64,000 nucleotides of DNA from an uncultured bacterium. Lineage in GTDB: Bacteria > Patescibacteriota > Patescibacteriia > Magasanikbacterales > GWA2-37-8. Under the pieces are notes generated by a model. That model was not told where the DNA came from and did not search any database. It worked only from the letters and a program-made list of their open reading frames with translations. Below, in pieces: positions 1 to 64,000 of this stretch (positions within the stretch are counted from its first letter, which is position 1; each line of letters starts with the position of its first letter). The DNA lies in the NCBI GenBank assembly GCA_937903605.1, contig CALCZC010000028.1, positions 70,680 through 134,679 of the forward strand. The letters run 5' to 3'. The position numbers were made by a program, and so were the translations under genes.

Positions 1-648
1 ATCTTCCCCTATCAAACTATTGAAAAGTGTAGATTTTCCAACATTTGGTTTTCCAATCAGAGCTACTTTTATCGGGTTAAAATCTTTTTCTTGTTTCGGG
101 CGAATTTTTGTTTTATTGAGTTGTTTATAAAGTAGATCCAAAAAATCTCCGATATTACTGCCATTACCTGCGGAAACCGGAACTGGTTCTCCTAAACCAA
201 GTTTGAGCCAATCTCCGTCATGGGCACGTAAACGAAAAGACGCATTGTCGGCTTTGTTGGCTACTAAAATAACTGGTTTATTTTTTGCTTTTTGTCTGAG
301 GTGGCGGGCCAATTCTTTTTCTTGCGGTAAAAGTTCATCCTGAATATCTACGACAAAAACTATCACATCGGCTTCGTTTAGAGCAATTTCGGTTTGGGTT
401 ATAATCTCTTTTTCCAAAGGAACATTTTCATCAAAAGTAAGTCCGCCAGTGTCAATCAAGCGAAATTGTTTGCCGCGCCAAGAAGCAGTGCCGATGTTAC
501 GAGTGCGTGTGGTGCCGGGAATATTGGAAACTAGAGCATGTGCTGTTTCAGTGATTTTATTAAAAAGTGTGGATTTGCCAACATTAACTCTCCCGACCAA
601 AGCAACGGCAGGTAAATTTGTATTTATAATTTTTGCGGGAGTAGACAT
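1..648 (-). CDS. der: GTPase Der/EngA, N-terminal part (gene continues beyond window start)
   Basis: Reverse-strand translation from ATG at 648 gives MSTPAKIINTNLPAVALVGRVNVGKSTLFNKI...TGGL, then a second G-domain start IKVALIGKPNVGKSTLFNSLIGE. Two tandem P-loop GTPase domains are the Der hallmark. Confidence 0.85.
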   Translation of the reverse strand, partial: MSTPAKIINTNLPAVALVGRVNVGKSTLFNKITETAHALVSNIPGTTRTRNIGTASWRGKQFRLIDTGGLTFDENVPLEKEIITQTEIALNEADVIVFVVDIQDELLPQEKELARHLRQKAKNKPVILVANKADNASFRLRAHDGDWLKLGLGEPVPVSAGNGSNIGDFLDLLYKQLNKTKIRPKQEKDFNPIKVALIGKPNVGKSTLFNSLIGED

Positions 649-654
649 ATAACC

Positions 655-732
655 AATTTTTAATTTTTAATTTTCAATTTTTAATTCCGCAGGTTCGTAA
701 TTTCGTAGTATTTTCGTAGTTCGTAGGTAATT
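655..732. repeat. short tandem low-complexity repeats (AATTTTT x4; TTCGTAG x4) in der/LCP intergenic spacer
   Basis: Direct reading: aatttttaatttttaattttcaatttttaatt followed by ttcgtaatttcgtagtattttcgtagttcgtagg. Confidence 0.5.
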
Positions 733-2292
733 TTATTCTTTCGCATCCGTGCCAAGAACGATAAGAATATCAGAAATTAGCGGATTTGTCAAGGTTTTTT
801 CTTCGTTTTCTTCATCTTCCAATCCCTCGTAATTATTGGGTAAACTAGAAGTAGGGGTAGAAAATTTTACCAAATACCATTGGGGTAATGAACTTACTAT
901 TTTACCTGGTATTTCTTTGGTTAAAGCATCCAAAATTTCTTGTTGTAAATCTTTTGTAGCCAAATAAATTGTAGTTTTTTCTACTGGTCTATTATCAGCA
1001 TTACCGACATTGATCACGTTAAACCCTTCGTCGCTAAGTTTACTTTGATAACGAGAAGCTAGACCAGCACGCCAGGTGCCATTATAAATTTCTATTTTTA
1101 CATTTGGCCAAATAGGAATAGTGTGGCGTTTGTCGGTAGAGGAAACATTATCTTTTTCTTCGTTAAACTTATAGACAGACTCATCATTGATAACCGCTGT
1201 CCAATTGGGAGTAGTAGTAACATTAAGAAATATTTTGGCGATGGCATAATTGATATAATCCATTTTTCCGCCACGCGGAGCCAACATAAATGCTCCGTTG
1301 TTACCAATATATGGAACAGTAAAACCATTTATTCCACTATCAAGTACCAGATTTTTTACATCATCTGTTCCGGTATTTTTTACCAAATTTCCCAAATAAA
1401 TAATTTGTCCAATATTTAGATTGGTTTTGATATGGGCGGCAAGCGAATCAAAAATTTCTTTGACTTTTATGGGATTGCTATAAGTTTCAAAAGATAATAG
1501 TTTGTCTTTGAGTAAAGACATGATTTGTTGTTGACGACGAGATCTGGCAAAATCAGAATTTTCACCATTGGTGCCATGTCGAGAACGAGAGTAAATCAAG
1601 GCTCTGGCTCCATCCATCAATTCTGTTCCTTTTATAAATTCTATGGTTTGATAAGAATAATTTGGACCGGGATAAGCTTGATCGACAAATGAATTTTTTA
1701 TTTCAACATCAAGTCCGCCAACTAAGTTTATTATTTCTTCAAAAGCTTTGAAATCAACACGTACATAATAGGGGATAGAAATTCCAAAATTTTCTTCAAA
1801 TACTTTTCGCGCATATTCACCGCCTTGTCCGGGGGTAATCATTTCACCCAAAGCGCTAGCATAATTTATTTTATTGATACCTTTATCCGCGATTTGTACA
1901 GCCAAATCGCGCGGAATAGAAACCATGGCCACTTCTTTGGTGCTGGGTTTGATGCTGACGATGATATTGGTATCGGATAGATAAGGTCCGTCGTGACCTT
2001 CTCCGCCGATACCGAGTAATAAAATATTTATACGATCCTCTTTTTGACCTTCTAGTAGTTCATTATTGTGAAATAATAGATTTTTAACCGAAGAAAAAAT
2101 TCCGAATTTTTTCGGTTCCAATATTTCCAAACCGCCATTTTTAGCGGTTTTGATATTTTGATAAGCCAGAAAAGAAAGTAAAACTAAAAAAATACCGGTC
2201 AGTAAATACCAGAGCCAAATTTTTTTAGGTTTTTTTAAAGTAAAACCGCCGATTTTTTCCTCTAGAATCGGCTTTTCTTCATTACTTTCCAT
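733..2292 (-). CDS. LytR-Cps2A-Psr (LCP) family cell-envelope transferase, N-terminal TM anchor
   Basis: INILLLGIGGEGHDGPYLSDTNIIVSIKPSTKEVAMVSIPRDL motif block typical of LCP. TM helix WLWYLLTGIFLVLLSFLAY. Start likely ATG at 2292 (MESNEEKP); the ORF track extends to 2316. Confidence 0.8.
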   Translation of the reverse strand: MESNEEKPILEEKIGGFTLKKPKKIWLWYLLTGIFLVLLSFLAYQNIKTAKNGGLEILEPKKFGIFSSVKNLLFHNNELLEGQKEDRINILLLGIGGEGHDGPYLSDTNIIVSIKPSTKEVAMVSIPRDLAVQIADKGINKINYASALGEMITPGQGGEYARKVFEENFGISIPYYVRVDFKAFEEIINLVGGLDVEIKNSFVDQAYPGPNYSYQTIEFIKGTELMDGARALIYSRSRHGTNGENSDFARSRRQQQIMSLLKDKLLSFETYSNPIKVKEIFDSLAAHIKTNLNIGQIIYLGNLVKNTGTDDVKNLVLDSGINGFTVPYIGNNGAFMLAPRGGKMDYINYAIAKIFLNVTTTPNWTAVINDESVYKFNEEKDNVSSTDKRHTIPIWPNVKIEIYNGTWRAGLASRYQSKLSDEGFNVINVGNADNRPVEKTTIYLATKDLQQEILDALTKEIPGKIVSSLPQWYLVKFSTPTSSLPNNYEGLEDEENEEKTLTNPLISDILIVLGTDAKE

Positions 2293-2558
2293 ACGAAAAT
2301 GATTATAACACAGCAAATTTTTTAATTCAACCCTATTGATTTAAGCCAAAAAATCCTATTGATAACTTTTTGGTGATGTGTTAAAATTAGGTAGAGAAGG
2401 GGGTTTTTGTTTTTATAACCAGAGGAGCAAAATAGGATTCATAGCCTGCCTGCCGGCAGGCAGGCTCAGTGGTTACCAACCCGAACGTACCATTCGGTGC
2501 GGACGGGGAGCGCTGCAACCTTAAATAATAATGAAGTCTGGAGGGAATGAATTATTCT

Positions 2559-2632
2559 GGATGATTAGCTCAGTTGGTTAGAGTGTTGCATTCACATTGC
2601 AAAGGTCACTGGTTCGAATCCAGTATCATCCA
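2559..2632 (+). tRNA. tRNA-Val (anticodon CAC)
   Basis: GGATGAT acceptor pairs with ATCATCC. D-arm GCTCAGTTGGTTAGAGT. Anticodon stem TTGCA/TGCAA with loop TTCACAT. T-arm GGTTCGAATCC. Confidence 0.8.
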
Positions 2633-2647
2633 CATAAATATTTAAAT

Positions 2648-3154
2648 ATGTCACAAGATTTAACCAAAGAACAAGTCAATTTTGGAGAAATAGTCTTCTC
2701 TTGGAGTTTCAAAGAATATGAAAAACACGTACGTTCAACTCGTTGGTATTGGCTGATGAGTATTATTGGTTTGGCGATGCTAATTTTTGCGATTCTATCA
2801 CAAAATTATTTGTTTGCGATTATTATAGTTTTGTTTTCCATTATTATTTTTTTGCAGGATAAAAACGATCCCATTGAAATACCTTTTGCCATTGCAGAAA
2901 CAGGCATCATTATAGGTAATAAATATTATAGATTTAGCGAATTAAAAGATTTTTGGGTTATCTACAATCCGCCGGAAGTGAAAGTTTTATATTTTGGTCT
3001 TAAAGAGGTTTTTAAACACCGTTTACATATACCTCTGGGCGATATTGATCCCAGGCCAATTCACGAATATATTAGTCGATTTGTAACTGAAAATTTGGAA
3101 GAGGAAGACGAACCGTTTTCCGATAAAATGGGTCGCCTCTTGAAATTACATTAA
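2648..3154 (+). CDS. hypothetical membrane protein (two TM helices)
   Basis: ORF MSQDLTKEQ... with hydrophobic stretch WYWLMSIIGLAMLIFAILSQNYLFAIIIVLFSIIIF. The ORF-track start at 2597 overlaps the tRNA, so the ATG at 2648 is preferred. Confidence 0.55.
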   Translation: MSQDLTKEQVNFGEIVFSWSFKEYEKHVRSTRWYWLMSIIGLAMLIFAILSQNYLFAIIIVLFSIIIFLQDKNDPIEIPFAIAETGIIIGNKYYRFSELKDFWVIYNPPEVKVLYFGLKEVFKHRLHIPLGDIDPRPIHEYISRFVTENLEEEDEPFSDKMGRLLKLH

Positions 3155-3222
3155 AATTGTGCTAAGATAAACACGCTCCAAAAATAGGTGCTTAAAAGCA
3201 TCTATTTTTAAGCCAAAATTTT

Positions 3223-3294
3223 GGTCTCGTCGTTCAACGGATAGGACGCAAGCTTGCGGAGCTTGCAATCTAGGTTCGATTCCTAGCGAGATCA
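3223..3294 (+). tRNA. tRNA-Arg (anticodon read as GCG; unusual, verify)
   Basis: Acceptor GGTCTCG/CGAGATC (one GU pair). D-arm GTTC..GGAC. Anticodon stem CAAGC/GCTTG with loop TTGCGGA. T-arm CTAGGTTCGATTCCTAG. Confidence 0.7.
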
Positions 3295-3298
3295 CAAA

Positions 3299-3340
3299 AA
3301 TAATACCGCCCAAATAGGGGCGGTATTATTTTTGTTTTTC
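3299..3340 (+). terminator. rho-independent terminator (perfect palindrome AATACCGCCC-AAATAG-GGGCGGTATT plus T-run), bidirectional
   Basis: Sequence aaaataataccgcccaaataggggcggtattatttttgttttt directly after tRNA-Arg. Confidence 0.7.
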
Positions 3341-3362
3341 TCTCGCTCGGAGTCGAACTTGA
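3341..3362 (-). repeat. inverted partial copy of a tRNA 3' half (T-arm plus acceptor); right arm of an extended palindrome centred on the tRNA-Arg terminator
   Basis: Reverse complement is AAGTTCGACTCCGAGCGAGAGA, against tRNA-Arg GGTTCGATTCCTAGCGAGATCA. Confidence 0.5.
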
Positions 3363-3368
3363 AAGGGT

Positions 3369-3977
3369 TTAAAGTTCTTCCAAAAATTTATTTAAGTGAG
3401 TTAGAGTATCTGATTTTTGATTTACTTTTAAAGCGTTGCCCCCCAATCTAGAAAACACTTCGCAAGTATTTGCCGAATCTTCAATTAAATAAGCATCTGA
3501 TATTTTGCTGTTAAAAGATGTTAAAGAATCAATAAATTGTTTTCCGTTATCATCTGTTTTCAACATGCCGGTGTCATAAGAATTAATCACATGATCAAAT
3601 AATTTATCTAATTTTAAAGAGGGGACAGTAAAACGACTAAAACAATCCATATTGCCGGTAATAAGAACAGCATGATGTTTTTTTCTTAATTTTTGGATTA
3701 TTTCAATTGTTTTATTATCTACTTTCATTTTTTGGCAATCTGAGACAAACGATTCCCAAACTTCCTTTTCAGGTAAGTTGGCCCTCTCGCTTAATAATTT
3801 ATTAATTTCCTCCGAAGTATGTTTGCCTCGCATCCAATTTTTTATCATTTCTTTTTCCGTAACAAAAAAATCGGCCACAACCTGAGAAAATGTGGGGTTT
3901 TTTGCGCTTAAAGTTTCCCAGAAACGGGAAAAACAAAGCGTGCCGTCCCAATCTATAAAAACTACTTTTCTTTTCAT
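3369..3977 (-). CDS. HAD-superfamily hydrolase-like protein
   Basis: N-terminal FIDWDGTL (DxDGT motif I of HAD hydrolases). 202 aa. Confidence 0.65.
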   Translation of the reverse strand: MKRKVVFIDWDGTLCFSRFWETLSAKNPTFSQVVADFFVTEKEMIKNWMRGKHTSEEINKLLSERANLPEKEVWESFVSDCQKMKVDNKTIEIIQKLRKKHHAVLITGNMDCFSRFTVPSLKLDKLFDHVINSYDTGMLKTDDNGKQFIDSLTSFNSKISDAYLIEDSANTCEVFSRLGGNALKVNQKSDTLTHLNKFLEEL

Positions 3978-4172
3978 ATCTTTTATTATATCACGATAGT
4001 GCCCTTTAGCGTCTCATTTGCCTCATTTTTAATCGTTTTTTGGCTAATCTTAGACCCCGACCGAGGTGCTTAGCAAAATAAAATGAGACATATCCAAAAA
4101 AGCTCTCAACACATTGATTTTTACCTGTTCTAGACCGTAGTAGTTCATATAATTAAAATCGCCTAGTTTGTG

Positions 4173-4216
4173 GACGGTTTTATTTTTGTTTTTTCTCGAT
4201 AGGAATCGAACTTTTT
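4173..4216 (-). repeat. second copy of the tRNA-Arg trailer/3'-half-like unit, direct repeat of 3318-3362
   Basis: ggacggttttatttttgttttttctcgataggaatcgaactt versus ggcggtattatttttgtttttctctcgctcggagtcgaactt, about 80% identity. Reverse complement GTTCGATTCCTATCGAGA matches the tRNA-Arg T-arm/acceptor at 17 of 18 positions. Confidence 0.5.
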
Positions 4217-4252
4217 ATTTCAATTCTTTATGCTATAATATCAGCAGTAAAT

Positions 4253-6361
4253 ATGCTTTTATCCACCCCTGTTTCTCAATTGAATAAAGTCGGGAAAAAG
4301 ACCGCCGGCCATCTCAAACGTCTCAACATCAAAAATGTCGGAGATCTTTTGTCATACTTTCCTTTCCGCTACGAAGATTACCGCCAGATTTACAAAATAC
4401 GAGATTTACAAGAGGGGATGACTGCTACGGTTTTGGCGCGAGTGGAATTTATAAATAGTAAAAGAAGTAGACGACGTGGAAAAAACATTACTGAGGCTAT
4501 GGTGGGTGATGACAGCGGGTCTTTGCGCTTGATTTGGTTTAACCAACCGTATATTGCCAAGATTTTGCAAACAGGGGATCAAATATATTTATCCGGTAAA
4601 ATAAGCTCTGACATTTTTGGGGTCAAAATGAACAGTCCCCAATACGAGAAATTTAAAGAACGCCAAGCGCACACCGCGAGATTAGTGCCTATGTATCCGC
4701 TAACCCACGGTGTATCACAAAAACAGATGCGATTTTTGATGGAGCAGGTCTTACCTTTGACAGATAAAATGAAGGATTGGCTTCCTGAAAAGTTTATTGA
4801 AAAATATGATTTTGTACCTTTATCCGGAGCGGTGCGCGGAATTCATTTTCCAAACGATGAAATTGAACTAAAACAAAGCACAGACAGATTAAAATTCAAT
4901 GAATTGTTGCTTTTACAACTCAAAGCTGAAATCACGCGCGCTAGCAGGGCAAAAAGAAACGCGCCAAAGATGGAGTTTTTTGAAAACGAAATAAAAAATT
5001 TTGTTTTGGGTTTGCCTTATAAATTAACTGATACACAAAGAAGATCAGCCTGGGAGATTTTACAGGATTTACAAAAAGATATACCTATGAACAGATTACT
5101 TTCTGGAGATGTAGGTTCGGGAAAAACAATAGTGGCCGGTATTTGCTTGCTCAATGTGATTTTAAATGGTTATCAAGGTGTTTTGATGGCACCCACTGAA
5201 ATATTGGCCAATCAGCACTACAATACTCTTTGTAAATTACTTGGCGACAAAGTAAAAATCGCGATTTTAACAAATTCTAAATCTGAAATCATAAATCATC
5301 AATCTAAAATTGGGACAAAATTAGGCCAGAAGAAAGAAGTACTTGATAAGATTGGGCATGGTGAAGTAGACATCGTTGTCGGTACCCATGCACTGCTCGG
5401 TGACAAGGTGGGTTTTTCCAAATTGGGCATGGTGGTGGTGGATGAGCAACACCGATTCGGAGTAAATCAGAGAAAAACCATTAAAGAAAAAAGCGAAGGC
5501 ACGCATTTTTTGAGCATGACGGCTACGCCGATACCGCGATCTTTCGCTCTGATGGTTTATGGCGACTTGGATGTTTCTATTATTTCGCAAATGCCAATGG
5601 GGCGAAAAAAAATATTGACCAGGTTGGTGGAGGAGCATAACCGCCAAAAGGCTTATGAATTTATTCGCACCCAAGTGAAGCAGGGAAGGCAGGTTTTCGT
5701 GATTTGTCCGCTTATTGAAGAAAAAAAGAAAGAAGATGAAATAGAAATAACCAACTATCGTCCGGTTTGGAGCGCGTTGCTCGAGAAAAAAAGTGTGGTA
5801 AAAGAATTTGAAAAATTAAGCAAGACAGTGTTTCCCGATTTGAAAGTTGTTTATTTACACGGCAAAATGAAAACTGATGAAAAGGACGCGGTTATGGAAA
5901 AGTTTAAAAACAAAGAAGCTGATATTTTGGTGTCTACTTCCGTGGTGGAAGTCGGAGTGGATATTCCAAATGCTACGGTAATGATGATAGAAAATGCGGA
6001 AAGATTCGGATTGGCACAGTTGCATCAATTCCGCGGACGCGTCGGCAGGAGTGCTTACCAGTCGTATTGTTTTCTATTTACCCAAAACAGCGGACAAAAA
6101 GTTTCAGAACGTTTAAAATATTTTGAAAAAGAAAACAGCGGTTTCAAATTGGCGGAAAAGGATTTGGAAATTAGAGGGCCCGGTGATGTTTACGGTACAG
6201 CGCAAAGCGGAGAGGAAAATTTGCGTTTAGCTAAGCTTACTGATCAAGAATTGGTAAAAAAAGCGCGCGAAGTTGCCCGTGATATTGCGGTTGATTTTGA
6301 AAAATATCCGATTATAAAAAAGAAATTTTTTTCTTGGGAGAAAAGTGTACACTTAGAATAA
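4253..6361 (+). CDS. recG: ATP-dependent DNA helicase RecG
   Basis: N-terminal wedge/OB region. Helicase motifs GDVGSGKT, VVDEQHRFGV, MTATPIPRS, QLHQFRGRVGR. 702 aa. Confidence 0.9.
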   Translation: MLLSTPVSQLNKVGKKTAGHLKRLNIKNVGDLLSYFPFRYEDYRQIYKIRDLQEGMTATVLARVEFINSKRSRRRGKNITEAMVGDDSGSLRLIWFNQPYIAKILQTGDQIYLSGKISSDIFGVKMNSPQYEKFKERQAHTARLVPMYPLTHGVSQKQMRFLMEQVLPLTDKMKDWLPEKFIEKYDFVPLSGAVRGIHFPNDEIELKQSTDRLKFNELLLLQLKAEITRASRAKRNAPKMEFFENEIKNFVLGLPYKLTDTQRRSAWEILQDLQKDIPMNRLLSGDVGSGKTIVAGICLLNVILNGYQGVLMAPTEILANQHYNTLCKLLGDKVKIAILTNSKSEIINHQSKIGTKLGQKKEVLDKIGHGEVDIVVGTHALLGDKVGFSKLGMVVVDEQHRFGVNQRKTIKEKSEGTHFLSMTATPIPRSFALMVYGDLDVSIISQMPMGRKKILTRLVEEHNRQKAYEFIRTQVKQGRQVFVICPLIEEKKKEDEIEITNYRPVWSALLEKKSVVKEFEKLSKTVFPDLKVVYLHGKMKTDEKDAVMEKFKNKEADILVSTSVVEVGVDIPNATVMMIENAERFGLAQLHQFRGRVGRSAYQSYCFLFTQNSGQKVSERLKYFEKENSGFKLAEKDLEIRGPGDVYGTAQSGEENLRLAKLTDQELVKKAREVARDIAVDFEKYPIIKKKFFSWEKSVHLE

Positions 6362-6403
6362 TGTCCATTGTCATTCCTGCGAAAAAAGGAATAACAAGAT
6401 TTG

Positions 6404-6435
6404 TTAATAAAGCCCTTGAACTATCAAGGGTTTTA
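6404..6435 (+). terminator. rho-independent terminator after recG
   Basis: gcccttgaactatcaagggttttatgtt: stem CCCTTGA/TCAAGGG then a T-run. Confidence 0.6.
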
Positions 6436-6469
6436 TGTTAGAGTATTTGCGGTTCATTATTGTTTTTTA

Positions 6470-6900
6470 ATGGAGGCGGTTTATGCCAAGAGGTTCTGAA
6501 ATTTCCACTGCGGCCGAGGCGGTAGATGCTTTGTTCAAAAAAGCTTCTCCGTGCCGGCACCGCGAGTTGAAGGGAAAAGAAGCTGCATGCCATTTGACCC
6601 AGGTCGGAGCTATTGCCGAGTTTGTCGGCGAAGCTTCTGATTTGAAGGTCATTCCCGAAGGGGAAGTGACCGTCATGTTCTTTGACGGTTCCAAGGCCAG
6701 GCTTTTTTTCAGAAATTTGGTCTGCACAAGTGTCCAGGTGCTCGAAATGGGTACCCCGCCGAAGGAATTTTCGGACAAAGGGAAAAGAAAAGAAGCTGAA
6801 CAACTTTTTTATTTCACTAAACAGCAGGCTATTAAACCCTGCAACTGTTCCAGGTCTCTTCCCGGACTCAAACCCCTCTAACTAGAGGATTATTAGTTAC
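6470..6900 (+). ncRNA. candidate structured non-coding RNA of unknown class (GC-rich, hairpin-dense island ending in a strong terminator)
   Basis: Local GC is far above the window background. Three mutually overlapping ORFs of 100-130 aa on both strands have GC-rich codon usage unlike neighbouring genes. Many hairpins are visible: GTGCCGGCAC; GAAGC...GCTTC enclosing GCCGAgtttgtCGGC; ACCGTCatgttctttGACGGT; CCGAAggaattTTCGG. The 3' end is ACCACCCttgcGGGTGGTTTTTTT at 6872-6898. Confidence 0.3.
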
Positions 6901-6928
6901 TTTAAAACCACCCTTGCGGGTGGTTTTT

Positions 6929-8272
6929 TTATGTATGTTTTATAATTTCTTGAATATTTTTTATTTCCATTATCTTGATTTTATCCGTCGGCTTAAGCTT
7001 GTTTTTTGTTCCCAAATTTGTAATCACCGCTTTCATCCCGAGTTGTTCGCATTCTTTTATTCTTTTTTCCGTATAGGGGACAGGTCTTATTTCACCGTTC
7101 AAACCGACTTCGCCAAAAGATGCCAGGCGCGCATCCAACGGTTTATCTTTGAAGGCGCTTGCAATGGCCAGTGCTGCGGCCAGATCTGCCGCCGGTTCGT
7201 CAGCTGTCAATCCACCAACGACATTTAGGTGAATATCATAAGATTCCAAATTCAGGCCAACTCTTTTTTGCAATACTGCTATCAAAACATGTAAACGATT
7301 GAGGTCAAATCCGCTGGCTTTGCGCACCGGATAACCAAAAGATGTTTTACTAACAAGGGCTTGGATTTCCAGGAGCATGGGACGTGTGCCTTCCATGAGA
7401 CAAGTAATAACATTGCCAGATAAATTTTCTTGTCGTTCGGAAAGGAAAGAAGCAGACGGGTTTTTTACTTCCTCTAATCCGTTTTGCGCCATATTGAAAA
7501 CTCCAACTTCATCCGTACTACCGAAACGATTTTTGACTGTGCGTAAAATGCGATAAAAATGATGGCGATCGCCTTCAAGATAAAGCACTGTATCAACTAA
7601 GTGTTCTAGGGTTTTTGGCCCGGCCACTTCGCCGTCTTTGGTCACATGACCAACTAAAACAATAGCTGTATTAGTAGTTTTGGCTACTTCCATTATTTTG
7701 GTAGCACACACACGAATTTGAGATAAACCACCAGCTTCGCCGTCTGATTCCGCGGAATATATTGTCTGGGCGGAATCAATCACGGCCAAGGTTGGTTTCT
7801 TTTCTTTGAGCGTGGCGATAATTTTTTCTACGTGCGTTTCGTTGGCGAGCATCAGTCCGTTGTTTTTTATATCCAATCTGTCGGCGCGCATTTTTATCTG
7901 TTCAATGGATTCTTCACCGGAAATATAAATAGTGTTTTTTATGGCGTTGGCCAATTGTAGGGCGATGGTGCTTTTGCCTATCCCGGGTTCACCGCCAAGA
8001 AGCACAAAACTTCCCGGAACCAATCCGCCTCCCAAAACTCTATCCATTTCACCAATGCCAGTCGCGATTCTTTTTGTTTCCGAACTCTTAATTTCATTTA
8101 ACGATACTGTTTTGATACTTGGATATGCCACTTCGTCTTTTTGGTCATTGGTCATTGGGGCTTGGGATTTATCGATAGTTCCCCATTTTCCGCATTCCAA
8201 ACAACGCCCAACCCATTTTTGAAATTGTGCGCCGCAATTGGAACAGATAAAAATCGTTTGGTTTTTGGACAT
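6929..8272 (-). CDS. radA: DNA repair protein RadA/Sms
   Basis: N-terminal zinc ribbon CSNCGAQFQKWVGRCLECGKWGT. Walker A GEPGIGKST. KNRFG motif. Lon-like C-terminal domain. ATG for MSKNQ at 8272. Confidence 0.9.
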   Translation of the reverse strand: MSKNQTIFICSNCGAQFQKWVGRCLECGKWGTIDKSQAPMTNDQKDEVAYPSIKTVSLNEIKSSETKRIATGIGEMDRVLGGGLVPGSFVLLGGEPGIGKSTIALQLANAIKNTIYISGEESIEQIKMRADRLDIKNNGLMLANETHVEKIIATLKEKKPTLAVIDSAQTIYSAESDGEAGGLSQIRVCATKIMEVAKTTNTAIVLVGHVTKDGEVAGPKTLEHLVDTVLYLEGDRHHFYRILRTVKNRFGSTDEVGVFNMAQNGLEEVKNPSASFLSERQENLSGNVITCLMEGTRPMLLEIQALVSKTSFGYPVRKASGFDLNRLHVLIAVLQKRVGLNLESYDIHLNVVGGLTADEPAADLAAALAIASAFKDKPLDARLASFGEVGLNGEIRPVPYTEKRIKECEQLGMKAVITNLGTKNKLKPTDKIKIMEIKNIQEIIKHT

Positions 8273-8277
8273 AATAA

Positions 8278-9666
8278 TTACCAAGTGCCGTAACCGGCTA
8301 TAAATTCCGCTTCTTCATGAATAAAGTAACCTGTCAAAAGAATATTGTTTTTTGCCCAATAAGGTTTGCTAGGTCTAGTTTTATTTGTTAATTTTTTTAA
8401 TATTAATGGATCTTCAACAACAGGTCCGATTTGGTGATAAATTTTTCCATTATAATACACCCCAATATGAGTCACCGGGGGCATCCCTTTGGGACTTCTA
8501 AATACCGGGGTAGTTGGTTGAGCAACTCCACTTTTAATAGTAACTGGTTTGCTTGAAGCATCAGCGATGGTACAACCATTGTTTCCTGTACGAAAATTTT
8601 CCCAAAGGCCTATCCAATTACTTCCCATACTTGTCATAAATACTAAATCCCCATCTTTTATTCCATCCAAATCGCAAGGGTGAAATTTTCCACCAGATAC
8701 AAATTTAGACGCTACATCCCAAGCTCCGTTGGAATTGGTAACATCTGGGATAGATCCGCAAGCATCGGCTAAAGATTTTTTTACCCAACCAAGACATAGT
8801 CCTGCAGTAGTACCAAAAAGTTCATTTTTTTTTGCATATTCCGGATATTTATTTAATGAACAGCTGCTAATGTTAAAAGAAGAAGTAAAAGTATAACCTA
8901 CAGAGGGGTTTGTTTCAGGAGCCCCTTCAGTATCTATAGTTAACGGTTCAATTAAAGTAACCCCCAAACTTCTCAAATTAACCAATTGAGGATTTATCAT
9001 ATAAAGCAAAGAATAAGAACCCCAGGCCAAAATCAAACCGATAATGGATTGAGTTATCCTTTTATAAGCTTCTTTGCGATCTCCGCCAAGTCCGGAAAAA
9101 ATAATTTTTATTCCGGAAATAATTATCATCAAAACCGCTAAAATACTTATAGCGGTTAATCCAAAATTATAAATTGCTCGAATATATTCGCCCATCCAAG
9201 GAAAATAAGCACGACCACTATCATCTGACATTTCGGGTGGATCTGAAAATTTATCAAATCCAGGGATCCTTACCTGTAAGGTTGGAGCTTGAAGTTTAAA
9301 TTCGTCTTCAATTTTTGTTGTTAAAGGTACTTTATTACTGTCTTTACACTGGGCGTTTCCTAATCCTTTTTTTAAAGCTGTGGCTTGACAAGTTGCATTT
9401 ATTAATTCATCGGTAATTTTAGATCCTGAAAGATAGGTGACTTCAGCAGTGAAAGAAGTTTCAAAAGTATCAGTTGGATTTGCATCCGGGTTGTAATATT
9501 CCGATTCCTGATCCTGAATAACCTGTGTTATTTGATATGTGCACTTACATTGTACTGGTGCCTTCAAAGGAATTGGATCAAAATCAGAATCTATTCTTTG
9601 GGCAAACAATAGTTGTGCTTTAAATAAATAACAAACAATAAATAATATTAAAAATATTTTTTTCAT
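8278..9666 (-). CDS. secreted/membrane-anchored protein with C-terminal CHAP/NlpC-P60-like Cys-His hydrolase domain and a central pilin-like hydrophobic hairpin
   Basis: Signal peptide MKKIFLILFIVCYLFKAQLLFA. Central TM pair LTAISILAVLMIIISGIKIIFSGLGG...IIGLILAWGSYSLLYMI. C-terminal region has Cys...His spacing (CLGW...C...HIGVYYNGKIYH) consistent with a CHAP-type amidase. Call is from motif spacing only. Confidence 0.5.
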   Translation of the reverse strand: MKKIFLILFIVCYLFKAQLLFAQRIDSDFDPIPLKAPVQCKCTYQITQVIQDQESEYYNPDANPTDTFETSFTAEVTYLSGSKITDELINATCQATALKKGLGNAQCKDSNKVPLTTKIEDEFKLQAPTLQVRIPGFDKFSDPPEMSDDSGRAYFPWMGEYIRAIYNFGLTAISILAVLMIIISGIKIIFSGLGGDRKEAYKRITQSIIGLILAWGSYSLLYMINPQLVNLRSLGVTLIEPLTIDTEGAPETNPSVGYTFTSSFNISSCSLNKYPEYAKKNELFGTTAGLCLGWVKKSLADACGSIPDVTNSNGAWDVASKFVSGGKFHPCDLDGIKDGDLVFMTSMGSNWIGLWENFRTGNNGCTIADASSKPVTIKSGVAQPTTPVFRSPKGMPPVTHIGVYYNGKIYHQIGPVVEDPLILKKLTNKTRPSKPYWAKNNILLTGYFIHEEAEFIAGYGTW

Positions 9667-9667
9667 A

Positions 9668-10315
9668 TTATTTTGACAAAACCCCGTTTAAAATATCTGC
9701 TATTTTTACATCCTCTGTTAGATTAAGTTTTTTATTATTTATAAAAATGTTTGGCACTTGAGATAAACCTAGATTTTTTAAACTGATTTGTTCTTTTTCA
9801 ATTGTGTTTTTATAAAATTCATTTTGTAAACAATCTTTGAACGTGGCTGAATTTAAGTTCAAAGTAGATATTATTTCATCAACAGTCGACTCATTAAACT
9901 TGTTAGGTTTGATGGCCAAATTTAAAAAATTCCAATATTGATTTTGGTCCTGAGCACACTGTAGTGCTAGCAAAGGAAAAATATTCTTGTGTCCCAGCCA
10001 ATTTTCTTGAGCGATACCTTTGACCAGAAGGCGAACCGTTCCGGGATTTTTTTCTATATAAGAAATGATTTCTGCATGTCTTTTTGCACAAGAAGGACAT
10101 TCTAGAGAAAAAAACTCTGTTACGGTTATTGGTGAACCTGGACTGCCAAACATCGGATCTTCTTCGGTTACCGGTAAATAAACAGACAGTTCTTCAACCA
10201 GTGGTTTTTCAACCGGTTTCACATTTATTTTACTGCTTTGTTTAATCACTGAAAAAGAAATAAAAACCATCAAGATTAGAATAAGCGTCCCAAGTAAAAA
10301 TATTTTTTTATTCAT
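9668..10315 (-). CDS. DsbA-like thiol:disulfide oxidoreductase (thioredoxin fold, CPSC active site)
   Basis: Signal anchor followed by FFSLECPSCAKRH, the CxxC motif in DsbA context. Confidence 0.7.
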   Translation of the reverse strand: MNKKIFLLGTLILILMVFISFSVIKQSSKINVKPVEKPLVEELSVYLPVTEEDPMFGSPGSPITVTEFFSLECPSCAKRHAEIISYIEKNPGTVRLLVKGIAQENWLGHKNIFPLLALQCAQDQNQYWNFLNLAIKPNKFNESTVDEIISTLNLNSATFKDCLQNEFYKNTIEKEQISLKNLGLSQVPNIFINNKKLNLTEDVKIADILNGVLSK

Positions 10316-10352
10316 AAACGAAAATTATAAAAAGGTTGATGATCAAACAAAA

Positions 10353-11591
10353 CTATTGTTTAGCCTCAAATAACCCAGATTGATTATAGTCTGAAAAAAA
10401 TAGTTTATTTTCATTTTTATCAAAATAAATATTTTTTATAGAATAATCGCCATTTAAATTTATGACTGATTTAAAACCTGTAAATAAATCTATTTTATAA
10501 AGATCGTCAGGTGTGCCATCAGCGATTTTTGGTGATATGCCGGCGCCTTGCGGTAAGGATCGGGGAACTGCACAATAAAGTGTGTTGTCGTCAGCAAAAG
10601 TACATTTGTCAGCCCAAGTATTTAATTTCAATAACTCTCTTCCCGATCCTATATAATCTCCGGAAGAATTTACTACCCATAATTCCGGTTTATAATCACT
10701 TGCTGGACTATAAACATTATAAATTAATTTTTGTCCGGTCGGGGACCACTGTGAGTCAAATCCTAAGCCCTCAACAGTAATAGATTTGAAATTTTCACTA
10801 TTTTGTCCAACTAATAAAATTTCTTTTCGATAAGCTCCAAGATCGTTTGAACCCGTTTTACTAAAAGCGATTACTTGTCTATTTGGCGACCAAGAAACCG
10901 TAACCTTGTCGGCGTTTTCACCCATTGGTTCTATGAGACGAGTATCTGTGCCATCATCGTCAACGGTTAAAAGCCAACGATTTTCTGGGGAATACCCAAT
11001 ACTTTTGGCAGCGATTTTGTCATCATCGGGTGAAAAAGAAAATTCTTCCCAATGAGAAGGTACGGTGTACTGTTTGTCTTTTTCAAAATTATAAATAATC
11101 TTTGATTTATCAGGAAACTCAAGTACGGCTTTGTCGGAATTATTTGCCCAAGTAGTTTGAGAAACGCCATAAAAAACTTTTTCAGACAAACTTTCTGTTG
11201 TGCCGTCTTTTTTAACATGATAAAATTTTCCATCACTTTCATTATAAAAACGCATTTCTCCGTTGGTATTGTTGATAGAGGTGTAAGAAACTGGTCGGTC
11301 TACAATTTTATTTACCACTTCCGGCTGAGAAACACCGGCTCCGATGTCGGGCAATACTCCGGCAGTAGGTAGAGTAGTGGTTATTATTTGTCCTCCCGGA
11401 CCAGTAGTAGTAACAATTCTCTCTCCAGAAGGAGTAAAACCGGGAACCGTAATTCCAGGAATTTCTTCCGTTGGTGGTAAAGCCTCTTTTGGTAGTGTTT
11501 TTGAAAAGAGAAAATAAAGACCAAATCCCAAAAGGATAGTGACTAAAATCAAAACAATAATTAAAAGAATTTTTTTGGTAGCAACTGTCAT
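10353..11591 (-). CDS. membrane-anchored TolB-like/PD40 beta-propeller protein
   Basis: N-terminal TM helix then a repetitive beta-rich sequence with W/Y..D..G..F periodicity typical of PD40 propellers. Weak motif-level call. Confidence 0.45.
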   Translation of the reverse strand: MTVATKKILLIIVLILVTILLGFGLYFLFSKTLPKEALPPTEEIPGITVPGFTPSGERIVTTTGPGGQIITTTLPTAGVLPDIGAGVSQPEVVNKIVDRPVSYTSINNTNGEMRFYNESDGKFYHVKKDGTTESLSEKVFYGVSQTTWANNSDKAVLEFPDKSKIIYNFEKDKQYTVPSHWEEFSFSPDDDKIAAKSIGYSPENRWLLTVDDDGTDTRLIEPMGENADKVTVSWSPNRQVIAFSKTGSNDLGAYRKEILLVGQNSENFKSITVEGLGFDSQWSPTGQKLIYNVYSPASDYKPELWVVNSSGDYIGSGRELLKLNTWADKCTFADDNTLYCAVPRSLPQGAGISPKIADGTPDDLYKIDLFTGFKSVINLNGDYSIKNIYFDKNENKLFFSDYNQSGLFEAKQ

Positions 11592-11619
11592 ATATTTATA
11601 TATTATATATTTATATATT

Positions 11620-12180
11620 TTATTTTTTTGTTATATCTATTTTTCCTGCTTGTTCCATAAAAGGTTTGATTTTTGGCCATATCATAGGAGTTGCAATCAG
11701 AGAAGCGCAAGGAGGTATTATAATAAATAAAATAGTGCCAACTATCGGTAATAAGTTTAAAAAAGCAAAAAGAAAACTCAGTAAAAACCAGACCGCTAAA
11801 AAACTAGCTACTTTTTCTCCGGTTATTTTTTTTAAAACATTAACTATAGTGGCTATCAATTTTATATACCAGCCTATACCTGGAATATTTGTAGCGGCTG
11901 CAGCGGCTAATTTAGCTGCTTCTTCTTCCTGAGTAGAGACTTTTCTTTCTTGTTTTTCTTGGTTAAAACGAGGAGAAAGCTCGTTTTGTTGCTCCGGCGA
12001 CAAATCCGAATTGGCTTGTTTTTCTTGATCTTCTTGCTGTTTTGTTTCTTTTTGCTGTTTTTGTTGTTTAAAAGCTTCTTCACTGGCATTGGCGGTTGAA
12101 GATGGTAAATCCGGCTGTTCGTATTCAAAAGGCTGTGGCGGTTGGTATGGTTTTTTGTTGTCGGGTAGATTGTCCGCCAT
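11620..12180 (-). CDS. hypothetical protein: Pro/Gln/Glu-rich disordered N-terminus with C-terminal double TM
   Basis: QQKQQKETKQQEDQEKQ low-complexity region followed by two hydrophobic helices. Confidence 0.4.
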   Translation of the reverse strand: MADNLPDNKKPYQPPQPFEYEQPDLPSSTANASEEAFKQQKQQKETKQQEDQEKQANSDLSPEQQNELSPRFNQEKQERKVSTQEEEAAKLAAAAATNIPGIGWYIKLIATIVNVLKKITGEKVASFLAVWFLLSFLFAFLNLLPIVGTILFIIIPPCASLIATPMIWPKIKPFMEQAGKIDITKK

Positions 12181-12218
12181 ATCCTTTTATTTAAAATTTA
12201 AGATTTAAAATTCAAAAG

Positions 12219-14747
12219 TTAAATGACTATCAGTTTTTCTTTTTGTAATTTCAAACTGTAGTGCTTTTTAATTTTGCCTTTTAGTATAATCTCCGTCATT
12301 AATTCTTCCACTTGGTTTTCAATGAGAGTTTTTAGTTCGCGAGCGTTTTGATTTTGCGGTTTAAGTTGGTCTATCACCCAGGAGAGAGTTTTTTCCGGTG
12401 CTGTGATTTTAGTTTTATAATTCTTCAGTCTTTCGTTGAAAAGCTCTATTTCCAAGCGAGCTATCTTTTCCAAATGTTTTTTATCAAGTTGATTAAAAAG
12501 ACATATTTTATCCAAGCGATTGATAAACTCCGGAGAAAATCTTTCTTTTAGTTTTTCGGAAAGTTTATTTTGAGCGTCAAACCCTTTTTCTTTGGTATCA
12601 CCAAAACCGACCGCTCCTTTTTGTAGCTCGTCGGCAAACAGGGAAGTGGTCAATATTATTATAGCATGTTTTAGAGAAATTTTCTTCCCTGTAGAATCGG
12701 TGATAGATCCGTTTTCCAGCATCTGCAAAAGTAGCTTGGTAACGTCACGATGAGCTTTGTCTATTTCATCAAATAAAACAATACAATATGGATTCATCTT
12801 TATTCTATCGGTAAATTGGTTGGCTTCTTTATAACCCACATAACCGGCAGGGGAGCCTAACAATTTGGATACTCCGAAAGATTCGTTAAATTCACTCATA
12901 TCCAGTTTTATCAGAGCTTCGGATCCAGGATAAAGATTTTGTGCCAAAAGTTTGGCCAGTTCGGTTTTACCGGTTCCGGATACGCCGACAAATAAAAACG
13001 AGGCCAGTGGTTTTTGCGGGTCAGTCAAACCAAGTTGAGATTTTTCTATGGTTTTGACAATATTTTCTATGATATCATCTTGACCGACCAGTCTTTTTTT
13101 GAGATTTTCTTTGATTTTGGCAAAGCGATCTCTGTTGTCCAAAATCAATTCATTGGGTTGAGTGTTTATAATCTTGGCGATAGTTTGAAGAACATCCTTT
13201 TCCGTGACTGTGCCAAGATATTTTTCTTTTTGTTGAGTAATTTCTCTTTCTAAATTTTTTATTTCATGAGCTATTTTTATTTCATCTTCTTTCATAGTCA
13301 TGGCCAAACCAAAATCATTATCCAAGGCCGCCTTTTCTTTGTCAAAAGTTATTTTGTTTAATTTTTTACGCAATTGCCAAAGACGACTTTGTTTGGGGTC
13401 TGCGCCAAAACTCAGTCTTTTGGCCGAAGCTGTTTCGTCAATAAGGTCAATAGCTTTGTCAGGTAAAAATTTATCATTGATATAGCGATTGGCGAGATTA
13501 ACCGCGGAAACTATGGCTTTGTCGTTGATTTTTACTTGATGATATTTTTCATAATTTTTTTTCAGACCACTCAGAATTTTTACGGTTTCTTCCGGACTTG
13601 GTTCACGTACTATTATCGGTTGAAAACGGCGTTCCAACGCCGCATCACTCTCAATAAATTTTTTGAACTCCGCTCCGGTAGTACTACCGATACAACGGAT
13701 TTGTCCGCGCGCTAAAGCCGGTTTCAATATATTGGCCGCATCCATCGTTCCTTGCGAACTGCCGGCTCCGACAATATTGTGCAGCTCATCAATAAACAAA
13801 ATAATATTAGGATTTTGTAGAGTTTCTTCAATCACTTGTCGCAAACGTGATTCAAATTCTCCGCGATACATGGTGCCGGCGATGAGTAATCCCATATCAA
13901 GTGCATATATTTTTTTATATTTCATTATTTCCGGCACATCACCCTGTGTAATTTTTTTGGCCAAACCCTCAACAATCGCTGTTTTACCGACTCCCGGATC
14001 ACCAAGCAATATCGGATTATTTTTATTACGGCGACAGATTATCTGAACGAGACGATCAAGCTCTTTTTCTCGACCAATAACAGGGTCAATGTTTTTTTGT
14101 ATTTCTGGATTGGTTAATTCGGTCGCAAAAAAATCCAAGGCTGATTCTTGTTTTTGACCTATGGATTTTTTATTTTGTTTAGGCATGATTTCCGGAGGTA
14201 ATGGCATATCACTTTCAAAATTTTCTGAAATTTTATCCATGGTTTGGGATATCTCATCCATTTGCGGGAATTGCGAGGTGCCAACTAAAATATTTTTTAA
14301 TTGTGATTCTATGTCTGTGATAGAAATTTTACTTTGTTGCAGTATTTCCGAGATATCTCCGTCATTGGCTTGTAGTAGTGCGCTAAGTAAGTGTTCGGTA
14401 CCCAAAAAATTATGGTTATTTTCCGAAGCTATCAAAAAAGCTTTTTCCAAAATGGTTTTAGCAGACGGTGATAGCGGAGATAGTGATGCTTGGGCTGTTG
14501 TTTGAGAGGGGATTTGTCCGGGATTTTTACCATCTTCAGAAGGAATACTGAGAATTTTATTTTCCAGTAAATTTTCTTGTAGTTTGGCTTTATCCAATAT
14601 TTCATGAGCCAGTGAACCCTTTTCTTTAAACAGTGAAAACAAGAGATGAACAGGCCTAACCTCTTTTTGTTTGAGCTCTGTAGCCAGCTGGATGGCTTTT
14701 ACCAAAACATTTTTGAGATGATTGCTAAAACGTTCAGAAAGATGCAT
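12219..14747 (-). CDS. clpC: Clp/Hsp100 AAA+ chaperone ATPase (ClpC-like; ClpP-docking VGF loop present)
   Basis: Clp_N repeats. AAA-1 Walker A GDPGVGKTAIVEGLA. AAA-2 Walker A GVSGTGKTELAK. VGFG loop. Sensor-2 region. 842 aa. Confidence 0.85.
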   Translation of the reverse strand: MHLSERFSNHLKNVLVKAIQLATELKQKEVRPVHLLFSLFKEKGSLAHEILDKAKLQENLLENKILSIPSEDGKNPGQIPSQTTAQASLSPLSPSAKTILEKAFLIASENNHNFLGTEHLLSALLQANDGDISEILQQSKISITDIESQLKNILVGTSQFPQMDEISQTMDKISENFESDMPLPPEIMPKQNKKSIGQKQESALDFFATELTNPEIQKNIDPVIGREKELDRLVQIICRRNKNNPILLGDPGVGKTAIVEGLAKKITQGDVPEIMKYKKIYALDMGLLIAGTMYRGEFESRLRQVIEETLQNPNIILFIDELHNIVGAGSSQGTMDAANILKPALARGQIRCIGSTTGAEFKKFIESDAALERRFQPIIVREPSPEETVKILSGLKKNYEKYHQVKINDKAIVSAVNLANRYINDKFLPDKAIDLIDETASAKRLSFGADPKQSRLWQLRKKLNKITFDKEKAALDNDFGLAMTMKEDEIKIAHEIKNLEREITQQKEKYLGTVTEKDVLQTIAKIINTQPNELILDNRDRFAKIKENLKKRLVGQDDIIENIVKTIEKSQLGLTDPQKPLASFLFVGVSGTGKTELAKLLAQNLYPGSEALIKLDMSEFNESFGVSKLLGSPAGYVGYKEANQFTDRIKMNPYCIVLFDEIDKAHRDVTKLLLQMLENGSITDSTGKKISLKHAIIILTTSLFADELQKGAVGFGDTKEKGFDAQNKLSEKLKERFSPEFINRLDKICLFNQLDKKHLEKIARLEIELFNERLKNYKTKITAPEKTLSWVIDQLKPQNQNARELKTLIENQVEELMTEIILKGKIKKHYSLKLQKEKLIVI

Positions 14748-14749
14748 AG

Positions 14750-14850
14750 AGTAAGTTAATAATTGTTTTAAATGTTAATAATTGTTCTAGATGTTTTAAA
14801 AAACAAGTGAAGCGATAAAACAATTAGAACAAGCGCTTTAGCGCGATAAA
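14750..14850. repeat. R1 dispersed intergenic repeat (TTGTTCTAGATGTT ... AACAAGTGAAGCGATAAAA ... CAATTAGAACAAGCGCTTTAGCGCGATAAA)
   Basis: Same motifs recur at 23822-23975, 24361-24415 and, inverted, at 49008-49095. Confidence 0.55.
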
Positions 14851-14853
14851 TCT

Positions 14854-15315
14854 TTAAGATACTTCTTCCACTTCATGCCTGAGCATGATGTTATAATCCA
14901 TAAATTCAAAATAGCCGTTGAATTTTTTACCGGCAAAAAGCAAAGGCAGCCAATATTTGTCATCAGCCCACATTTTGTCATAAGGTACTTCACTTTTATT
15001 AAACCAATGGGGGCGCATTTCCTCGGTTTCGCTCGGGATGCCGTCAAAATCAGTAACGGAAAAAACCGAAACCTCCATTTCTTCACTTGCGCCATCTTGA
15101 AATTTGAAATTCAGTTTACCGATCAATTCCATTTTGGTCGGAGTTATACTGGCTTCCTCTTGTGTTTCACGAATAGCCGCTTGTTCTATAGTTTCACCCT
15201 GCTGCACTTTACCGCCAAAACCGTTCCAACGATCAGCGCCAAATCCTCTTTTTTTCATACCTAAAAGCACCCTACCTTCATCATGAACGATACAGAGAGT
15301 TAATATTTTTTGCAT
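14854..15315 (-). CDS. NUDIX hydrolase
   Basis: Nudix box GGKVQQGETIEQAAIRETQEEASI. Confidence 0.8.
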   Translation of the reverse strand: MQKILTLCIVHDEGRVLLGMKKRGFGADRWNGFGGKVQQGETIEQAAIRETQEEASITPTKMELIGKLNFKFQDGASEEMEVSVFSVTDFDGIPSETEEMRPHWFNKSEVPYDKMWADDKYWLPLLFAGKKFNGYFEFMDYNIMLRHEVEEVS

Positions 15316-15401
15316 AATATCAAAAATAAGAAATTTGCTTAATTCTTGGGGTTATTATATAATTTTTTTAGATAAAAAACAAGTTTTAAATATCAATTTT
15401 T

Positions 15402-16757
15402 ATGTCAATTTATAAAGCTTACGATATTCGCGGTATTTACCCGGATGAATTAAACGAAGAGTTAGCCAAAAAAATCGCTCAAGCTTTTGCTGTGATGCGT
15501 AAAAAAGAGCTCAACAAAGAGCAAATTACTCTTGTGGTTGGTGCTGATATGAGATTGTCTTCTCCGAGTTTGAAAAAACAAGTGATTGAAGGATTGTTTG
15601 AAAGCGGGGTTAGAGTGATTGATATTGATTTGGTTTCCACTCCGACCTTTTATTTTGCCGTTTCTTATTTTGGTTATGACGGCGGGTTGATGGTATCTGC
15701 TTCTCACAATCCAGCCCAATACAATGGGATAAAACTAGTACGTGAAGGCGCCAAACCTTTTGGTCAAGGCAATGGTATGGAAGAACTACAAAAAATAGTT
15801 GAACAGAACGAGTTTGTTATTTCAGAAAACAAGGGTAACATAATTTCAAAAGAAGAAATGCTTTTTACTCAAACCAAAGAAGAAGAAAAATTTGCGGATT
15901 TGAAAAAAATTAAATCCATGAAAATCGTAGCTGATGCAGCCAATGCCATGGGGGCGCAATATTTGTCAGAGTTATTTGCCGACCTGCCGCAAATAGAACT
16001 TATCAAAATGAATTTTGACTTAGACGGCACATTTCCCTCTCACGAAGCCGATCCGTTCAAAGATGAAAATATAGCGGATTTGAAAAAATGCGTTTTGCAA
16101 GAAAAAGCGGATTTGGGAATTGCGACCGATGGTGATGGGGATAGAATATTTTTTATTGATAATAAAGGCGAATTGGTAGAACCCTCTATAATCCGAGGAA
16201 TTATGGCGGAATTATTTTTGCGTGATAATCCGGGGAGTACAATTTGTTATGATATTCGTCCGGGTAAGATTACTCGCGATATGATAGAGCAAAACGGCGG
16301 TGTGCCAAGCGTCACCAGAGTTGGGCATTCGCTTATCAAAAAACAAATGCTTGAAACTGGCGCGGTTTTCGGCGGAGAATCATCCGGACATTTCTTTGTT
16401 AAATTTCCTTATGGCGTTTTTGAAGCCCCGATGGTTGTCACTTTGAAGCTTTTGCAAGAGCTTTCGGAAAAAAATATTTCACTTGCCGATTATACCGAGC
16501 CTCTTAAAAAATACTTTCACTCCGGAGAAATAAATTTCAAAGTTGCGGACAAAAATGTGGTGATGCAAAAACTCAAAGAAAAATTTGCGGACGCCGAGAT
16601 TTCTGATTTGGACGGGTTAACTTTTGAATATCCTGATTTTTGGTTTAATGTCCGGGCCAGTAACACGGAATCACTTTTACGGTTAAATTTGGAAGGTATA
16701 GATAATAAAATTGTTGAAGAAAAAACTGCTAAAATTAGCGAAATTATTAGTAAATAA
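15402..16757 (+). CDS. phosphomannomutase/phosphoglucomutase (alpha-D-phosphohexomutase family)
   Basis: Active-site loop VSASHNPAQYNGIKL. Metal-binding DGDGDR. Sugar-binding GGESSGH. Confidence 0.85.
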   Translation: MSIYKAYDIRGIYPDELNEELAKKIAQAFAVMRKKELNKEQITLVVGADMRLSSPSLKKQVIEGLFESGVRVIDIDLVSTPTFYFAVSYFGYDGGLMVSASHNPAQYNGIKLVREGAKPFGQGNGMEELQKIVEQNEFVISENKGNIISKEEMLFTQTKEEEKFADLKKIKSMKIVADAANAMGAQYLSELFADLPQIELIKMNFDLDGTFPSHEADPFKDENIADLKKCVLQEKADLGIATDGDGDRIFFIDNKGELVEPSIIRGIMAELFLRDNPGSTICYDIRPGKITRDMIEQNGGVPSVTRVGHSLIKKQMLETGAVFGGESSGHFFVKFPYGVFEAPMVVTLKLLQELSEKNISLADYTEPLKKYFHSGEINFKVADKNVVMQKLKEKFADAEISDLDGLTFEYPDFWFNVRASNTESLLRLNLEGIDNKIVEEKTAKISEIISK

Positions 16758-16777
16758 TAACAAAAATACATAAAAAG

Positions 16778-16810
16778 ACCTTGCTTACCTAAAGTAAGGT
16801 TTTTTATTAT
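16778..16810 (+). terminator. rho-independent terminator after phosphomannomutase
   Basis: aagaccttgcttacctaaagtaaggttttttatt. Confidence 0.5.
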
Positions 16811-16947
16811 TGACTTTTTCGTTAATCTATGTTATTTTTGACCGGATTAGTACCTTGATAATTAAACAAAGAAAAAATATTACGATTACGGTTAAAAAGA
16901 AATTGTAAATAAGTCCGATTACTTAATTTTTTGTGGAGGTTATTACC

Positions 16948-17514
16948 ATGAATTCCTATGTTAAAGATCCAAAAGTAGATGCTATTGCTGAGAAAATATT
17001 GGCAGCGTTTCCTAAAAGAAAACTGTCAAGAATACTCGGTTTGACCAGACCGTTGTGGCACAGGGCGGTGTTTGATGACACCGCGGAAGAGATTGTGCTT
17101 TTGAACGAAGAAATTTTGAAAGCAAGAACTAGAAGATCTACCGCCAACAAGTTTTATCATGTCGGTAAGGCGGAAACTTGCAACGATCTTTGCCGGATTT
17201 TGCTTGATGGCAAGGTATTTTTCAAGGAGGAAATGTTGGATTTTTTGAATAGACCGTTCGTCGGTTTGGAATTCACCAAAAGTACTTTTGAAAAATGCAG
17301 TTGGGGAATTTTTATCACCACTTCGGAAATTCTCACGGCATGCAGGAAGTCAGATCGTGATCATGAGAAATTTGCGTTTTTTGCTCCGATAAAAAGGTAC
17401 GAGGCGATTTTGCTTCCTACTCCTCTGGTTCAAGTTGTAGCCGGGGAATTTCCTCAGTACAAAAATTTACTCAAAGGGTACCGTAAATTCGCCGAAGAAC
17501 TGTCCAAACTTTGA
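16948..17514 (+). CDS. hypothetical protein (no recognisable motif)
   Basis: RBS GGAGG 7 nt before the ATG at 16948. 189 aa. Terminator hairpin AGGAAAGGTtaatcACCTTTCCTTTTTT at 17529-17560. Confidence 0.5.
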   Translation: MNSYVKDPKVDAIAEKILAAFPKRKLSRILGLTRPLWHRAVFDDTAEEIVLLNEEILKARTRRSTANKFYHVGKAETCNDLCRILLDGKVFFKEEMLDFLNRPFVGLEFTKSTFEKCSWGIFITTSEILTACRKSDRDHEKFAFFAPIKRYEAILLPTPLVQVVAGEFPQYKNLLKGYRKFAEELSKL

Positions 17515-17580
17515 TCGTAATTTTTTCTCAAGGAAAGGTTAATCACCTTTCCTTTTTTATTGAGTTTAAGATTAAAGGGA

Positions 17581-17609
17581 TTGACATTTTATTGGAAATG
17601 TACTATACT
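17581..17609 (+). promoter_or_regulatory. consensus sigma70-type promoter TTGACA-N17-TATACT
   Basis: ttgacattttattggaaatgtactatact, 22 nt upstream of a GGAGGTG RBS. Confidence 0.6.
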
Positions 17610-17641
17610 GGTGCAAGTCCTTTTTATTTTTGGAGGTGTCT

Positions 17642-17782
17642 ATGAAAAGAAAACGGTTTGAAGCTATCTTGGGATTTTGTCTGGGTTTTCTGTTTCAGGT
17701 CATTTTTATTTACGCAATGAAATTCGGCAAATTCACGGAAAGATGGGAGAGGAAAATCCCGTCTTTTAGGACCGTAAGATAA
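17642..17782 (+). CDS. small hydrophobic peptide (46 aa): MKRKRFEAILGFCLGFLFQVIFIYAMKFGKFTERWERKIPSFRTVR
   Basis: Not in the ORF track (under 60 aa). Has a consensus promoter, RBS GGAGGTG 4 nt before the ATG, one predicted TM helix, and a terminator CCAAGGCTaacaAAGCCTTGGTTTTTTT at 17791-17818. Confidence 0.45.
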   Translation: MKRKRFEAILGFCLGFLFQVIFIYAMKFGKFTERWERKIPSFRTVR

Positions 17783-17893
17783 TTATTTACCAAGGCTAAC
17801 AAAGCCTTGGTTTTTTTATGGAGTAAACCCCGTGAAATGGCGCTTCGCGCCAATTTTTACCTTGAGGTAAAAATTATTTTACAGGGGTAAATA

Positions 17894-17925
17894 TTGACAT
17901 ATTTCTTATTTTATGCTTAAATAAT
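17894..17925 (+). promoter_or_regulatory. promoter of ankyrin-like gene 1 (TTGACA, 17-nt spacer, TTAAAT/TAAATA)
   Basis: ttgacatatttcttattttatgcttaaataat. Nearly identical architecture recurs at 18524-18552 upstream of the paralog. Confidence 0.5.
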
Positions 17926-17960
17926 CTATTCGTTCCCTAACATTTTAAAAGGAGGGTTAG

Positions 17961-18476
17961 ATGAAGAAAATCGACCAGGCTCTTTGTACCGCTCTAAAAA
18001 GTCGACATTACCATGAAGCGAAAGATCTTCTCAAAAAAGGCGCCGACGCCAATGCTGTTTTCGAAGATAAGCACCATAGTCTGGAGGACTATTTTGCTCA
18101 TGGCAATGTCGTAAAGATGCTTGAACTTCTCTGCGACTATGATCTGGACATCAACCGCAAAGACCATTACGACCATACCTTGCTGGAAACGGCTATTTAT
18201 CTTTGCGATAAAAAGATGTTCCAGTTTTTGCTCAAGACCGGCAAACAAAACCTGAAGATCAAAACTTCGTTTGGCACCAGCTATCTTTGCCTGGCGCTCA
18301 AGGCGCGGCAGAAATATGCTTGTGACAAATGTTTTGTGGTAGGGTTGCTCGAAGCCGGGGCTGATTGGAGACAGGACAAATGTTTCGCCATAGATGAGGT
18401 GGAAGCGGTGGAATACGGAGATAATTTCTCCAGACTCGCTTCGTTCCTTATAAAAAAAGCGGTTTTTTTCAAATAG
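17961..18476 (+). CDS. ankyrin-repeat-like protein
   Basis: LLKKGADANAV and LLEAGADWRQD match the ANK consensus LLxxGADxNA. Own promoter, RBS GGAGGG, and terminator AGGCCCTgacaAAGGGCCTTTTTT at 18483-18511. Confidence 0.6.
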   Translation: MKKIDQALCTALKSRHYHEAKDLLKKGADANAVFEDKHHSLEDYFAHGNVVKMLELLCDYDLDINRKDHYDHTLLETAIYLCDKKMFQFLLKTGKQNLKIKTSFGTSYLCLALKARQKYACDKCFVVGLLEAGADWRQDKCFAIDEVEAVEYGDNFSRLASFLIKKAVFFK

Positions 18477-18523
18477 TTTCACAAGGCCCTGACAAAGGGC
18501 CTTTTTTCTTACTCTAGTGAACC

Positions 18524-18552
18524 TTGACTCTTGTTTCATTTTATGCTTAAAT
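18524..18552 (+). promoter_or_regulatory. promoter of ankyrin-like gene 2 (TTGACT-N17-TTAAAT), paralogous to 17894-17925
   Basis: ttgactcttgtttcattttatgcttaaat. Shares the block ttttatgcttaaat with the upstream paralog. Confidence 0.5.
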
Positions 18553-18593
18553 TAACTGTTAGTTCTTATAAATAACAAACAGGAGATTTGCCC

Positions 18594-19175
18594 ATGTGGA
18601 AAAAACTTTGGCAATGTCTTTTCCCCGGAAAAAATTCAAAGAGAAAGAAAACTCCATGTACGAAGGAAGAAACAGTGTTAGCAGAATTCATCAAAGTAGG
18701 CGAACTTTTCAAAGCAGAAGAGCTGTTGGTTAAAGGCGCTAGTGCTAATGCGATTTTTTATCACGAACATCTTGGAGTTTGTGATATCTTTTCAAAAACA
18801 GATACTTTCTACGGTCTTTGCTTGTTGCTTCGTTATGATCTGAATATCAATCTCAAAGATCGTGGCGGTGAAACATTGTTTGAAGCCGCTATTGTCAACC
18901 GTGATATCCGGATGTTTGAGAAACTTCTCAAAGATGCGGTAGATCCGAATACTATCACATCTGAGGATGTGGGTTTGGTGTGTTATGCTGCCAGACACAC
19001 GACCTTGAGGGGGGACAAAGTTTTCGTGGAAAAGCTCTTGGAACGCAATATCAAATGGCTCAAAGGAGAATTTCCCGAAATCGACAAGAAGAAAGTTTAT
19101 GAGTTTTCGCTCGACCTTATCAACGGTCGCAAGAAACTCGCCAGCTATCTTGTCGAGCTGGCTCACAAAAAATAA
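18594..19175 (+). CDS. ankyrin-repeat-like protein, tandem paralog of 17961-18476
   Basis: ELLVKGASANAIF, LLKDAVDPNT and similar ANK-like turns. RBS AGGAG 8 nt before the ATG at 18594 (the ORF-track TTG at 18588 is less likely). Terminator at 19176-19210. Confidence 0.6.
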   Translation: MWKKLWQCLFPGKNSKRKKTPCTKEETVLAEFIKVGELFKAEELLVKGASANAIFYHEHLGVCDIFSKTDTFYGLCLLLRYDLNINLKDRGGETLFEAAIVNRDIRMFEKLLKDAVDPNTITSEDVGLVCYAARHTTLRGDKVFVEKLLERNIKWLKGEFPEIDKKKVYEFSLDLINGRKKLASYLVELAHKK

Positions 19176-19828
19176 AGCAGGTCGTTTATCGACCTGCTTC
19201 TTTTTATATTTATAAACACTTCACCCTAGGGCGAAGTGTTTATTTCGGCTAAAATAATGGATTTTTCTTGAATATCCAACATCCTTCTCTCGTACTAGTA
19301 TTATTATTTTTTCTTTTCCACTTTTTGTAACCAAAAACTGGAGGAAAAAGTTTCCTCGCGGTTGAACCAAATACTGCCAGTTGTCTTCTTCGCTGTCTCT
19401 TTTGTTCAAAACTCCCCCGCCCTTGCGCGCAAGGGCGGGGTCAAACAGTTGAACAAATTCCGCTAAGGCGGAAACGCTCCAGCTCATCGCAACTGTTAAT
19501 TATTTGGTTCAAATGCTCGGACCTCCGAACCGTTGGCCAACAATCACAAAGGCGAGCATTTAAAAATACGAACAAATTTTGTTAAGGAGCGAAGCGTTAA
19601 GAAATTCTACTGTTTGAGGAATGTAATGACGAGTTTAGAATTTTAGCGTAGCGAGCTTTACAAAATTGTGAGGATTTTTAACAGTGAGCGATTTTCTTTC
19701 TGTCCACTTTCTTTTCTAAAAAGAAAGTGGACAAATCTGCGATAGCAGAATTAAAGTTTTTAGCAAGAAGGATGTGGAAATAATAAAGAAAACAAAACCC
19801 ACCATCTTCAGGTGAGCTTTTTTATTTT

Positions 19829-19867
19829 ATAAACTTTATGAACTTTATAACTTTATAACTTTATAAA
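19829..19867. repeat. tandem repeat (CTTTATAA-like unit x4) abutting the htpX stop
   Basis: aactttatgaactttataactttataactttataaact. Confidence 0.5.
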
Positions 19868-20761
19868 CTACTTTCCCATCATTCGAAGCCTCTTTATCCT
19901 TTCTTCTACCGGCGGATGAGTGGAAAACATAGCAGAAAGTTTTTTACCGGAAAACGGCGACGCGATGAAAAGGTGGGCAGTAGCTGAAGAGGCTTTTTGC
20001 ATAGGCCTATTTTCTTGGGATATTTTCTCTAGCGCGCTAGCTAATCCTTCAGGATAACGAGTTAGAAGTGAGCCGGAAGCATCAGCGAGATATTCACGTT
20101 GGCGAGAAATCGCTAATTTGATAAGCTCAGCAATAATAGGTGAAAGCACGGCAATGATTATACCGATAATCAAAAAAATCAAAGCAAATTGATTGCCTTC
20201 ACGGCGATTATCTCTAGAGTTTATAAATCCGCCGGAGCGTAAAAAAATATCCGATAACATCACGATAGATCCGACCATAACAGCCACCAGCATCATAAAA
20301 CGAATATCGTAATTTTTGATATGTGAAAGTTCATGAGCCAATACCCCTTCCAATTCTTCATTGGTAAGTTTTTCTAGTGCTCCGCGAGTGACGGCGATAG
20401 AAGCCAATTCCGGTTTTCGACCGGTAGCAAAAGCGTTTATTGTCGGATCTTCTATTATGTAGAGTTTCGGCATGGGCATGCCGTTTCCGATACAAAGATT
20501 TTCCACCAAGTGATAATAATATTTATTGTCATCATGTTCTATCAATTTAGCCCCGGTAGTACTCAACGCCACTTTATCGCCCGCAAAATAAGAAAAAGCG
20601 GTCATACAAAGAGAAAAAATAACGGCAAAACTAACTCCGCTCCAAGCTTGCCCTTGACCATAAGCCAAATCAAAAATATAACCTAAAAAGATAATAAAAG
20701 CGATGAAAAATGTCATCAATATGACGGACTTTCTTTTGTTTGAAGATATTTCGTTGTACAT
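19868..20761 (-). CDS. htpX: zinc metalloprotease HtpX (M48 family)
   Basis: HELSHIKNYD zinc-binding HExxH motif. Multiple TM helices. 297 aa. Confidence 0.85.
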   Translation of the reverse strand: MYNEISSNKRKSVILMTFFIAFIIFLGYIFDLAYGQGQAWSGVSFAVIFSLCMTAFSYFAGDKVALSTTGAKLIEHDDNKYYYHLVENLCIGNGMPMPKLYIIEDPTINAFATGRKPELASIAVTRGALEKLTNEELEGVLAHELSHIKNYDIRFMMLVAVMVGSIVMLSDIFLRSGGFINSRDNRREGNQFALIFLIIGIIIAVLSPIIAELIKLAISRQREYLADASGSLLTRYPEGLASALEKISQENRPMQKASSATAHLFIASPFSGKKLSAMFSTHPPVEERIKRLRMMGK

Positions 20762-20833
20762 AAAAATTAAATCTCAAATCTCAAAATGCAAATCTCAAAA
20801 CTAAAGTATCGCTTCGCGATATCTAATTAAATT

Positions 20834-20888
20834 GTCCCGTAGGGACACCAAAGTTTTGACTTTTGACATTTGAGTTTTGAGTTTGACC
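20834..20888. repeat. R2 repeat (GTCCCGtagGGGAC hairpin plus CACCAAAGTTTTGACTTTTGA...)
   Basis: Inverted homolog at 31214-31268. Preceded by an ATCTCAAA x3 tandem at 20765-20800. Confidence 0.55.
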
Positions 20889-20898
20889 AAGTTATATT

Positions 20899-21465
20899 TT
20901 AAAATTTGACTTGTACATTCTGTCTTTCACCCTCCGCTGCTTGAAAAAATTCATATTTGGTGAATTTCAACATTCCAGCGATAAGATTGGTAGGAAAGAC
21001 TTGAATTTTGGTGTTGAAATCGCGAACATTGCCGTTATAAAATCGGCGAGAAGCTTGGATTTTATTTTCAGTGTCGGAAATTTCATCTTGAAGTTGTAAA
21101 AAATTTTGACTTGCTTTGAGATCAGGATAATTTTCAGATACTGCAAAAATGGTTTTGAGAGTAGAAGACAGGGCATTTTCTGCTTGTTCTTTTTGCGCAA
21201 AAGTAGCGTCTTTTTTGTCATGCGTGGTCATAGCTGCGGTACGAGCTTCGGTTAGTTTGACCAAAGTTTCACGTTCGTGAGTCATATAACCCTTGACGGT
21301 TTCGACCAAATTTGGGATTAAATCATAGCGACGTTTGAGTTGGACATCAATATCGCTATATGCTTCATCCACGCGATTTTTTACGGTAATTAAGCCATTA
21401 TATGTAGCAATCAGCCAAATTATGGCTATTGCCAAAACCCCCAAAACGATGTAAAGTAAAGACAT
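20899..21465 (-). CDS. lemA: LemA family membrane protein
   Basis: N-terminal TM, then the conserved LemA block ...VDEAYSDIDVQLKRRYDLIPNLVETVKGYMTHERETL...RRFYNGNVRDFN. 188 aa. Confidence 0.8.
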   Translation of the reverse strand: MSLLYIVLGVLAIAIIWLIATYNGLITVKNRVDEAYSDIDVQLKRRYDLIPNLVETVKGYMTHERETLVKLTEARTAAMTTHDKKDATFAQKEQAENALSSTLKTIFAVSENYPDLKASQNFLQLQDEISDTENKIQASRRFYNGNVRDFNTKIQVFPTNLIAGMLKFTKYEFFQAAEGERQNVQVKF

Positions 21466-21543
21466 ATACTTTTATTTAACTTTAAGTTAAAATTACTTAA
21501 ATGTTTTTTTATTGTATACAAAATCGGTCTTTCTGGCAAGTAA

Positions 21544-21628
21544 ATTGAATACTGAATATTGTATATTGGATAAAACCAAAAATCCTGACCAATATTCAAT
21601 ATTTAATATTCAATATCCACTATCTATT
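21544..21628. repeat. R3 palindromic element (arms built of AATATTCAATATT / AATATCCAATATT units)
   Basis: attgaatactgaatattgtatattggata...ccaatattcaatatttaatattcaatatcc. Homologous palindrome lies inside the truB ORF at 45841-45915. Confidence 0.5.
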
Positions 21629-21630
21629 TT

Positions 21631-22791
21631 ATGCTCACTCTCGTCATTTTCATCGCCGTCCTCGCCGTACTCGTTCTTTCTCACGAATTTGGACATTTTG
21701 TTTCTGCGCGTAAAAGCGGGATGAAAGTTTATGAATTCGGCTTTGGTTTTCCGCCCCGTGCTTTCGGTTGGTACAAGGATCCAATTACCAAAAAAATCAA
21801 ATTTGTCGGGAAAAAATATGAAGCCAAAGACTGCCCGGCTGATACATTATATAGTGTGAATTGGTTGCCATTGGGTGGGTTTGTCAGTATTCGCGGTGAA
21901 AATGAACAAGATTTGGCCCCGGACAGTTTCCAAACCAAAAGTTTTTGGCCCAAAGCCGTCACCATAGTGGCTGGTGTTGTGATGAATATAGTTTTGGCTG
22001 GAGCCCTATTCTCTATCGGTTATTTTTTTGGTTTACCGCAGATTACCGAAGAGTTGCCAAATAGTGCTAAAGTAGAAAATCGTCGAGTAGAAATTTTACA
22101 AGTTATTGCCGATAAACCGGCGGCTGTTGCTGGATTGCAGGAAGGTGATGCGGTTGTCAAAGTCGGCTCTATAGATTATCCGCGACTCAAAGAAATGCAG
22201 GATTATATCAATAAACATCAAGACGAGGAAGTAGAGATAGTTATAAAAAGAGGAGAAGAGATAGTTGTCAAAAATATTAAACCTTTTATTTACAGTGACA
22301 CCGGTAGAGCCGGTATTGGTGTGGCAATTGCAGAATTGGGTACGGTTTCTTATCCTTGGTATCTGGCTTTTTATTACGGATTTAAAAACGCTTTTCTGAT
22401 GTTTGGCGCTATTGCCATCGCTTTTTATGATTTTATCAAAGGTCTTTTTGTTGGCACCAGCGTGGCCGGCGATATGGCCGGGCCGGTTGGTATTGCGGTA
22501 ATGACCGGTAAAATTGCCAAACTTGGTTTTATTTATTTATTACAATTTACCGCCGTGCTGTCTCTCAATTTAGCTTTCATAAATATTTTGCCGATTCCGG
22601 CACTGGACGGTGGTAGATTATTATTTTTGATTTTAAATAAAATAAATAAAAAATTAGCCCCGGCAAAATTTGAACAAATCGCGCACTCGGTAGGTTTTAT
22701 GTTATTGATGATTTTGATTTTGGCAGTGACGCTAAAAGATTTGACAATGTTCAAAGGTTTTTTTATAAATTTGGTAAATAAAATATTTTAA
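21631..22791 (+). CDS. rseP: RIP metalloprotease RseP (site-2 protease) with PDZ domain
   Basis: HEFGHFVSA HExxH motif in TM1. PDZ region. C-terminal LDGG motif. 386 aa. Confidence 0.85.
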   Translation: MLTLVIFIAVLAVLVLSHEFGHFVSARKSGMKVYEFGFGFPPRAFGWYKDPITKKIKFVGKKYEAKDCPADTLYSVNWLPLGGFVSIRGENEQDLAPDSFQTKSFWPKAVTIVAGVVMNIVLAGALFSIGYFFGLPQITEELPNSAKVENRRVEILQVIADKPAAVAGLQEGDAVVKVGSIDYPRLKEMQDYINKHQDEEVEIVIKRGEEIVVKNIKPFIYSDTGRAGIGVAIAELGTVSYPWYLAFYYGFKNAFLMFGAIAIAFYDFIKGLFVGTSVAGDMAGPVGIAVMTGKIAKLGFIYLLQFTAVLSLNLAFINILPIPALDGGRLLFLILNKINKKLAPAKFEQIAHSVGFMLLMILILAVTLKDLTMFKGFFINLVNKIF

Positions 22792-22796
22792 AATTT

Positions 22797-23828
22797 ATGC
22801 AAGAAAAATTGCAACAATTGAAAAACCAAGCTTTACCCGCGATTGCCAGTAGCAAAAATGAAGCGGAGCTTACGGATTTGGAAAATAAATATTTAGGTCG
22901 CAAAAACGGCGAACTGACCGAATTTATGAAGGGTCTCAAAGACCTAAATCCCGAAGAAAAGAAAAATGCCGGCCAACTACTCAATGAAATCAAAAAAGAA
23001 TTGGAAGAAGCTATAAATAAAAAAAGAGAAGAGCTCAGTAATGCCGGTTTTGCCCAAGCTATTGCTGGAGAAAAAGCGGATTTGAGTCAACCTTATTTAC
23101 CCAAAAAAGAAAGAGGGCATTTGCACCCCAATTCTATCGTGCAAAAAGAATTGGAAGATTTGTTTACCTCTATGGGTTTTATGGTGCTTGACGGACCGGA
23201 ACTAGAAAGTGATTATTACAATTTTGAAGCGATAAATATTCCTGCCACCCATCCGGCCAGAGAAAGTCAGGATACTTTTTATATCAAAAATCATGAAAAC
23301 TGGTTGGTGCGTACTCACACCTCTTCCAATCAAGTTCGTGCTATGGAAAAATATGGCGCGCCTTTGAAAATGATTACTCCAGGTCGTTGTTTTCGTAATG
23401 AAGCCACAGACGCCAGACACGAACATACTTTTTATCAATTGGAAGGTGTGGTGGTGGACAAAGATATTAATTTTGGTCACATGAAAGCGGTTTTGGAAAC
23501 CGTAGCGCAAAAATTATTTGGACCGGAGATCAAAGTTCGTTTGCGTCCGAAATTTTATCCGTTCGTTGAACCTGGGGTAAATGGAGAAGTGACTTGTTTG
23601 CTCTGTGGTGGTAAAGGATGCAATGTTTGTAAACATACCGGTTGGATGGAAATTTTTGGCGCTGGCATGATTCACCCTAACGTATTGCGAGCCGGCGGTC
23701 TTGATCCGCAAATTTATAGTGGTTTTGCTTTTGGTTTTGGTTTAACTCGTTTGGTGATGCTCAAATACGGGATAGATGATGTGAGATTATTACAGAGTGG
23801 AGACCTACGATTTGTGAGACAGTTCTAG
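22797..23828 (+). CDS. pheS: phenylalanine--tRNA ligase alpha subunit
   Basis: Class II aaRS motifs FRNEATDARHEHTFYQLEG and GAGMIHPNVL. 343 aa. Confidence 0.9.
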   Translation: MQEKLQQLKNQALPAIASSKNEAELTDLENKYLGRKNGELTEFMKGLKDLNPEEKKNAGQLLNEIKKELEEAINKKREELSNAGFAQAIAGEKADLSQPYLPKKERGHLHPNSIVQKELEDLFTSMGFMVLDGPELESDYYNFEAINIPATHPARESQDTFYIKNHENWLVRTHTSSNQVRAMEKYGAPLKMITPGRCFRNEATDARHEHTFYQLEGVVVDKDINFGHMKAVLETVAQKLFGPEIKVRLRPKFYPFVEPGVNGEVTCLLCGGKGCNVCKHTGWMEIFGAGMIHPNVLRAGGLDPQIYSGFAFGFGLTRLVMLKYGIDDVRLLQSGDLRFVRQF

Positions 23829-23975
23829 ATGTTGTAAATGTTCTAGGTGTTATAGATGTTGTAAATGTTCTAGATGTTCTAGATGTTATAGATTATCAAT
23901 TACAACAAGCGCTTTAGCGCGATAAAACAAACATAGTGGTAGAACAATTATAACAAGGGCTTTAGCCTGATAAAT
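23822..23975. repeat. R1 repeat block: tandem 12-18-mers (GTTCTAGATGTT / GTAAATGTT) then ACAACAAGCGCTTTAGCGCGATAAAA and TAGAACAATTATAACAAGGGCTTTAGCCTGATAAATT
   Basis: Direct reading. Left flank of the four-helix-bundle gene. Confidence 0.6.
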
Positions 23976-23987
23976 TATTTAATAAAT

Positions 23988-24359
23988 ATGGGAGGGTTAA
24001 ATTTTAGCTATCAAAATCTTGAAGTTACTATTTTAGCAAAAAAATTAATAAAAGAAATTTATTTTTTTACAAAAAACTTTCCAGCATCTGAAATTTACGG
24101 ACTTACAAACCAGTTAAGAAGAGCGGTAATATCAGTAGCTTTAAACATCGCAGAAGGAAGTAGTAAAAAAAGTTTTACAGATTTTAATAGGTATGTAAGA
24201 ATTGCAATAGGTTCTTTGGTAGAAGTCAATTGTGCTTTGGAAATATCTATAGAATTAGGGTATTTAAAAACAGAAGATTATGAAAAGATAAAATTAGATG
24301 TTCAGCCTCTTTATTTCAAATTAGTATCTTTATCAAAATATTTAACAAACAAGATTTAA
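23988..24359 (+). CDS. four-helix-bundle protein (23S rRNA intervening-sequence protein family)
   Basis: LTNQLRRAVISVALNIAEGSSKKSFTDFNRYVRIAIGSLVEVNCALEISIELGYL matches the conserved QLRRAAISIxSNIAEG...AxGSxxExxTxLxIA pattern of this family. 123 aa. Sits between pheS and pheT. Confidence 0.75.
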   Translation: MGGLNFSYQNLEVTILAKKLIKEIYFFTKNFPASEIYGLTNQLRRAVISVALNIAEGSSKKSFTDFNRYVRIAIGSLVEVNCALEISIELGYLKTEDYEKIKLDVQPLYFKLVSLSKYLTNKI

Positions 24360-24360
24360 A

Positions 24361-24415
24361 AATAACAAGCGCTTTAGCGCGATAAATCAATTAGAACAAG
24401 CGAAAAGCGATATAA
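24361..24415. repeat. R1 repeat (AACAAGCGCTTTAGCGCGATAAATCAATTAGAACAAGCGAAAAGCGATATAA), right flank of the four-helix-bundle gene
   Basis: Direct reading. Same core as 14821-14850 and 23903-23926. Confidence 0.6.
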
Positions 24416-24429
24416 CTATCATTAATTTT

Positions 24430-26892
24430 ATGAATATATCATACAACTGGCTGAAAAAACACGTCACTTTGCCTGATTCCATCACTCCTGAAATAGTGGC
24501 GGAAAAATTGAAATTGAGCACAGTAGAAGTGGAAAATATCATCAAACAAGGTGATAACTTGGAAAATATCGTAGTTGGTAAAGTGCTCAAAGCCGACAAA
24601 CATCCCAATGCTGATAAATTGAAACTTTGCCAAGTGGATTTGGGAAAAGAAAAAGTCCAGATTGTTTGTGGTGGCAGTAATGTTACTACTGATATGCTCG
24701 TAGCGGTGGCCAAAGTTGGTGCCAAAGTTTCTTGGCACGGCGAGGGGGAGTTGGTGGAAATCGTACCGACCAAAATCAGAGATATAGATTCCTATGGCAT
24801 GATTTGCGCGGGGAGTGAGATCGGACTGGCCGAAATGTTTCCGCCCAAAGATGAAAAAGAAATTTTGGATTTGACCGCACTGAATTTGAAAGTTGGGGCG
24901 GAGTTAAAAAAAGCGCTTGGACTCGATGATGTGATTTTGGAAATTGACAATAAATCTCTTTCCAATCGTCCCGATCTCTGGGGACACTACGGTATCGCTC
25001 GCGAAGTAGCCGTGCTTTTTCCGCGTGATTTTGGAGTTTACGAAACAAAAGATATAACTCCGGGTAAAGAAATAAAATTGAAAGTTACAGTAGAGGACGA
25101 ACCGCTTTGTCCGCGTTATATGGCGGTGGCGATAAGCGGAGTACAAGTCGGTCCGTCGCCTCTGTGGTTACAAAGAGCACTGTCATCTATCGGTTTGCGC
25201 AGTATCAATAACATCGTGGATATCACCAATTATATAATGTTTGATTTGGGGCAACCCCTTCATGCTTTTGATGCTCAAACTCTACAAACAAAAAACAAAA
25301 ATCAAAAACACATCATTGTTCGCACGGCAAATGACAAAGAAAAATTCAAACTATTGGATGAAAAAGAATTGTCCTTGACGGAAAATGATTTGGTAATTGC
25401 AGATGATGAAAAACCTATCGCGCTTGCCGGGGTAATGGGCGGATTTTATAGCGGGATAAACGACAAAACAACAGAAATTATTTTTGAAGCCGCAACTTTT
25501 GATCCGGTGTGTGTGCGTAAAACCGCGTTGCGCTACGATAGTCGCACAGATTCTTCCGCTCGTTTTGAAAAAAGCTTGGATCCCAATATGGCGGAAATAG
25601 CTTTGAAAAAAGCGGTAGAGATGGCACTGGAGCTTTGTCCGCAGGCTAAAGTGTCTAGCAATGTTGAAGATAAAAAGAATTTTCACTTAGCTACCGGACC
25701 ACTGCAAACAAGTGTGAATGACATTTGTAAAAAACTCGGAGTGCAAATTGAGAAAAAAGAAATTGTCGGCATCTTGCAAAGATTGGGTTTTGAAGTTAAA
25801 GAAAAAGGTAAAGACGGTCTGAGTGTCAAAATTCCGACTTGGCGCGCTACCAAAGATATATCGCTTTCCGAGGATTTGATTGAAGAGGTTGGTAGGATTT
25901 ACGGTTATGACAAGATAGATAGTTTCATGCCGGAATTTGAAATTACTCCGCCGGAAAAAAATATTTTACGCGATTTGGAACATAACTTGCGAAATATCTT
26001 GACCAAAGAACTTGGTTATGATGAAGTTTATAACTATTCTTTTGTCAGCGGTTTGCAAATAGATCGTCTGGGTGAAGGTAAAAATAAATATTTGGAATTA
26101 GATAATCCGCTTTCCAGTGAAAAACCTTATTTACGTCGAGAGTTGTTGCCAAACTTATTGGAAAACATTCAAAAAAATATAGAAAATTTTGATCGCGTGA
26201 ATATTTTTGAAATCGGCAAAACATATTTATCCGAATTTCCCGGTGCCAGAGCCGTGGCCAACGAAGACGATCTATTGCCACGTCAAGATACTTTTTTGAG
26301 TGTTGTAAATTATGAGAAAAAAAGCGATAACGGTTTTATCAAAGCTCGTTTGGCTTTGGAAAAAGTGATGGAAAATTTGCAACTTAGTTTTGTAGTGCGA
26401 GAGATCAAAGAAATCAAAGGTTATATGCATCCGGGCAGAGCCGGGGAGATAGTGGTAGGAGATCAAAAAATAGGTTTTATCTACGAGCTCAATCCGCTCA
26501 TTGCCAAAAAATGGGATTTAAACGACAGAGTTGGAATAGTGGAAATAAATCTCAGTGATTTGCGAGATATTTTGAAAACCAAAAAAGATTTTGTTTATCA
26601 AACATTATCTCAATTTCCGGAACCGACTCGAGACTTGGCTTTTGTGGCGGAGAAAAAAGTTACACATCAAGAAATTTTGGAAGCGTTAAAACACATTTCG
26701 CCGATTTTGAAATCCTTAGAATTGTTTGATGTTTATGAAGGCGAACACGTCAAAGCCGGATTTAAAAGTATGGCGTATCATTTTGTTTTTTCCGACTCTA
26801 CTCGTACTTTGAAGAATGAAGAGGTAGATGATGTGATGGGGGAGATAATAAAAATATTGAAAGATAAGTTTGGGGTGGAAGTGAGAGGGTAA
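24430..26892 (+). CDS. pheT: phenylalanine--tRNA ligase beta subunit
   Basis: N-terminal tRNA-binding (OB) domain VGKVLKADKHPNADKLKLCQVD. B3/4 and B5 domains. C-terminal FDVYEG motif. 820 aa. Confidence 0.9.
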   Translation: MNISYNWLKKHVTLPDSITPEIVAEKLKLSTVEVENIIKQGDNLENIVVGKVLKADKHPNADKLKLCQVDLGKEKVQIVCGGSNVTTDMLVAVAKVGAKVSWHGEGELVEIVPTKIRDIDSYGMICAGSEIGLAEMFPPKDEKEILDLTALNLKVGAELKKALGLDDVILEIDNKSLSNRPDLWGHYGIAREVAVLFPRDFGVYETKDITPGKEIKLKVTVEDEPLCPRYMAVAISGVQVGPSPLWLQRALSSIGLRSINNIVDITNYIMFDLGQPLHAFDAQTLQTKNKNQKHIIVRTANDKEKFKLLDEKELSLTENDLVIADDEKPIALAGVMGGFYSGINDKTTEIIFEAATFDPVCVRKTALRYDSRTDSSARFEKSLDPNMAEIALKKAVEMALELCPQAKVSSNVEDKKNFHLATGPLQTSVNDICKKLGVQIEKKEIVGILQRLGFEVKEKGKDGLSVKIPTWRATKDISLSEDLIEEVGRIYGYDKIDSFMPEFEITPPEKNILRDLEHNLRNILTKELGYDEVYNYSFVSGLQIDRLGEGKNKYLELDNPLSSEKPYLRRELLPNLLENIQKNIENFDRVNIFEIGKTYLSEFPGARAVANEDDLLPRQDTFLSVVNYEKKSDNGFIKARLALEKVMENLQLSFVVREIKEIKGYMHPGRAGEIVVGDQKIGFIYELNPLIAKKWDLNDRVGIVEINLSDLRDILKTKKDFVYQTLSQFPEPTRDLAFVAEKKVTHQEILEALKHISPILKSLELFDVYEGEHVKAGFKSMAYHFVFSDSTRTLKNEEVDDVMGEIIKILKDKFGVEVRG

Positions 26893-27087
26893 AAAAACAA
26901 AGCCCTAAGCTCTAATTTCTAATCTCTAAACAAGTTCAAATATAAAATTTTAAAATTTGATATTTAATATTAAATATTGTTTAGGATTTAGAATTTAGGA
27001 TTTAGTTATTAAGCTTTTTTACAAAATTTTTAAAAAGTGTTATAATATTTACAAGATAATAAATAATTAATTTAACAAGGAGGATCT

Positions 27088-27474
27088 ATGTTAGAAAATT
27101 CAAAAGATATTTTATATATCGTCATTTCGTTTTGTATTATCTGGGTTACGGCGTTTATTTGTTACATGTTTTATTACGCCGCCAGGATTTTGAAAAATGT
27201 AAATACAATTGTAGAAGAATTTCGTCTTCGTCTTCAGAGAATCACAGATACTATAAATTCTATCCAAGACAAAGTGGAGGGGATAGTTAGTTTGCTTGGG
27301 ATGGCCAGAGAAACTACCGGTGGGATGGTAAAAAATTTCATCACCAAAAAGGCTAGAGATTTTATGGATGACAAAGTGGAGGATTTTGGCGATATTGCCA
27401 AAGATGCGGTGGATAAAGCTATGGCTGTAGCGCAAAAGAAAGTGAAGAAAGTAGCGAAGAAAATGAAAAAATAA
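27088..27474 (+). CDS. hypothetical small membrane protein with basic coiled-coil tail
   Basis: TM helix ILYIVISFCIIWVTAFICYMFYY. Lys-rich C-terminus. Followed by terminator AAACCTCGCTATAGCGAGGTTTTTT at 27478-27508. Confidence 0.45.
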   Translation: MLENSKDILYIVISFCIIWVTAFICYMFYYAARILKNVNTIVEEFRLRLQRITDTINSIQDKVEGIVSLLGMARETTGGMVKNFITKKARDFMDDKVEDFGDIAKDAVDKAMAVAQKKVKKVAKKMKK

Positions 27475-27710
27475 ATAAAAAAACCTCGCTATAGCGAGGT
27501 TTTTTAATAGTTGCCAAAAGTTAAATTTTTAGTTATTATGAAGTAGCCAAAGGGAGGGTCTTTTTGGTTTATTTTTTTGTAGTATAACTTGGTTGTCATC
27601 CTGAACCCAAAGGGTGAAGGATCTATAAGTAAGATAAAATTATGAATTAAACGCATTGCTTTTTACAGATTCTTCGTTTCACCCAGAATGACAAAATGGT
27701 TTCGTTATTC

Positions 27711-27738
27711 AAAAATCTAAAATCTAAAATCTAAAATT
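27711..27738. repeat. tandem heptamer AAATCTA x4 immediately upstream of dnaE
   Basis: aaaatctaaaatctaaaatctaaaattg. Confidence 0.5.
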
Positions 27739-27743
27739 GTCTT

Positions 27744-30700
27744 GTGTCGTTCACTCACCTCCACGTCCACAGCCATTACTCGCTTTTGGACGGACTGCCA
27801 AAAATCAAAGAACTGGTAAAGACCGCGAAGAAACGCGGTTTTTCGGCGTTGGCTCTGACTGATCACGGCAATATGTATGGCGCGATTGAGTTTTATGAAG
27901 CTTGTCTCAAAGAAGAAATCAAACCAATCATTGGTATGGAAGGATATATTGCCAGCGGATCGCGATTTGAAAAAAATCCTCAAGATAAATATTTTCATAT
28001 TTTATTATTGGCGGAAAATTATACAGGATATAGAAATCTGATGAAACTTTCATCTCTGGCGCATACCGAAGGGTTTTATTATAAACCGCGCATGGATAAA
28101 GAGTTGTTGCGACAATATAGCGAAGGACTTATTTGCAGTACCGCTTGTATGGGTGGAGAAATCCCGCGAATTTTGCATAAAGAAAACAATTATGAAAAAG
28201 CCAAAGCTACGGCTCTGGAGTATGACGAGATTTTTGGTCGTGGAAATTTTTTCTTGGAACTTCTGGATGTGCCGGCGCTCGAAGGTCAAGCTGAAGTCAA
28301 TAATCAACTTATCCAAATCAGCAAGGAAACCGGGATACCTCTTATCGTGACGCGCGATGTCCACTATCTCAACCCCGAAGACGCGGAAGCTCAAGACACT
28401 TTGACCTGTATTCGCGACGGTAAAACCTTGGAGGATACGGATAGAAATACTATGGTCGGGATGGATTTTTCTCTTTGCGAAGAAAAAGAAATCGCCACGC
28501 GTTTCAAACATGTGCCGGAAGCCATAGAAAACACCGGTAAAATCGCACAGCGAGTAAATCTGGTATTGGAGCTCAACAAATGGCATTTTCCGCCGATTGA
28601 ACTGCCGCCGGGTAAAACCGCCGATGAATATCTCAGAGACGAGGTTTATACCAGATTACCCAAACTCATTGAATTTACAGATACTGTCAAAGAAAGAGCT
28701 GATTATGAACTCGGTATTATTGCTAAAAAAGGTTACTCGCCTTATTTTATTGCCGTAGCCGAATATGTAAATTATGCTCGTGAAAACGGAATCATGGAAA
28801 CCACCAGAGGTTCGGGTGCCGGCTCTATAGTTTCTTACGCCATGGGTATTACGACGGTCAATCCTTTATTTTTTAAACTTCCTTTTGAACGTTTCTTGAA
28901 TCCTTATCGTCCATCGCCTCCGGATATTGATGCGGATTTTGCCGACGACAGACGCGATGAGATGATAGCATATGTGACCAAAAAATACGGCGAGGACAAA
29001 GTGGCACAGATTATCACTTTTGGTACCATGATGGCGCGCGGTGCGATACGAGATGTGGGTAGAGCTTTGGGTTACGCTTATTCTTTTTGCGATCAAGTGG
29101 CCAAACTTATTCCCGCCGGGGCGCAAGGCTTCCAAGTGACTATCGCCAAAGCGCTGGAACTGGAGCCTGACCTCAAAGATTTATACAACAAAAACGCGCA
29201 AGTAAAACGTTTGTTGGATTTGGCACAAAAGATAGAAGGTTGCGCGCGACATACTTCAATACACGCGGCCGGGGTAGTTATTTCACCGACTCCGTTGACC
29301 GATTTCACACCCGTGCAAAGAGAAACCGGCGGGGAAAGGATAGTTACTCAATACGAGATGCACACTGTAGAAGCGGCCGGTGTTTTGAAAATGGATTTCT
29401 TGGGTATCCGCAACCTGTCTATTTTAGGTCGGGCGGTTGAAATTATTGAAAAAACTGCGGGAGTGAAAATAGATGTTTTCAATATCCCTTGGGATGATAA
29501 AAAAACTTATGAAATGTTGGCGCGCGGAGAAACTGTCGGTGTATTTCAGTTGTCTAGCTCCGGCATGACTCGATATCTCAAAGAATTAAAACCAAGTTCT
29601 ATATTTGATATCATGGCGATGGTGGCGCTTTTTCGCCCGGGTCCGATGGCTGTGATTCCGGATTATATCGCGCGTAAACAAAATCCCGATCTCATCAAAT
29701 ATTTGGATCCTCGCATGGAAAGTTATCTTGATCAGTCGCTTGGTTTGATTGTTTATCAAGACGATGTTTTGCTCACGGCCATTAATCTCGCCGGTTACAA
29801 TTGGGAAGAAGCCGATAAATTTCGTAAAGCCATGGGTAAAAAAATTCCCGAAGAAATGGAAAAACAAAAAGAGAAATTTTTCAAAGGTTGCAAAGAAGTC
29901 GGTAAGCTCAAACCGGAACTTATTGAAGAACTGTGGCATCTCATCGAACCGTTTGCAGCCTATGGTTTCAACAAAGCGCACGCCGCCTCTTATGCGGTGG
30001 TAGCTTATCAAACTGCGTATCTCAAAGCCAATTATCCTATCCAATATATGACCGCTATCTTGATAGCCGAAAGCGGGGATATGGATAAAGTGCCGGAAGT
30101 TATTCACGAATGCGAGAAAATGGGGATAAAAGTTTTACCGCCGGATGTGAACCAAAGTTTCAAAAGTTTTGCCATGATTACGCCTGATGACGGCAGTACT
30201 CCCTACATACGTTTTGGACTTAACGGAGTAAAAAATTTGGGCGAACATATTGCCGAAGTTATATATCGTACGCGTAAAGATGGTGGAAAATACCAGACTC
30301 TGGAAGATTTTATCAAACGTGTTAACGATAAAGATCTCAACAAAAAATCTCTGGAAGCGCTCATCAAATGCGGGGCATTGGACGCTTTTGGTTATGATAG
30401 AGGAGTGTTGCTGAATAATATTGAAAATTTGTTGAATTTTATTAAACAAAATAATGAACAAAACAATTCTAATCAAAATTCTCTTTTTGCTGGCAGTAGT
30501 ATCGGTTTTAGCAATAAAATAAAAATCAAAGATGCGCCCCCTGCAACCAAAGAAGAAATGCTAAAGTGGGAAAAAGAATTGCTTGGCGTGTATGTTACCG
30601 CGCACCCGTTTGAATTTTACGCCAAAAAGATGGAAAAATGTTTGACTCCAATAAAAGAATTAACAAATTTAGGTAAAAAACAATGGGTTGTAATTGGCGG

Positions 30701-31214
30701 AATTATTGAATTCGCCAAGAAAAAAATTACGCGTAGCGGTAAAACTATGATGTTTGCAACTATTGGCGATTTGACCGATAAATTGGAGCTTTTGATTTTC
30801 CCAAAAACTTACGAAACCACCAAGGATGTTTGGGTAGAAGGAAGAAATGTTTGTGTGATAGGGCGTACCAGCGAAGAAGAAGGGGATAATAAATTGTTTG
30901 TGGAAAAAGCATATGAGATAACACCGGAAAATTATATGGAGCTTACACAACAATTGGCAATGGGTAAAGAGCTTGGTTCTTCAAACGAAGAAAATAGTTT
31001 AAGAGAAGAAAGTATTACTTTGATTTTAAGTCTTGCGCAAGTCAAAGAAAAAGCCGATGTTATAAAAAGTATTTTGGCTAAATATCCGGGCGATATGCAG
31101 GTTTATCTTCGTGTCGGAGATAAGACGATAAAGACGCAATATCAAATAACATTTGACGATAATCTTAAAAAAGAGTTGGAAGATTTGTTGGGAGAGGGGA
31201 AGATAGTTATATAA
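27744..31214 (+). CDS. dnaE: DNA polymerase III alpha subunit (GTG start)
   Basis: PHP domain start SFTHLHVHSHYSLLDGL. Polymerase core and OB fold. 1156 aa. Confidence 0.9.
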   Translation: MSFTHLHVHSHYSLLDGLPKIKELVKTAKKRGFSALALTDHGNMYGAIEFYEACLKEEIKPIIGMEGYIASGSRFEKNPQDKYFHILLLAENYTGYRNLMKLSSLAHTEGFYYKPRMDKELLRQYSEGLICSTACMGGEIPRILHKENNYEKAKATALEYDEIFGRGNFFLELLDVPALEGQAEVNNQLIQISKETGIPLIVTRDVHYLNPEDAEAQDTLTCIRDGKTLEDTDRNTMVGMDFSLCEEKEIATRFKHVPEAIENTGKIAQRVNLVLELNKWHFPPIELPPGKTADEYLRDEVYTRLPKLIEFTDTVKERADYELGIIAKKGYSPYFIAVAEYVNYARENGIMETTRGSGAGSIVSYAMGITTVNPLFFKLPFERFLNPYRPSPPDIDADFADDRRDEMIAYVTKKYGEDKVAQIITFGTMMARGAIRDVGRALGYAYSFCDQVAKLIPAGAQGFQVTIAKALELEPDLKDLYNKNAQVKRLLDLAQKIEGCARHTSIHAAGVVISPTPLTDFTPVQRETGGERIVTQYEMHTVEAAGVLKMDFLGIRNLSILGRAVEIIEKTAGVKIDVFNIPWDDKKTYEMLARGETVGVFQLSSSGMTRYLKELKPSSIFDIMAMVALFRPGPMAVIPDYIARKQNPDLIKYLDPRMESYLDQSLGLIVYQDDVLLTAINLAGYNWEEADKFRKAMGKKIPEEMEKQKEKFFKGCKEVGKLKPELIEELWHLIEPFAAYGFNKAHAASYAVVAYQTAYLKANYPIQYMTAILIAESGDMDKVPEVIHECEKMGIKVLPPDVNQSFKSFAMITPDDGSTPYIRFGLNGVKNLGEHIAEVIYRTRKDGGKYQTLEDFIKRVNDKDLNKKSLEALIKCGALDAFGYDRGVLLNNIENLLNFIKQNNEQNNSNQNSLFAGSSIGFSNKIKIKDAPPATKEEMLKWEKELLGVYVTAHPFEFYAKKMEKCLTPIKELTNLGKKQWVVIGGIIEFAKKKITRSGKTMMFATIGDLTDKLELLIFPKTYETTKDVWVEGRNVCVIGRTSEEEGDNKLFVEKAYEITPENYMELTQQLAMGKELGSSNEENSLREESITLILSLAQVKEKADVIKSILAKYPGDMQVYLRVGDKTIKTQYQITFDDNLKKELEDLLGEGKIVI

Positions 31215-31268
31215 CTCAAAAGTCAAAACTCAAAAGTCAAAACTTTGGTGTCCCGATAAATCGGGACG
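31214..31268. repeat. R2 repeat, inverted copy of 20834-20888 (CTCAAAAGTCAAAACTCAAAAGTCAAAACTTTGGTGTCCCGataaatCGGGAC)
   Basis: Reverse complement aligns to gtcccgtagggacaccaaagttttgacttttga. Confidence 0.55.
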
Positions 31269-31332
31269 ATTAATTTTAAATTTTTAATTGCAATTTTGCA
31301 TTTTTAATTTTAACTTTTAAATTTTTTGCATT

Positions 31333-32148
31333 GTGCCCGAACTACCTGAAGTTGAAACAATCAAAAGACAGTTGGATAAGCTAACAGCCGGCAAAAAGAT
31401 TGTTTCCGCCGAGTTTTTTGGTCCGCAAAAAATGATAAATTTACCCAAAAATAAATTTTTGAAAATATTGACTGGAGCAAAAATCGTTGGTGTAAATCGT
31501 CGGGCGAAATTATTGATTTTGGAGTTAAATAACGATTATTTTTTACTGACTCATTTGAAAATGACCGGTAAATATCTTTGGAATATGCCCAAAGATAAAC
31601 ACACTCATCTGGTTTTAAGATTAAATGGTAAAAACCAACTTAATTTCAAAGATGTGCGAAAATTCGGTTATTTGAAATTAGTCAAAAAAGAAGAAATGTT
31701 GGAAATTTTGAAAAATACTTATGGTCCGGAACCGCTTGGCAGGGGTTTTACTTTTTCACAATTTGAAAAAATGTTATTACAAAAACCTAAAAGTAAAATA
31801 AAGCAATTATTACTCGACCAAAAATTTATTGCTGGAATTGGTAATATTTATGCCGGAGAAGCTTGTTTTTATGCCAATATTTTACCGGATAGAAAAGTCG
31901 CGACTTTGAAGCGTCAAGAAATTCAAAAATTATTTCAAGGATTAAAAAGTATTTTAACCATGGCGGTTAAATGTGGCGGGACTACGGCGGATGATTATCT
32001 AGATTGTTATGGTAACAGGGGAAATTATGCGGCTAAATTAAAAGTCTACGGACGTAAAGGTTTATCATGTTACAAATGTAAAACTATTTTGCAGGAAAGT
32101 AGACTTGGTGGTAGGGGAACAGTCTATTGTCTCAAATGTCAAAAATAA
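31333..32148 (+). CDS. mutM: formamidopyrimidine-DNA glycosylase (Fpg/MutM)
   Basis: N-terminal PELPEVE with catalytic Pro2 and Glu3. H2TH region. C-terminal zinc finger CYKCKT...CLKCQ. Terminator AATACTCCACTTAAATGGAGTATTTTTTT at 32152-32180. Confidence 0.85.
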   Translation: MPELPEVETIKRQLDKLTAGKKIVSAEFFGPQKMINLPKNKFLKILTGAKIVGVNRRAKLLILELNNDYFLLTHLKMTGKYLWNMPKDKHTHLVLRLNGKNQLNFKDVRKFGYLKLVKKEEMLEILKNTYGPEPLGRGFTFSQFEKMLLQKPKSKIKQLLLDQKFIAGIGNIYAGEACFYANILPDRKVATLKRQEIQKLFQGLKSILTMAVKCGGTTADDYLDCYGNRGNYAAKLKVYGRKGLSCYKCKTILQESRLGGRGTVYCLKCQK

Positions 32149-32176
32149 AAATACTCCACTTAAATGGAGTATTTTT

Positions 32177-33235
32177 TTAACCTATTTCCCAAGTCGGATT
32201 TGCTTGTAGTTTTTTCCAAGGAATAAATTTTTTATTTTTGGCTTTGTAATATCCGGCTACTGCCAGCATGGTGGCGTTATCCATACAATATTTTAATTCC
32301 GGTATTAGCAACAGCACGCCTAAAGGTTTGATTTTTTCTTCCATAGTTTGACGCAATTTGGTGTTAGCTGTGACTCCGCCTCCCATCACAACAGTTTTGG
32401 GTTTATATTTTTTGATAGCGCGAACGGTTTTTTCTGTGAGCACATCAATGATAGCTTGTTCAAAACTTGCGCAAAAATCTTGTAGTTTCTTTTTGTTGTT
32501 AGCTGGATTTTTTTGTAGATGATAAAGTACAGCGGTTTTCAGACCCGAGAAACTAAAGTTGAAATTATCTTGATTGAGCATAGGTCGTGGAAAATCTATT
32601 GCTTTACCATTTCCTTTTTGAGCCAAGATAGAAATTTTTGGTCCACCAGGATAAGAGAGTTTGAGCATTTTAGCAACTTTATCAAAACATTCTCCGGCTG
32701 CATCATCCAATGTCGCGCCGATTAATTTATAATTGCCTGGTTTTTTCATCAAAACGAGTTCAGTGTGCCCACCGCTGACAATCAGAGCCAGAGCGGGATA
32801 TTGTATGGACTTCGGACTTCGGACTTCGGACTTCGCTCGGTTATTTTTTTGAAGTCTGTAGTCTGTAGACTGAAGACCGATCTCCACCGAATGGATATGA
32901 CCTTCGAGGTGATTCACGGAAACCAAAGGTTTTTTTAGGAAGTAAGAAAGATTTCGAGCAGTTTCTACTCCGACAATCAATCCAGTGATAAGTCCTGGAC
33001 CGGAAGCCACAGTTATGATATCCGGTTTTCCTTCTTTGCTTATCTCTTCAACCAAAGGGATAATTTTTTCCGCGTGCATGCGGCCGGCGATTTCCGGTAT
33101 AACTCCGCCGAATTTTTTATGTAAATCTATTTGTGAAGCGGTTTTTTCCGCAATTACAAAAAAACCCTTATTCGAGCATTCGACTAGGGCAACAGATGTG
33201 TCATCACATGAACTTTCAATCGCTAAAATTTTCAT
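32177..33235 (-). CDS. tsaD: tRNA N6-adenosine threonylcarbamoyltransferase TsaD (Kae1/YgjD family), with about 20-aa insertion
   Basis: MKILAIESSCDDTSVALV. HLEGH metal-binding motif. SGGHTELV block. 352 aa. Confidence 0.85.
   Translation of the reverse strand: MKILAIESSCDDTSVALVECSNKGFFVIAEKTASQIDLHKKFGGVIPEIAGRMHAEKIIPLVEEISKEGKPDIITVASGPGLITGLIVGVETARNLSYFLKKPLVSVNHLEGHIHSVEIGLQSTDYRLQKNNRAKSEVRSPKSIQYPALALIVSGGHTELVLMKKPGNYKLIGATLDDAAGECFDKVAKMLKLSYPGGPKISILAQKGNGKAIDFPRPMLNQDNFNFSFSGLKTAVLYHLQKNPANNKKKLQDFCASFEQAIIDVLTEKTVRAIKKYKPKTVVMGGGVTANTKLRQTMEEKIKPLGVLLLIPELKYCMDNATMLAVAGYYKAKNKKFIPWKKLQANPTWEIG
32807..32872. repeat. R4 palindromic element (GGACTTCG x3 ... T-run ... GAAGTCTGTAGTCTGTAGACTGAAGACC) lying in frame inside tsaD
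   Basis: Encodes IGLQSTDYRLQKNNRAKSEVRSPKS between the HLEGH and SGGHT blocks. Homolog at 45429-45488. Confidence 0.55.
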
Positions 33236-33239
33236 AAAA

Positions 33240-33509
33240 TCAATTTAAATACTTTTTGCTTCGAAGAGTTTTTTCCAGTTGAATTTTTAATTCATTGTGA
33301 CCTTTACCGCCTTTAAAAAATAATTCGCGTTTTTTTGCATCATCCCTACTTAAGTATGCTTCGTAATAAATCAATTTCAAAGGTCTTCGAAATTTTGTTG
33401 CTTTTACTAAACCGTTGGAATGGTTTAAATACCTTTGCTTTAAATTATTTGTATAACCAATATACAATTTTTTGTCTTTTTGACTGTATAATATATAAAC
33501 GTAAAACAT
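33240..33509 (-). CDS. GIY-YIG nuclease superfamily protein (UPF0213-like)
   Basis: MFYVYILYSQKDKKLYIGYTNNLKQRYLNHSNG: GIY...YIG spacing plus R and N residues. 89 aa. Confidence 0.8.
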   Translation of the reverse strand: MFYVYILYSQKDKKLYIGYTNNLKQRYLNHSNGLVKATKFRRPLKLIYYEAYLSRDDAKKRELFFKGGKGHNELKIQLEKTLRSKKYLN

Positions 33510-33526
33510 ACCCTCCTAAAGTTTAA

Positions 33527-33649
33527 GGACGCTAAGCGTCCTTTTAAGATTACGTTAATTTAATTGTGGAGTGGGACGCTAAGCGTCCCTATTACAACGC
33601 TCAGCTTAGAGTGGGACGCTAAGCGTCCCGAATACGACGCTAAGCGTCG
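33527..33649. repeat. cluster of four palindromic hairpins GGGACGCTAAGCGTCCC between tRNA-Met and the GIY-YIG gene
   Basis: Copies at 33527-33541, 33573-33589, 33613-33629 and 33636-33649 (GACGCTAAGCGTCG). Confidence 0.6.
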
Positions 33650-33650
33650 T

Positions 33651-33724
33651 GTCAGGGGGGAGAGTCGAACTCCCGACCTAAGGGTTATGAATCCTTCGCT
33701 CTTACCAACTGAGCTACCCTGACA
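33651..33724 (-). tRNA. tRNA with CAT anticodon (elongator Met or Ile2/lysidine)
   Basis: Reverse strand GTCAGGGTAGCTCAGTTGGTAAGAGCGAAGGATTCATAACCCTTAGGTCGGGAGTTCGACTCTCCCCCCTGACA. Acceptor GTCAGGG/CCCTGAC. Anticodon loop TTCATAA. T-arm GGGAGTTCGACTCTCCC. Confidence 0.8.
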
Positions 33725-33946
33725 AATTTTGTTTTATATTTATATCAAAATTGATTTGATTATAAATAACCATTGTCTTCAGGCAAGTCCTGCCCGTCCG
33801 CAGTTCTGCAGGAACGGAGGCGGGAGCTACCCTGACATAAGTGTAAATATTATAGCTTATTTTATGAAAAAGTCAAGACGAGGAGTATCCTTTACAAAAT
33901 AACTATTTTGTGCTAATTTAAAGTAAATAATAATTAAAAATTTTTT

Positions 33947-34588
33947 ATGGAACCATATAATCAAAATGAAGGAGAAAATAAGATTTTTAAGGAAAATTTA
34001 GAAAATCAGGCGATTAAAAAAGAAGAAGCCCCGTTGGTTAATAGCAAGATTCCTAAAATCGTAATATCTCTGATAATTTTCTTGGCCGTTGTCGTTTTAA
34101 TTTTTGTAATAAATAAAGTTATACAAAAAAATGATAAAAATAAGCCTGAAGACGATTATTTAACTTGGAAAAATAATAGCACTACGACGATAGAAGCTGG
34201 GCTGACAACTACAACTTTAGAAACAGCAACTACTACACAGACAGCAGTTAAAAAAACAATTACCAAAAAAATTATCTCTCCTACAAAACCAGCTTCTACT
34301 TCTTTGTCGGCTACAAATGATTATTTGAAAGCGCGAAATACTTACCAAACCTCCGGTTATTATTTTCAGTTCTTAAATTGTAAAGGTACCCCAGGTATTT
34401 TGACGGTTAAAAAAGGCGCCAAATTGATGCTTGATAATCGTGATGATAAAACGAGAAAAATAGTTTTTATCGGTAAGCTTTATAATATCAACGCTTATGG
34501 TTATGTGATAGTTACCGCGGATAAACTTGGTAAACACTATATAACTTGTGATGGTGGTGGTGCAGCGCAAATAACCGTGCAACCATAA
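33947..34588 (+). CDS. hypothetical membrane-anchored Thr-rich protein
   Basis: TM helix IVISLIIFLAVVVLIFVI then a T/A-rich linker (TTTLETATTTQTAV). Terminator ACCCCGCCCtttataaggaGCGGGGTTTTTATT at 34655-34687. Confidence 0.5.
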   Translation: MEPYNQNEGENKIFKENLENQAIKKEEAPLVNSKIPKIVISLIIFLAVVVLIFVINKVIQKNDKNKPEDDYLTWKNNSTTTIEAGLTTTTLETATTTQTAVKKTITKKIISPTKPASTSLSATNDYLKARNTYQTSGYYFQFLNCKGTPGILTVKKGAKLMLDNRDDKTRKIVFIGKLYNINAYGYVIVTADKLGKHYITCDGGGAAQITVQP

Positions 34589-35396
34589 AAATTTAATTTA
34601 GTCATAGTGATCCCGTCCCTAAAATTTGAATTAAATAGAACGACCCCGCCCTTTATAAGGAGCGGGGTTTTTATTAAAAAAATTTTTAATAAAAAAACCG
34701 GCAAAAATGCCGGGTAAAATAGTAATGAGAAAGAATAAGAATTAAGTTTTTAGGTTGTGATAAACAAGGAGGAGAGAGGTGATAATTTCTTGCAGTCAAA
34801 ATTGACGCAAGGAATTATCAAAAGTCTCAACGCTGTTTATAGTTCAACCTTCGATTTTTCGGCAATCGATTTGCCGGCTTTTTTCAGAAATACTAAACTG
34901 TTTTAGACGGAATAAACCGGAAGCAAAGCGCTCTTCAAACGAAAACTTTTTGAAGACAGTTTTCATCTTGGACCTAACGGGTCTTATATCGAAAACTTTT
35001 AGTTAGTTTTCAACTGAAGTTTGACGATTTTCAACCGAGGACATTGCAAGCAAGTTCTCGGCTTATATCGGTTATAAAATAAAAGTTGTTTTTTGGACAC
35101 CTGTCCAGATCATACAGAAGAGGACAAGAAGAGCAAAAAATTTAAGAGAAGAAGAAAATAAAATATTCAAAAATGATTGGAAGGGCAAAAAGACAACTCT
35201 GAACTTAAACTTATTCGGTACTATTTTTTCGGGGGATAAAGAACGAATCAGTTCTAGCTATGCCCCCTGGACATAGCAGAACTTTAGCTAAAAGGTATTA
35301 TATCACAAATTAGCCAAATTTTAAATATGCAAAAACATTTTTGGCTTTATTTTCTCTAATTTTAGAGAAAATTTAGCTTGGGGATAACTTACAAAA

Positions 35397-35430
35397 AAAT
35401 CCGACTCAAGGTCGGATTTTTTTGTTTTAT
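35397..35430. terminator. bidirectional terminator (AAAAAAATCCGACctcaagGTCGGATTTTTTT)
   Basis: Perfect hairpin flanked by an A-run and a T-run, downstream of the minus-strand anti-sigma gene. Confidence 0.6.
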
Positions 35431-35441
35431 TTTAGCTGTTT

Positions 35442-36665
35442 TTATGGTAATTCTATTTCTTTTTGTTTTCTACCAAATAAGAAATAACCGATGATAATCA
35501 GAATACAAATTATAATAATTGTTTTATAAACTGGAATATACAAATTTACTATTTCAAACAAGCTTATAAAACGCAAAGTGATTGTGCCGTTTACCGTTTC
35601 CACGTTATTTATTAATTGTGTGTCTTGTTTACCAAGTTCAATTAAATTATTTTCTACGTTTTTTATTTGATTATCAAAATTTTCCAGATCTTTTTCATGC
35701 TGAGTCATGGTTCTCAATAATTCGGATACAAAATTGTTGTGAGTTTGGCGCGCATCATTTAATTGATCATCTAATTTTTTGGCAGTCTCTTTTTCGGTTG
35801 AAGAAACTGTTTTTCTTTGTTCCACTATATTTTCCATTATTCTTTGTAATCTACTTATTTCTTTATTTAATGAAGCATATTTTTCATCATATTTTTTGAT
35901 ATTGTCCGTGCGTTCCATTTTCAAATTATCCAAAGAGGTACTGGCGTATTCAGTTTGTTGTTCAATATTTTGTTTTTGTCCCAGTAAGTTGGTACTATTT
36001 TCATGGAGAGTAATAAATTTTTCTGGAAACATTTCAGTAACTTCTTCTATAAAAGATTCATAAGTTGATTTTGGTAGAACAAAATTGATGTTGGCGTATC
36101 TTTCATTCAAGTTGGCGCTGTCTATACGACCGTCATAACCGCGAATCATGGTTTTGAGACGAGTGTGCATCTTTTCCACTTTTCTGGTTTTGATATCCAA
36201 ACCAAAATTGGTTTTGAGATATTCGCGTGTATCGGTAATATCTACAGTTTTTGGAGAAGGAAAACGAAAAGATTCTGTATATTCGGAAACAGTATTTACT
36301 ATTTTTTCCGATAACGATTCTGATTCACCCAATCCGACGTGAGAGGCGGCCATTATCCCAAAGTCTCCTCCGGCTCCAGCTATATTAGATTCTGATGTCA
36401 ATCCTGTATCAAATTGATTTTCTACATAACTGATAGGAATTTCTCTCATTGTTTTGTTATAGCTTATCATCAGAAGTACTGCCAAAGCCGGCACAGCGGC
36501 AACCATTAGCCAACGCCAGGTAAAATGGTGTTTAGTTTTTGTTTCTTCCAAAGTTGGGCGTAGTGAATCTAGCACATTTTGTTTGATAATATCATTGTTG
36601 GGAGAAATTTTTTGAGATTTTTTTCCCCAACGTGTCAAATTGTCGGATATTTTTTTGTAAAACAT
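35442..36665 (-). CDS. putative anti-sigma factor / membrane protein (cytoplasmic N-domain, TM, extracytoplasmic domain, C-terminal coiled coil and TM)
   Basis: Located immediately downstream of the ECF sigma gene on the same strand. TM WRWLMVAAVPALAVLLMISY. Heptad-rich C-terminus. Confidence 0.5.
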   Translation of the reverse strand: MFYKKISDNLTRWGKKSQKISPNNDIIKQNVLDSLRPTLEETKTKHHFTWRWLMVAAVPALAVLLMISYNKTMREIPISYVENQFDTGLTSESNIAGAGGDFGIMAASHVGLGESESLSEKIVNTVSEYTESFRFPSPKTVDITDTREYLKTNFGLDIKTRKVEKMHTRLKTMIRGYDGRIDSANLNERYANINFVLPKSTYESFIEEVTEMFPEKFITLHENSTNLLGQKQNIEQQTEYASTSLDNLKMERTDNIKKYDEKYASLNKEISRLQRIMENIVEQRKTVSSTEKETAKKLDDQLNDARQTHNNFVSELLRTMTQHEKDLENFDNQIKNVENNLIELGKQDTQLINNVETVNGTITLRFISLFEIVNLYIPVYKTIIIICILIIIGYFLFGRKQKEIELP

Positions 36666-36689
36666 ATAATTGAGATTTTAGATCAATAT

Positions 36690-37217
36690 TTATATTACCG
36701 CTTTAGCTCTAGAGAGAGCCCGAAAAACTCGGACACGAGCGGTGATAGGGGATAGATTTAATATTTGTGCGACTTCTTTGAATGAAAATTCGGAAATATA
36801 ACGTAGTCTCAAAATTTCTTTATCATCTTGTGGAAGTTTTTCCAAAATTTCATCTACAAATATTTTGTCATTTAGATTTTCTCTGGCGATAAGATGATCA
36901 GGCACTTTTTCTGTTTCATCATTTTCTTCCAAAACCACAGTTTTGTTATTTTTGCGCCAATGCTGTCGGCATTCGTTGCGGGCGATAGCAAAAAGCCAAG
37001 CGCTAAATTTGACCCCTTTGGGTTCAAATTTGTGAAGCGATGTTATGGCTTTGAGCCAGGTTTCCTGCAGGATGTCATCGGCCAAAGCATTATCACGCAA
37101 TGTGTTTACCAGATAGCCGTAAAGTTTTGGGGTGATATCGTCCCAAAGCAAGGATACGGCGTTTTTACTGCCGGCTTTGGCGTTTTCCACCAAAGACAGC
37201 TCTTCTTTTAGGGTCAT
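36690..37217 (-). CDS. ECF (sigma-70 family group IV) RNA polymerase sigma factor
   Basis: Region 2 ILQETWLKAITSLHKF. Region 4 HTH RLRYISEFSFKEVAQILNLSPITARVRVFRALSR. 175 aa. Confidence 0.8.
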   Translation of the reverse strand: MTLKEELSLVENAKAGSKNAVSLLWDDITPKLYGYLVNTLRDNALADDILQETWLKAITSLHKFEPKGVKFSAWLFAIARNECRQHWRKNNKTVVLEENDETEKVPDHLIARENLNDKIFVDEILEKLPQDDKEILRLRYISEFSFKEVAQILNLSPITARVRVFRALSRAKAVI

Positions 37218-37307
37218 AGATTGGTAGGGGTTAAATTTGTATTTTACTACAAAAGTATAATACAGTAGGGTAGGTGAATGTTACAAGTTACGATCCTTGT
37301 TTTAATC

Positions 37308-37335
37308 TTGACATTTTTTATATTTATGGTATAAT
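37308..37335 (+). promoter_or_regulatory. consensus promoter TTGACA-N16-TATAAT driving tRNA-Glu
   Basis: cttgacattttttatatttatggtataat, about 20 nt upstream of the tRNA 5' end. Confidence 0.6.
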
Positions 37336-37354
37336 AGCCCTCGACAATTTATTT

Positions 37355-37426
37355 GGCCTCATCGTCTAATGGTTAGGACACCACGCTTTCAATGTGGTAA
37401 TAGGGGTTCGATTCCCCTTGGGGCTA
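37355..37426 (+). tRNA. tRNA-Glu (anticodon TTC)
   Basis: GGCCTCATCGTCTAATGGTTAGGACACCACGCTTTCAATGTGGTAATAGGGGTTCGATTCCCCTTGGGGCTA. Anticodon loop CTTTCAA. T-arm AGGGGTTCGATTCCCCT. Confidence 0.85.
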
Positions 37427-37432
37427 CATAAT

Positions 37433-37470
37433 AACAAAAGACCCCTGTTCATCAGGGGTCTTTTGTTATT
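37433..37470 (+). terminator. palindromic terminator AACAAAAGACCCCTGttcaTCAGGGGTCTTTTGTT
   Basis: Direct reading. Immediately after tRNA-Glu. Confidence 0.7.
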
Positions 37471-37795
37471 ATTATAGTTTTTCAAGGGGAATCGAACAAG
37501 GAAAGGGAGAAAACGTGAGTTTTCTCTTGCTGAGGAAAGGTTGTTGGAAAACCCGAAGGTTTTCCAAATAGGAGGCCGAAGGACGACGACGTGAGTATTC
37601 CCCTTGGGCTACATAAAATAAAATACTCCGACTTGCTCGGGGTATTTTATTTTATCTAGTCGTAAAGCGAGAATCGAAGGGTGCGAGCGAGCAAGGAGTG
37701 ATAGCGACGTAGCGAGGCGACGAAAATATGCCGGTGGCATATTTTCGGGCACCCCGGACGCGATTCCCCTTGGGGTTACATAAAATAACACACTC
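37471..37795. repeat. degenerate tandem copies (about 170-185 bp unit) of the tRNA-Glu trailer: direct 3'-end fragments ATTCCCCTTGGG(G)CTACATAA(A)ATAA at 37593-37616 and 37763-37787, and inverted T-arm fragments at 37478-37495 and 37668-37685
   Basis: gtattccccttgggctacataaaataaaatactccgacttgctcggggtattttatttt and cgcgattccccttggggttacataaaataa compared with the genuine cgattccccttggggctacataataa. Inverted copy caaggggaatcgaac is the reverse complement of GTTCGATTCCCCTTG. Confidence 0.6.
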
Positions 37796-37898
37796 ATTAT
37801 AAGCTGGATTTTTTGTATTGTCTTCAAATAGCCAAAAGAGTATAATATCCATATAAGCCAAATGGCTAAATTAAAGGCCTTTTTTGTCGACTTAAGAT

Positions 37899-39833
37899 AT
37901 GAAAGTCAAAAAGTTTAAAAAACCCATAGATAAAAATAAAGAACAGGAGAATGTCCAAGAATTGCTTTTTAAAAAAATGCCTATAGGGTGTATTTTGTGG
38001 GATGAAAAATTTAGAGCCAAATTATGGAATCCGGCGGCCGAGAAAATTTTTGGTTATTCTGCCAAAGAAGCCTTGGGTAAACACCCTTATGATATTATAG
38101 TTCCCAAATCCGCCCAAAAACAGGTAACTACAATTTGGCGCCGTCTTTTGCGGGGCGACACTTCTGCCAATTTGATTAATGAAAATAACACCAAAAAAGG
38201 AAATAAGATTATTTGCAGTTGGACCAATACACCAATAAAAAAAGAAAAAAATAACGTGATCGGTGTTTTGTCAATGGTAAAAAACATAAGTGAAGAACAA
38301 AAAAATAAAAACGCTTTAATTGAATCAGAAAGACGTCTTGCTGAAGTGATTGATTTTTTACCGGATGCCACTTTTGTTTTAAATAAAGAAGGCAAAGTTA
38401 TTGCTTGGAATAGAGCAGTTGAAAAAATGACCAAAACCAAAGCAAAAAAAGTTTTGGGTAAAGGAGATTATACTCATGCGATGCCTTTTTATGGCAGGCG
38501 TAGACCGGTTTTGGCCGATCTTATTTTGCAACCGGAACTTTTGCAGAAAATTATTCAAAATAAAAAATATCCTTTTATTAAAAAAGAAAAAGATACTTTG
38601 GTTACAGAAATTTTGTTAAAAAATGTTGGTGGTAAAGATATTTTTGTCTGGGCAAAAGCCGCCCCTCTTTATAACGCAGCTGGTAAAGTTTCCGGTGTTG
38701 TAGAATCTGTACGTGACATTACGGATAAGAAAAAATTGGAAAAAGAATTGCACGAGCGAGCCAACAGATTAGAAGAGTTGACTGCCAAAGACGAGGCAAT
38801 CCTTTGGTCATTGGGAGAAAGCTTGCGAGTATTTGACATTACGGGAAAAATTTTGAAAGTTAATCGAGCCTTTGAGAAATTGACCGGTTGGACCATGGAG
38901 GAAGTTTTGGGTAAAAAAGTTGAAGAAATTTTACCCCAAGAAGACGAGAGAGGTAAAAAGATTTCTTTGGGTGCACGCAATGTTTTTAAGGTTTTATCCG
39001 GTAAAGTCGGACAAATAGAAATTTCCGGTTTTTATATTCGTAAGGATAAGACAAAATTTCCAATGAGCGGGGTGATTACTCCGGTTTATTTGAAAAATGA
39101 AATTATTGGTGCGATTGAGGTTTTTCGTGATATTACCAAAGAAAAGGAGCTTGATAAAGCCAAAAGCGAATTTGTCTCATTAGCCTCGCACCAGTTACGT
39201 ACCCCACTGTCAATTATCAAATGGACTTTAAATTCTCTGGATAAACAAGATGAATTTTTTCAAAAAAATCAAGAAAAAATAAAAGACGTATATGAATCAA
39301 ACGAGCATTTGATTGCGCTGGTAAACAACCTTTTAAATATTACTAGGATAGAATCAGGAAAAATAATCGTTAATAAAAAGAAAGTCGGTTTATTAAATTT
39401 GGTAAAAGAGGCTTGTAAAAATTGTCAAAAACAAGCGCAAAATAGAAAACAAAAATTAAAATTTATTTTTGAAGGTAAAATAGACCATGTTTTTGTTGAT
39501 CCGATTCTTTTTTCCGAAGCTTTCTGTAATGTTTTGGGTAATGCTTTCAATTACGGTTTGGATAAATCAACGGTTACGGTTAAAGTAAAAAGAATTAACG
39601 GAGATTATCTGATTTCTGTTCATAATTTCGGTCCTGTTATTGGAGAGCAAGAAAAAAAGAAAATTTTTACCAAATTTTATCGCGGTCCAGCTTCTCCTGC
39701 TAGAAATTTTTCCGGGAGTGGTTTAGGTTTATTCTTTACCAAAGCCACGGTAGAAGCTAATGGTGGTAAAATCTGGTTTGAATCTATAAAAAACAAAGGT
39801 ACGACTTTTTATTTTACTGTGCCCATAAAATAA
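37899..39833 (+). CDS. PAS-domain sensor histidine kinase
   Basis: Several PAS-like segments. H-box FVSLASHQLRTPLSII. HATPase N/G boxes (NAFNYG, GSGLGL). 644 aa. Confidence 0.8.
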   Translation: MKVKKFKKPIDKNKEQENVQELLFKKMPIGCILWDEKFRAKLWNPAAEKIFGYSAKEALGKHPYDIIVPKSAQKQVTTIWRRLLRGDTSANLINENNTKKGNKIICSWTNTPIKKEKNNVIGVLSMVKNISEEQKNKNALIESERRLAEVIDFLPDATFVLNKEGKVIAWNRAVEKMTKTKAKKVLGKGDYTHAMPFYGRRRPVLADLILQPELLQKIIQNKKYPFIKKEKDTLVTEILLKNVGGKDIFVWAKAAPLYNAAGKVSGVVESVRDITDKKKLEKELHERANRLEELTAKDEAILWSLGESLRVFDITGKILKVNRAFEKLTGWTMEEVLGKKVEEILPQEDERGKKISLGARNVFKVLSGKVGQIEISGFYIRKDKTKFPMSGVITPVYLKNEIIGAIEVFRDITKEKELDKAKSEFVSLASHQLRTPLSIIKWTLNSLDKQDEFFQKNQEKIKDVYESNEHLIALVNNLLNITRIESGKIIVNKKKVGLLNLVKEACKNCQKQAQNRKQKLKFIFEGKIDHVFVDPILFSEAFCNVLGNAFNYGLDKSTVTVKVKRINGDYLISVHNFGPVIGEQEKKKIFTKFYRGPASPARNFSGSGLGLFFTKATVEANGGKIWFESIKNKGTTFYFTVPIK

Positions 39834-39868
39834 TTAAAAAATAAATAAAAATTTAATTTTTTTAAAAT

Positions 39869-40252
39869 ATGAAAAAAATTCTAATTGTGGAAGACGAAGA
39901 AATAATGCTCAAAGCCTTGGTGGAAAAATTTTCCTCAGAAGGTTTTGAAGTGGTAAAAGCTATAGATGGTGAAGAGGGTTTAAAAAAAGCTTTGCATGAA
40001 AAACCAGATATCATATTGCTTGATATTTTGTTACCAAAAATGGACGGAATGGCGGTGTTGAAGAAACTTCGTGAAGATGCTTGGGGTAAATATGCCAAAG
40101 TAATTTTACTGACCAATGTTAGTGATGCGGAAACCGTAGCCACGGGCGCGGAGTTTGGCACTGGTGAGGGTGAAGTTTATGAGTATTTGGTTAAAACCGA
40201 CTGGACTTTGGATGAGGTTGTACAAAAAGTAAAAAATAGATTGAAAAGTTGA
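39869..40252 (+). CDS. stand-alone response-regulator receiver domain (CheY-like)
   Basis: ILIVEDEEIMLKAL. Phospho-acceptor Asp in DIILLDILLPKMDG. Conserved Lys near the C-terminus. 127 aa. Confidence 0.8.
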   Translation: MKKILIVEDEEIMLKALVEKFSSEGFEVVKAIDGEEGLKKALHEKPDIILLDILLPKMDGMAVLKKLREDAWGKYAKVILLTNVSDAETVATGAEFGTGEGEVYEYLVKTDWTLDEVVQKVKNRLKS

Positions 40253-40259
40253 TTAGCAT

Positions 40260-42002
40260 ATGGCATTTTTTGCAAATCACAAAACAATTAAAAAACAAAA
40301 TTCCGATACTTATCGGCAATTTTTTGAAGATAATGATTTGGTGATTTCTACAGATGCTAATTTTTTTTGGGGTGGTGAGTATGGGGTGATGGACGGCGGG
40401 CCGGCGATTGTAAATCTTTTTCCGCGTAAAATTTTTTTAGGCATATCAAAAATTTCACAAAAAAAAGTGAAAGCTGATTATTATCAATATTATCAAAATG
40501 ATAAAAATAGGTTTAATGAATGTTCCGGCGATTTGTTTTTTGGTATATATGGCAAAGATAAATTTGATGTTTGGTACAAATATCTACTTTCTCAAGGGTT
40601 TGATTCCGGCTTAAAAATAAATATTTTAACCGAAGTCCCCTTAGATGTTTCTGCTGGCACTCAAGGAAATGTCGCTTATTTATTTGCTTTAGCCGGCTTT
40701 TTATTGCTTGAAAAAATAGAAAAGAGAGATATGGAAGAATGGAAAAATAAAAGTTTGGAATGGCGCTTGAAAGACGAAAATTTTTTGGAAGTTCTTTATT
40801 TTGCTTGGAGTCTGGAAGCTTTGTTTAATGGTTATAATGTTTCCGGGGTTCACAGCTTTACGGCATCACTTTTTGAAAAAGAGCCGGTAGTTTTTTTGAA
40901 AGATGGAAATGTACAACAAGACCTAAATAAATATTTAGAAAATAGTCGCATAAAATTTTCGGCTTTAAAATTAGATAGATTGGAAAGCGGATTAAATTTT
41001 GATACAGCCGTTATTTTTTCCGGAAAAACCAAAAAGACCGGACAAAATGTTTTGAAAAGTTTGCAAAATTTATACGAAAGAGAGGACTTTAAAAAAGAAA
41101 AATTGGTTTTTTTGAAAGAAAATGAATTTTTGGCGAAATCCGCAGAATATAATGAATTAAAAAGTAGTTATTTTGGTACAGCCAAAGCATTGTCTTGGGA
41201 AATAGTAGCTTCATTAAAAGATGTTTTGGAAAAAAACAAGAAAGCGGAAGAATATTTTTTTAATAGTATAAATAACTATCAAAATATCTTTTCTTTACTG
41301 GGTATTTTGGGAGAAGGGGATGTGTTAAATTATATTTACGAACAGTTGCGTGCTTTAAAAATAAATTTTAAACCCATAGGTTCAGGCGGTGGCGGGTCTT
41401 TACTTTTGGTTGATAAATATGGAGAGTTAGAAATAAAATTAGCAAGATTAGAAAAAAAAGTAAAAGAACAAGAGTTGGATTTGGAAATTTATTTTTTTTC
41501 CAATACAGATGGTTGGGAAATAGACGGACCAACGGTAGAACAGTTTTTATCAGTCGGCTCCAGAGCGGATCATATCAAAGGTAGAATTTTCAAAGGTTTT
41601 GTTTATGATTGTGCACAAAGTAAAAAAGAAGAAATAATTGCTACTGATTTTGAAAAAATTATCAAAGAAAACGAATTTGTTTTAGATCTGGATAATAAGA
41701 AAATATTTATCAAAGGCAAAAAAATAACTTCCAAAGATTTACATAGTGCCAAAGTAGCAGTAGAAATTTTAGAGAAATTGATTTTGGATGATTTTCATAT
41801 GATTACGGCGGAAAAAATAGAAACTTCTTCTTACCGGGATCGTTATGAAATACAGAGTAAGATTATTTCCCCGCTTATCAAATTGGTAAAAGAAAAGCTC
41901 GGCAAAAAAATGCCTTTGGAAATAAAAGGGGAGTTAAGTAGGTTTAATTTGAAATTGAGTAAAGCGAATTTGAAGATAGTTTTAGGGAAAGAGGTTTTAT
42001 AA
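40260..42002 (+). CDS. divergent GHMP-kinase-family-like protein (long, 580 aa)
   Basis: N-terminal STDANFFWGGEYGVMDGGPAIVNLF resembles the APGKxxLFGEHxVVYGxPAIA signature. PLDVSAGTQGNVAYLFALAG resembles motif 2 (PxGSGLGSSAA). KPIGSGGGGSLLLV resembles motif 3 (KxxGAGGGG). Confidence 0.45.
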   Translation: MAFFANHKTIKKQNSDTYRQFFEDNDLVISTDANFFWGGEYGVMDGGPAIVNLFPRKIFLGISKISQKKVKADYYQYYQNDKNRFNECSGDLFFGIYGKDKFDVWYKYLLSQGFDSGLKINILTEVPLDVSAGTQGNVAYLFALAGFLLLEKIEKRDMEEWKNKSLEWRLKDENFLEVLYFAWSLEALFNGYNVSGVHSFTASLFEKEPVVFLKDGNVQQDLNKYLENSRIKFSALKLDRLESGLNFDTAVIFSGKTKKTGQNVLKSLQNLYEREDFKKEKLVFLKENEFLAKSAEYNELKSSYFGTAKALSWEIVASLKDVLEKNKKAEEYFFNSINNYQNIFSLLGILGEGDVLNYIYEQLRALKINFKPIGSGGGGSLLLVDKYGELEIKLARLEKKVKEQELDLEIYFFSNTDGWEIDGPTVEQFLSVGSRADHIKGRIFKGFVYDCAQSKKEEIIATDFEKIIKENEFVLDLDNKKIFIKGKKITSKDLHSAKVAVEILEKLILDDFHMITAEKIETSSYRDRYEIQSKIISPLIKLVKEKLGKKMPLEIKGELSRFNLKLSKANLKIVLGKEVL

Positions 42003-42027
42003 AAATAAAAAAGCCGGCATTTGCCGG

Positions 42028-42669
42028 CTAACGGTCGTTTCCATTGTCTCCTTCTGGTTCTGGCCAGCCATCACCATCTTTTTTTAGAAAATTACTGGTT
42101 TTTATGAGCCATGCGGCTCCTATCAAAAAAATGTCTAATAAACTAACTACATACCCTGTGCATAAATATATAACTAAGGTAATAATGGTAAAAATTGCCA
42201 GATAAATAATAAATTCCCACTCACGACTGCTGAGTGTGTTTTTTTGAGCCCTTATTTTTTCAAATAAAGTATTACTTTCTTGGTAATTAGTCATTTGATT
42301 TTTTTTCCAAGCTACCATGCTTTTTGGCCCCCATTTCCCATCAACAGTAAGCTTTGAATCAATCTTCTGTTTAAGATTGGTTTGAATCACTTTTATTTTG
42401 GGAATAAATTTCTCCCAAGCTTTTTGAGTTTTTAGCCCCCATTTACCATCAATCTTGAGACTAGGTGCAACCTCTTTTTTCAAGAGATATTGAAATTCTT
42501 TGACTTGTTCCCTTGTCATCTTTTTTTCGATTGGAGTAGGATTATAATTTTTTGCTTTCAAAAATACTCCTTCCTTTTCACGAATTATTTCTTTATGATG
42601 TTTAAAATGACCGCCCCAGCAAGAGAAAAAAAATCCAAAAAAAATAAAAAAAACGATTACCCTTTTCAT
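42028..42669 (-). CDS. membrane protein with two peptidoglycan-binding-like repeats
   Basis: Signal peptide. Repeats IDGKWGLKTQKAWEKF and VDGKWGPKSMVAWKK match the DGxxGxxTxxAv pattern of the PG_binding_1 domain. C-terminal TM helices. Confidence 0.5.
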   Translation of the reverse strand: MKRVIVFFIFFGFFFSCWGGHFKHHKEIIREKEGVFLKAKNYNPTPIEKKMTREQVKEFQYLLKKEVAPSLKIDGKWGLKTQKAWEKFIPKIKVIQTNLKQKIDSKLTVDGKWGPKSMVAWKKNQMTNYQESNTLFEKIRAQKNTLSSREWEFIIYLAIFTIITLVIYLCTGYVVSLLDIFLIGAAWLIKTSNFLKKDGDGWPEPEGDNGNDR

Positions 42670-42692
42670 GGCACACCCCCTTATTTTGGTTG

Positions 42693-42896
42693 TTAAAGAA
42701 CATTATTTATTGAAGGAACCAATGATTTTGACTGGTAAATAGATTTTTGACAATTTGGACAATAAATTTTAGGAATTAAACAGTAATTATCTTTACATAA
42801 AAAACAGGTGTCTTCACCGCAAATAGGGCAACTTCTGTTTCCCAAGGAAATAACGCTTTGAATTGTTTCTTCATTATTGTCCATATAATAAAGCAT
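42693..42896 (-). CDS. small zinc-ribbon protein (CPICG...CFLC...CPNC)
   Basis: Four Cys pairs in 67 aa. Confidence 0.4.
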   Translation of the reverse strand: MLYYMDNNEETIQSVISLGNRSCPICGEDTCFLCKDNYCLIPKIYCPNCQKSIYQSKSLVPSINNVL

Positions 42897-42949
42897 TTCA
42901 TTGATAAATATAAAATACTTTATCTATCCCCTGACAACAAAGGACAAAA

Positions 42950-42985
42950 ATAAAACCCCGCCCTTAGGTAAGGGCGGGGTTATCT
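42950..42985 (-). terminator. terminator downstream of hup (AACCCCGCCCTTAcctAAGGGCGGGGTT plus T-run on the minus strand)
   Basis: Perfect hairpin in the spacer. Confidence 0.6.
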
Positions 42986-42999
42986 TTAAGCTCTATAAA

Positions 43000-43281
43000 T
43001 TATGAAGCTTTTAAAGCGTCTTTGAGAGCTTTGCCAGCTTTGAATTTTGGAACCTTAACAGCCGGAATTTGAATTTTTTCGGTCGGGTTTTGTGGGTTTA
43101 CCCCAGTGCGTCCGGCACGAACTTTGACGGAAAAAGCGCCAAAACCGGTCAAAACCACTTCTTCACCTTTTTTCATAGTGTCGATGATGGTGTCAACGGT
43201 TGTGTTAACAAATTCCTCAGCCTCCTTTTTGGAAATGTTTAATTTTTCCGATAGAACTTGAGCTAATTCTGCTTTGTTCAT
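43000..43281 (-). CDS. hup: DNA-binding protein HU
   Basis: MNKAELAQVLSEKLNISKKEAEEFVNTTVDTI...GFGAFSVKVRAGRTGVNPQNP...IPAVKVPKFKAGKALKDA. 93 aa. Confidence 0.9.
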   Translation of the reverse strand: MNKAELAQVLSEKLNISKKEAEEFVNTTVDTIIDTMKKGEEVVLTGFGAFSVKVRAGRTGVNPQNPTEKIQIPAVKVPKFKAGKALKDALKAS

Positions 43282-43371
43282 AGTAGAATAAATTAAATTA
43301 AATACTTAAATTTCTATTATTAGAATATCATAGATTAAAGATTTTGGCTATAGATAGGCAAAATTGTTATC

Positions 43372-43416
43372 CACAGGGTGGTAGAAGCTAAAGCTTCACC
43401 ACCCTGCAGGCAGGAT
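43372..43416. other. long perfect hairpin CAGGGTGGTagaaGCtaaaGCttcACCACCCTG downstream of rny
   Basis: Direct reading. A bidirectional terminator AAAAAACTTCCCagtaGGAAGTTTTTT is at 43502-43530. Confidence 0.5.
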
Positions 43417-43584
43417 GTATAGTTAAAAGTTATAAAGTTACCCGCCAGAGGCAGATTCATCTTTGGTGAAAAAGTTTTTAAAGTTCTTTATATCGTATTA
43501 AAAAACTTCCCAGTAGGAAGTTTTTTAATTTAAAATTAATTTTTAAGACCTATAACTTTTTATTTTCAACTTTATACTTTTCAC

Positions 43585-45114
43585 TTATTTAGCGTATTCC
43601 ACAACTCGAGTTTCGCGAATTATGGTAACACGGATTTCACCGGGATATTGTAATTCTTGCTCAATACGACGGCAAACATCTTTGGCCAATTGATAAGCGG
43701 CATAATCATCAATTTCGCTAGGTTTGACAAAAATCCTGACTTCTCTACCAGCCTGAATAGCGTAAACTTTTTCAATACCCATGAAACTGCTGGCAACTTT
43801 TTCCAATTCTTCCAAACGAGCGACAAACTGTTCGTAACTGTCTTTGCGAGCTCCGACTCGAGAAGAAGAAATAGCGTCCGCCGCTTTCGCAATAGACGAA
43901 TATACATTATATGGTTTATCCATATGATGGGTGAGAGCAGCTTGAGCAATTTCTTCGTCAATATTGAATTTTTTAAGCAGTGCATAACCGATTTCTGGAT
44001 GAGAACCTTGAGTTTCTTGATCAACTGCTTTACCGATATCATGGAAGAAACCGCATTTTTTAGCTTTTGCTTCGTCCAATTTTAATTCTCCGGCAATGAT
44101 GGACGATAGATAGGCCACCTCAATGGAGTGATTAAGAATATTTTGACCGTAAGAAGTACGATATTTCAAACGTCCAACAATACTGACCATTTTTGGGTCA
44201 AGTCCGGTAATACCGAGTTTATATAGCGCTTCCTCACCGGCTTTTTTGATATCAATAGCCAAGTCTTGTTTGGCTTTTTCTACAAATTCTTCAATACGTG
44301 CCGGTTGAATACGTCCATCTTCTATCAATTTTTCCAAAGCTAATTTAGCTACTTGACGACGGATGGGGGAGAAACCGGAAACTGTAATAGTTTCCGGAGT
44401 ATCATCAATAATCAGTTCGCAGCCAGTTAATTTTTCGATTGTTTTAATATTGCGACCTTCTTTACCAATAATACGCCCTTTCATTTCTTCGCTTGGCAAG
44501 GTTACGGCAGTTGATGTGGTTTCTGCGGCATGAGAAGAAGCGCAACGTTGAATTGCGGTGGTGATTATTTCTCTGGCTTTATCTTCATAAACTTCACTGG
44601 CTTCTTTTTCTACTTTCATAACTCGACTTATCAAATCTGCTTGAGAGTCAGTTTCTATTTTATGAAAAAGTTGTTCCTTAGCTTGTTCCGGAGTCATACC
44701 GGCAACTTGTTGCAACTTTTGTTCCTGTTGTAGTTTGATTTTTTCAATATCTTCTTTGACTTTGTTTACCAACTCTACTTTTTCTTGAATTTTTTGTTGT
44801 TTATCCTGTAACTCCAAAAGTTTTTGGTCAAACATGCTTTCTCTTTTTTCCAAACGTTGTTGGGTGGCAGAAAGATCTTGACGTATTTGCCTTTCTTCTT
44901 TTTTGGTTTCGTCAATGATTTGGACCGCTTTTTCTTTGGCTTCCAAAATCAAAGTTTGATATTTGCTTTTAGCTTCTTCAAGCATTTTTTCCGCCTTAGC
45001 TTCGGCTGAATTAGCGGCTTTAAGAGCGGTTTTTTTACGCCAATAATAACCGACAAAAACCCCACCTATCAAGCAGACGATTGATCCGCCGATAGTATAG
45101 ATTACGATATTCAT
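43585..45114 (-). CDS. rny: ribonuclease Y
   Basis: N-terminal TM. Coiled-coil region. KH domain (IIGKEGRNIKTIEKLTG). HD domain (HSIEVAYLSSIIA...FHDIGKA). 509 aa. Confidence 0.9.
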   Translation of the reverse strand: MNIVIYTIGGSIVCLIGGVFVGYYWRKKTALKAANSAEAKAEKMLEEAKSKYQTLILEAKEKAVQIIDETKKEERQIRQDLSATQQRLEKRESMFDQKLLELQDKQQKIQEKVELVNKVKEDIEKIKLQQEQKLQQVAGMTPEQAKEQLFHKIETDSQADLISRVMKVEKEASEVYEDKAREIITTAIQRCASSHAAETTSTAVTLPSEEMKGRIIGKEGRNIKTIEKLTGCELIIDDTPETITVSGFSPIRRQVAKLALEKLIEDGRIQPARIEEFVEKAKQDLAIDIKKAGEEALYKLGITGLDPKMVSIVGRLKYRTSYGQNILNHSIEVAYLSSIIAGELKLDEAKAKKCGFFHDIGKAVDQETQGSHPEIGYALLKKFNIDEEIAQAALTHHMDKPYNVYSSIAKAADAISSSRVGARKDSYEQFVARLEELEKVASSFMGIEKVYAIQAGREVRIFVKPSEIDDYAAYQLAKDVCRRIEQELQYPGEIRVTIIRETRVVEYAK

Positions 45115-45428
45115 ATGTTATAAATAAAAAAATCCCAAGATTTTGGGAAGTTAAACATGTTTTAGCTTTATTTTAGCTAAAAAATCACTTATTTTACTTA
45201 TCCTTGGTACTTAAATTACAAAACTGCCAAAAATATTTTTTGGCTCAATACAGCTAAATTTGAAGTTTTGTTATTAAGATTGAAATTTGACATAACCTGT
45301 CGGTTTTCTATTACAAAAGGATAAATTCACAAACAGTGATAAGGCAGTTTAACTTCCGGAATCAAGATTGTTAATGAATTAATTTTGTATCTCCATTATA
45401 GCAATAATTTGTCTTTTTGTCAAACTGG

Positions 45429-45488
45429 TTGGTCTTCAGTCTGCGGTCTTCAGTTTTTTGTAGCCTGAGGTCTGAGGACCGAAGTCAA
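45429..45488. repeat. R4 palindromic element overlapping the last 13 codons and stop of truB
   Basis: ggtcttcagtctgcggtcttcagttttttgtagcctgaggtctgaggaccgaagtc. Homologous to 32807-32872. Confidence 0.5.
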
Positions 45489-46256
45489 ACACATTGCATC
45501 TTTTAAGTCGTAGTCGCCAATTTTAGTTCGTTTTAGTTCTTGGCAATAGGCCCTGGTATTCAATTTTTTTCCAATATCTTCCGCCAGAGTACGGATATAT
45601 GTTCCGGGGGAACAGGTGACGGTTATTTTTAAAACAGGATATTGATAACCCAAAATTTGTAAGTCAAATATTTCAATCTTGTTTGCTTTTCTTTTTATCT
45701 TTTTTCCTAAGCGCGCCAGTTTATAAAGTCGTTGCCCGTCTATCTTTTTAGCGGAAAACATTGGGGGAATCTGGTTTTGAGAGCCGATAAATTTTATCAG
45801 AATTTTTTCTATTTCAAGTTTTGAAGGAACATAAGGATGGATACTGGATATTGGATACTGGATATTATTTGAAAATATTTTTAATATCCAATATTTAATA
45901 TCCAATATTATTTTTTTGAGGGAACTTAATTTAAAAGGTGTGATAACCCCTGTTTTATCCCCAGTGTTTGAAACTTCACCCAACTTTATCGTCGCTTCAT
46001 AAGTTTTCGGCAGATTTTTGAAGTTTTCAATTTCTCGTGTAGCTTCGCGTCCGATTGCGACAATGAGCAATCCGGTGGCAAAAGGATCCAGCGTCCCGGC
46101 ATGTCCCACACGCGGTTTTTTAACTTCCGGATTTTGTTGGCGAAATATTTTTCGGATATATCCAACCACATCAAAACTGGTCCAGCCTTCGGGCTTGTTA
46201 ATTAGTAAAAAAGTATTTGATTCAAGTTTGAAATTGTTTTTAGTAATTATATTCAT
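45450..46256 (-). CDS. truB: tRNA pseudouridine(55) synthase TruB (no PUA domain) carrying an in-frame palindromic insertion
   Basis: Catalytic HAGTLDPFATGLL. FIGSQNQIPPMFSAKKIDGQRLYKLAR. 268 aa. Confidence 0.85.
   Translation of the reverse strand: MNIITKNNFKLESNTFLLINKPEGWTSFDVVGYIRKIFRQQNPEVKKPRVGHAGTLDPFATGLLIVAIGREATREIENFKNLPKTYEATIKLGEVSNTGDKTGVITPFKLSSLKKIILDIKYWILKIFSNNIQYPISSIHPYVPSKLEIEKILIKFIGSQNQIPPMFSAKKIDGQRLYKLARLGKKIKRKANKIEIFDLQILGYQYPVLKITVTCSPGTYIRTLAEDIGKKLNTRAYCQELKRTKIGDYDLKDAMCLTSVLRPQATKN
45841..45915. repeat. R3 palindromic element inside truB, 75 bp (25 codons, encodes IILDIKYWILKIFSNNIQYPISSIH)
   Basis: atactggatattggatactggatatt-atttgaaaatattttt-aatatccaatatttaatatccaatatt. 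Arms are reverse complements. Reading frame is maintained. Confidence 0.6.
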
Positions 46257-46376
46257 ATTGCTTGTATTGTATCATTCGTGCAGATTCGTGTAAAAAATCG
46301 TGTTTTCTGTTTTGTCTTTTTTCATTTATCTATATATTTGTGCAGATTAGTGCAAAGATTCGTGTTTTCTAAAACA

Positions 46377-46410
46377 AAAGCCCCTTATGCAGGGGCTATA
46401 AAATAAAGAA
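46377..46410 (-). terminator. terminator (AGCCCCTTatgcAGGGGCT) downstream of the 46411-46734 gene
   Basis: Hairpin followed by a T-run on the minus strand. Confidence 0.55.
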
Positions 46411-46734
46411 CTATTTTCGGCGACTTGTTTCCGGCTTGTCTTTGAGTACCGGTAATTTATAACCGGAGTTGACAAAGAGCTGGGCAGCCAGATGTCGCGG
46501 AATAGTCGTGTAGTCAAGTACTCCCACTACTCCCGCCTGTCTTTCCATGATGGAGGTAATGCGATAAGGAACGGGGCTAAGCCGAAGGGTTTTGGCCGCC
46601 GTCTCAACCGCTTCTCTGGAAAGAAAGACGACTTCCTCCCTGCCTTTGAAGCGAATCACTTCTGCTCCCTTGAGCTTTTTACCAGTGATGGGACAACAGC
46701 CTTGTTTTTCAAGGGCTTTGATCAATTCATCCAT
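46411..46734 (-). CDS. hypothetical protein, possibly L7Ae/YlxQ-like RNA-binding protein; GC-rich codon usage
   Basis: RBS AGGTGA before the ATG. Loose pattern match to YlxQ/L7Ae (KALEKQG...GKKLKGAEV...VVFLSREA...VPY...GVVGVLD). An overlapping antisense ORF and high GC mean an RNA alternative is not excluded. Confidence 0.4.
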   Translation of the reverse strand: MDELIKALEKQGCCPITGKKLKGAEVIRFKGREEVVFLSREAVETAAKTLRLSPVPYRITSIMERQAGVVGVLDYTTIPRHLAAQLFVNSGYKLPVLKDKPETSRRK

Positions 46735-46979
46735 TTTTTCACCTGCTAACGAAAGTTGTTAAAATAACTTTTGCTCCAAAATCGGAACTGGAATATTTTA
46801 ATATATTTTTCTAATTTTGTCAACTAGACAGTAAAAAAGACTGTTTTTAGGCAAATCTTTTCTAATCCCAGCTGAAATATTTGACTTTTTTGTCAATTAC
46901 CTTTATAATTTCAATTACTTTTAATTTTTATTATTATTCTTACTGCTTACAAGCTTACTAGCTTACTGGCTCAACAAGT

Positions 46980-48995
46980 ATGAATGTTTCCGAATTAGCT
47001 CGACAACTTAGAGTACCACCGCAAAAACTTTTGCAAATATTGCCTGAGTTTGGTTTTGATATTGGTGCTCGTGCGGTAAAAGTTGACGATAGGGTTGCAG
47101 AACGTATCAAGAAAGAATGGCGCAGGATCAAATTTGTTCTAGAAGAACGAGAACGTAAAGAAAAAGAAAAACAAAAAGAATTGGAAAAAGAGATGCGTCA
47201 ACAAAGTGATACAGTGGTACAAATTCCCGCCAAAGTGACAGTAAAAGAACTGTCATTACTTTTGGATTTGCCACTTAATAAGTTAATAGTTGAATTGATG
47301 AAAAATGGTATTTTGGTTTCGCAAAATGAAAATTTAGATTATGACACAGCTGTGATTATTGCCGAGGATTTGGGTTTCAAAGTTGATAGAGCTGATGATA
47401 AAAAAGAAACAGAAGACAACCACCATGTTACAAATTTAGAAAATATTTTATCCAAAGAAGCTATTGCTCCGCGTGCCCCGGTAATCGTGGTGATGGGTCA
47501 TGTTGATCACGGTAAAACCAAATTATTGGACGCTGTTCGCAATACCAATGTTATAGATACGGAATCTGGCGGTATTACCCAGCATATCGGTGCTTATCAA
47601 GTTGTATGGACAGATCCGAAATCCAAAGAAAAACGTCCGATTACTTTTATTGACACTCCGGGTCACGAAGCTTTTACTGTGATGCGTAGTCGTGGCGCTA
47701 AAGTTGCCGATATTGCTATTTTGGTGGTAGCGGCTGACGATGGAGTTAAACCCCAAACTGTGGAAGCTATCAATATTATCAAAGCCGCCAAACTTCCGTT
47801 TATCGTGGCGGTAAACAAAATTGATAAAGAAGGAGCTGATCCGCAGAGGGTGCGTACTGATTTGTCTCAATACAGCATTATTCCGGAAGAATGGGGTGGA
47901 GAAGTGCCGATGGTGGATATTTCCGCCAAACAAAATTTACATATTGATAAATTGCTTGATACTTTATTGTTATTGGCTGACGTTAATAATGAACAAATTC
48001 GTGCCAATGCGGACAGGTCTGCGGCCGGTACGGTTATCGAAGCTCATGTGGATAAAGGCGAAGGACCGGTAGCCACCATTTTGGTTCAAGTTGGAACTCT
48101 GAATTTGAATGATCCGCTAGTAGTTAACGGTGAGATTTATGGTAAAGTTCGAGCAATGAAAAATTATCGCGGAGAAAATATTTTGCAAGCCGGTCCTAGT
48201 TGTCCGGTTAGGATTTTGGGTTTCAAAGTTGCCCCGCAAGTCGGTGATGTGCTGGATGTCGGTTCAGCTGGAACATCATCTTTGATAGATGTTAAAGCCA
48301 AGAAAACTCAACAATCTGGTGCGGAAAAAATACATAATCATCAAACGGATTCTGGAGAAGACGAAGAAGGTAAAAAATATTTTAACGTAGTTATTAAAGC
48401 TGACACCCTCGGATCACTCGAAGCGATCATCGGTTCTTTTGAAAAAATGAAAAATGACGAAGTTTCTGTTCGAGTGGTTGGAAAAGGTTTGGGAAATATC
48501 ACAGCTGATGATGTAACCTTGGCGCAAACCACAGGAGCTAAACTTTTTTCTTTTCATGTAGCGGTCACACCGGTGGCGCATGACATGATTCAAAGCACTG
48601 GAATTGATTTCAAAGAATATAAAGTAATTTATGACATGTTTAATTATATTGAGGTAGAGTTGGAAAAAATGTTGAATCCGGAAGTAACGATTACAGAACT
48701 TGGAACTTTCAAAGTTTTACAAATCTTCCGTTCCGATAAAAACAGTCAGATTTTGGGCGGTCGAGTAGAAAAAGGAAAAATCCAAAAAGATACCAAAGTT
48801 CGTATTAAACGCAAAGGTGAACATATTGGAATCGGTAAATTACCGCAAATCCAGATGGGACGTCAAGCGGTTTCTGAAATTGAACAAGGTAACGAATGCG
48901 GTGCACAGTATGAAGGTAAATTGCATGTGGAAGTCGGAGATATTTTGGAAGTATATAAGGAAGAAAGTAAAAAGAAGAAGTTAGAATTTAATTAG
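46980..48995 (+). CDS. infB: translation initiation factor IF-2
   Basis: G-domain [26 protein letters not shown]-terminal beta-barrel domains. 671 aa. Confidence 0.9.
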
Positions 48996-49007
48996 GAAGT
49001 TTTAACT

Positions 49008-49095
49008 GTTTTATCGCGCTAAAGCGCTTGATATAAATGATTTATCACTTCGTTTGTTTATATAACATTTAGAACAATTATAACATTTAACAACT
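49008..49095. repeat. R1 repeat, inverted orientation (TTATCGCGCTAAAGCGCTTG ... ATTTATCACTTCGTTTGTT ... TAGAACAATTATAACA)
   Basis: Reverse complement of CAAGCGCTTTAGCGCGATAA and AACAAACGAAGTGATAAAT; compare 14802-14850. Confidence 0.55.
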
Positions 49096-49102
49096 TTTAA
49101 TT

Positions 49103-49423
49103 ATGGAAAACAATATAAATTCAACAAATTTTAAGGAGGAAGTTTTGGATAGTAATATCCCTGTATTAGTAGATTTTTGGGCGCCATGGTGTGGTCCTTG
49201 CCAGATGATGCTTGGAGTTTTGGGGGAGTTAATTGAAGATAACAAAGACAAAGCGGTCAAAATCGTTAAATGCAATGTTGATGAAAACGGAGATGTAGCC
49301 GGACAATATAATGTTATGAGCATCCCGACCTTCATAATGTTCAAAAATGGAGAAATTGTAGAAACTATGACCGGGGGAGTGCAGAAGGAAAAGTTGCAAG
49401 GATTAATAGACAAAAGCCTGTAA
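49103..49423 (+). CDS. trxA: thioredoxin
   Basis: WAPWCGPC active site. 106 aa. Confidence 0.9.
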   Translation: MENNINSTNFKEEVLDSNIPVLVDFWAPWCGPCQMMLGVLGELIEDNKDKAVKIVKCNVDENGDVAGQYNVMSIPTFIMFKNGEIVETMTGGVQKEKLQGLIDKSL

Positions 49424-49434
49424 AATTACAAAAT

Positions 49435-49513
49435 GTCATCCCCGCGAAGGCGGGGATCCAGGAAAATTAAGATAGCCACTGGATTCCTCCGCCAAAGGCG
49501 GACGGGAATGACA
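49435..49513 (+). ncRNA. R5 structured element, copy 1 (three hairpins closed by a terminal GTCATCC/GGAATGAC stem); candidate small RNA or structured repeat
   Basis: gtcatccccgcgaaggcggggatccaggaaaattaagatagccactggattcctccgccaaaggcggacgggaatgaca. Followed by terminator AAACCCACTagttAGTGGGTTTTTTG at 49518-49545. Confidence 0.4.
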
Positions 49514-49562
49514 GTAGAAACCCACTAGTTAGTGGGTTTTTTGTTTTATTATCATATATCTT

Positions 49563-49580
49563 TATATTGATATCAATATA
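49563..49580. promoter_or_regulatory. 18-bp perfect palindrome TATATTGATATCAATATA (GATATC core) at the left edge of the R-M locus
   Basis: Direct reading. Related TTGATA/GATATC palindromes cluster at 52957-53080. Confidence 0.4.
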
Positions 49581-49833
49581 ATCATAGTAAAAAAAGTGTA
49601 ATTTTTGGTGGAATAAGGGATTAGATTAAACAGTTTTTTGTGTCAATGTTTGTTCAAAAATTAGGTAACCGTGTTTATCTAGTTAAAATCTGGTCGAGTT
49701 GGTTTATTTTTGGTAAAAATTTTTGGAGAGCCTATTTTTAAGCGTAATGGTTGTTGTTACAGGGGTTTATCCACTTGTTTTTCAATTATATATCATGTAT
49801 ACTAAAATTATCGTTATCATTTGAAAACGCGCT

Positions 49834-52014
49834 ATGAAAAAAAAGCAAAAAACAACAACTAAATTCGACGTAGAAAAAGATGTTGAGCTATCCGACTTAA
49901 CTAAAGAAATTCTTAGCAATGAAATTTCAAAGTTTGACGAGTACCAGGCTTGGAAAAATTTTTTTGTCAGATATATCGATCCAGATGTTGTTCATAGAAA
50001 AAAAGATATAAAGGAGTTTGAAAGAAAATTAGGCGCTGATTTTTTTGAAATTCTTTATACAATTCATTTAATAGTTTATTTAGTTGCCAATAAATTTATT
50101 ATCCAAATACAAGTACCCGATAAATTTAATGTTTCGGAAGTTATATTTGAAAATGTTTTTAAAAATTTTTCTGAAGAATCTAAAAATAAGATTGATAAAA
50201 AAATTGGCGATTTATTTATACAATTGTGTAAAGAAAATCTACACGCATATGATCTATTCGAAAATATTTATAGAACTATTTCTCCAAGAGAGATAAGAAA
50301 ACCTTTGGGTGAATATTTTACCCCCCTTTCACTTGCAGAAAAAATGGTTTCCGAAGTGGATAAAAAATATTCTGATGAAAGATGGCTAGACAACTCAAGC
50401 GGATTCGGTGTATTCTTATTTGCATATCTTGATAAATTTGGAATTAAAAATATTGAAAAATTTAGTTGCATAGATGTAAATCCGCTATCTGTTTATGTAA
50501 CCAAGGTAGCTATTTTACTAGAGTACAGGACACAATTAAATAAAATAGCTGACCTTAAAATTTATTGGGGCGATGTTCTCTTAAACGAAAGATATGAGTT
50601 TAGAGATGGGAAAATATTGGTATCAGGTAATTTTTCTGAACTTCAAAGTAATGTTGGGGTTGTGATTGGCAACCCTCCATGGGTGAGCTGGAAATCAATG
50701 ACCAAAGAATATCAAAAACTGATTGGGGATGATTGGAGAAGTTACGATATTTTTGAGAAAAATATTACAAGAAAAACACTAGGGGCTTGTAATGATGATT
50801 TGTCAAGCTATTTTGTTTATTTCTCTATAGACAAATTTTTAAAAAAACAAGGATTACTTAAGTATGTGATAAATCTCTCTTTGTTCAAGAGTAATTTAGC
50901 AGGAAAAGAATTTAGAAAATTTAATATTCAAAAAACCAACACTCCTTTCAGAATTGAAAAAATTTATGATCTTTCAAATTATAAAGTTTTTCCCGGCATA
51001 GCCAATTCATACTGTGTTTTTGATGCGACCAAAGGCGAGAAAACAATTTTTCCAGTACCTTACTCAATCATTAATGGTAAAAAAGGCAAAGAAATAGAAA
51101 GCACTATAGAAACTGGCGCTCGACCAGTAAACAATCAAGACAATGGCGCTTTGATAACAATAAACGGCAACGACCAGCAGTTCGATTCTATTGAGGGAAT
51201 TTGTGAATACAAAGCACGGGCCGGCGTGTGTACTTGGCTCAACAGTGTTTATTGGATTAGAAAAATTGAGGATGCTGGTGAATTAACTTTGGTATCCAAC
51301 CTCGGGACTATAGGTAAAAAGAAAGTAGCAGAAATAGAGAATAAAATTGAAAAAGATCTAATATTTCGCTTATTAAGAGCAAGGAATCTTAATGATTTTA
51401 ACCCGGTAATTGAAAATTATATTATTGTTCCCCAACAAAAAGATGAAATGTCAAAGCCTATTGATGAAAAAGAAATGAAGGCAAAATATAAAAATACTTT
51501 TGTATTCTTTAAAAATTTCGAAAACGAATTAATAGAAAGAAGTGGCTATAAAAAGTTTTTAAAAGGACAGCCTTTTTATGGTCTTTATAATATTGGTCCG
51601 TATACAACTGCGCCCATAAAACTTGGTTGGCAGTTCGTATCTAAAAAATTTCAAGTTTATTTAATTGATAATGCGGAAGACATAATACCGGACCTAAATG
51701 TGATGTTTATCCCTCTAGAAGATATAAATGAGGCCTATTATTTGCATGCTCTTTTGAACTCTAAATATGCTACGAAAAAAATTGAATCAAGCTCTAACTG
51801 GACATTTCCAAGTGGGTCAATACAAAAAATATATTTAGAAAAATATAATTCTAAAGATGATCTTCACACTAGTATATCGTCATTACAGCAGAAGATTTTA
51901 TCTCAAAAAATAATCGGATTAGAAGAAGAAATGGAGAAACTATTTAAGGAATATTGGTTCAATGGGAGAAAAAAGAAGCGTGAAATTACCCAAATTCAAT
52001 TATCGTTTGTATAA
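49834..52014 (+). CDS. N6-adenine DNA methyltransferase, gamma class (Eco57I/TaqI-like) with a large target-recognition region
   Basis: Motif order X then IV: GEYFTPLSLAEKMV upstream of VIGNPPWVSW (NPPW catalytic motif IV), then a long TRD. 726 aa. Confidence 0.8.
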   Translation: MKKKQKTTTKFDVEKDVELSDLTKEILSNEISKFDEYQAWKNFFVRYIDPDVVHRKKDIKEFERKLGADFFEILYTIHLIVYLVANKFIIQIQVPDKFNVSEVIFENVFKNFSEESKNKIDKKIGDLFIQLCKENLHAYDLFENIYRTISPREIRKPLGEYFTPLSLAEKMVSEVDKKYSDERWLDNSSGFGVFLFAYLDKFGIKNIEKFSCIDVNPLSVYVTKVAILLEYRTQLNKIADLKIYWGDVLLNERYEFRDGKILVSGNFSELQSNVGVVIGNPPWVSWKSMTKEYQKLIGDDWRSYDIFEKNITRKTLGACNDDLSSYFVYFSIDKFLKKQGLLKYVINLSLFKSNLAGKEFRKFNIQKTNTPFRIEKIYDLSNYKVFPGIANSYCVFDATKGEKTIFPVPYSIINGKKGKEIESTIETGARPVNNQDNGALITINGNDQQFDSIEGICEYKARAGVCTWLNSVYWIRKIEDAGELTLVSNLGTIGKKKVAEIENKIEKDLIFRLLRARNLNDFNPVIENYIIVPQQKDEMSKPIDEKEMKAKYKNTFVFFKNFENELIERSGYKKFLKGQPFYGLYNIGPYTTAPIKLGWQFVSKKFQVYLIDNAEDIIPDLNVMFIPLEDINEAYYLHALLNSKYATKKIESSSNWTFPSGSIQKIYLEKYNSKDDLHTSISSLQQKILSQKIIGLEEEMEKLFKEYWFNGRKKKREITQIQLSFV

Positions 52015-52511
52015 ACCTCTTCGCCGTTTGTTTTTGCCCATTTTATAGTAAAACCCACGTGAGAAATATCGTTTGAACTGATTGATAATTGACGCTCGGT
52101 TTCTTTTAAAATATTTTCAGTTGGAACCTTATAAATTACTTTTATATCTAAAGGAGCTTCTTGTTTAAATACAGCACAATAAAAACAACTGTTTCTACTA
52201 ATTCTTAGTAGGGATTTTTTTTTCTTCTCTTCTGGACTTTTGAACATTCTGTCTAATTGAAAAGTTCCATTTTCCCAACAAGACAAATATTCATACAAGT
52301 TGCTAGGATTTTTTGGGTCCCAGGCGTCCGCTTCATGTTTTGTGGTATGGACTTCATGACCAAGGGCTGAGCCGATAATCAGTTCTTTGACTAGTCCTGG
52401 TTGGAATAAATTAGCATAACCCAAACCAGAAGCAATTTTTTGCGCCTCTTTTACAAGTGAGACAATTTGTTTTAATTTCTCTTGTTTTGTTTTGGTATCT
52501 ATTTTACTCAT
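51996..52511 (-). CDS. putative Type II restriction endonuclease (downstream of, and overlapping, the C-protein gene)
   Basis: Genomic context only: 4-bp overlap with the controller-like HTH gene and convergent with the MTase. Acidic/Lys residues (EADAWDPKN...E...K) are compatible with PD-(D/E)xK but no motif is secure. Confidence 0.45.
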   Translation of the reverse strand: MSKIDTKTKQEKLKQIVSLVKEAQKIASGLGYANLFQPGLVKELIIGSALGHEVHTTKHEADAWDPKNPSNLYEYLSCWENGTFQLDRMFKSPEEKKKKSLLRISRNSCFYCAVFKQEAPLDIKVIYKVPTENILKETERQLSISSNDISHVGFTIKWAKTNGEEVYTNDN

Positions 52512-52735
52512 AATTCTTTCATTAGTTTATCGATCTCAATTTTTAGTGCTTTGCTGATTTTTTCGATATTTTTTAAGGTTATATTTTTTTCTGCACGCTC
52601 AATCATGCCGATATATGTTCTGTGAACACCCGCTCGATTAGCTAATTCTTCTTGAGACAAACCTAACTCAGCACGTCTTTTGCGCAATTGTTGACCAAAT
52701 TTAATTAAGATTTCGGTCTTCATAAGAATAATCAT
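52508..52735 (-). CDS. XRE-family HTH protein, likely R-M controller (C) protein
   Basis: LRKRRAELGLSQEELANRAGVHRTYIGMIERAEKNITLKNIEKISKALKIE. 75 aa. Translationally coupled to the downstream ORF. Confidence 0.7.
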   Translation of the reverse strand: MIILMKTEILIKFGQQLRKRRAELGLSQEELANRAGVHRTYIGMIERAEKNITLKNIEKISKALKIEIDKLMKEL

Positions 52736-52956
52736 AGTATATCAATCTGCTAATTCTAGTTCTACATACTATAGTTAGCATATACAACTTTAATAATTTT
52801 AGGAAGCTTCTAATATTTTTTATGTTAGGAGGTGCGGGACGGGGGATCTGGTTAAATGGCGCTTTGCGCCAATTTTTTGAATAAAAATTATTTAACCGGG
52901 TAAACTTATCCACACCCCCTATTTTGTAGTTTTTGGAATTTCTGTGTTATTATTAA

Positions 52957-53080
52957 ACTATCAATCTATATATTGATAGTTATAAAAAGCTATTTATAAG
53001 TTGATATCTACAAATAACTATTTAAAAATTGATAGGTATAAATAGATATCTATAAATAACTATCATTATATTGATATTTT
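52957..53080. promoter_or_regulatory. cluster of operator-like palindromes and iterons (AACTATCAATctatatATTGATAGTT; GTTGATATCTAC; ATAGATATCTAT; ATAACTAT repeats)
   Basis: Direct reading. Upstream of the 53092 HTH gene and between the C-R operon and the surface-protein array. Confidence 0.45.
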
Positions 53081-53091
53081 AACGTATTTGT

Positions 53092-53304
53092 GTGAAAGTG
53101 GACGCAAAAAAATTCAGCGCCAATCTCAAGCGCTTGCGCTTGGGTAGGGGAATGTCCCAGGAGATGTTGGCGCGCAATGCGGATTTACGGCTTTCCAATT
53201 TAGCAAAATTGGAGGGTGGTTTTAACGTTAATCCGACTTTGCAAACATTATCGTCACTGGCACATGTTTTGACCGGGGACAGTATAGACAGGCTTTTACA
53301 ATAA
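53092..53304 (+). CDS. small XRE-family HTH regulator (GTG start)
   Basis: LKRLRLGRGMSQEMLARNADLRLSNLAKLE is a Cro/C1-type HTH. 70 aa. No clear RBS. Confidence 0.5.
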   Translation: MKVDAKKFSANLKRLRLGRGMSQEMLARNADLRLSNLAKLEGGFNVNPTLQTLSSLAHVLTGDSIDRLLQ

Positions 53305-53454
53305 AAGTGAAAATTATTAATTATTGTTTATTGATTATTAATATTTCTTTATTTCTTTCTTTAAGGGAGGGAGAAAGAAGTATTTTAAAATAATCAATAA
53401 ACAAGAGTTAAAAATAAATAAGGATAAATAAACAATAAATAATAAACAATAATT

Positions 53455-54408
53455 ATGTTTATTGGAAAGAAAAAAAATTATTTTTTGATTGGATTGATTG
53501 TACTTGGGACAGTCTTGGTTTTGTTATCCTTAAATTCTAATGCCGCGACCCCTCCTTCTGTAATCAGTTATCAAGGTAAAATTTTGGAAAACGGAGTTTC
53601 AGCTTCCACCTCTTTGACTATGACTTTTGAACTTTTCAATACATCTACCGGAGGATCCGCACTTTATACATATACAGAAGCAATTGTTCCAAGTAGTGGT
53701 TTATTTTCTGTTTTGATAGGAGATAGTTTGATAAATCCACTAGATCCGGAAATTTTCAAAAACAATAGCGAACTTTATTTACAAGTAACAGTCGGTATAG
53801 AAACACTTTATCCACGTAAACGTATTGTTACCGTGCCTTATGCTTTCAATGCTAAATATTTGGACGGATATGGAGTTTCACTTACTCCAACCAATACAAA
53901 TTATATACCGGTAGCCGACAGTGATGGTGGATTTACTTTTGGCAATGTGACGACAACGGGGGATTTATATGTGAGTGGAACGGTGAGAGTAGGTGATATT
54001 TGTAGCAAGGATGGAAGTTTTTGTTTTAATATTGATGAATTAAATATAACAGTCAAAGAGATGCGAACCACTTCGGTTAAATATATAGGCAACGTAACCA
54101 CTACACCTTCTTTGAGAGGTTATCAAGCCGCCAATGCTATTTGTAATGCTTTTTGGAGCGGAAGTCATTTTTGCAAAACCGAGGAAATAATGACAATTAT
54201 AGAAAAACAAAATATAAATTATTTTTCCGGAACAGCTTGGTTGGCAAATGGACCTCCGGGTTATACTGCGCCAGCAAATGATTGTAGCGGTTGGACCAGT
54301 TCTGACGGAAATAGGTATGGTGCAATTTGGCAATTTAATAGCGATGGTGGTGGTAGTGGATATCTAACCACTTGCAACCAACCGCTGCCTTTGGCGTGTT
54401 GTAAATAG
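53455..54408 (+). CDS. membrane-anchored secreted protein carrying the shared Cys-rich C-terminal ...ACCK module (paralog 1, short)
   Basis: TM YFLIGLIVLGTVLVLLSL. C-terminal GYQAANAICNAFWSGSHFC...GPPGYTAPANDCSGWTSSDGNRYGAIWQFNSDGGGSGYLTTCNQPLPLACCK. Confidence 0.6.
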   Translation: MFIGKKKNYFLIGLIVLGTVLVLLSLNSNAATPPSVISYQGKILENGVSASTSLTMTFELFNTSTGGSALYTYTEAIVPSSGLFSVLIGDSLINPLDPEIFKNNSELYLQVTVGIETLYPRKRIVTVPYAFNAKYLDGYGVSLTPTNTNYIPVADSDGGFTFGNVTTTGDLYVSGTVRVGDICSKDGSFCFNIDELNITVKEMRTTSVKYIGNVTTTPSLRGYQAANAICNAFWSGSHFCKTEEIMTIIEKQNINYFSGTAWLANGPPGYTAPANDCSGWTSSDGNRYGAIWQFNSDGGGSGYLTTCNQPLPLACCK

Positions 54409-54479
54409 AAAACACTAATTTGAAAACACGAATTTTTACACTAATCAACACAGATAAACAAAAATAAAAAATACAAAGT

Positions 54480-54552
54480 GTCATCCCTGCGAAAGCAGGG
54501 ATCCAGGAAAAGTTAAACAAGCCACTGGATTCCTGCTTTCACAGGAATGACA
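54480..54552 (+). ncRNA. R5 structured element, copy 2, with compensatory substitutions relative to copy 1
   Basis: gtcatccctgcgaaagcagggatccaggaaaagttaaacaagccactggattcctgctttcacaggaatgaca. The CCCCGC/GCGGGG stem becomes CCCTGC/GCAGGG, and TCCGCC/GGCGGA becomes TCCTG/CAGGA. Confidence 0.4.
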
Positions 54553-54563
54553 AAAACAAAACT

Positions 54564-57500
54564 ATGTATTCACGAACAGTAACACAATTTGATCTGATGA
54601 TGAAAACGATAATGATCGTGTTGTTTGTGTTTGGTTTGTTCGTATTTTTTGTTGATGTTACCAAAGCCGCACAGTGGGTAAATAATCCGGCTAATTGTGC
54701 GACCCAATCTCCCGGTGGAGAAGTTGTTTGTCAAACAAGCGAAACTCCGGATTCTCGTGTTTGTGGGGTCAGCGGAGTTCAATATTATTGTTTTTCAAGT
54801 GTGGCTGTATTTAGCGCTCCTGGATATACACAAAATAATAATCAAAATAGAAGCGGTTTAGGTGGTGGTTATATTATGGATTGTGAAGCAAACGATGGCG
54901 TTCCGCCAAGTGGGCCATTTTGTGACAATAGCACAGCTTTTTGGTGCAATAGTGATGTTACTTGTAATGATAAATTTAGAATTACTCGATGTAGCTCTAG
55001 TAAATGGGCTTATGAAGCAAATGCTTTTTCTTGTACAGATTGTATTTCAACCAGATTGGATTGTAGTGGAGATGATGTGTGTGAGGTGGTAAAAGGTGCA
55101 ACAACTTCATCCACTGTTCCAAATGCAAATTATGGAAATACTTGTGATAGCGTTGTTTGTAAAAGTGGTTATGAAAATTGCAACACTAGCACCTTGGATT
55201 GGAGTGATGGTTGCGAAATACAATTTAATGTTAGTACTTGTACAACAGGCGGAGGTGAACCGGGAGTTTGGACAGCTTGCGGAGTTTGTACAGCTTTACC
55301 GCCAAAATATTTCTTGACTGCTAGTAATACGGATTATTATTCAGACAAACCACTTCTTTGGGGAACACAACTGGGAAATGGTGATCTTGTCAGTTTCAGC
55401 AACGCAACTTCTTCAAATATTTTTGTAGTGAAAAACGATGCTTCTGTGTTTATGAGTTCCACCTTAGCCACAACCACGGATAAATATTTTTATAATTACA
55501 ACGGAGATTTATATTGGGGTGATATGAAATTGGGAACTGGTGGGGGAGTAACATATACTGCTGGCAGTGGACTAAATTTAGCCGGATATGAATTTACCAT
55601 TGATACTTCTACTGATTTTAATTGGACAGGACAGCATACTTTTAATACAACTACGACATTTCCGCTTGGAGTTTGGGGCGCGGATGGCAGGGTTGGTATT
55701 GGTACAACTACCCCTACCTCTAGTTTATCGTTAGTGGTTGGTGATTATGATGGGATTACTTTGTTTGATGCTACCGGACAAATGGCAGCGGGCTTGGGAG
55801 CCGGTGGTAGTGCAAACGCAGGACTATCTTTGTTTAATCGTATTTCTGGTGATATGAGTGTTTCTTTAAATTCTGATTCTAATTCATATATAAATAATGA
55901 TTATAATTTTGGTATTGGGACCACAACACCGGATTATAAATTTACTTTAGATGGAGATGGGTTTTTTATGGCGAGAGGATTGACTCATAATCCAATTATT
56001 TATGGTTATCAAGGTGAAATATTGGGGCAAACAGGAGAAGGTTCTAGAACATTTTTTTATCCAAGAAAATCAGCTTTTAGAAGTGGTGTAATTACTGATA
56101 TGTCAGTATTTGGTATGGCTTTTGGTTATCCATTTTCAAATGAAGTTGATCAATGGGATGATAATAATATTGGCTCGGCTTCTTTTGCAGCTAATGTAAA
56201 TAATAAAGCCAGTGGACTTTCTTCAGCGGCTTTTGGAACACACAACATTGCTTCAGGGACATCTTCTTTCGTGGGCGGTGGTAATGCTAATGAAGCCGCT
56301 GGATTAACCTCTATAGTTTTAGGCGGAACCGGTAATTTTGTTGGAGCTGAAGGATCAGGTATTGTAGGTGGTTGGTCAAACACTTCAACAGGTTTTAGTG
56401 CTTTTATCGGTGGTGGTAGATATAATATAACTTCAGGTGATTACTCTTTTATTGGTGGTGGTAGATATAATGTAGCTTTAAGTGATTATTCTGTTGCTTT
56501 TGGTAGTTATATGACGGTTTCCGGAACAAATTCTTTTGGTATAAATCTTTTTGGTGGTGGTATTTCTTCTACTCTAGCTCAAGATAATACTTTTGCAGTT
56601 ATGGGTGGAAATGTGGGGATTGGAACAACTACTCCGCAGCATACATTAACTTTGGCCGGAGATTTTGATATTGCTGAAAATGGCCTGTTAAAATTTAACG
56701 GAATTTCAGGTTCTGTTGATCAAGTTATCAAAATAAACACCTCCGGTTTTCCAGAATGGGTGGATGTTGATTCTCTTTTCATAAACAATACAACATTTAA
56801 TAGCAGCACCGAGTTTAACAGCACCAGCACTTTTAATAGCACCGCGATTTTTGAAGGGCCTTCATATTTCAATAATGATGTTTTTGTCAGCGGAACAATT
56901 TCTTCAACCAATTTATATGTAAATGGTAACAGTACAACAACCGGTGATCTGTATGTTCTCGGTCAAGCTATATTTCACGATATTTTACCAGCGGATAATT
57001 TAGCTTATGCGATAGGAACTTCTACGTTTGTTTGGAAAGAAGGTTGGTTTGGAAAAATATTTACTCCGGAAATTGATTTTACAAATAATTGGAAATTATC
57101 TACTACGACCGACGGAGGATTGGTATTTACTAGCTCTACCCAAGTGGCGTTGGCGATACTTTCTACCGGACAAGTGGGAATAAATACTACAACAATAGAA
57201 GCGAATTTAAAGATTAAGGTAGATGGAAATATTGGTTCCAAACTATATTGCGATGTAAATGGAAATAATTGTTTTGATCCGAACGCTTTCGGCTGGGCCA
57301 CTCCTCAAGCTAGATATATGAATACCACAACTGCTAATTATAATGGAAATTTTGGTAGTTTTCCGGCGGCTAGTGGGACAATTGGTTATGAAGCCGCAAA
57401 TCATATCTGTAGCTCTACGGTTGGTGTTGGTTATCATATTTGTCAGGCAAATGAAATTTTGGATATTATCAGAATTTATGGCACTAGCACGTTTGCCAGT

Positions 57501-57689
57501 AAAACAAACGGATGGGTAGCAAATGGTCCTCCAGGGTATGTCACGGTATCTACAAATGATTGTGAAGGATATACCACCTCTACCGTTAGTTTTTATGGAG
57601 CATGGTGGAAATTTAACGACAGTAGTGGTGGAGGAAGTGGAAAAATGACCAATTGCAGTACTCTCCAACCAATAGCGTGTTGTAAATAA
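54564..57689 (+). CDS. large secreted surface protein (paralog 2): signal anchor, Cys-rich N-module, Gly-rich tail-fibre-like repeats, shared C-terminal ACCK module
   Basis: N-module GGGYIMDCEANDGVPPSGPFCDNSTAFWCNSDVTCNDKFRITRC ... TCTTGGG. Repeats of type SFVGGGNANEAAG / YSFIGGGRYN. Motif MGGNVGIGTTTPQ. C-term GYEAANHIC...GPPGY...NDCEGYTT...GAWWKFNDSSGGGSGKMTNC...IACCK. 1041 aa. Confidence 0.65.
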   Translation: MYSRTVTQFDLMMKTIMIVLFVFGLFVFFVDVTKAAQWVNNPANCATQSPGGEVVCQTSETPDSRVCGVSGVQYYCFSSVAVFSAPGYTQNNNQNRSGLGGGYIMDCEANDGVPPSGPFCDNSTAFWCNSDVTCNDKFRITRCSSSKWAYEANAFSCTDCISTRLDCSGDDVCEVVKGATTSSTVPNANYGNTCDSVVCKSGYENCNTSTLDWSDGCEIQFNVSTCTTGGGEPGVWTACGVCTALPPKYFLTASNTDYYSDKPLLWGTQLGNGDLVSFSNATSSNIFVVKNDASVFMSSTLATTTDKYFYNYNGDLYWGDMKLGTGGGVTYTAGSGLNLAGYEFTIDTSTDFNWTGQHTFNTTTTFPLGVWGADGRVGIGTTTPTSSLSLVVGDYDGITLFDATGQMAAGLGAGGSANAGLSLFNRISGDMSVSLNSDSNSYINNDYNFGIGTTTPDYKFTLDGDGFFMARGLTHNPIIYGYQGEILGQTGEGSRTFFYPRKSAFRSGVITDMSVFGMAFGYPFSNEVDQWDDNNIGSASFAANVNNKASGLSSAAFGTHNIASGTSSFVGGGNANEAAGLTSIVLGGTGNFVGAEGSGIVGGWSNTSTGFSAFIGGGRYNITSGDYSFIGGGRYNVALSDYSVAFGSYMTVSGTNSFGINLFGGGISSTLAQDNTFAVMGGNVGIGTTTPQHTLTLAGDFDIAENGLLKFNGISGSVDQVIKINTSGFPEWVDVDSLFINNTTFNSSTEFNSTSTFNSTAIFEGPSYFNNDVFVSGTISSTNLYVNGNSTTTGDLYVLGQAIFHDILPADNLAYAIGTSTFVWKEGWFGKIFTPEIDFTNNWKLSTTTDGGLVFTSSTQVALAILSTGQVGINTTTIEANLKIKVDGNIGSKLYCDVNGNNCFDPNAFGWATPQARYMNTTTANYNGNFGSFPAASGTIGYEAANHICSSTVGVGYHICQANEILDIIRIYGTSTFASKTNGWVANGPPGYVTVSTNDCEGYTTSTVSFYGAWWKFNDSSGGGSGKMTNCSTLQPIACCK

Positions 57690-57713
57690 TTAATAAGTTA
57701 TAAAGCAAACAGT

Positions 57714-59615
57714 ATGCGATTAAAAGCTAAAACAACAATGAAAATAAATTTCTTGGTCAAAATGATAATGATCGTGTTGTTTGTGCTCGGCGCATTTGTA
57801 TTTTTTGTTGATATTTCCAAGGCGGCTGAATCTGAATGGAAAAATAATCCCGCTGAATGTAGCACTAAACTTGGTGCTGTGGAATGTTCTAGCGGATATA
57901 GAATTTGCGGGGTATTTAATAATTCCGGTTTGTGTTTTACTCCGATGACAAGAGAAAGATTATCCTCAACCAATGATGGTTTGTCACAAACAAGGTACTC
58001 TCCTTCTTTTGGTGGCGGTTTTATTTTAGATTGTAATGCAACTGTTACACAAACAAAAGGGGAAACCGAACCACATTGTAATAATTCTAATACAATTGGA
58101 GTAAACAGTCTTTGGTGTAATGCTAGCACCACTTGTTCGAATGATCATGTGTTAACTAGATGTTTTGCCGGAATTTGGGAAGGACAATCCGGATCACACG
58201 AATGTGTTGTTCCGGGGATGACTCCTACGACTACCGGATGTGTGAGTGGTTATGCAAATTGTAATTTAGGAGAACCAAATAGCCCTATTGACCCCAGTGA
58301 TTGTGAAGTTAGAATCGGTTTTACTACATGTACAGGCGCTGGTGGTTTGCAAGGAACTTACAATGCTTCTTGTCAATGTGTAGTTGCGACCTCCACATTT
58401 GTTACTGGTGTACAAACACATTTTGCCACTTCTTCACCCCTCCTTTGGGGGACACAATATGGAGATGGTGATCTTATAAAATTTTCAAAAAACAATATCT
58501 CCACCAATACCTTTATGGTAAAAAATGACGGCTCGGTGGGAATAGGAACAGATTCATTTGATAGTAATGTCGCCGCTTTGGTTGTATCTTCTACCAGTAA
58601 AGGAATTTTAATTCCAAGATTGACCGTCAGTCAGAGAGACGCGATTAGTGGAGCGCCGGAAGGCTTACTGCTTTATAATATGGATGATCATGAATTCAAT
58701 TATTATAATGGCTCGGGATGGGAAAGTGTTGGTAAAACTTATTCCGCTTCTAGTACCGGTGGTTTAAATTTAAGTGGAACAAGTTTTTCGGCTAATGTTG
58801 ATAATTTGACAATTGAAATTTCCGGAAGTAATCAATTGAAAGTAAAATATGATCCGATTTTCTTTGCGACAAACACTACTGGTTTGACATTTATGTACGA
58901 CGATGGATTCTTTGCTACCAGTAGTTTTGGTTTAATGCTCAAAGATATGGGTGTTGTCAGTAGTACCTATGGGAGCGAAAACACAGCGGTTACTTTGGGT
59001 ATTGATAATTATGGTCGAGTATATTTCGTCGCTACAAGCGCTATTATGATTGGAATAGAAAATATTACGAATTCATCTTCTCTGGCAAGAGTTGATATGG
59101 AAAACACTTTCACCTCGCCGACGATTTTCAGCGCCAGCACGACATTTAATGCGACGACAACTCATAATGCTGGGGTAAGAGCGAATTTGTATTGTGATTC
59201 TTCCGGAACGAATTGTTTTGATCCGAGTTTGGGTTGGGTTACTACGGTTCTTGACGTAACAACCACACCGGCTACAACAACAGGTTCATTTACCTTTACA
59301 ACAGGAACTCTACGAGGATATCAAGCAGGAAATGCAATTTGTAATCATTATTATCCAGGATATCATTTCTGTTTTAGTGGAGAAATAATTTCTTATATAA
59401 GAACGGCTTCCAATATTAATAAATTTGCGGGATTGCCTCAAGCATGGATATCTGAGGGTCCGCCAGGATTTACTTCTGATTCAAATGATTGCGGTGGATA
59501 TACCACGGCTGACTTAGAACCTCTGGGAGCATTTTGGGAATTTGATAGTGATGGTGGTGGTAGAGGTTGGCTATCTACTTGTGGTTCAGCAAAAAATATT
59601 GCTTGTTGTAAATAA
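57714..59615 (+). CDS. secreted surface protein (paralog 3) with the same N- and C-terminal Cys-rich modules
   Basis: MIMIVLFVLGAFVFFVDISKAA signal. GGGFILDCNAT...WCNASTTCSNDHVLTRC. TTGCVSGYANCN...DCEVRIGFTTCTGAGGLQGTYNASCQCVV. C-term GYQAGNAICNHYYPGYHFC...GPPGF...NDCGGYTT...GAFWEFDSDGGGRGWLSTCGSAKNIACCK. 633 aa. Confidence 0.65.
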   Translation: MRLKAKTTMKINFLVKMIMIVLFVLGAFVFFVDISKAAESEWKNNPAECSTKLGAVECSSGYRICGVFNNSGLCFTPMTRERLSSTNDGLSQTRYSPSFGGGFILDCNATVTQTKGETEPHCNNSNTIGVNSLWCNASTTCSNDHVLTRCFAGIWEGQSGSHECVVPGMTPTTTGCVSGYANCNLGEPNSPIDPSDCEVRIGFTTCTGAGGLQGTYNASCQCVVATSTFVTGVQTHFATSSPLLWGTQYGDGDLIKFSKNNISTNTFMVKNDGSVGIGTDSFDSNVAALVVSSTSKGILIPRLTVSQRDAISGAPEGLLLYNMDDHEFNYYNGSGWESVGKTYSASSTGGLNLSGTSFSANVDNLTIEISGSNQLKVKYDPIFFATNTTGLTFMYDDGFFATSSFGLMLKDMGVVSSTYGSENTAVTLGIDNYGRVYFVATSAIMIGIENITNSSSLARVDMENTFTSPTIFSASTTFNATTTHNAGVRANLYCDSSGTNCFDPSLGWVTTVLDVTTTPATTTGSFTFTTGTLRGYQAGNAICNHYYPGYHFCFSGEIISYIRTASNINKFAGLPQAWISEGPPGFTSDSNDCGGYTTADLEPLGAFWEFDSDGGGRGWLSTCGSAKNIACCK

Positions 59616-59620
59616 AATAA

Positions 59621-62600
59621 TATGAATATTCAGAAAATGGTACAATTTATTTCTTTTAAAAAAGCATTCTTTATTGCTTTGCTTGTATTTAGTTTTTCAA
59701 TAATTTTTGTAGATTCTGCAAAAGCCGCTGATTGGAAAAAAACCCCAGCCCAATGTCCCAGTGTATATGAAGGATACGGTCAAACCGGCGGTCCGGGAGA
59801 GGGTATGTGTGGTGTGTTGGGTAATACAGCTTTATGGTTTAGTACTTCATCTTTAGTGCTGTTAGTACCAACTGTTTCTACAAACACCAATAATACACCA
59901 GGAGTAAATTTAGGAGGATATGTTGTTGATTGCCATGCTTACGATGCAAGCCCTTTGCCAGACGGTCCTTTTTGCGATAATAATACAAATTTTTGGTGCA
60001 GTCCAGATCCATCTTGTAATAGTTTATATGTAAAAACAACATGTAATGCAAGTAAGTGGGCAATTGATTCCGGTGCTTTTACTTGTGTTACTCCTGGGGC
60101 AGCTCCCTCAACCACTGGGTGTATTAGTGGTTATGCAAATTGTAATATAGGAACTTCTGATCCTAATAATTGCGAGGTAAGAATAGGCGTTACAACCTGT
60201 ACCGGAGCCGGAGGTTTGCAAGGTACTTTCAATGCTTCCTGTGACTGTATTGTTCCGGCCTCTAATTTTAGAACTGGAATTCAAGCTGAATTTTTAACTT
60301 CTTCGCCTTTACTTTGGGGTAAACAATACGGTGATGGCGATCTAATCCGTTTTACAAATAACAAAGTTTCTACTTCTTCATTTGTAGTTTTTAATTCCGG
60401 ACAAGTTGCGATTGGACATAATATAAATGTTTCTACCACTTCCGTGGCGTTTGAAGTTTCGTCAACCCAGCGCGGTATCTTAATTCCGAGATTAGGCGGA
60501 ACAAATCCTATTACAAATGGCGTAGATGGTGAATTATATTACAATACAACATCAAAAAAATTCATGTATTACAATGGTCTTGCTTGGGGTGAGTTGGGTA
60601 GTGGTGGGTCTTCTTGGGTAACCACAACTTTATTGTCTGTTTCAGGTAATGCTACAGGGCTTTATCCAGCAGGAACAGTTTCTACTACGATTGGTATTGG
60701 AAGCACGGGTACGGATATTTGGTTACAAACCAGTAGTACTCCGAGATTATACGTAGCGGAAAATGGGAATGTGGGGATTGGGACGACTTCGCCTCAAGAA
60801 AAATTATCAGTGGTGGGGAATATTTCGAATTTAATAACAAATCAATCCGGAGTAGGTCGTATTTCTTTTGTTAATTTAACTGTTGGAAGTGTTGGAGATT
60901 ATGGTATATATTCTATTGATGTTTCTGGTCGTTATGCTTATGTAGGTGGTCCTGGATTAGGATCAACAGCCGCAAATTTTTCAATTATAGATATAAATGA
61001 TATTTATAATCCAGAGCCAATTTTTACCACTTCTGGTTTTGCAACTTATCTCAGAGATATAAAAGTAGCGGGGAAATATGCTTATTTAGGAAGAGGAACA
61101 TCAAGTGGCAATTTTAAAATATTAGATATTTCTAATCCTAAAAATCCTGTAGAAATATCCTCATCTACGTTTGGTACTAGTTTGCGCACTTTAGAAATTG
61201 TTGGCAACTATGCATATGTTGGTAATAATGCAAGTTCAAATAATTTTAGGATTATTGACATTTCCAATCCACGTAGTCCAATAAATATCTCAACAATAAC
61301 TATCGGTAGTACAGTTATTAATTCTATACAAATTGTTGGTAATTATGCATATATAACAAATATTCAAGGAGCAAATAATTTTAGTGTTGTTGATATCTCT
61401 GATCCGTATAATCCAATAAATATTTCAACAATAACCGCTGGTCTTTATAGTATTTATTCTGTCCAGGTATCGGGTCGGTATGCTTACATAGGGAATGGCA
61501 CAGGAGCAGCAGATAATTTTAGAATAATTGATATTTCTGATCCATATAATCCGGTAGTAACATCGACCTTGAAGGTTGGTAGCGCTAGTATTACGTCTAT
61601 AAAAATTTCTGGTCGTTATGCTTATATAGGAAGTTTTGCAACTACCGATAATTTTCACATAGTTGATATTTCCAACCCATCTTCTCCAATAAATATTTTT
61701 TCCGATAGTATTGCTGGAAGCAATGTTAGAGCTGTAAATGTGTCGGGTCGTTATGCATTTGTTGGAACCATGACTCAAACAAATGGAACTTTTAATATAA
61801 TTGATATTTCAGGAACAGAAGTTTCTTCTCTTATTGCGCACTCATCAGAAATCGGCAATTTACAAGTTCGTAATAACATTATCACACAAGGTATTGGTCA
61901 ATTTGGATCTCTTAATGTTGGTGCTGGAGGCTTACTTGTAAATGGGTCTTTGTCAGTGAGTGCCACGAATAGCCCATCTTATTTTGGAGGAAATGTTGGA
62001 ATTGGAACAACTTCTCCAATTTTTAAATTAACTCTTGGTGAAGATGGTGGTATTTATTCCGCTTGGCCAGATTATACTCCTCTTGGTTCATTGGAAGGGG
62101 CTGTTTTACCTTCGACTTCGTCTGGAACATTGATGTTTTGGTATCCGCGTAAAGCCGCTTTTAGAGCTGGTGTTATGGATAGGTCTCAACCAAACAGTGA
62201 TGCCTGGGATGAATCTAATATAGGTCTGTTGTCGTTTTCTTTTGGTGGTAATAATGTCGCTTCAGCCACTGGAACATTTGTAGTCGGAGGAGCCAATACA
62301 TCTTCAGGGCAATATTCATCAATTACTGGTGGTACATTTAATAATATAACGGGAAATGTTTCTTTTATTGGCGGTGGTTTTACTAACACCATTTCTTCAG
62401 GAAACTCTGCTATTGGCGGAGGATCTTATAATACTATTTCTGGTGCCTATTCATTTATTGGCGCTGGTAGAGATAATGTTGCTTCAGGATACGCTTCTTT
62501 TGTAGGGGGCGGTCGCAATAACACATCTTCAGGACAATATTCAGTTTCGTTTGGTTATGACAATGAAGTATCTGGTAACTATTCTTTTGTTAGTGGTCAG

Positions 62601-64000
62601 ATGAATGAAGTGAGCGGGTATAATTCTGTGGCATTTGGAAACAAAATGAATGTTAGTGGTGCTTATTCTTTTGGTATAAATTTAGAACCAGACGATGAGG
62701 GAGGTGTTGTTAATTTGTCAAATGATAGAGTTTTGGCAGTTATGGGCGGGAACGTGGGGATTGGGACCAGTAATCCTCTTGCGAAATTATCTCTTGATAA
62801 CGATGGTTCAATTTTAGCTCAAGGAACCTCTGGATCTGGTTGGAATGGTGGAACTCTTGGCGCTGGGTCTAGAATGATGTGGATAGCGAGTAAAGGTGCT
62901 TTTAGGGCGGGTAAAACTTGGGGAACAAATTGGGATACAACTAAAATAGGTTTTAATTCTATTGCTCTTGGTGAGGATCATTTAGTAACAAGCTCTTTTG
63001 GATTTGCTGCTGGGGGTAGAAGTCATGAAATAACAGGGGATTCTTCAGTTGTAATAGGTGGAGAAAATAATATTATTTCTGATAGTAATTCAGGTATTAT
63101 TGCTGGTTGGAATAATATTATATCAGATAGGTATTCTGTTATTTCTGGTGGTCAGGATAATTTAATTTCAAATGAATTTTCATTTATTGGTGGTGGTACT
63201 AACAACACTGTTTCAGGAGCTGGTTCTGTAATATTTGGTGGTTATAACAACACTGTTTCAGGAAATTATTCTTCTGCTTTTGGTTATAATATGAATGTTT
63301 CGGGAGGTTATTCTTTTGGTATTAATGTTAGTACTACAGCTGCAACACTTTCTCGAGATAATACCATTGCTTTGATGGGAGGTAATGTGGGGATTGGGAC
63401 GACCTCGCCACAATCTTTATTGGATGTATCTGGCGACAGTGCTACAATTAGAATTTCAGATCATTCTTCCACAAGAATACCAGCATTAATTTTTATGAGA
63501 GGTACTAGTACTGTATTTGGAGAAGATATTTGGACAGATTGGAAAATTGAAAATAATTCTGGTGAGCTTAGGTTTAGTGCTAACGCAAATGGAGTTTCTA
63601 CAACATCTTTATATTTAGGTTCATCAGGTAAGATAGGTATGAATACTATTCCTTTAACCTCGCTACACCTTGCTGGTGATGGAGCGATTTTGGCGACAGG
63701 AACTTATGGATCTGGCTGGGATGGAGGATCTCTTGGTGCAGGAACAAGATTGATGTGGATACCAAGTAAAGGTGCTTTTAGAGTAGGATATGTGAATGGA
63801 ACAGAATGGGACGAGACGAATATAGGCGCTTACTCTGCGGTTTTTGGTTATAATAGTTTAGCATCAGGCAGTCGTTCTTTTATTGGCGGTGGTTATAATA
63901 GTAGTGTAACTGGAAATTATTCCTCTGTAATTGGAGGTTTTAATAATAAGGTTGCAGGTGCAAATTCATTTATTGGTGCAGGTTCAAGTAATTTTGTTTC
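59621..64000 (+). CDS. giant secreted surface protein (paralog 4), 5' portion only (frame stays open to the window end; over 1450 aa in window)
   Basis: Not in the ORF track because no stop falls in the window. Signal MNIQKMVQFISFKKAFFIALLVFSFSIIFVDSAKAA. Same Cys-rich N-module (GGYVVDCHAYDASPLPDGPFCDNNTNFWCSPDPSCNSLYVKTTC; TTGCISGYANCNIGTSDPNNCEVRIGVTTCTGAGGLQGTFNASCDCIV). Seven LVIVD-type repeats (RYAYVGN...NNFRIIDISNP). Many Gly-rich YSFIGGGxNNxVSG repeats. Recurrent MGGNVGIGTTSPQ motif. Confidence 0.6.

Follow-up and report, generated by a model that had tools for sequence, protein, structure and literature searches.

Bdellovibrio bacteriovorus carries on its surface the mosaic adhesive trimer (MAT) fibres, described in 2024, by which this predator binds glycans of its prey and whose N-domain is presumed to be proximal (PMC10769870). 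Examples are Bd2740, which carries a C-type-lectin tip (PDB 8oks), and Bd3182, which is of the S74 type (PMC10769870). In Saccharibacteria, epibiotic growth requires several glycan-binding adhesins (PMC10633639). In the present study we have analysed a 64,000-nucleotide stretch of DNA, hereafter the window, containing an array of four genes, p1 to p4, and we favour with moderate confidence the view that their products are MAT-like adhesive fibres, secreted and probably trimeric, with which the bacterium would bind other cells. An earlier description made from the letters alone (the sequence-only reading) had supposed an ultra-small, host-dependent bacterium, and the DNA does belong to a member of the Patescibacteria (CPR), one related to Magasanikbacteria. 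The features are as follows.

53098-53304, + strand: small XRE-type HTH gene upstream of the array, 68 aa, GTG start (XRE label by sequence look)
53455-54408, + strand: p1, 317 aa; signal peptide, MAT_N-like domain, short stalk, two-Cys neck, lectin-like tip
p1 aa 29-142, + strand: MAT_N-like beta-rich domain (NCBIfam Bdello_MAT_N, sub-cutoff)
54055-54405 (aa ~201-317, ends ACCK), + strand: p1 tip module, C-type-lectin-like, endostatin-like (hmmsearch E 1.6e-48)
54564-57689, + strand: p2, 1041 aa; signal peptide, Cys-rich N-module, stalk, lectin-like tip
p2 aa 1-289, + strand: Cys-rich N-module with an extra C..GY..C...CE repeat
about 56231-56507, + strand: p2 stalk, 15-aa beta-roll repeats, plus GNVGIGTT motifs
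57294-57686, + strand: p2 tip module, lectin-like
57714-59615, + strand: p3, 633 aa; signal peptide, Cys-rich N-module, PTL_trimer, stalk, two-Cys neck, lectin-like tip
57723-58523, + strand: p3 Cys-rich N-module
58530-58733 (aa 273-340), + strand: p3 PTL_trimer (PF26696) segment
59235-59612, + strand: p3 tip module, lectin-like
59622-64000, cut at the window end, + strand: p4, 1459 aa open in the window, 2008 aa complete in contig L001
59622-60389, + strand: p4 Cys-rich N-module
about 60900-61900, + strand: p4 LVIVD beta-propeller (Pfam E 1.6e-35)
62282-62681, 63011-63326 and 63842 onward, + strand: p4 15-aa beta-roll repeats, three blocks

The genes are separated by only 155, 24 and 6 nt (p1-p2, p2-p3 and p3-p4, respectively). 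By BLASTP the C-termini of p1, p2 and p3 share 35-40% identity over ~180 aa (E 1e-29 to 1e-38) and the N-termini of p2, p3 and p4 are mutually similar (E 3e-47 to 5e-80), a paralogy of shared modules far above chance level. Four same-strand genes with common N- and C-modules had indeed been proposed by the sequence-only reading, and the open reading frames and every motif it quoted were recovered. The arrangement is not an assembly artefact, a possibility that had been raised: contig L001, from an independent assembly, equals the window at 100% identity over 16,287 nt and reaches past its end, p3 occurs on seven contigs of ENA and Logan assemblies (the three shown as loci, L001 among them, all have the same neighbour genes), and other species carry syntenic arrays (L004, L005).

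All four proteins start with a signal sequence. It had been taken for a signal anchor, but cleavable Sec signal peptides seem likelier, as small residues are seen by eye at -3/-1 in each (SNA/A, TKA/A, SKA/A and AKA/A, the slash marking the site), which look like cleavage sites. No retention mechanism was identified for p1-p4 in the form of a cell-wall anchor, a lipobox or a TM segment, and the proteins might therefore be released rather than displayed. The N-domain of p1 appears remotely similar to that of the Bdellovibrio MAT fibres (E 4e-6 and 26.6 bits against NCBIfam Bdello_MAT_N, under the 60-bit cutoff), a model also matched by 16 of 43 p1-type members at E<=1e-3. This domain is absent from p2-p4, which have instead the Cys-rich N-module, an unannotated module whose presence in these three paralogs had been correctly recognised.

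The glycine-rich repeats of the stalks have a period of 15 aa (45 nt) and match the LbR_Ice_bind and YadA_head beta-roll models as well as the Ata and BimA models. PTL_trimer (PF26696) is recorded for p3 and p4, lying in the latter between the N-module and the LVIVD propeller. LVIVD repeats had been attributed to the large paralogs; they were detected in p4 only, and not in p2. The phage-fibre-like, modular and diversified character noted in the sequence-only reading is borne out by the stalk and S74 domain matches and by the mosaic identity profiles described below. The missing 3' end of p4, obtained through L001, does not end in ACCK, the ending that was to be looked for. Counted from the window ATG the complete protein has 2008 aa, and the form called in L001 has 2003 aa. 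Past the window end it includes a Peptidase_S74 chaperone (E 9e-9), whose SDINLK motif lies at aa 1652 in the 2003-aa numbering, then an extra beta-rich domain and then a Pro/Glu-rich tail. The p4 orthologue in L005 likewise carries Peptidase_S74 (E 1e-12).

The C-terminal module has the six invariant Cys reported for it, but a conserved two-Cys neck just upstream (LYCD..G.NCFDP; C183 and C190 in p1) had been overlooked. It was said to lie outside known families, and it stays unassigned at the sequence level, with no match in Pfam, NCBIfam or PDB sequences; the sole recurring Pfam signal is DUF1554, in 3 of 59 members with a non-significant best E of 0.033. The guess of a C-type-lectin-like fold agrees with fold searches on a predicted model of p3, from which we infer the fold of the p1 tip. 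The modules can thus be called novel in being unannotated, but not in the fold superfamily of the C-module or in a design that parallels MAT fibres. At a membership threshold of E<=1e-3 the C-module family comprises 1072 representatives (50% identity), with the module C-terminal in nearly all. The tip scaffold is strongly conserved, with 12 invariant columns, and variability is concentrated in loops 62-73 and 93-100, the second of which falls in the "long loop" region, the ligand-binding part of CTLDs. Three uncultivated phage contigs of IMG/VR also encode the tip module, on proteins of their tail region (E 1e-35, 3e-29); they are real phage contigs, having genes for head, adaptor, tape measure and tail fibre.

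The family is almost entirely confined to CPR among the 47 genome loci, most of which are labelled as Patescibacteria lineages; such a restriction had been suggested as a check. In 42 of these 47 loci the gene directly downstream of a lectin-tipped gene, in the same orientation, opens with the N-module (E 1e-16 to 1e-47, except L049 at 4e-9), and thus the core cassette is p1 plus p4. This gene pair is conserved across Patescibacteria, including very distant CPR classes. A p1-type N-domain is found in 42 of the 128 complete representatives and the N-module in just 10. By their N-module and lectin tip p2 and p3 are chimeras of p1 and p4; the earlier description as four paralogs therefore holds for the shared modules but not as a simple set, p1 and p4 being the conserved pair. 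Copy number, length (176 to over 2100 aa) and architecture differ widely among relatives, and identity profiles show a swapping of tips and stalks between them: P0177 is 96-100% identical to p3 apart from the tip (58-78%), and in P0002 the ends are identical with a stalk at 51-64%.

The array is flanked by IF-2 and thioredoxin upstream and by an RCC1-like protein and a class-I tRNA synthetase downstream, a chromosomal position kept in other species. The XRE-type HTH gene is a candidate regulator; L005 has an 86%-identical copy at the same position (thioredoxin, HTH, p1-like gene) and L004 has none. The neighbouring R-M island, which had been noted beside the array, is a strain-specific insertion that syntenic relatives lack, so there is no functional link between it and the array. 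A structural role in the envelope, and not host-specific adhesion, is also compatible with the strict conservation that the tip scaffold and the gene pair show beside housekeeping genes.

We propose that the locus encodes a set of chromosomal, Sec-exported, elongated fibres built like phage tail fibres and MAT fibres. After the signal peptide, a MAT_N-like beta domain (p1) or the disulfide-rich N-module (p2-p4) would form the cell-proximal base, followed by a repetitive stalk of GNVGIGTT/PTL_trimer segments, 15-residue beta-roll repeats and, in p4, the LVIVD propeller. At the distal end of p1-p3 a compact C-type-lectin-like domain with three disulfides, from the endostatin-like branch, would be the ligand-binding tip; at that of p4 an S74 intramolecular chaperone would fold the trimer and then cleave itself at the serine of SDxxxK. 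The ancestral unit would be a [MAT_N-like ... lectin tip] gene followed by an [N-module ... giant fibre] gene, of which p1 is the canonical short fibre, and recombination between the two in this lineage may have given the chimeric p2 and p3. The fibres most likely serve to recognise glycans or proteins on the surface of the host or partner cell that carries the episymbiont, and to adhere to them. Recurring across host-dependent Patescibacteria, the cassette would be a strong candidate for gripping other cells.

Other functions have to be weighed against this proposal. The large, repetitive proteins might be structural fibrils, S-layer- or cell-wall-associated, that serve envelope integrity or shape and whose lectin-like domain binds the cell's own wall polymers. 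The 12 invariant columns of the tip scaffold and the persistence of the pair across very distant CPR classes, beside housekeeping genes, speak for this, and yet we regard it as unlikely, since relatives vary so greatly in copy number, length and architecture, close relatives swap tips and stalks, as receptor-binding proteins under diversifying pressure typically do, and the tip is shared with phage tail proteins. It is quite improbable that the array encodes secreted depolymerases or predatory effectors, with p4 as a tailspike-like enzyme acting on host capsule or wall and p1-p3 targeting it. According to the family description, S74 chaperones are the classic companions of endosialidase and other tailspikes that degrade polysaccharides, and the LVIVD propeller is a domain of no assigned function; however, Pfam, NCBIfam and PHROGs give no glycosidase, lyase or peptidase catalytic domain in p1-p4, and the S74 fibres among the MATs are adhesive, not enzymatic (PMC10769870).

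A reading of p1-p4 as tail fibres of a phage-derived particle (prophage, tailocin or other), and not as cellular adhesins, would account for the S74 chaperone of p4, the PTL_trimer and tail-fibre-like repeats, the tip on the three IMG/VR contigs and a weak PHROG "virion structural protein" match on p3 (E 1.6e-4). We consider it very unlikely given the lack of phage structural, packaging and lysis genes in the flanks, the same chromosomal position in other species, the predicted Sec-type signal peptides on all four proteins and 0 matches among 50,697 GenBank phage records. Finally, the tips could be targets of a diversity-generating retroelement (DGR), as CTLDs at the extreme C-terminus in a group that is reported to be rich in DGRs targeting CLec folds. 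This is extremely improbable: the window holds no template-repeat-like copy of any tip-coding region (matches are the paralogs only, at 66-80% identity), no long near-identical repeats and no reverse-transcriptase-like ORF (YxDD matches lie in DnaE and two family-unassigned ORFs), and the tip ends in invariant Cys instead of a variable region.

Among known systems, phage receptor-binding proteins, including the CLec-fold Mtd of Bordetella phage, resemble the array in their GNVGIGTT/PTL_trimer segments, in modular exchange between relatives and in the tip module borne by the three uncultivated phage contigs; p4 shares Peptidase_S74 and SDxxxK with S74 proteins such as endosialidase-type tailspikes and tail fibres. 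In contrast, the array is chromosomal, has signal peptides, no virion genes nearby, no DGR in the 64-kb window and no match in cultured phage genomes. Trimeric autotransporter adhesins (YadA, Ata, BimA) have similar 15-residue Gly-rich beta-roll repeats to p2, p4 and relatives, but the matches cover the repeats only and the array proteins have no autotransporter beta-barrel anchor. Patescibacteria are generally described as lacking an outer membrane. For the tip, the close known domains are endostatin (collagen XV/XVIII, PDB 1dy2, 1dy0) and DUF1554 (PF07588, Leptospira), both of which probably show one Cys in helix 1 and another, C-terminal, in the last strand. The array tip differs from both in its ~11% identity, with no significant sequence match, and in its six invariant Cys ending in CC, and from endostatin also in capping a bacterial fibre and not a collagen NC1 domain.

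MAT fibres share with the array a signal peptide, a base domain, a long repetitive stalk and a swappable C-terminal tip, with mosaic tip swapping, S74 (here p4) and non-S74 (here p1-p3) subclasses, and Bdello_MAT_N, matched by the p1 N-domain (sub-cutoff) and 16 of 43 family members; in both cases the owners live on or in other bacteria. The array differs in the Cys-rich N-module of p2-p4, which is not found in MATs, in a tip that belongs to a distinct six-Cys endostatin-like family (~14% identity to Bd2740) and in its conserved adjacent pair or array of genes, whose products are here only presumed to be trimeric and surface-located. New here are the unannotated six-Cys tip family and the Cys-rich N-module, while the fold superfamily and the fibre design were already known.

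The four consecutive same-strand open reading frames p1-p4, each encoding a putative secreted protein, were found by an ORF check where the sequence-only reading had placed them, and are listed here with the two features upstream of them:

Window 49834-52726: Type II restriction-modification (R-M) island, comprising an Eco57I-like methylase/endonuclease fusion (726 aa), a PvuII-like endonuclease and a controller HTH_3 protein
Window 53098-53304: small XRE-like HTH gene, 68 aa, directly upstream of p1
Window 53455-54408: p1, 317 aa
Window 54564-57689: p2, 1041 aa, same strand as p1
Window 57714-59615: p3, 633 aa, same strand as p1
Window 59622 to the window end: p4, same strand as p1, continuing beyond

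Both proposed paralogies were borne out by BLASTP, which aligns about 180 aa at the C-terminal ends of p1, p2 and p3 (E 1e-29 to 1e-38) and 250-470 aa at the N-terminal ends of p2, p3 and p4 (E 3e-47 to 5e-80). Matches to HMMs of three module types are confined to p1-p4 within the 64-kb window. The intergenic gaps p1-p2, p2-p3 and p3-p4 measure 155, 24 and 6 nt and, given how short the latter two are, at least p2, p3 and p4 probably form one transcript; a promoter/terminator scan was uninformative, with 29 promoter-like sites against 28.6 expected. These three genes share one reading frame, with single stops and the 24-nt and 6-nt spacers between them (window 54564-64000). Translational read-through across them was considered and dropped, since the share of gene pairs lying in the same frame at related loci is about one third, the chance level (hand count from coordinates). 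The tandem arrangement is not an assembly artefact, because independent assemblies reproduce it: the contig L001 (ENA ERZ724082) matches the window at 100% identity across 16,287 nt and runs past its end, and the same arrangement is present in further ENA and Logan assemblies.

In L001 the p4 gene is complete, encoding 2003 aa as called there and 2008 aa when counted from the ATG of the window. Its 3' end lacks the ACCK terminus of p1-p3, whose presence in p4 had been left to be checked. The protein is formed, in order, by a Cys-rich N-terminal module (N-module), a PTL_trimer segment, an LVIVD propeller, three blocks of 15-residue beta-roll repeats, a Peptidase_S74 (S74) domain, a beta-rich domain and a Pro/Glu-rich tail. 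LVIVD repeats had been attributed to the large paralogs in general; they are present in p4 (PF08309, E 1.6e-35, 120.6 bits against a cutoff of 20.2, six matched stretches) and in p4 only, and the DNA repeat families D6 and D9 of this region show a spacing of 135-138 nt. The S74 domain (E 9e-9) bears its SDxxxK motif as SDINLK at aa 1652 in the 2003-aa numbering, and the p4 orthologue in L005, an unclassified Patescibacteria MAG, likewise has S74 (E 1e-12). S74 is known from trimeric phage tailspikes as an intramolecular chaperone that cleaves itself; if it cleaves here, the whole piece of p4 beyond it would be set free. This piece (L001:16900-17935) comprises the beta-rich domain of about 200 aa and an acidic tail of the type PEIPPEPPIEE, and a similar Pro/Glu tail is seen in the L005 orthologue.

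The six-Cys C-terminal module of p1-p3 (C-module, or tip) had been regarded as unassignable to a known family and guessed to have a C-type-lectin-like fold, and the analysis agrees on both points. It has no match in Pfam, NCBIfam, PHROGs or PDB sequences. A PDB search returned nothing for the single sequence and nothing below E 1 for a 59-sequence profile, and a Pfam search of p1-p3 and eight full-length relatives gave no tip family above threshold, Lectin_C, Endostatin and DUF1554 included; when 59 tips were scanned singly, DUF1554 was the sole recurring Pfam model (3 of 59, E at least 0.033). The predicted model of the p3 tip nevertheless superposes on solved C-type-lectin-like (CTLD), Link or endostatin domains. 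The C-module is thus, as judged from the predicted model, a divergent family inside the known CTLD superfamily, in its endostatin-like branch, and not a new fold. Twelve columns of the tip alignment are invariant, six of them Cys, and the invariant or near-invariant positions comprise GY, GPPG, NDC, W and the six Cys. True C-type lectins carry the Ca2+/sugar-binding motifs EPN/QPD and WND; the alignment columns of the tips reveal no conserved tripeptide of the EPN or QPD kind. The canonical CTLD disulfide joins helix 1 to the last strand, and in the tip the invariant C40 is within a predicted helix (32-43) and C128/C129 within the last strand (124-129), as judged from sequence positions. Variability is greatest in loops 62-73 and 93-100, the latter falling where CTLDs have their ligand-binding "long loop".

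Word-indexed homology searches with a single module gave almost no matches, and the family was recovered when a profile was run exhaustively against 1.84 billion representatives, which yielded 1072 proteins at E<=1e-3 (representatives at 50% identity) and 778 at E<=1e-10. In nearly all of them the module forms the extreme C-terminus, usually ending in (A/S)CC(K/R/Q). Every member bearing a source name is labelled "hypothetical protein", and literature searches found no earlier description of the family.

Two kinds of N-terminal domain follow the signal peptides. In p1 it is a beta-rich domain matching NCBIfam Bdello_MAT_N (E 4e-6, 26.6 bits, below the 60-bit cutoff); such matches occur at E<=1e-3 in 16 of 43 p1-type relatives, none reaching the cutoff, and at the sequence level this is consistent with remote homology and not with curated membership. 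In p2-p4 the MAT_N-like domain is absent and the signal peptide is followed by the N-module, which opens with (Y/N)W(V)xNPxxCP...FPGQNC...ICG, continues with GGY..DC...CDN..(F)WC and one to three C..GY..C(D/N)...GCE(V/I) repeats, and ends with PLLWG.Q.G.G.L. The N-module matches no Pfam family, newer precomputed annotation included, and nothing significant in the PDB, where it resembled only the CD23 CTLD, in its C-terminal half and below significance (E 0.2). A relationship between the N-module and the C-module was also considered and rejected (hhalign probability 0.2%). Precomputed annotation assigns PF26696 (PTL_trimer) to p3 and p4, where it maps just after the N-module, to GSVGIGT...KGILIPRLT..QR.AI...GLLLYN...YYNGSGW.

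The array is flanked by genes for IF-2, thioredoxin, the R-M island, an HTH protein, an RCC1-like protein and a tRNA synthetase, and the remainder of the window is ordinary bacterial chromosome (RecG, a ClpB-type AAA+ chaperone, PheT, DnaE, IF-2, RNase Y, tRNAs). The nearest loci are L004, in a Magasanikbacteria MAG (IF-2 71% identical), and L005 (IF-2 85%), and both share with the window the order IF-2, thioredoxin, array, which places the window in a related Patescibacteria genome. The R-M island, whose PvuII-like assignment is weak (E 6e-4), sits between thioredoxin and the array and is a strain-specific insertion, since both syntenic loci lack it. The small HTH gene is kept at the same place in L005 (86% identity), is absent in L004, and may regulate the fibre genes locally. 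The AT-rich repeats at window 52960-53080, earlier described as iteron-like, are situated between this small gene and that of the controller. The adjacent thioredoxin was rejected as a dedicated disulfide catalyst, being an ordinary cytoplasmic TrxA (WCGPC) without a signal peptide. Just past the window end, L001 encodes on the minus strand, convergent with p4, a 575-aa RCC1-repeat (beta-propeller) protein (L001:18119-19846), followed by a class-I tRNA synthetase gene. Elsewhere in the window, a PAS histidine kinase gene is followed downstream by a 580-aa ORF (40260-42002) for which Pfam gave no match at E<=1e-5.

A locus scan, taking one genome per GTDB species, gave 47 loci, a sample biased by the peptide patterns used and tilted taxonomically toward tips with the AWIAEGPPG motif, as the narrower alignment A3 was employed (A2 and A4 being too diverse). 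Most of the 47 carry Patescibacteria (CPR) labels, spanning Magasanikbacteria, Falkowbacteria, Peribacteria/Peregrinibacteria, Parcubacteria, Saccharibacteria (L029, L032), Absconditabacterales, Shapirobacteria and Staskawiczbacteria; five bins are labelled just "bacterium" and six otherwise, of which some lie on short contigs and may have been mis-binned. At 42 of the 47 loci a gene with a lectin-like end is directly followed by a same-strand gene starting with the N-module. The N-module HMM matches with near-full coverage at most of these loci, and at E 1e-16 to 1e-47 at all but L049 (4e-9); the product of the downstream gene is often longer than 1900 aa, as far as a flank of 6 kb lets the length be seen. 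The upstream partner is usually of p1 type, which makes p1 + p4 the conserved unit, p2 and p3 being chimeras of an N-module and a lectin tip; such chimeras were found in few lineages only (L004, L005, L010). Among 128 complete representatives, 42 have a MAT_N-like domain and 10 the N-module.

Ten loci, several of them Parcubacteria-labelled, have just upstream of the lectin-tipped gene an FN3/Pur_ac_phosph_N-like repeat protein of about 650 aa (for instance L006:2760-4724 and L035:275-2227), which may be a third cassette member. The same gene pair is also present on a 45.7-kb contig labelled Candidatus Woesearchaeota archaeon (L042:5632-11200), as a 246-aa protein with signal peptide and lectin tip ending LMCCG, overlapped by a 1611-aa protein starting with the N-module. 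This contig also encodes an archaeal-type aIF5B (GTP_EFTU_D4 domain), and it suggests either CPR-DPANN transfer or a mis-binned or chimeric contig.

Sliding identity profiles of p3 against close relatives reveal segmental exchange. The relative P0177 is 96-100% identical to p3 over N-module and stalk, save one 50-aa block at 70%, and 58-78% in the tip; for P0002 the identity is 90-100% toward both ends, save the same 50-aa block, and 51-64% in the stalk; with P0158 the stalk alone is common (84-96%). Furthermore, L005 holds a chimera with a p2-like head and a p3-like tip. Exchange of segments is the pattern expected of receptor-binding fibres. The tip module is also present, with all Cys kept, on tail-region proteins of three IMG/VR contigs encoding a major head protein, head-tail adaptor, tape measure and tail-fibre proteins (hmmsearch E 1e-35, 3e-29), and one of these tip-module proteins has tail-fibre PHROG matches and GNVGIGTT motifs as well; the tip module was found in no cultured phage genome in GenBank. 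Two of the IMG/VR proteins (L051:7248-8363 and L053:2376-4175) have signal-peptide-like N-termini, and the latter runs about 200 aa beyond the ACC motif as a Cys/Trp-rich domain resembling, by eye, Fibrobacter "major paralogous" domains.

We considered whether p1-p4 could be fibres or tailspikes of a prophage or tailocin, which is unlikely because the flanks are housekeeping genes with no phage structural module and negligible PHROG matches, the chromosomal position is kept in L004 and L005, and the proteins bear signal peptides. Diversification of the tips as targets of a diversity-generating retroelement is excluded for this window, since its 64 kb contain neither a reverse-transcriptase-like ORF nor a template-like repeat of any tip region. 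That the four proteins are structural envelope components is a less likely alternative, as is their being secreted depolymerase or predatory effectors, with p4 as the depolymerase.

We propose that p1-p4 are host-attachment fibres which would be exported by Sec, trimerise, with S74 acting as a chaperone in p4, and be held at the cell surface by the N-terminal base module, while disulfide-stabilised lectin-like tips would bind ligands on the host-cell surface. The architecture, fold class, distribution, synteny and mosaicism are shown by the analysis; from these we infer the ligand, the host-attachment role, this orientation and surface retention, together with the trimeric state, to which the precomputed PTL_trimer matches, S74 and the beta-roll repeats give indirect hints. 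A further reading, which we regard as doubtful, takes the gene pair as the two components of a host-recognition apparatus that only episymbiotic prokaryotes have, in which a short lectin-tipped fibre and a giant N-module fibre, spread across Patescibacteria and at least one DPANN-labelled contig, would act together. The lectin tip could then dock on the N-module, giving a jointed fibre, or the two could serve as primary and secondary receptor binders. If this were true, tip swapping with phages would set host range and the cassette would be the main determinant of hosts.

Host recognition and attachment in Patescibacteria are little known past type IV pili and a few adhesins of cultured Saccharibacteria (PMC10633639, PMC12206443), whose epibiotic growth depends on several glycan-binding adhesins as essential factors (PMC10633639). 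The locus is a solid and testable lead on this open question, obtained by computation alone. It points to a large family of "hypothetical proteins" for which the fold is defined, two genes form a conserved core and signs of module swapping are clear, and the gene pair offers a marker cassette for comparative genomics. Should the proposed adhesion role be true, the family would supply the whole radiation with candidate host-range determinants that can be cloned, the obvious ones being the tips of about 120 aa with their predicted disulfides; the Saccharibacteria-labelled homologues make the idea testable if cultured, genetically tractable strains carry the cassette.

Adhesive trimers that resemble phage fibres and bear S74 or lectin tips are a kind of system already known. 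The novelty lies in two modules that lack annotation, in their spread throughout CPR, in the conserved two-gene core and the chimeric expansion in this lineage, and in what is shared with phage contigs and a DPANN-labelled contig. The architecture of the family parallels that of phage receptor-binding proteins and of the prey-recognition fibres of Bdellovibrio, the mosaic adhesive trimers (MAT), which on the predator surface bind prey glycans via swappable tips, one variant having a lectin fold, and of which S74 defines one subclass (PMC10769870). The build of p1-p4 agrees with that of phage tail fibres and MAT fibres: the signal peptide is followed by a base domain, then by a repetitive stalk containing trimer-associated elements, and finally by either a compact lectin-like tip or S74. 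At the C-terminus p4 bears S74 with SDxxxK, and the CTLD tip of p1-p3 is, in its predicted fold, structurally like that of Bd2740, a MAT fibre with a C-type-lectin tip. At the other end, the MAT N-domain (about 130 aa, beta-rich, after the signal peptide) has a sub-cutoff match in p1, whereas p2-p4 carry the N-module in its place.
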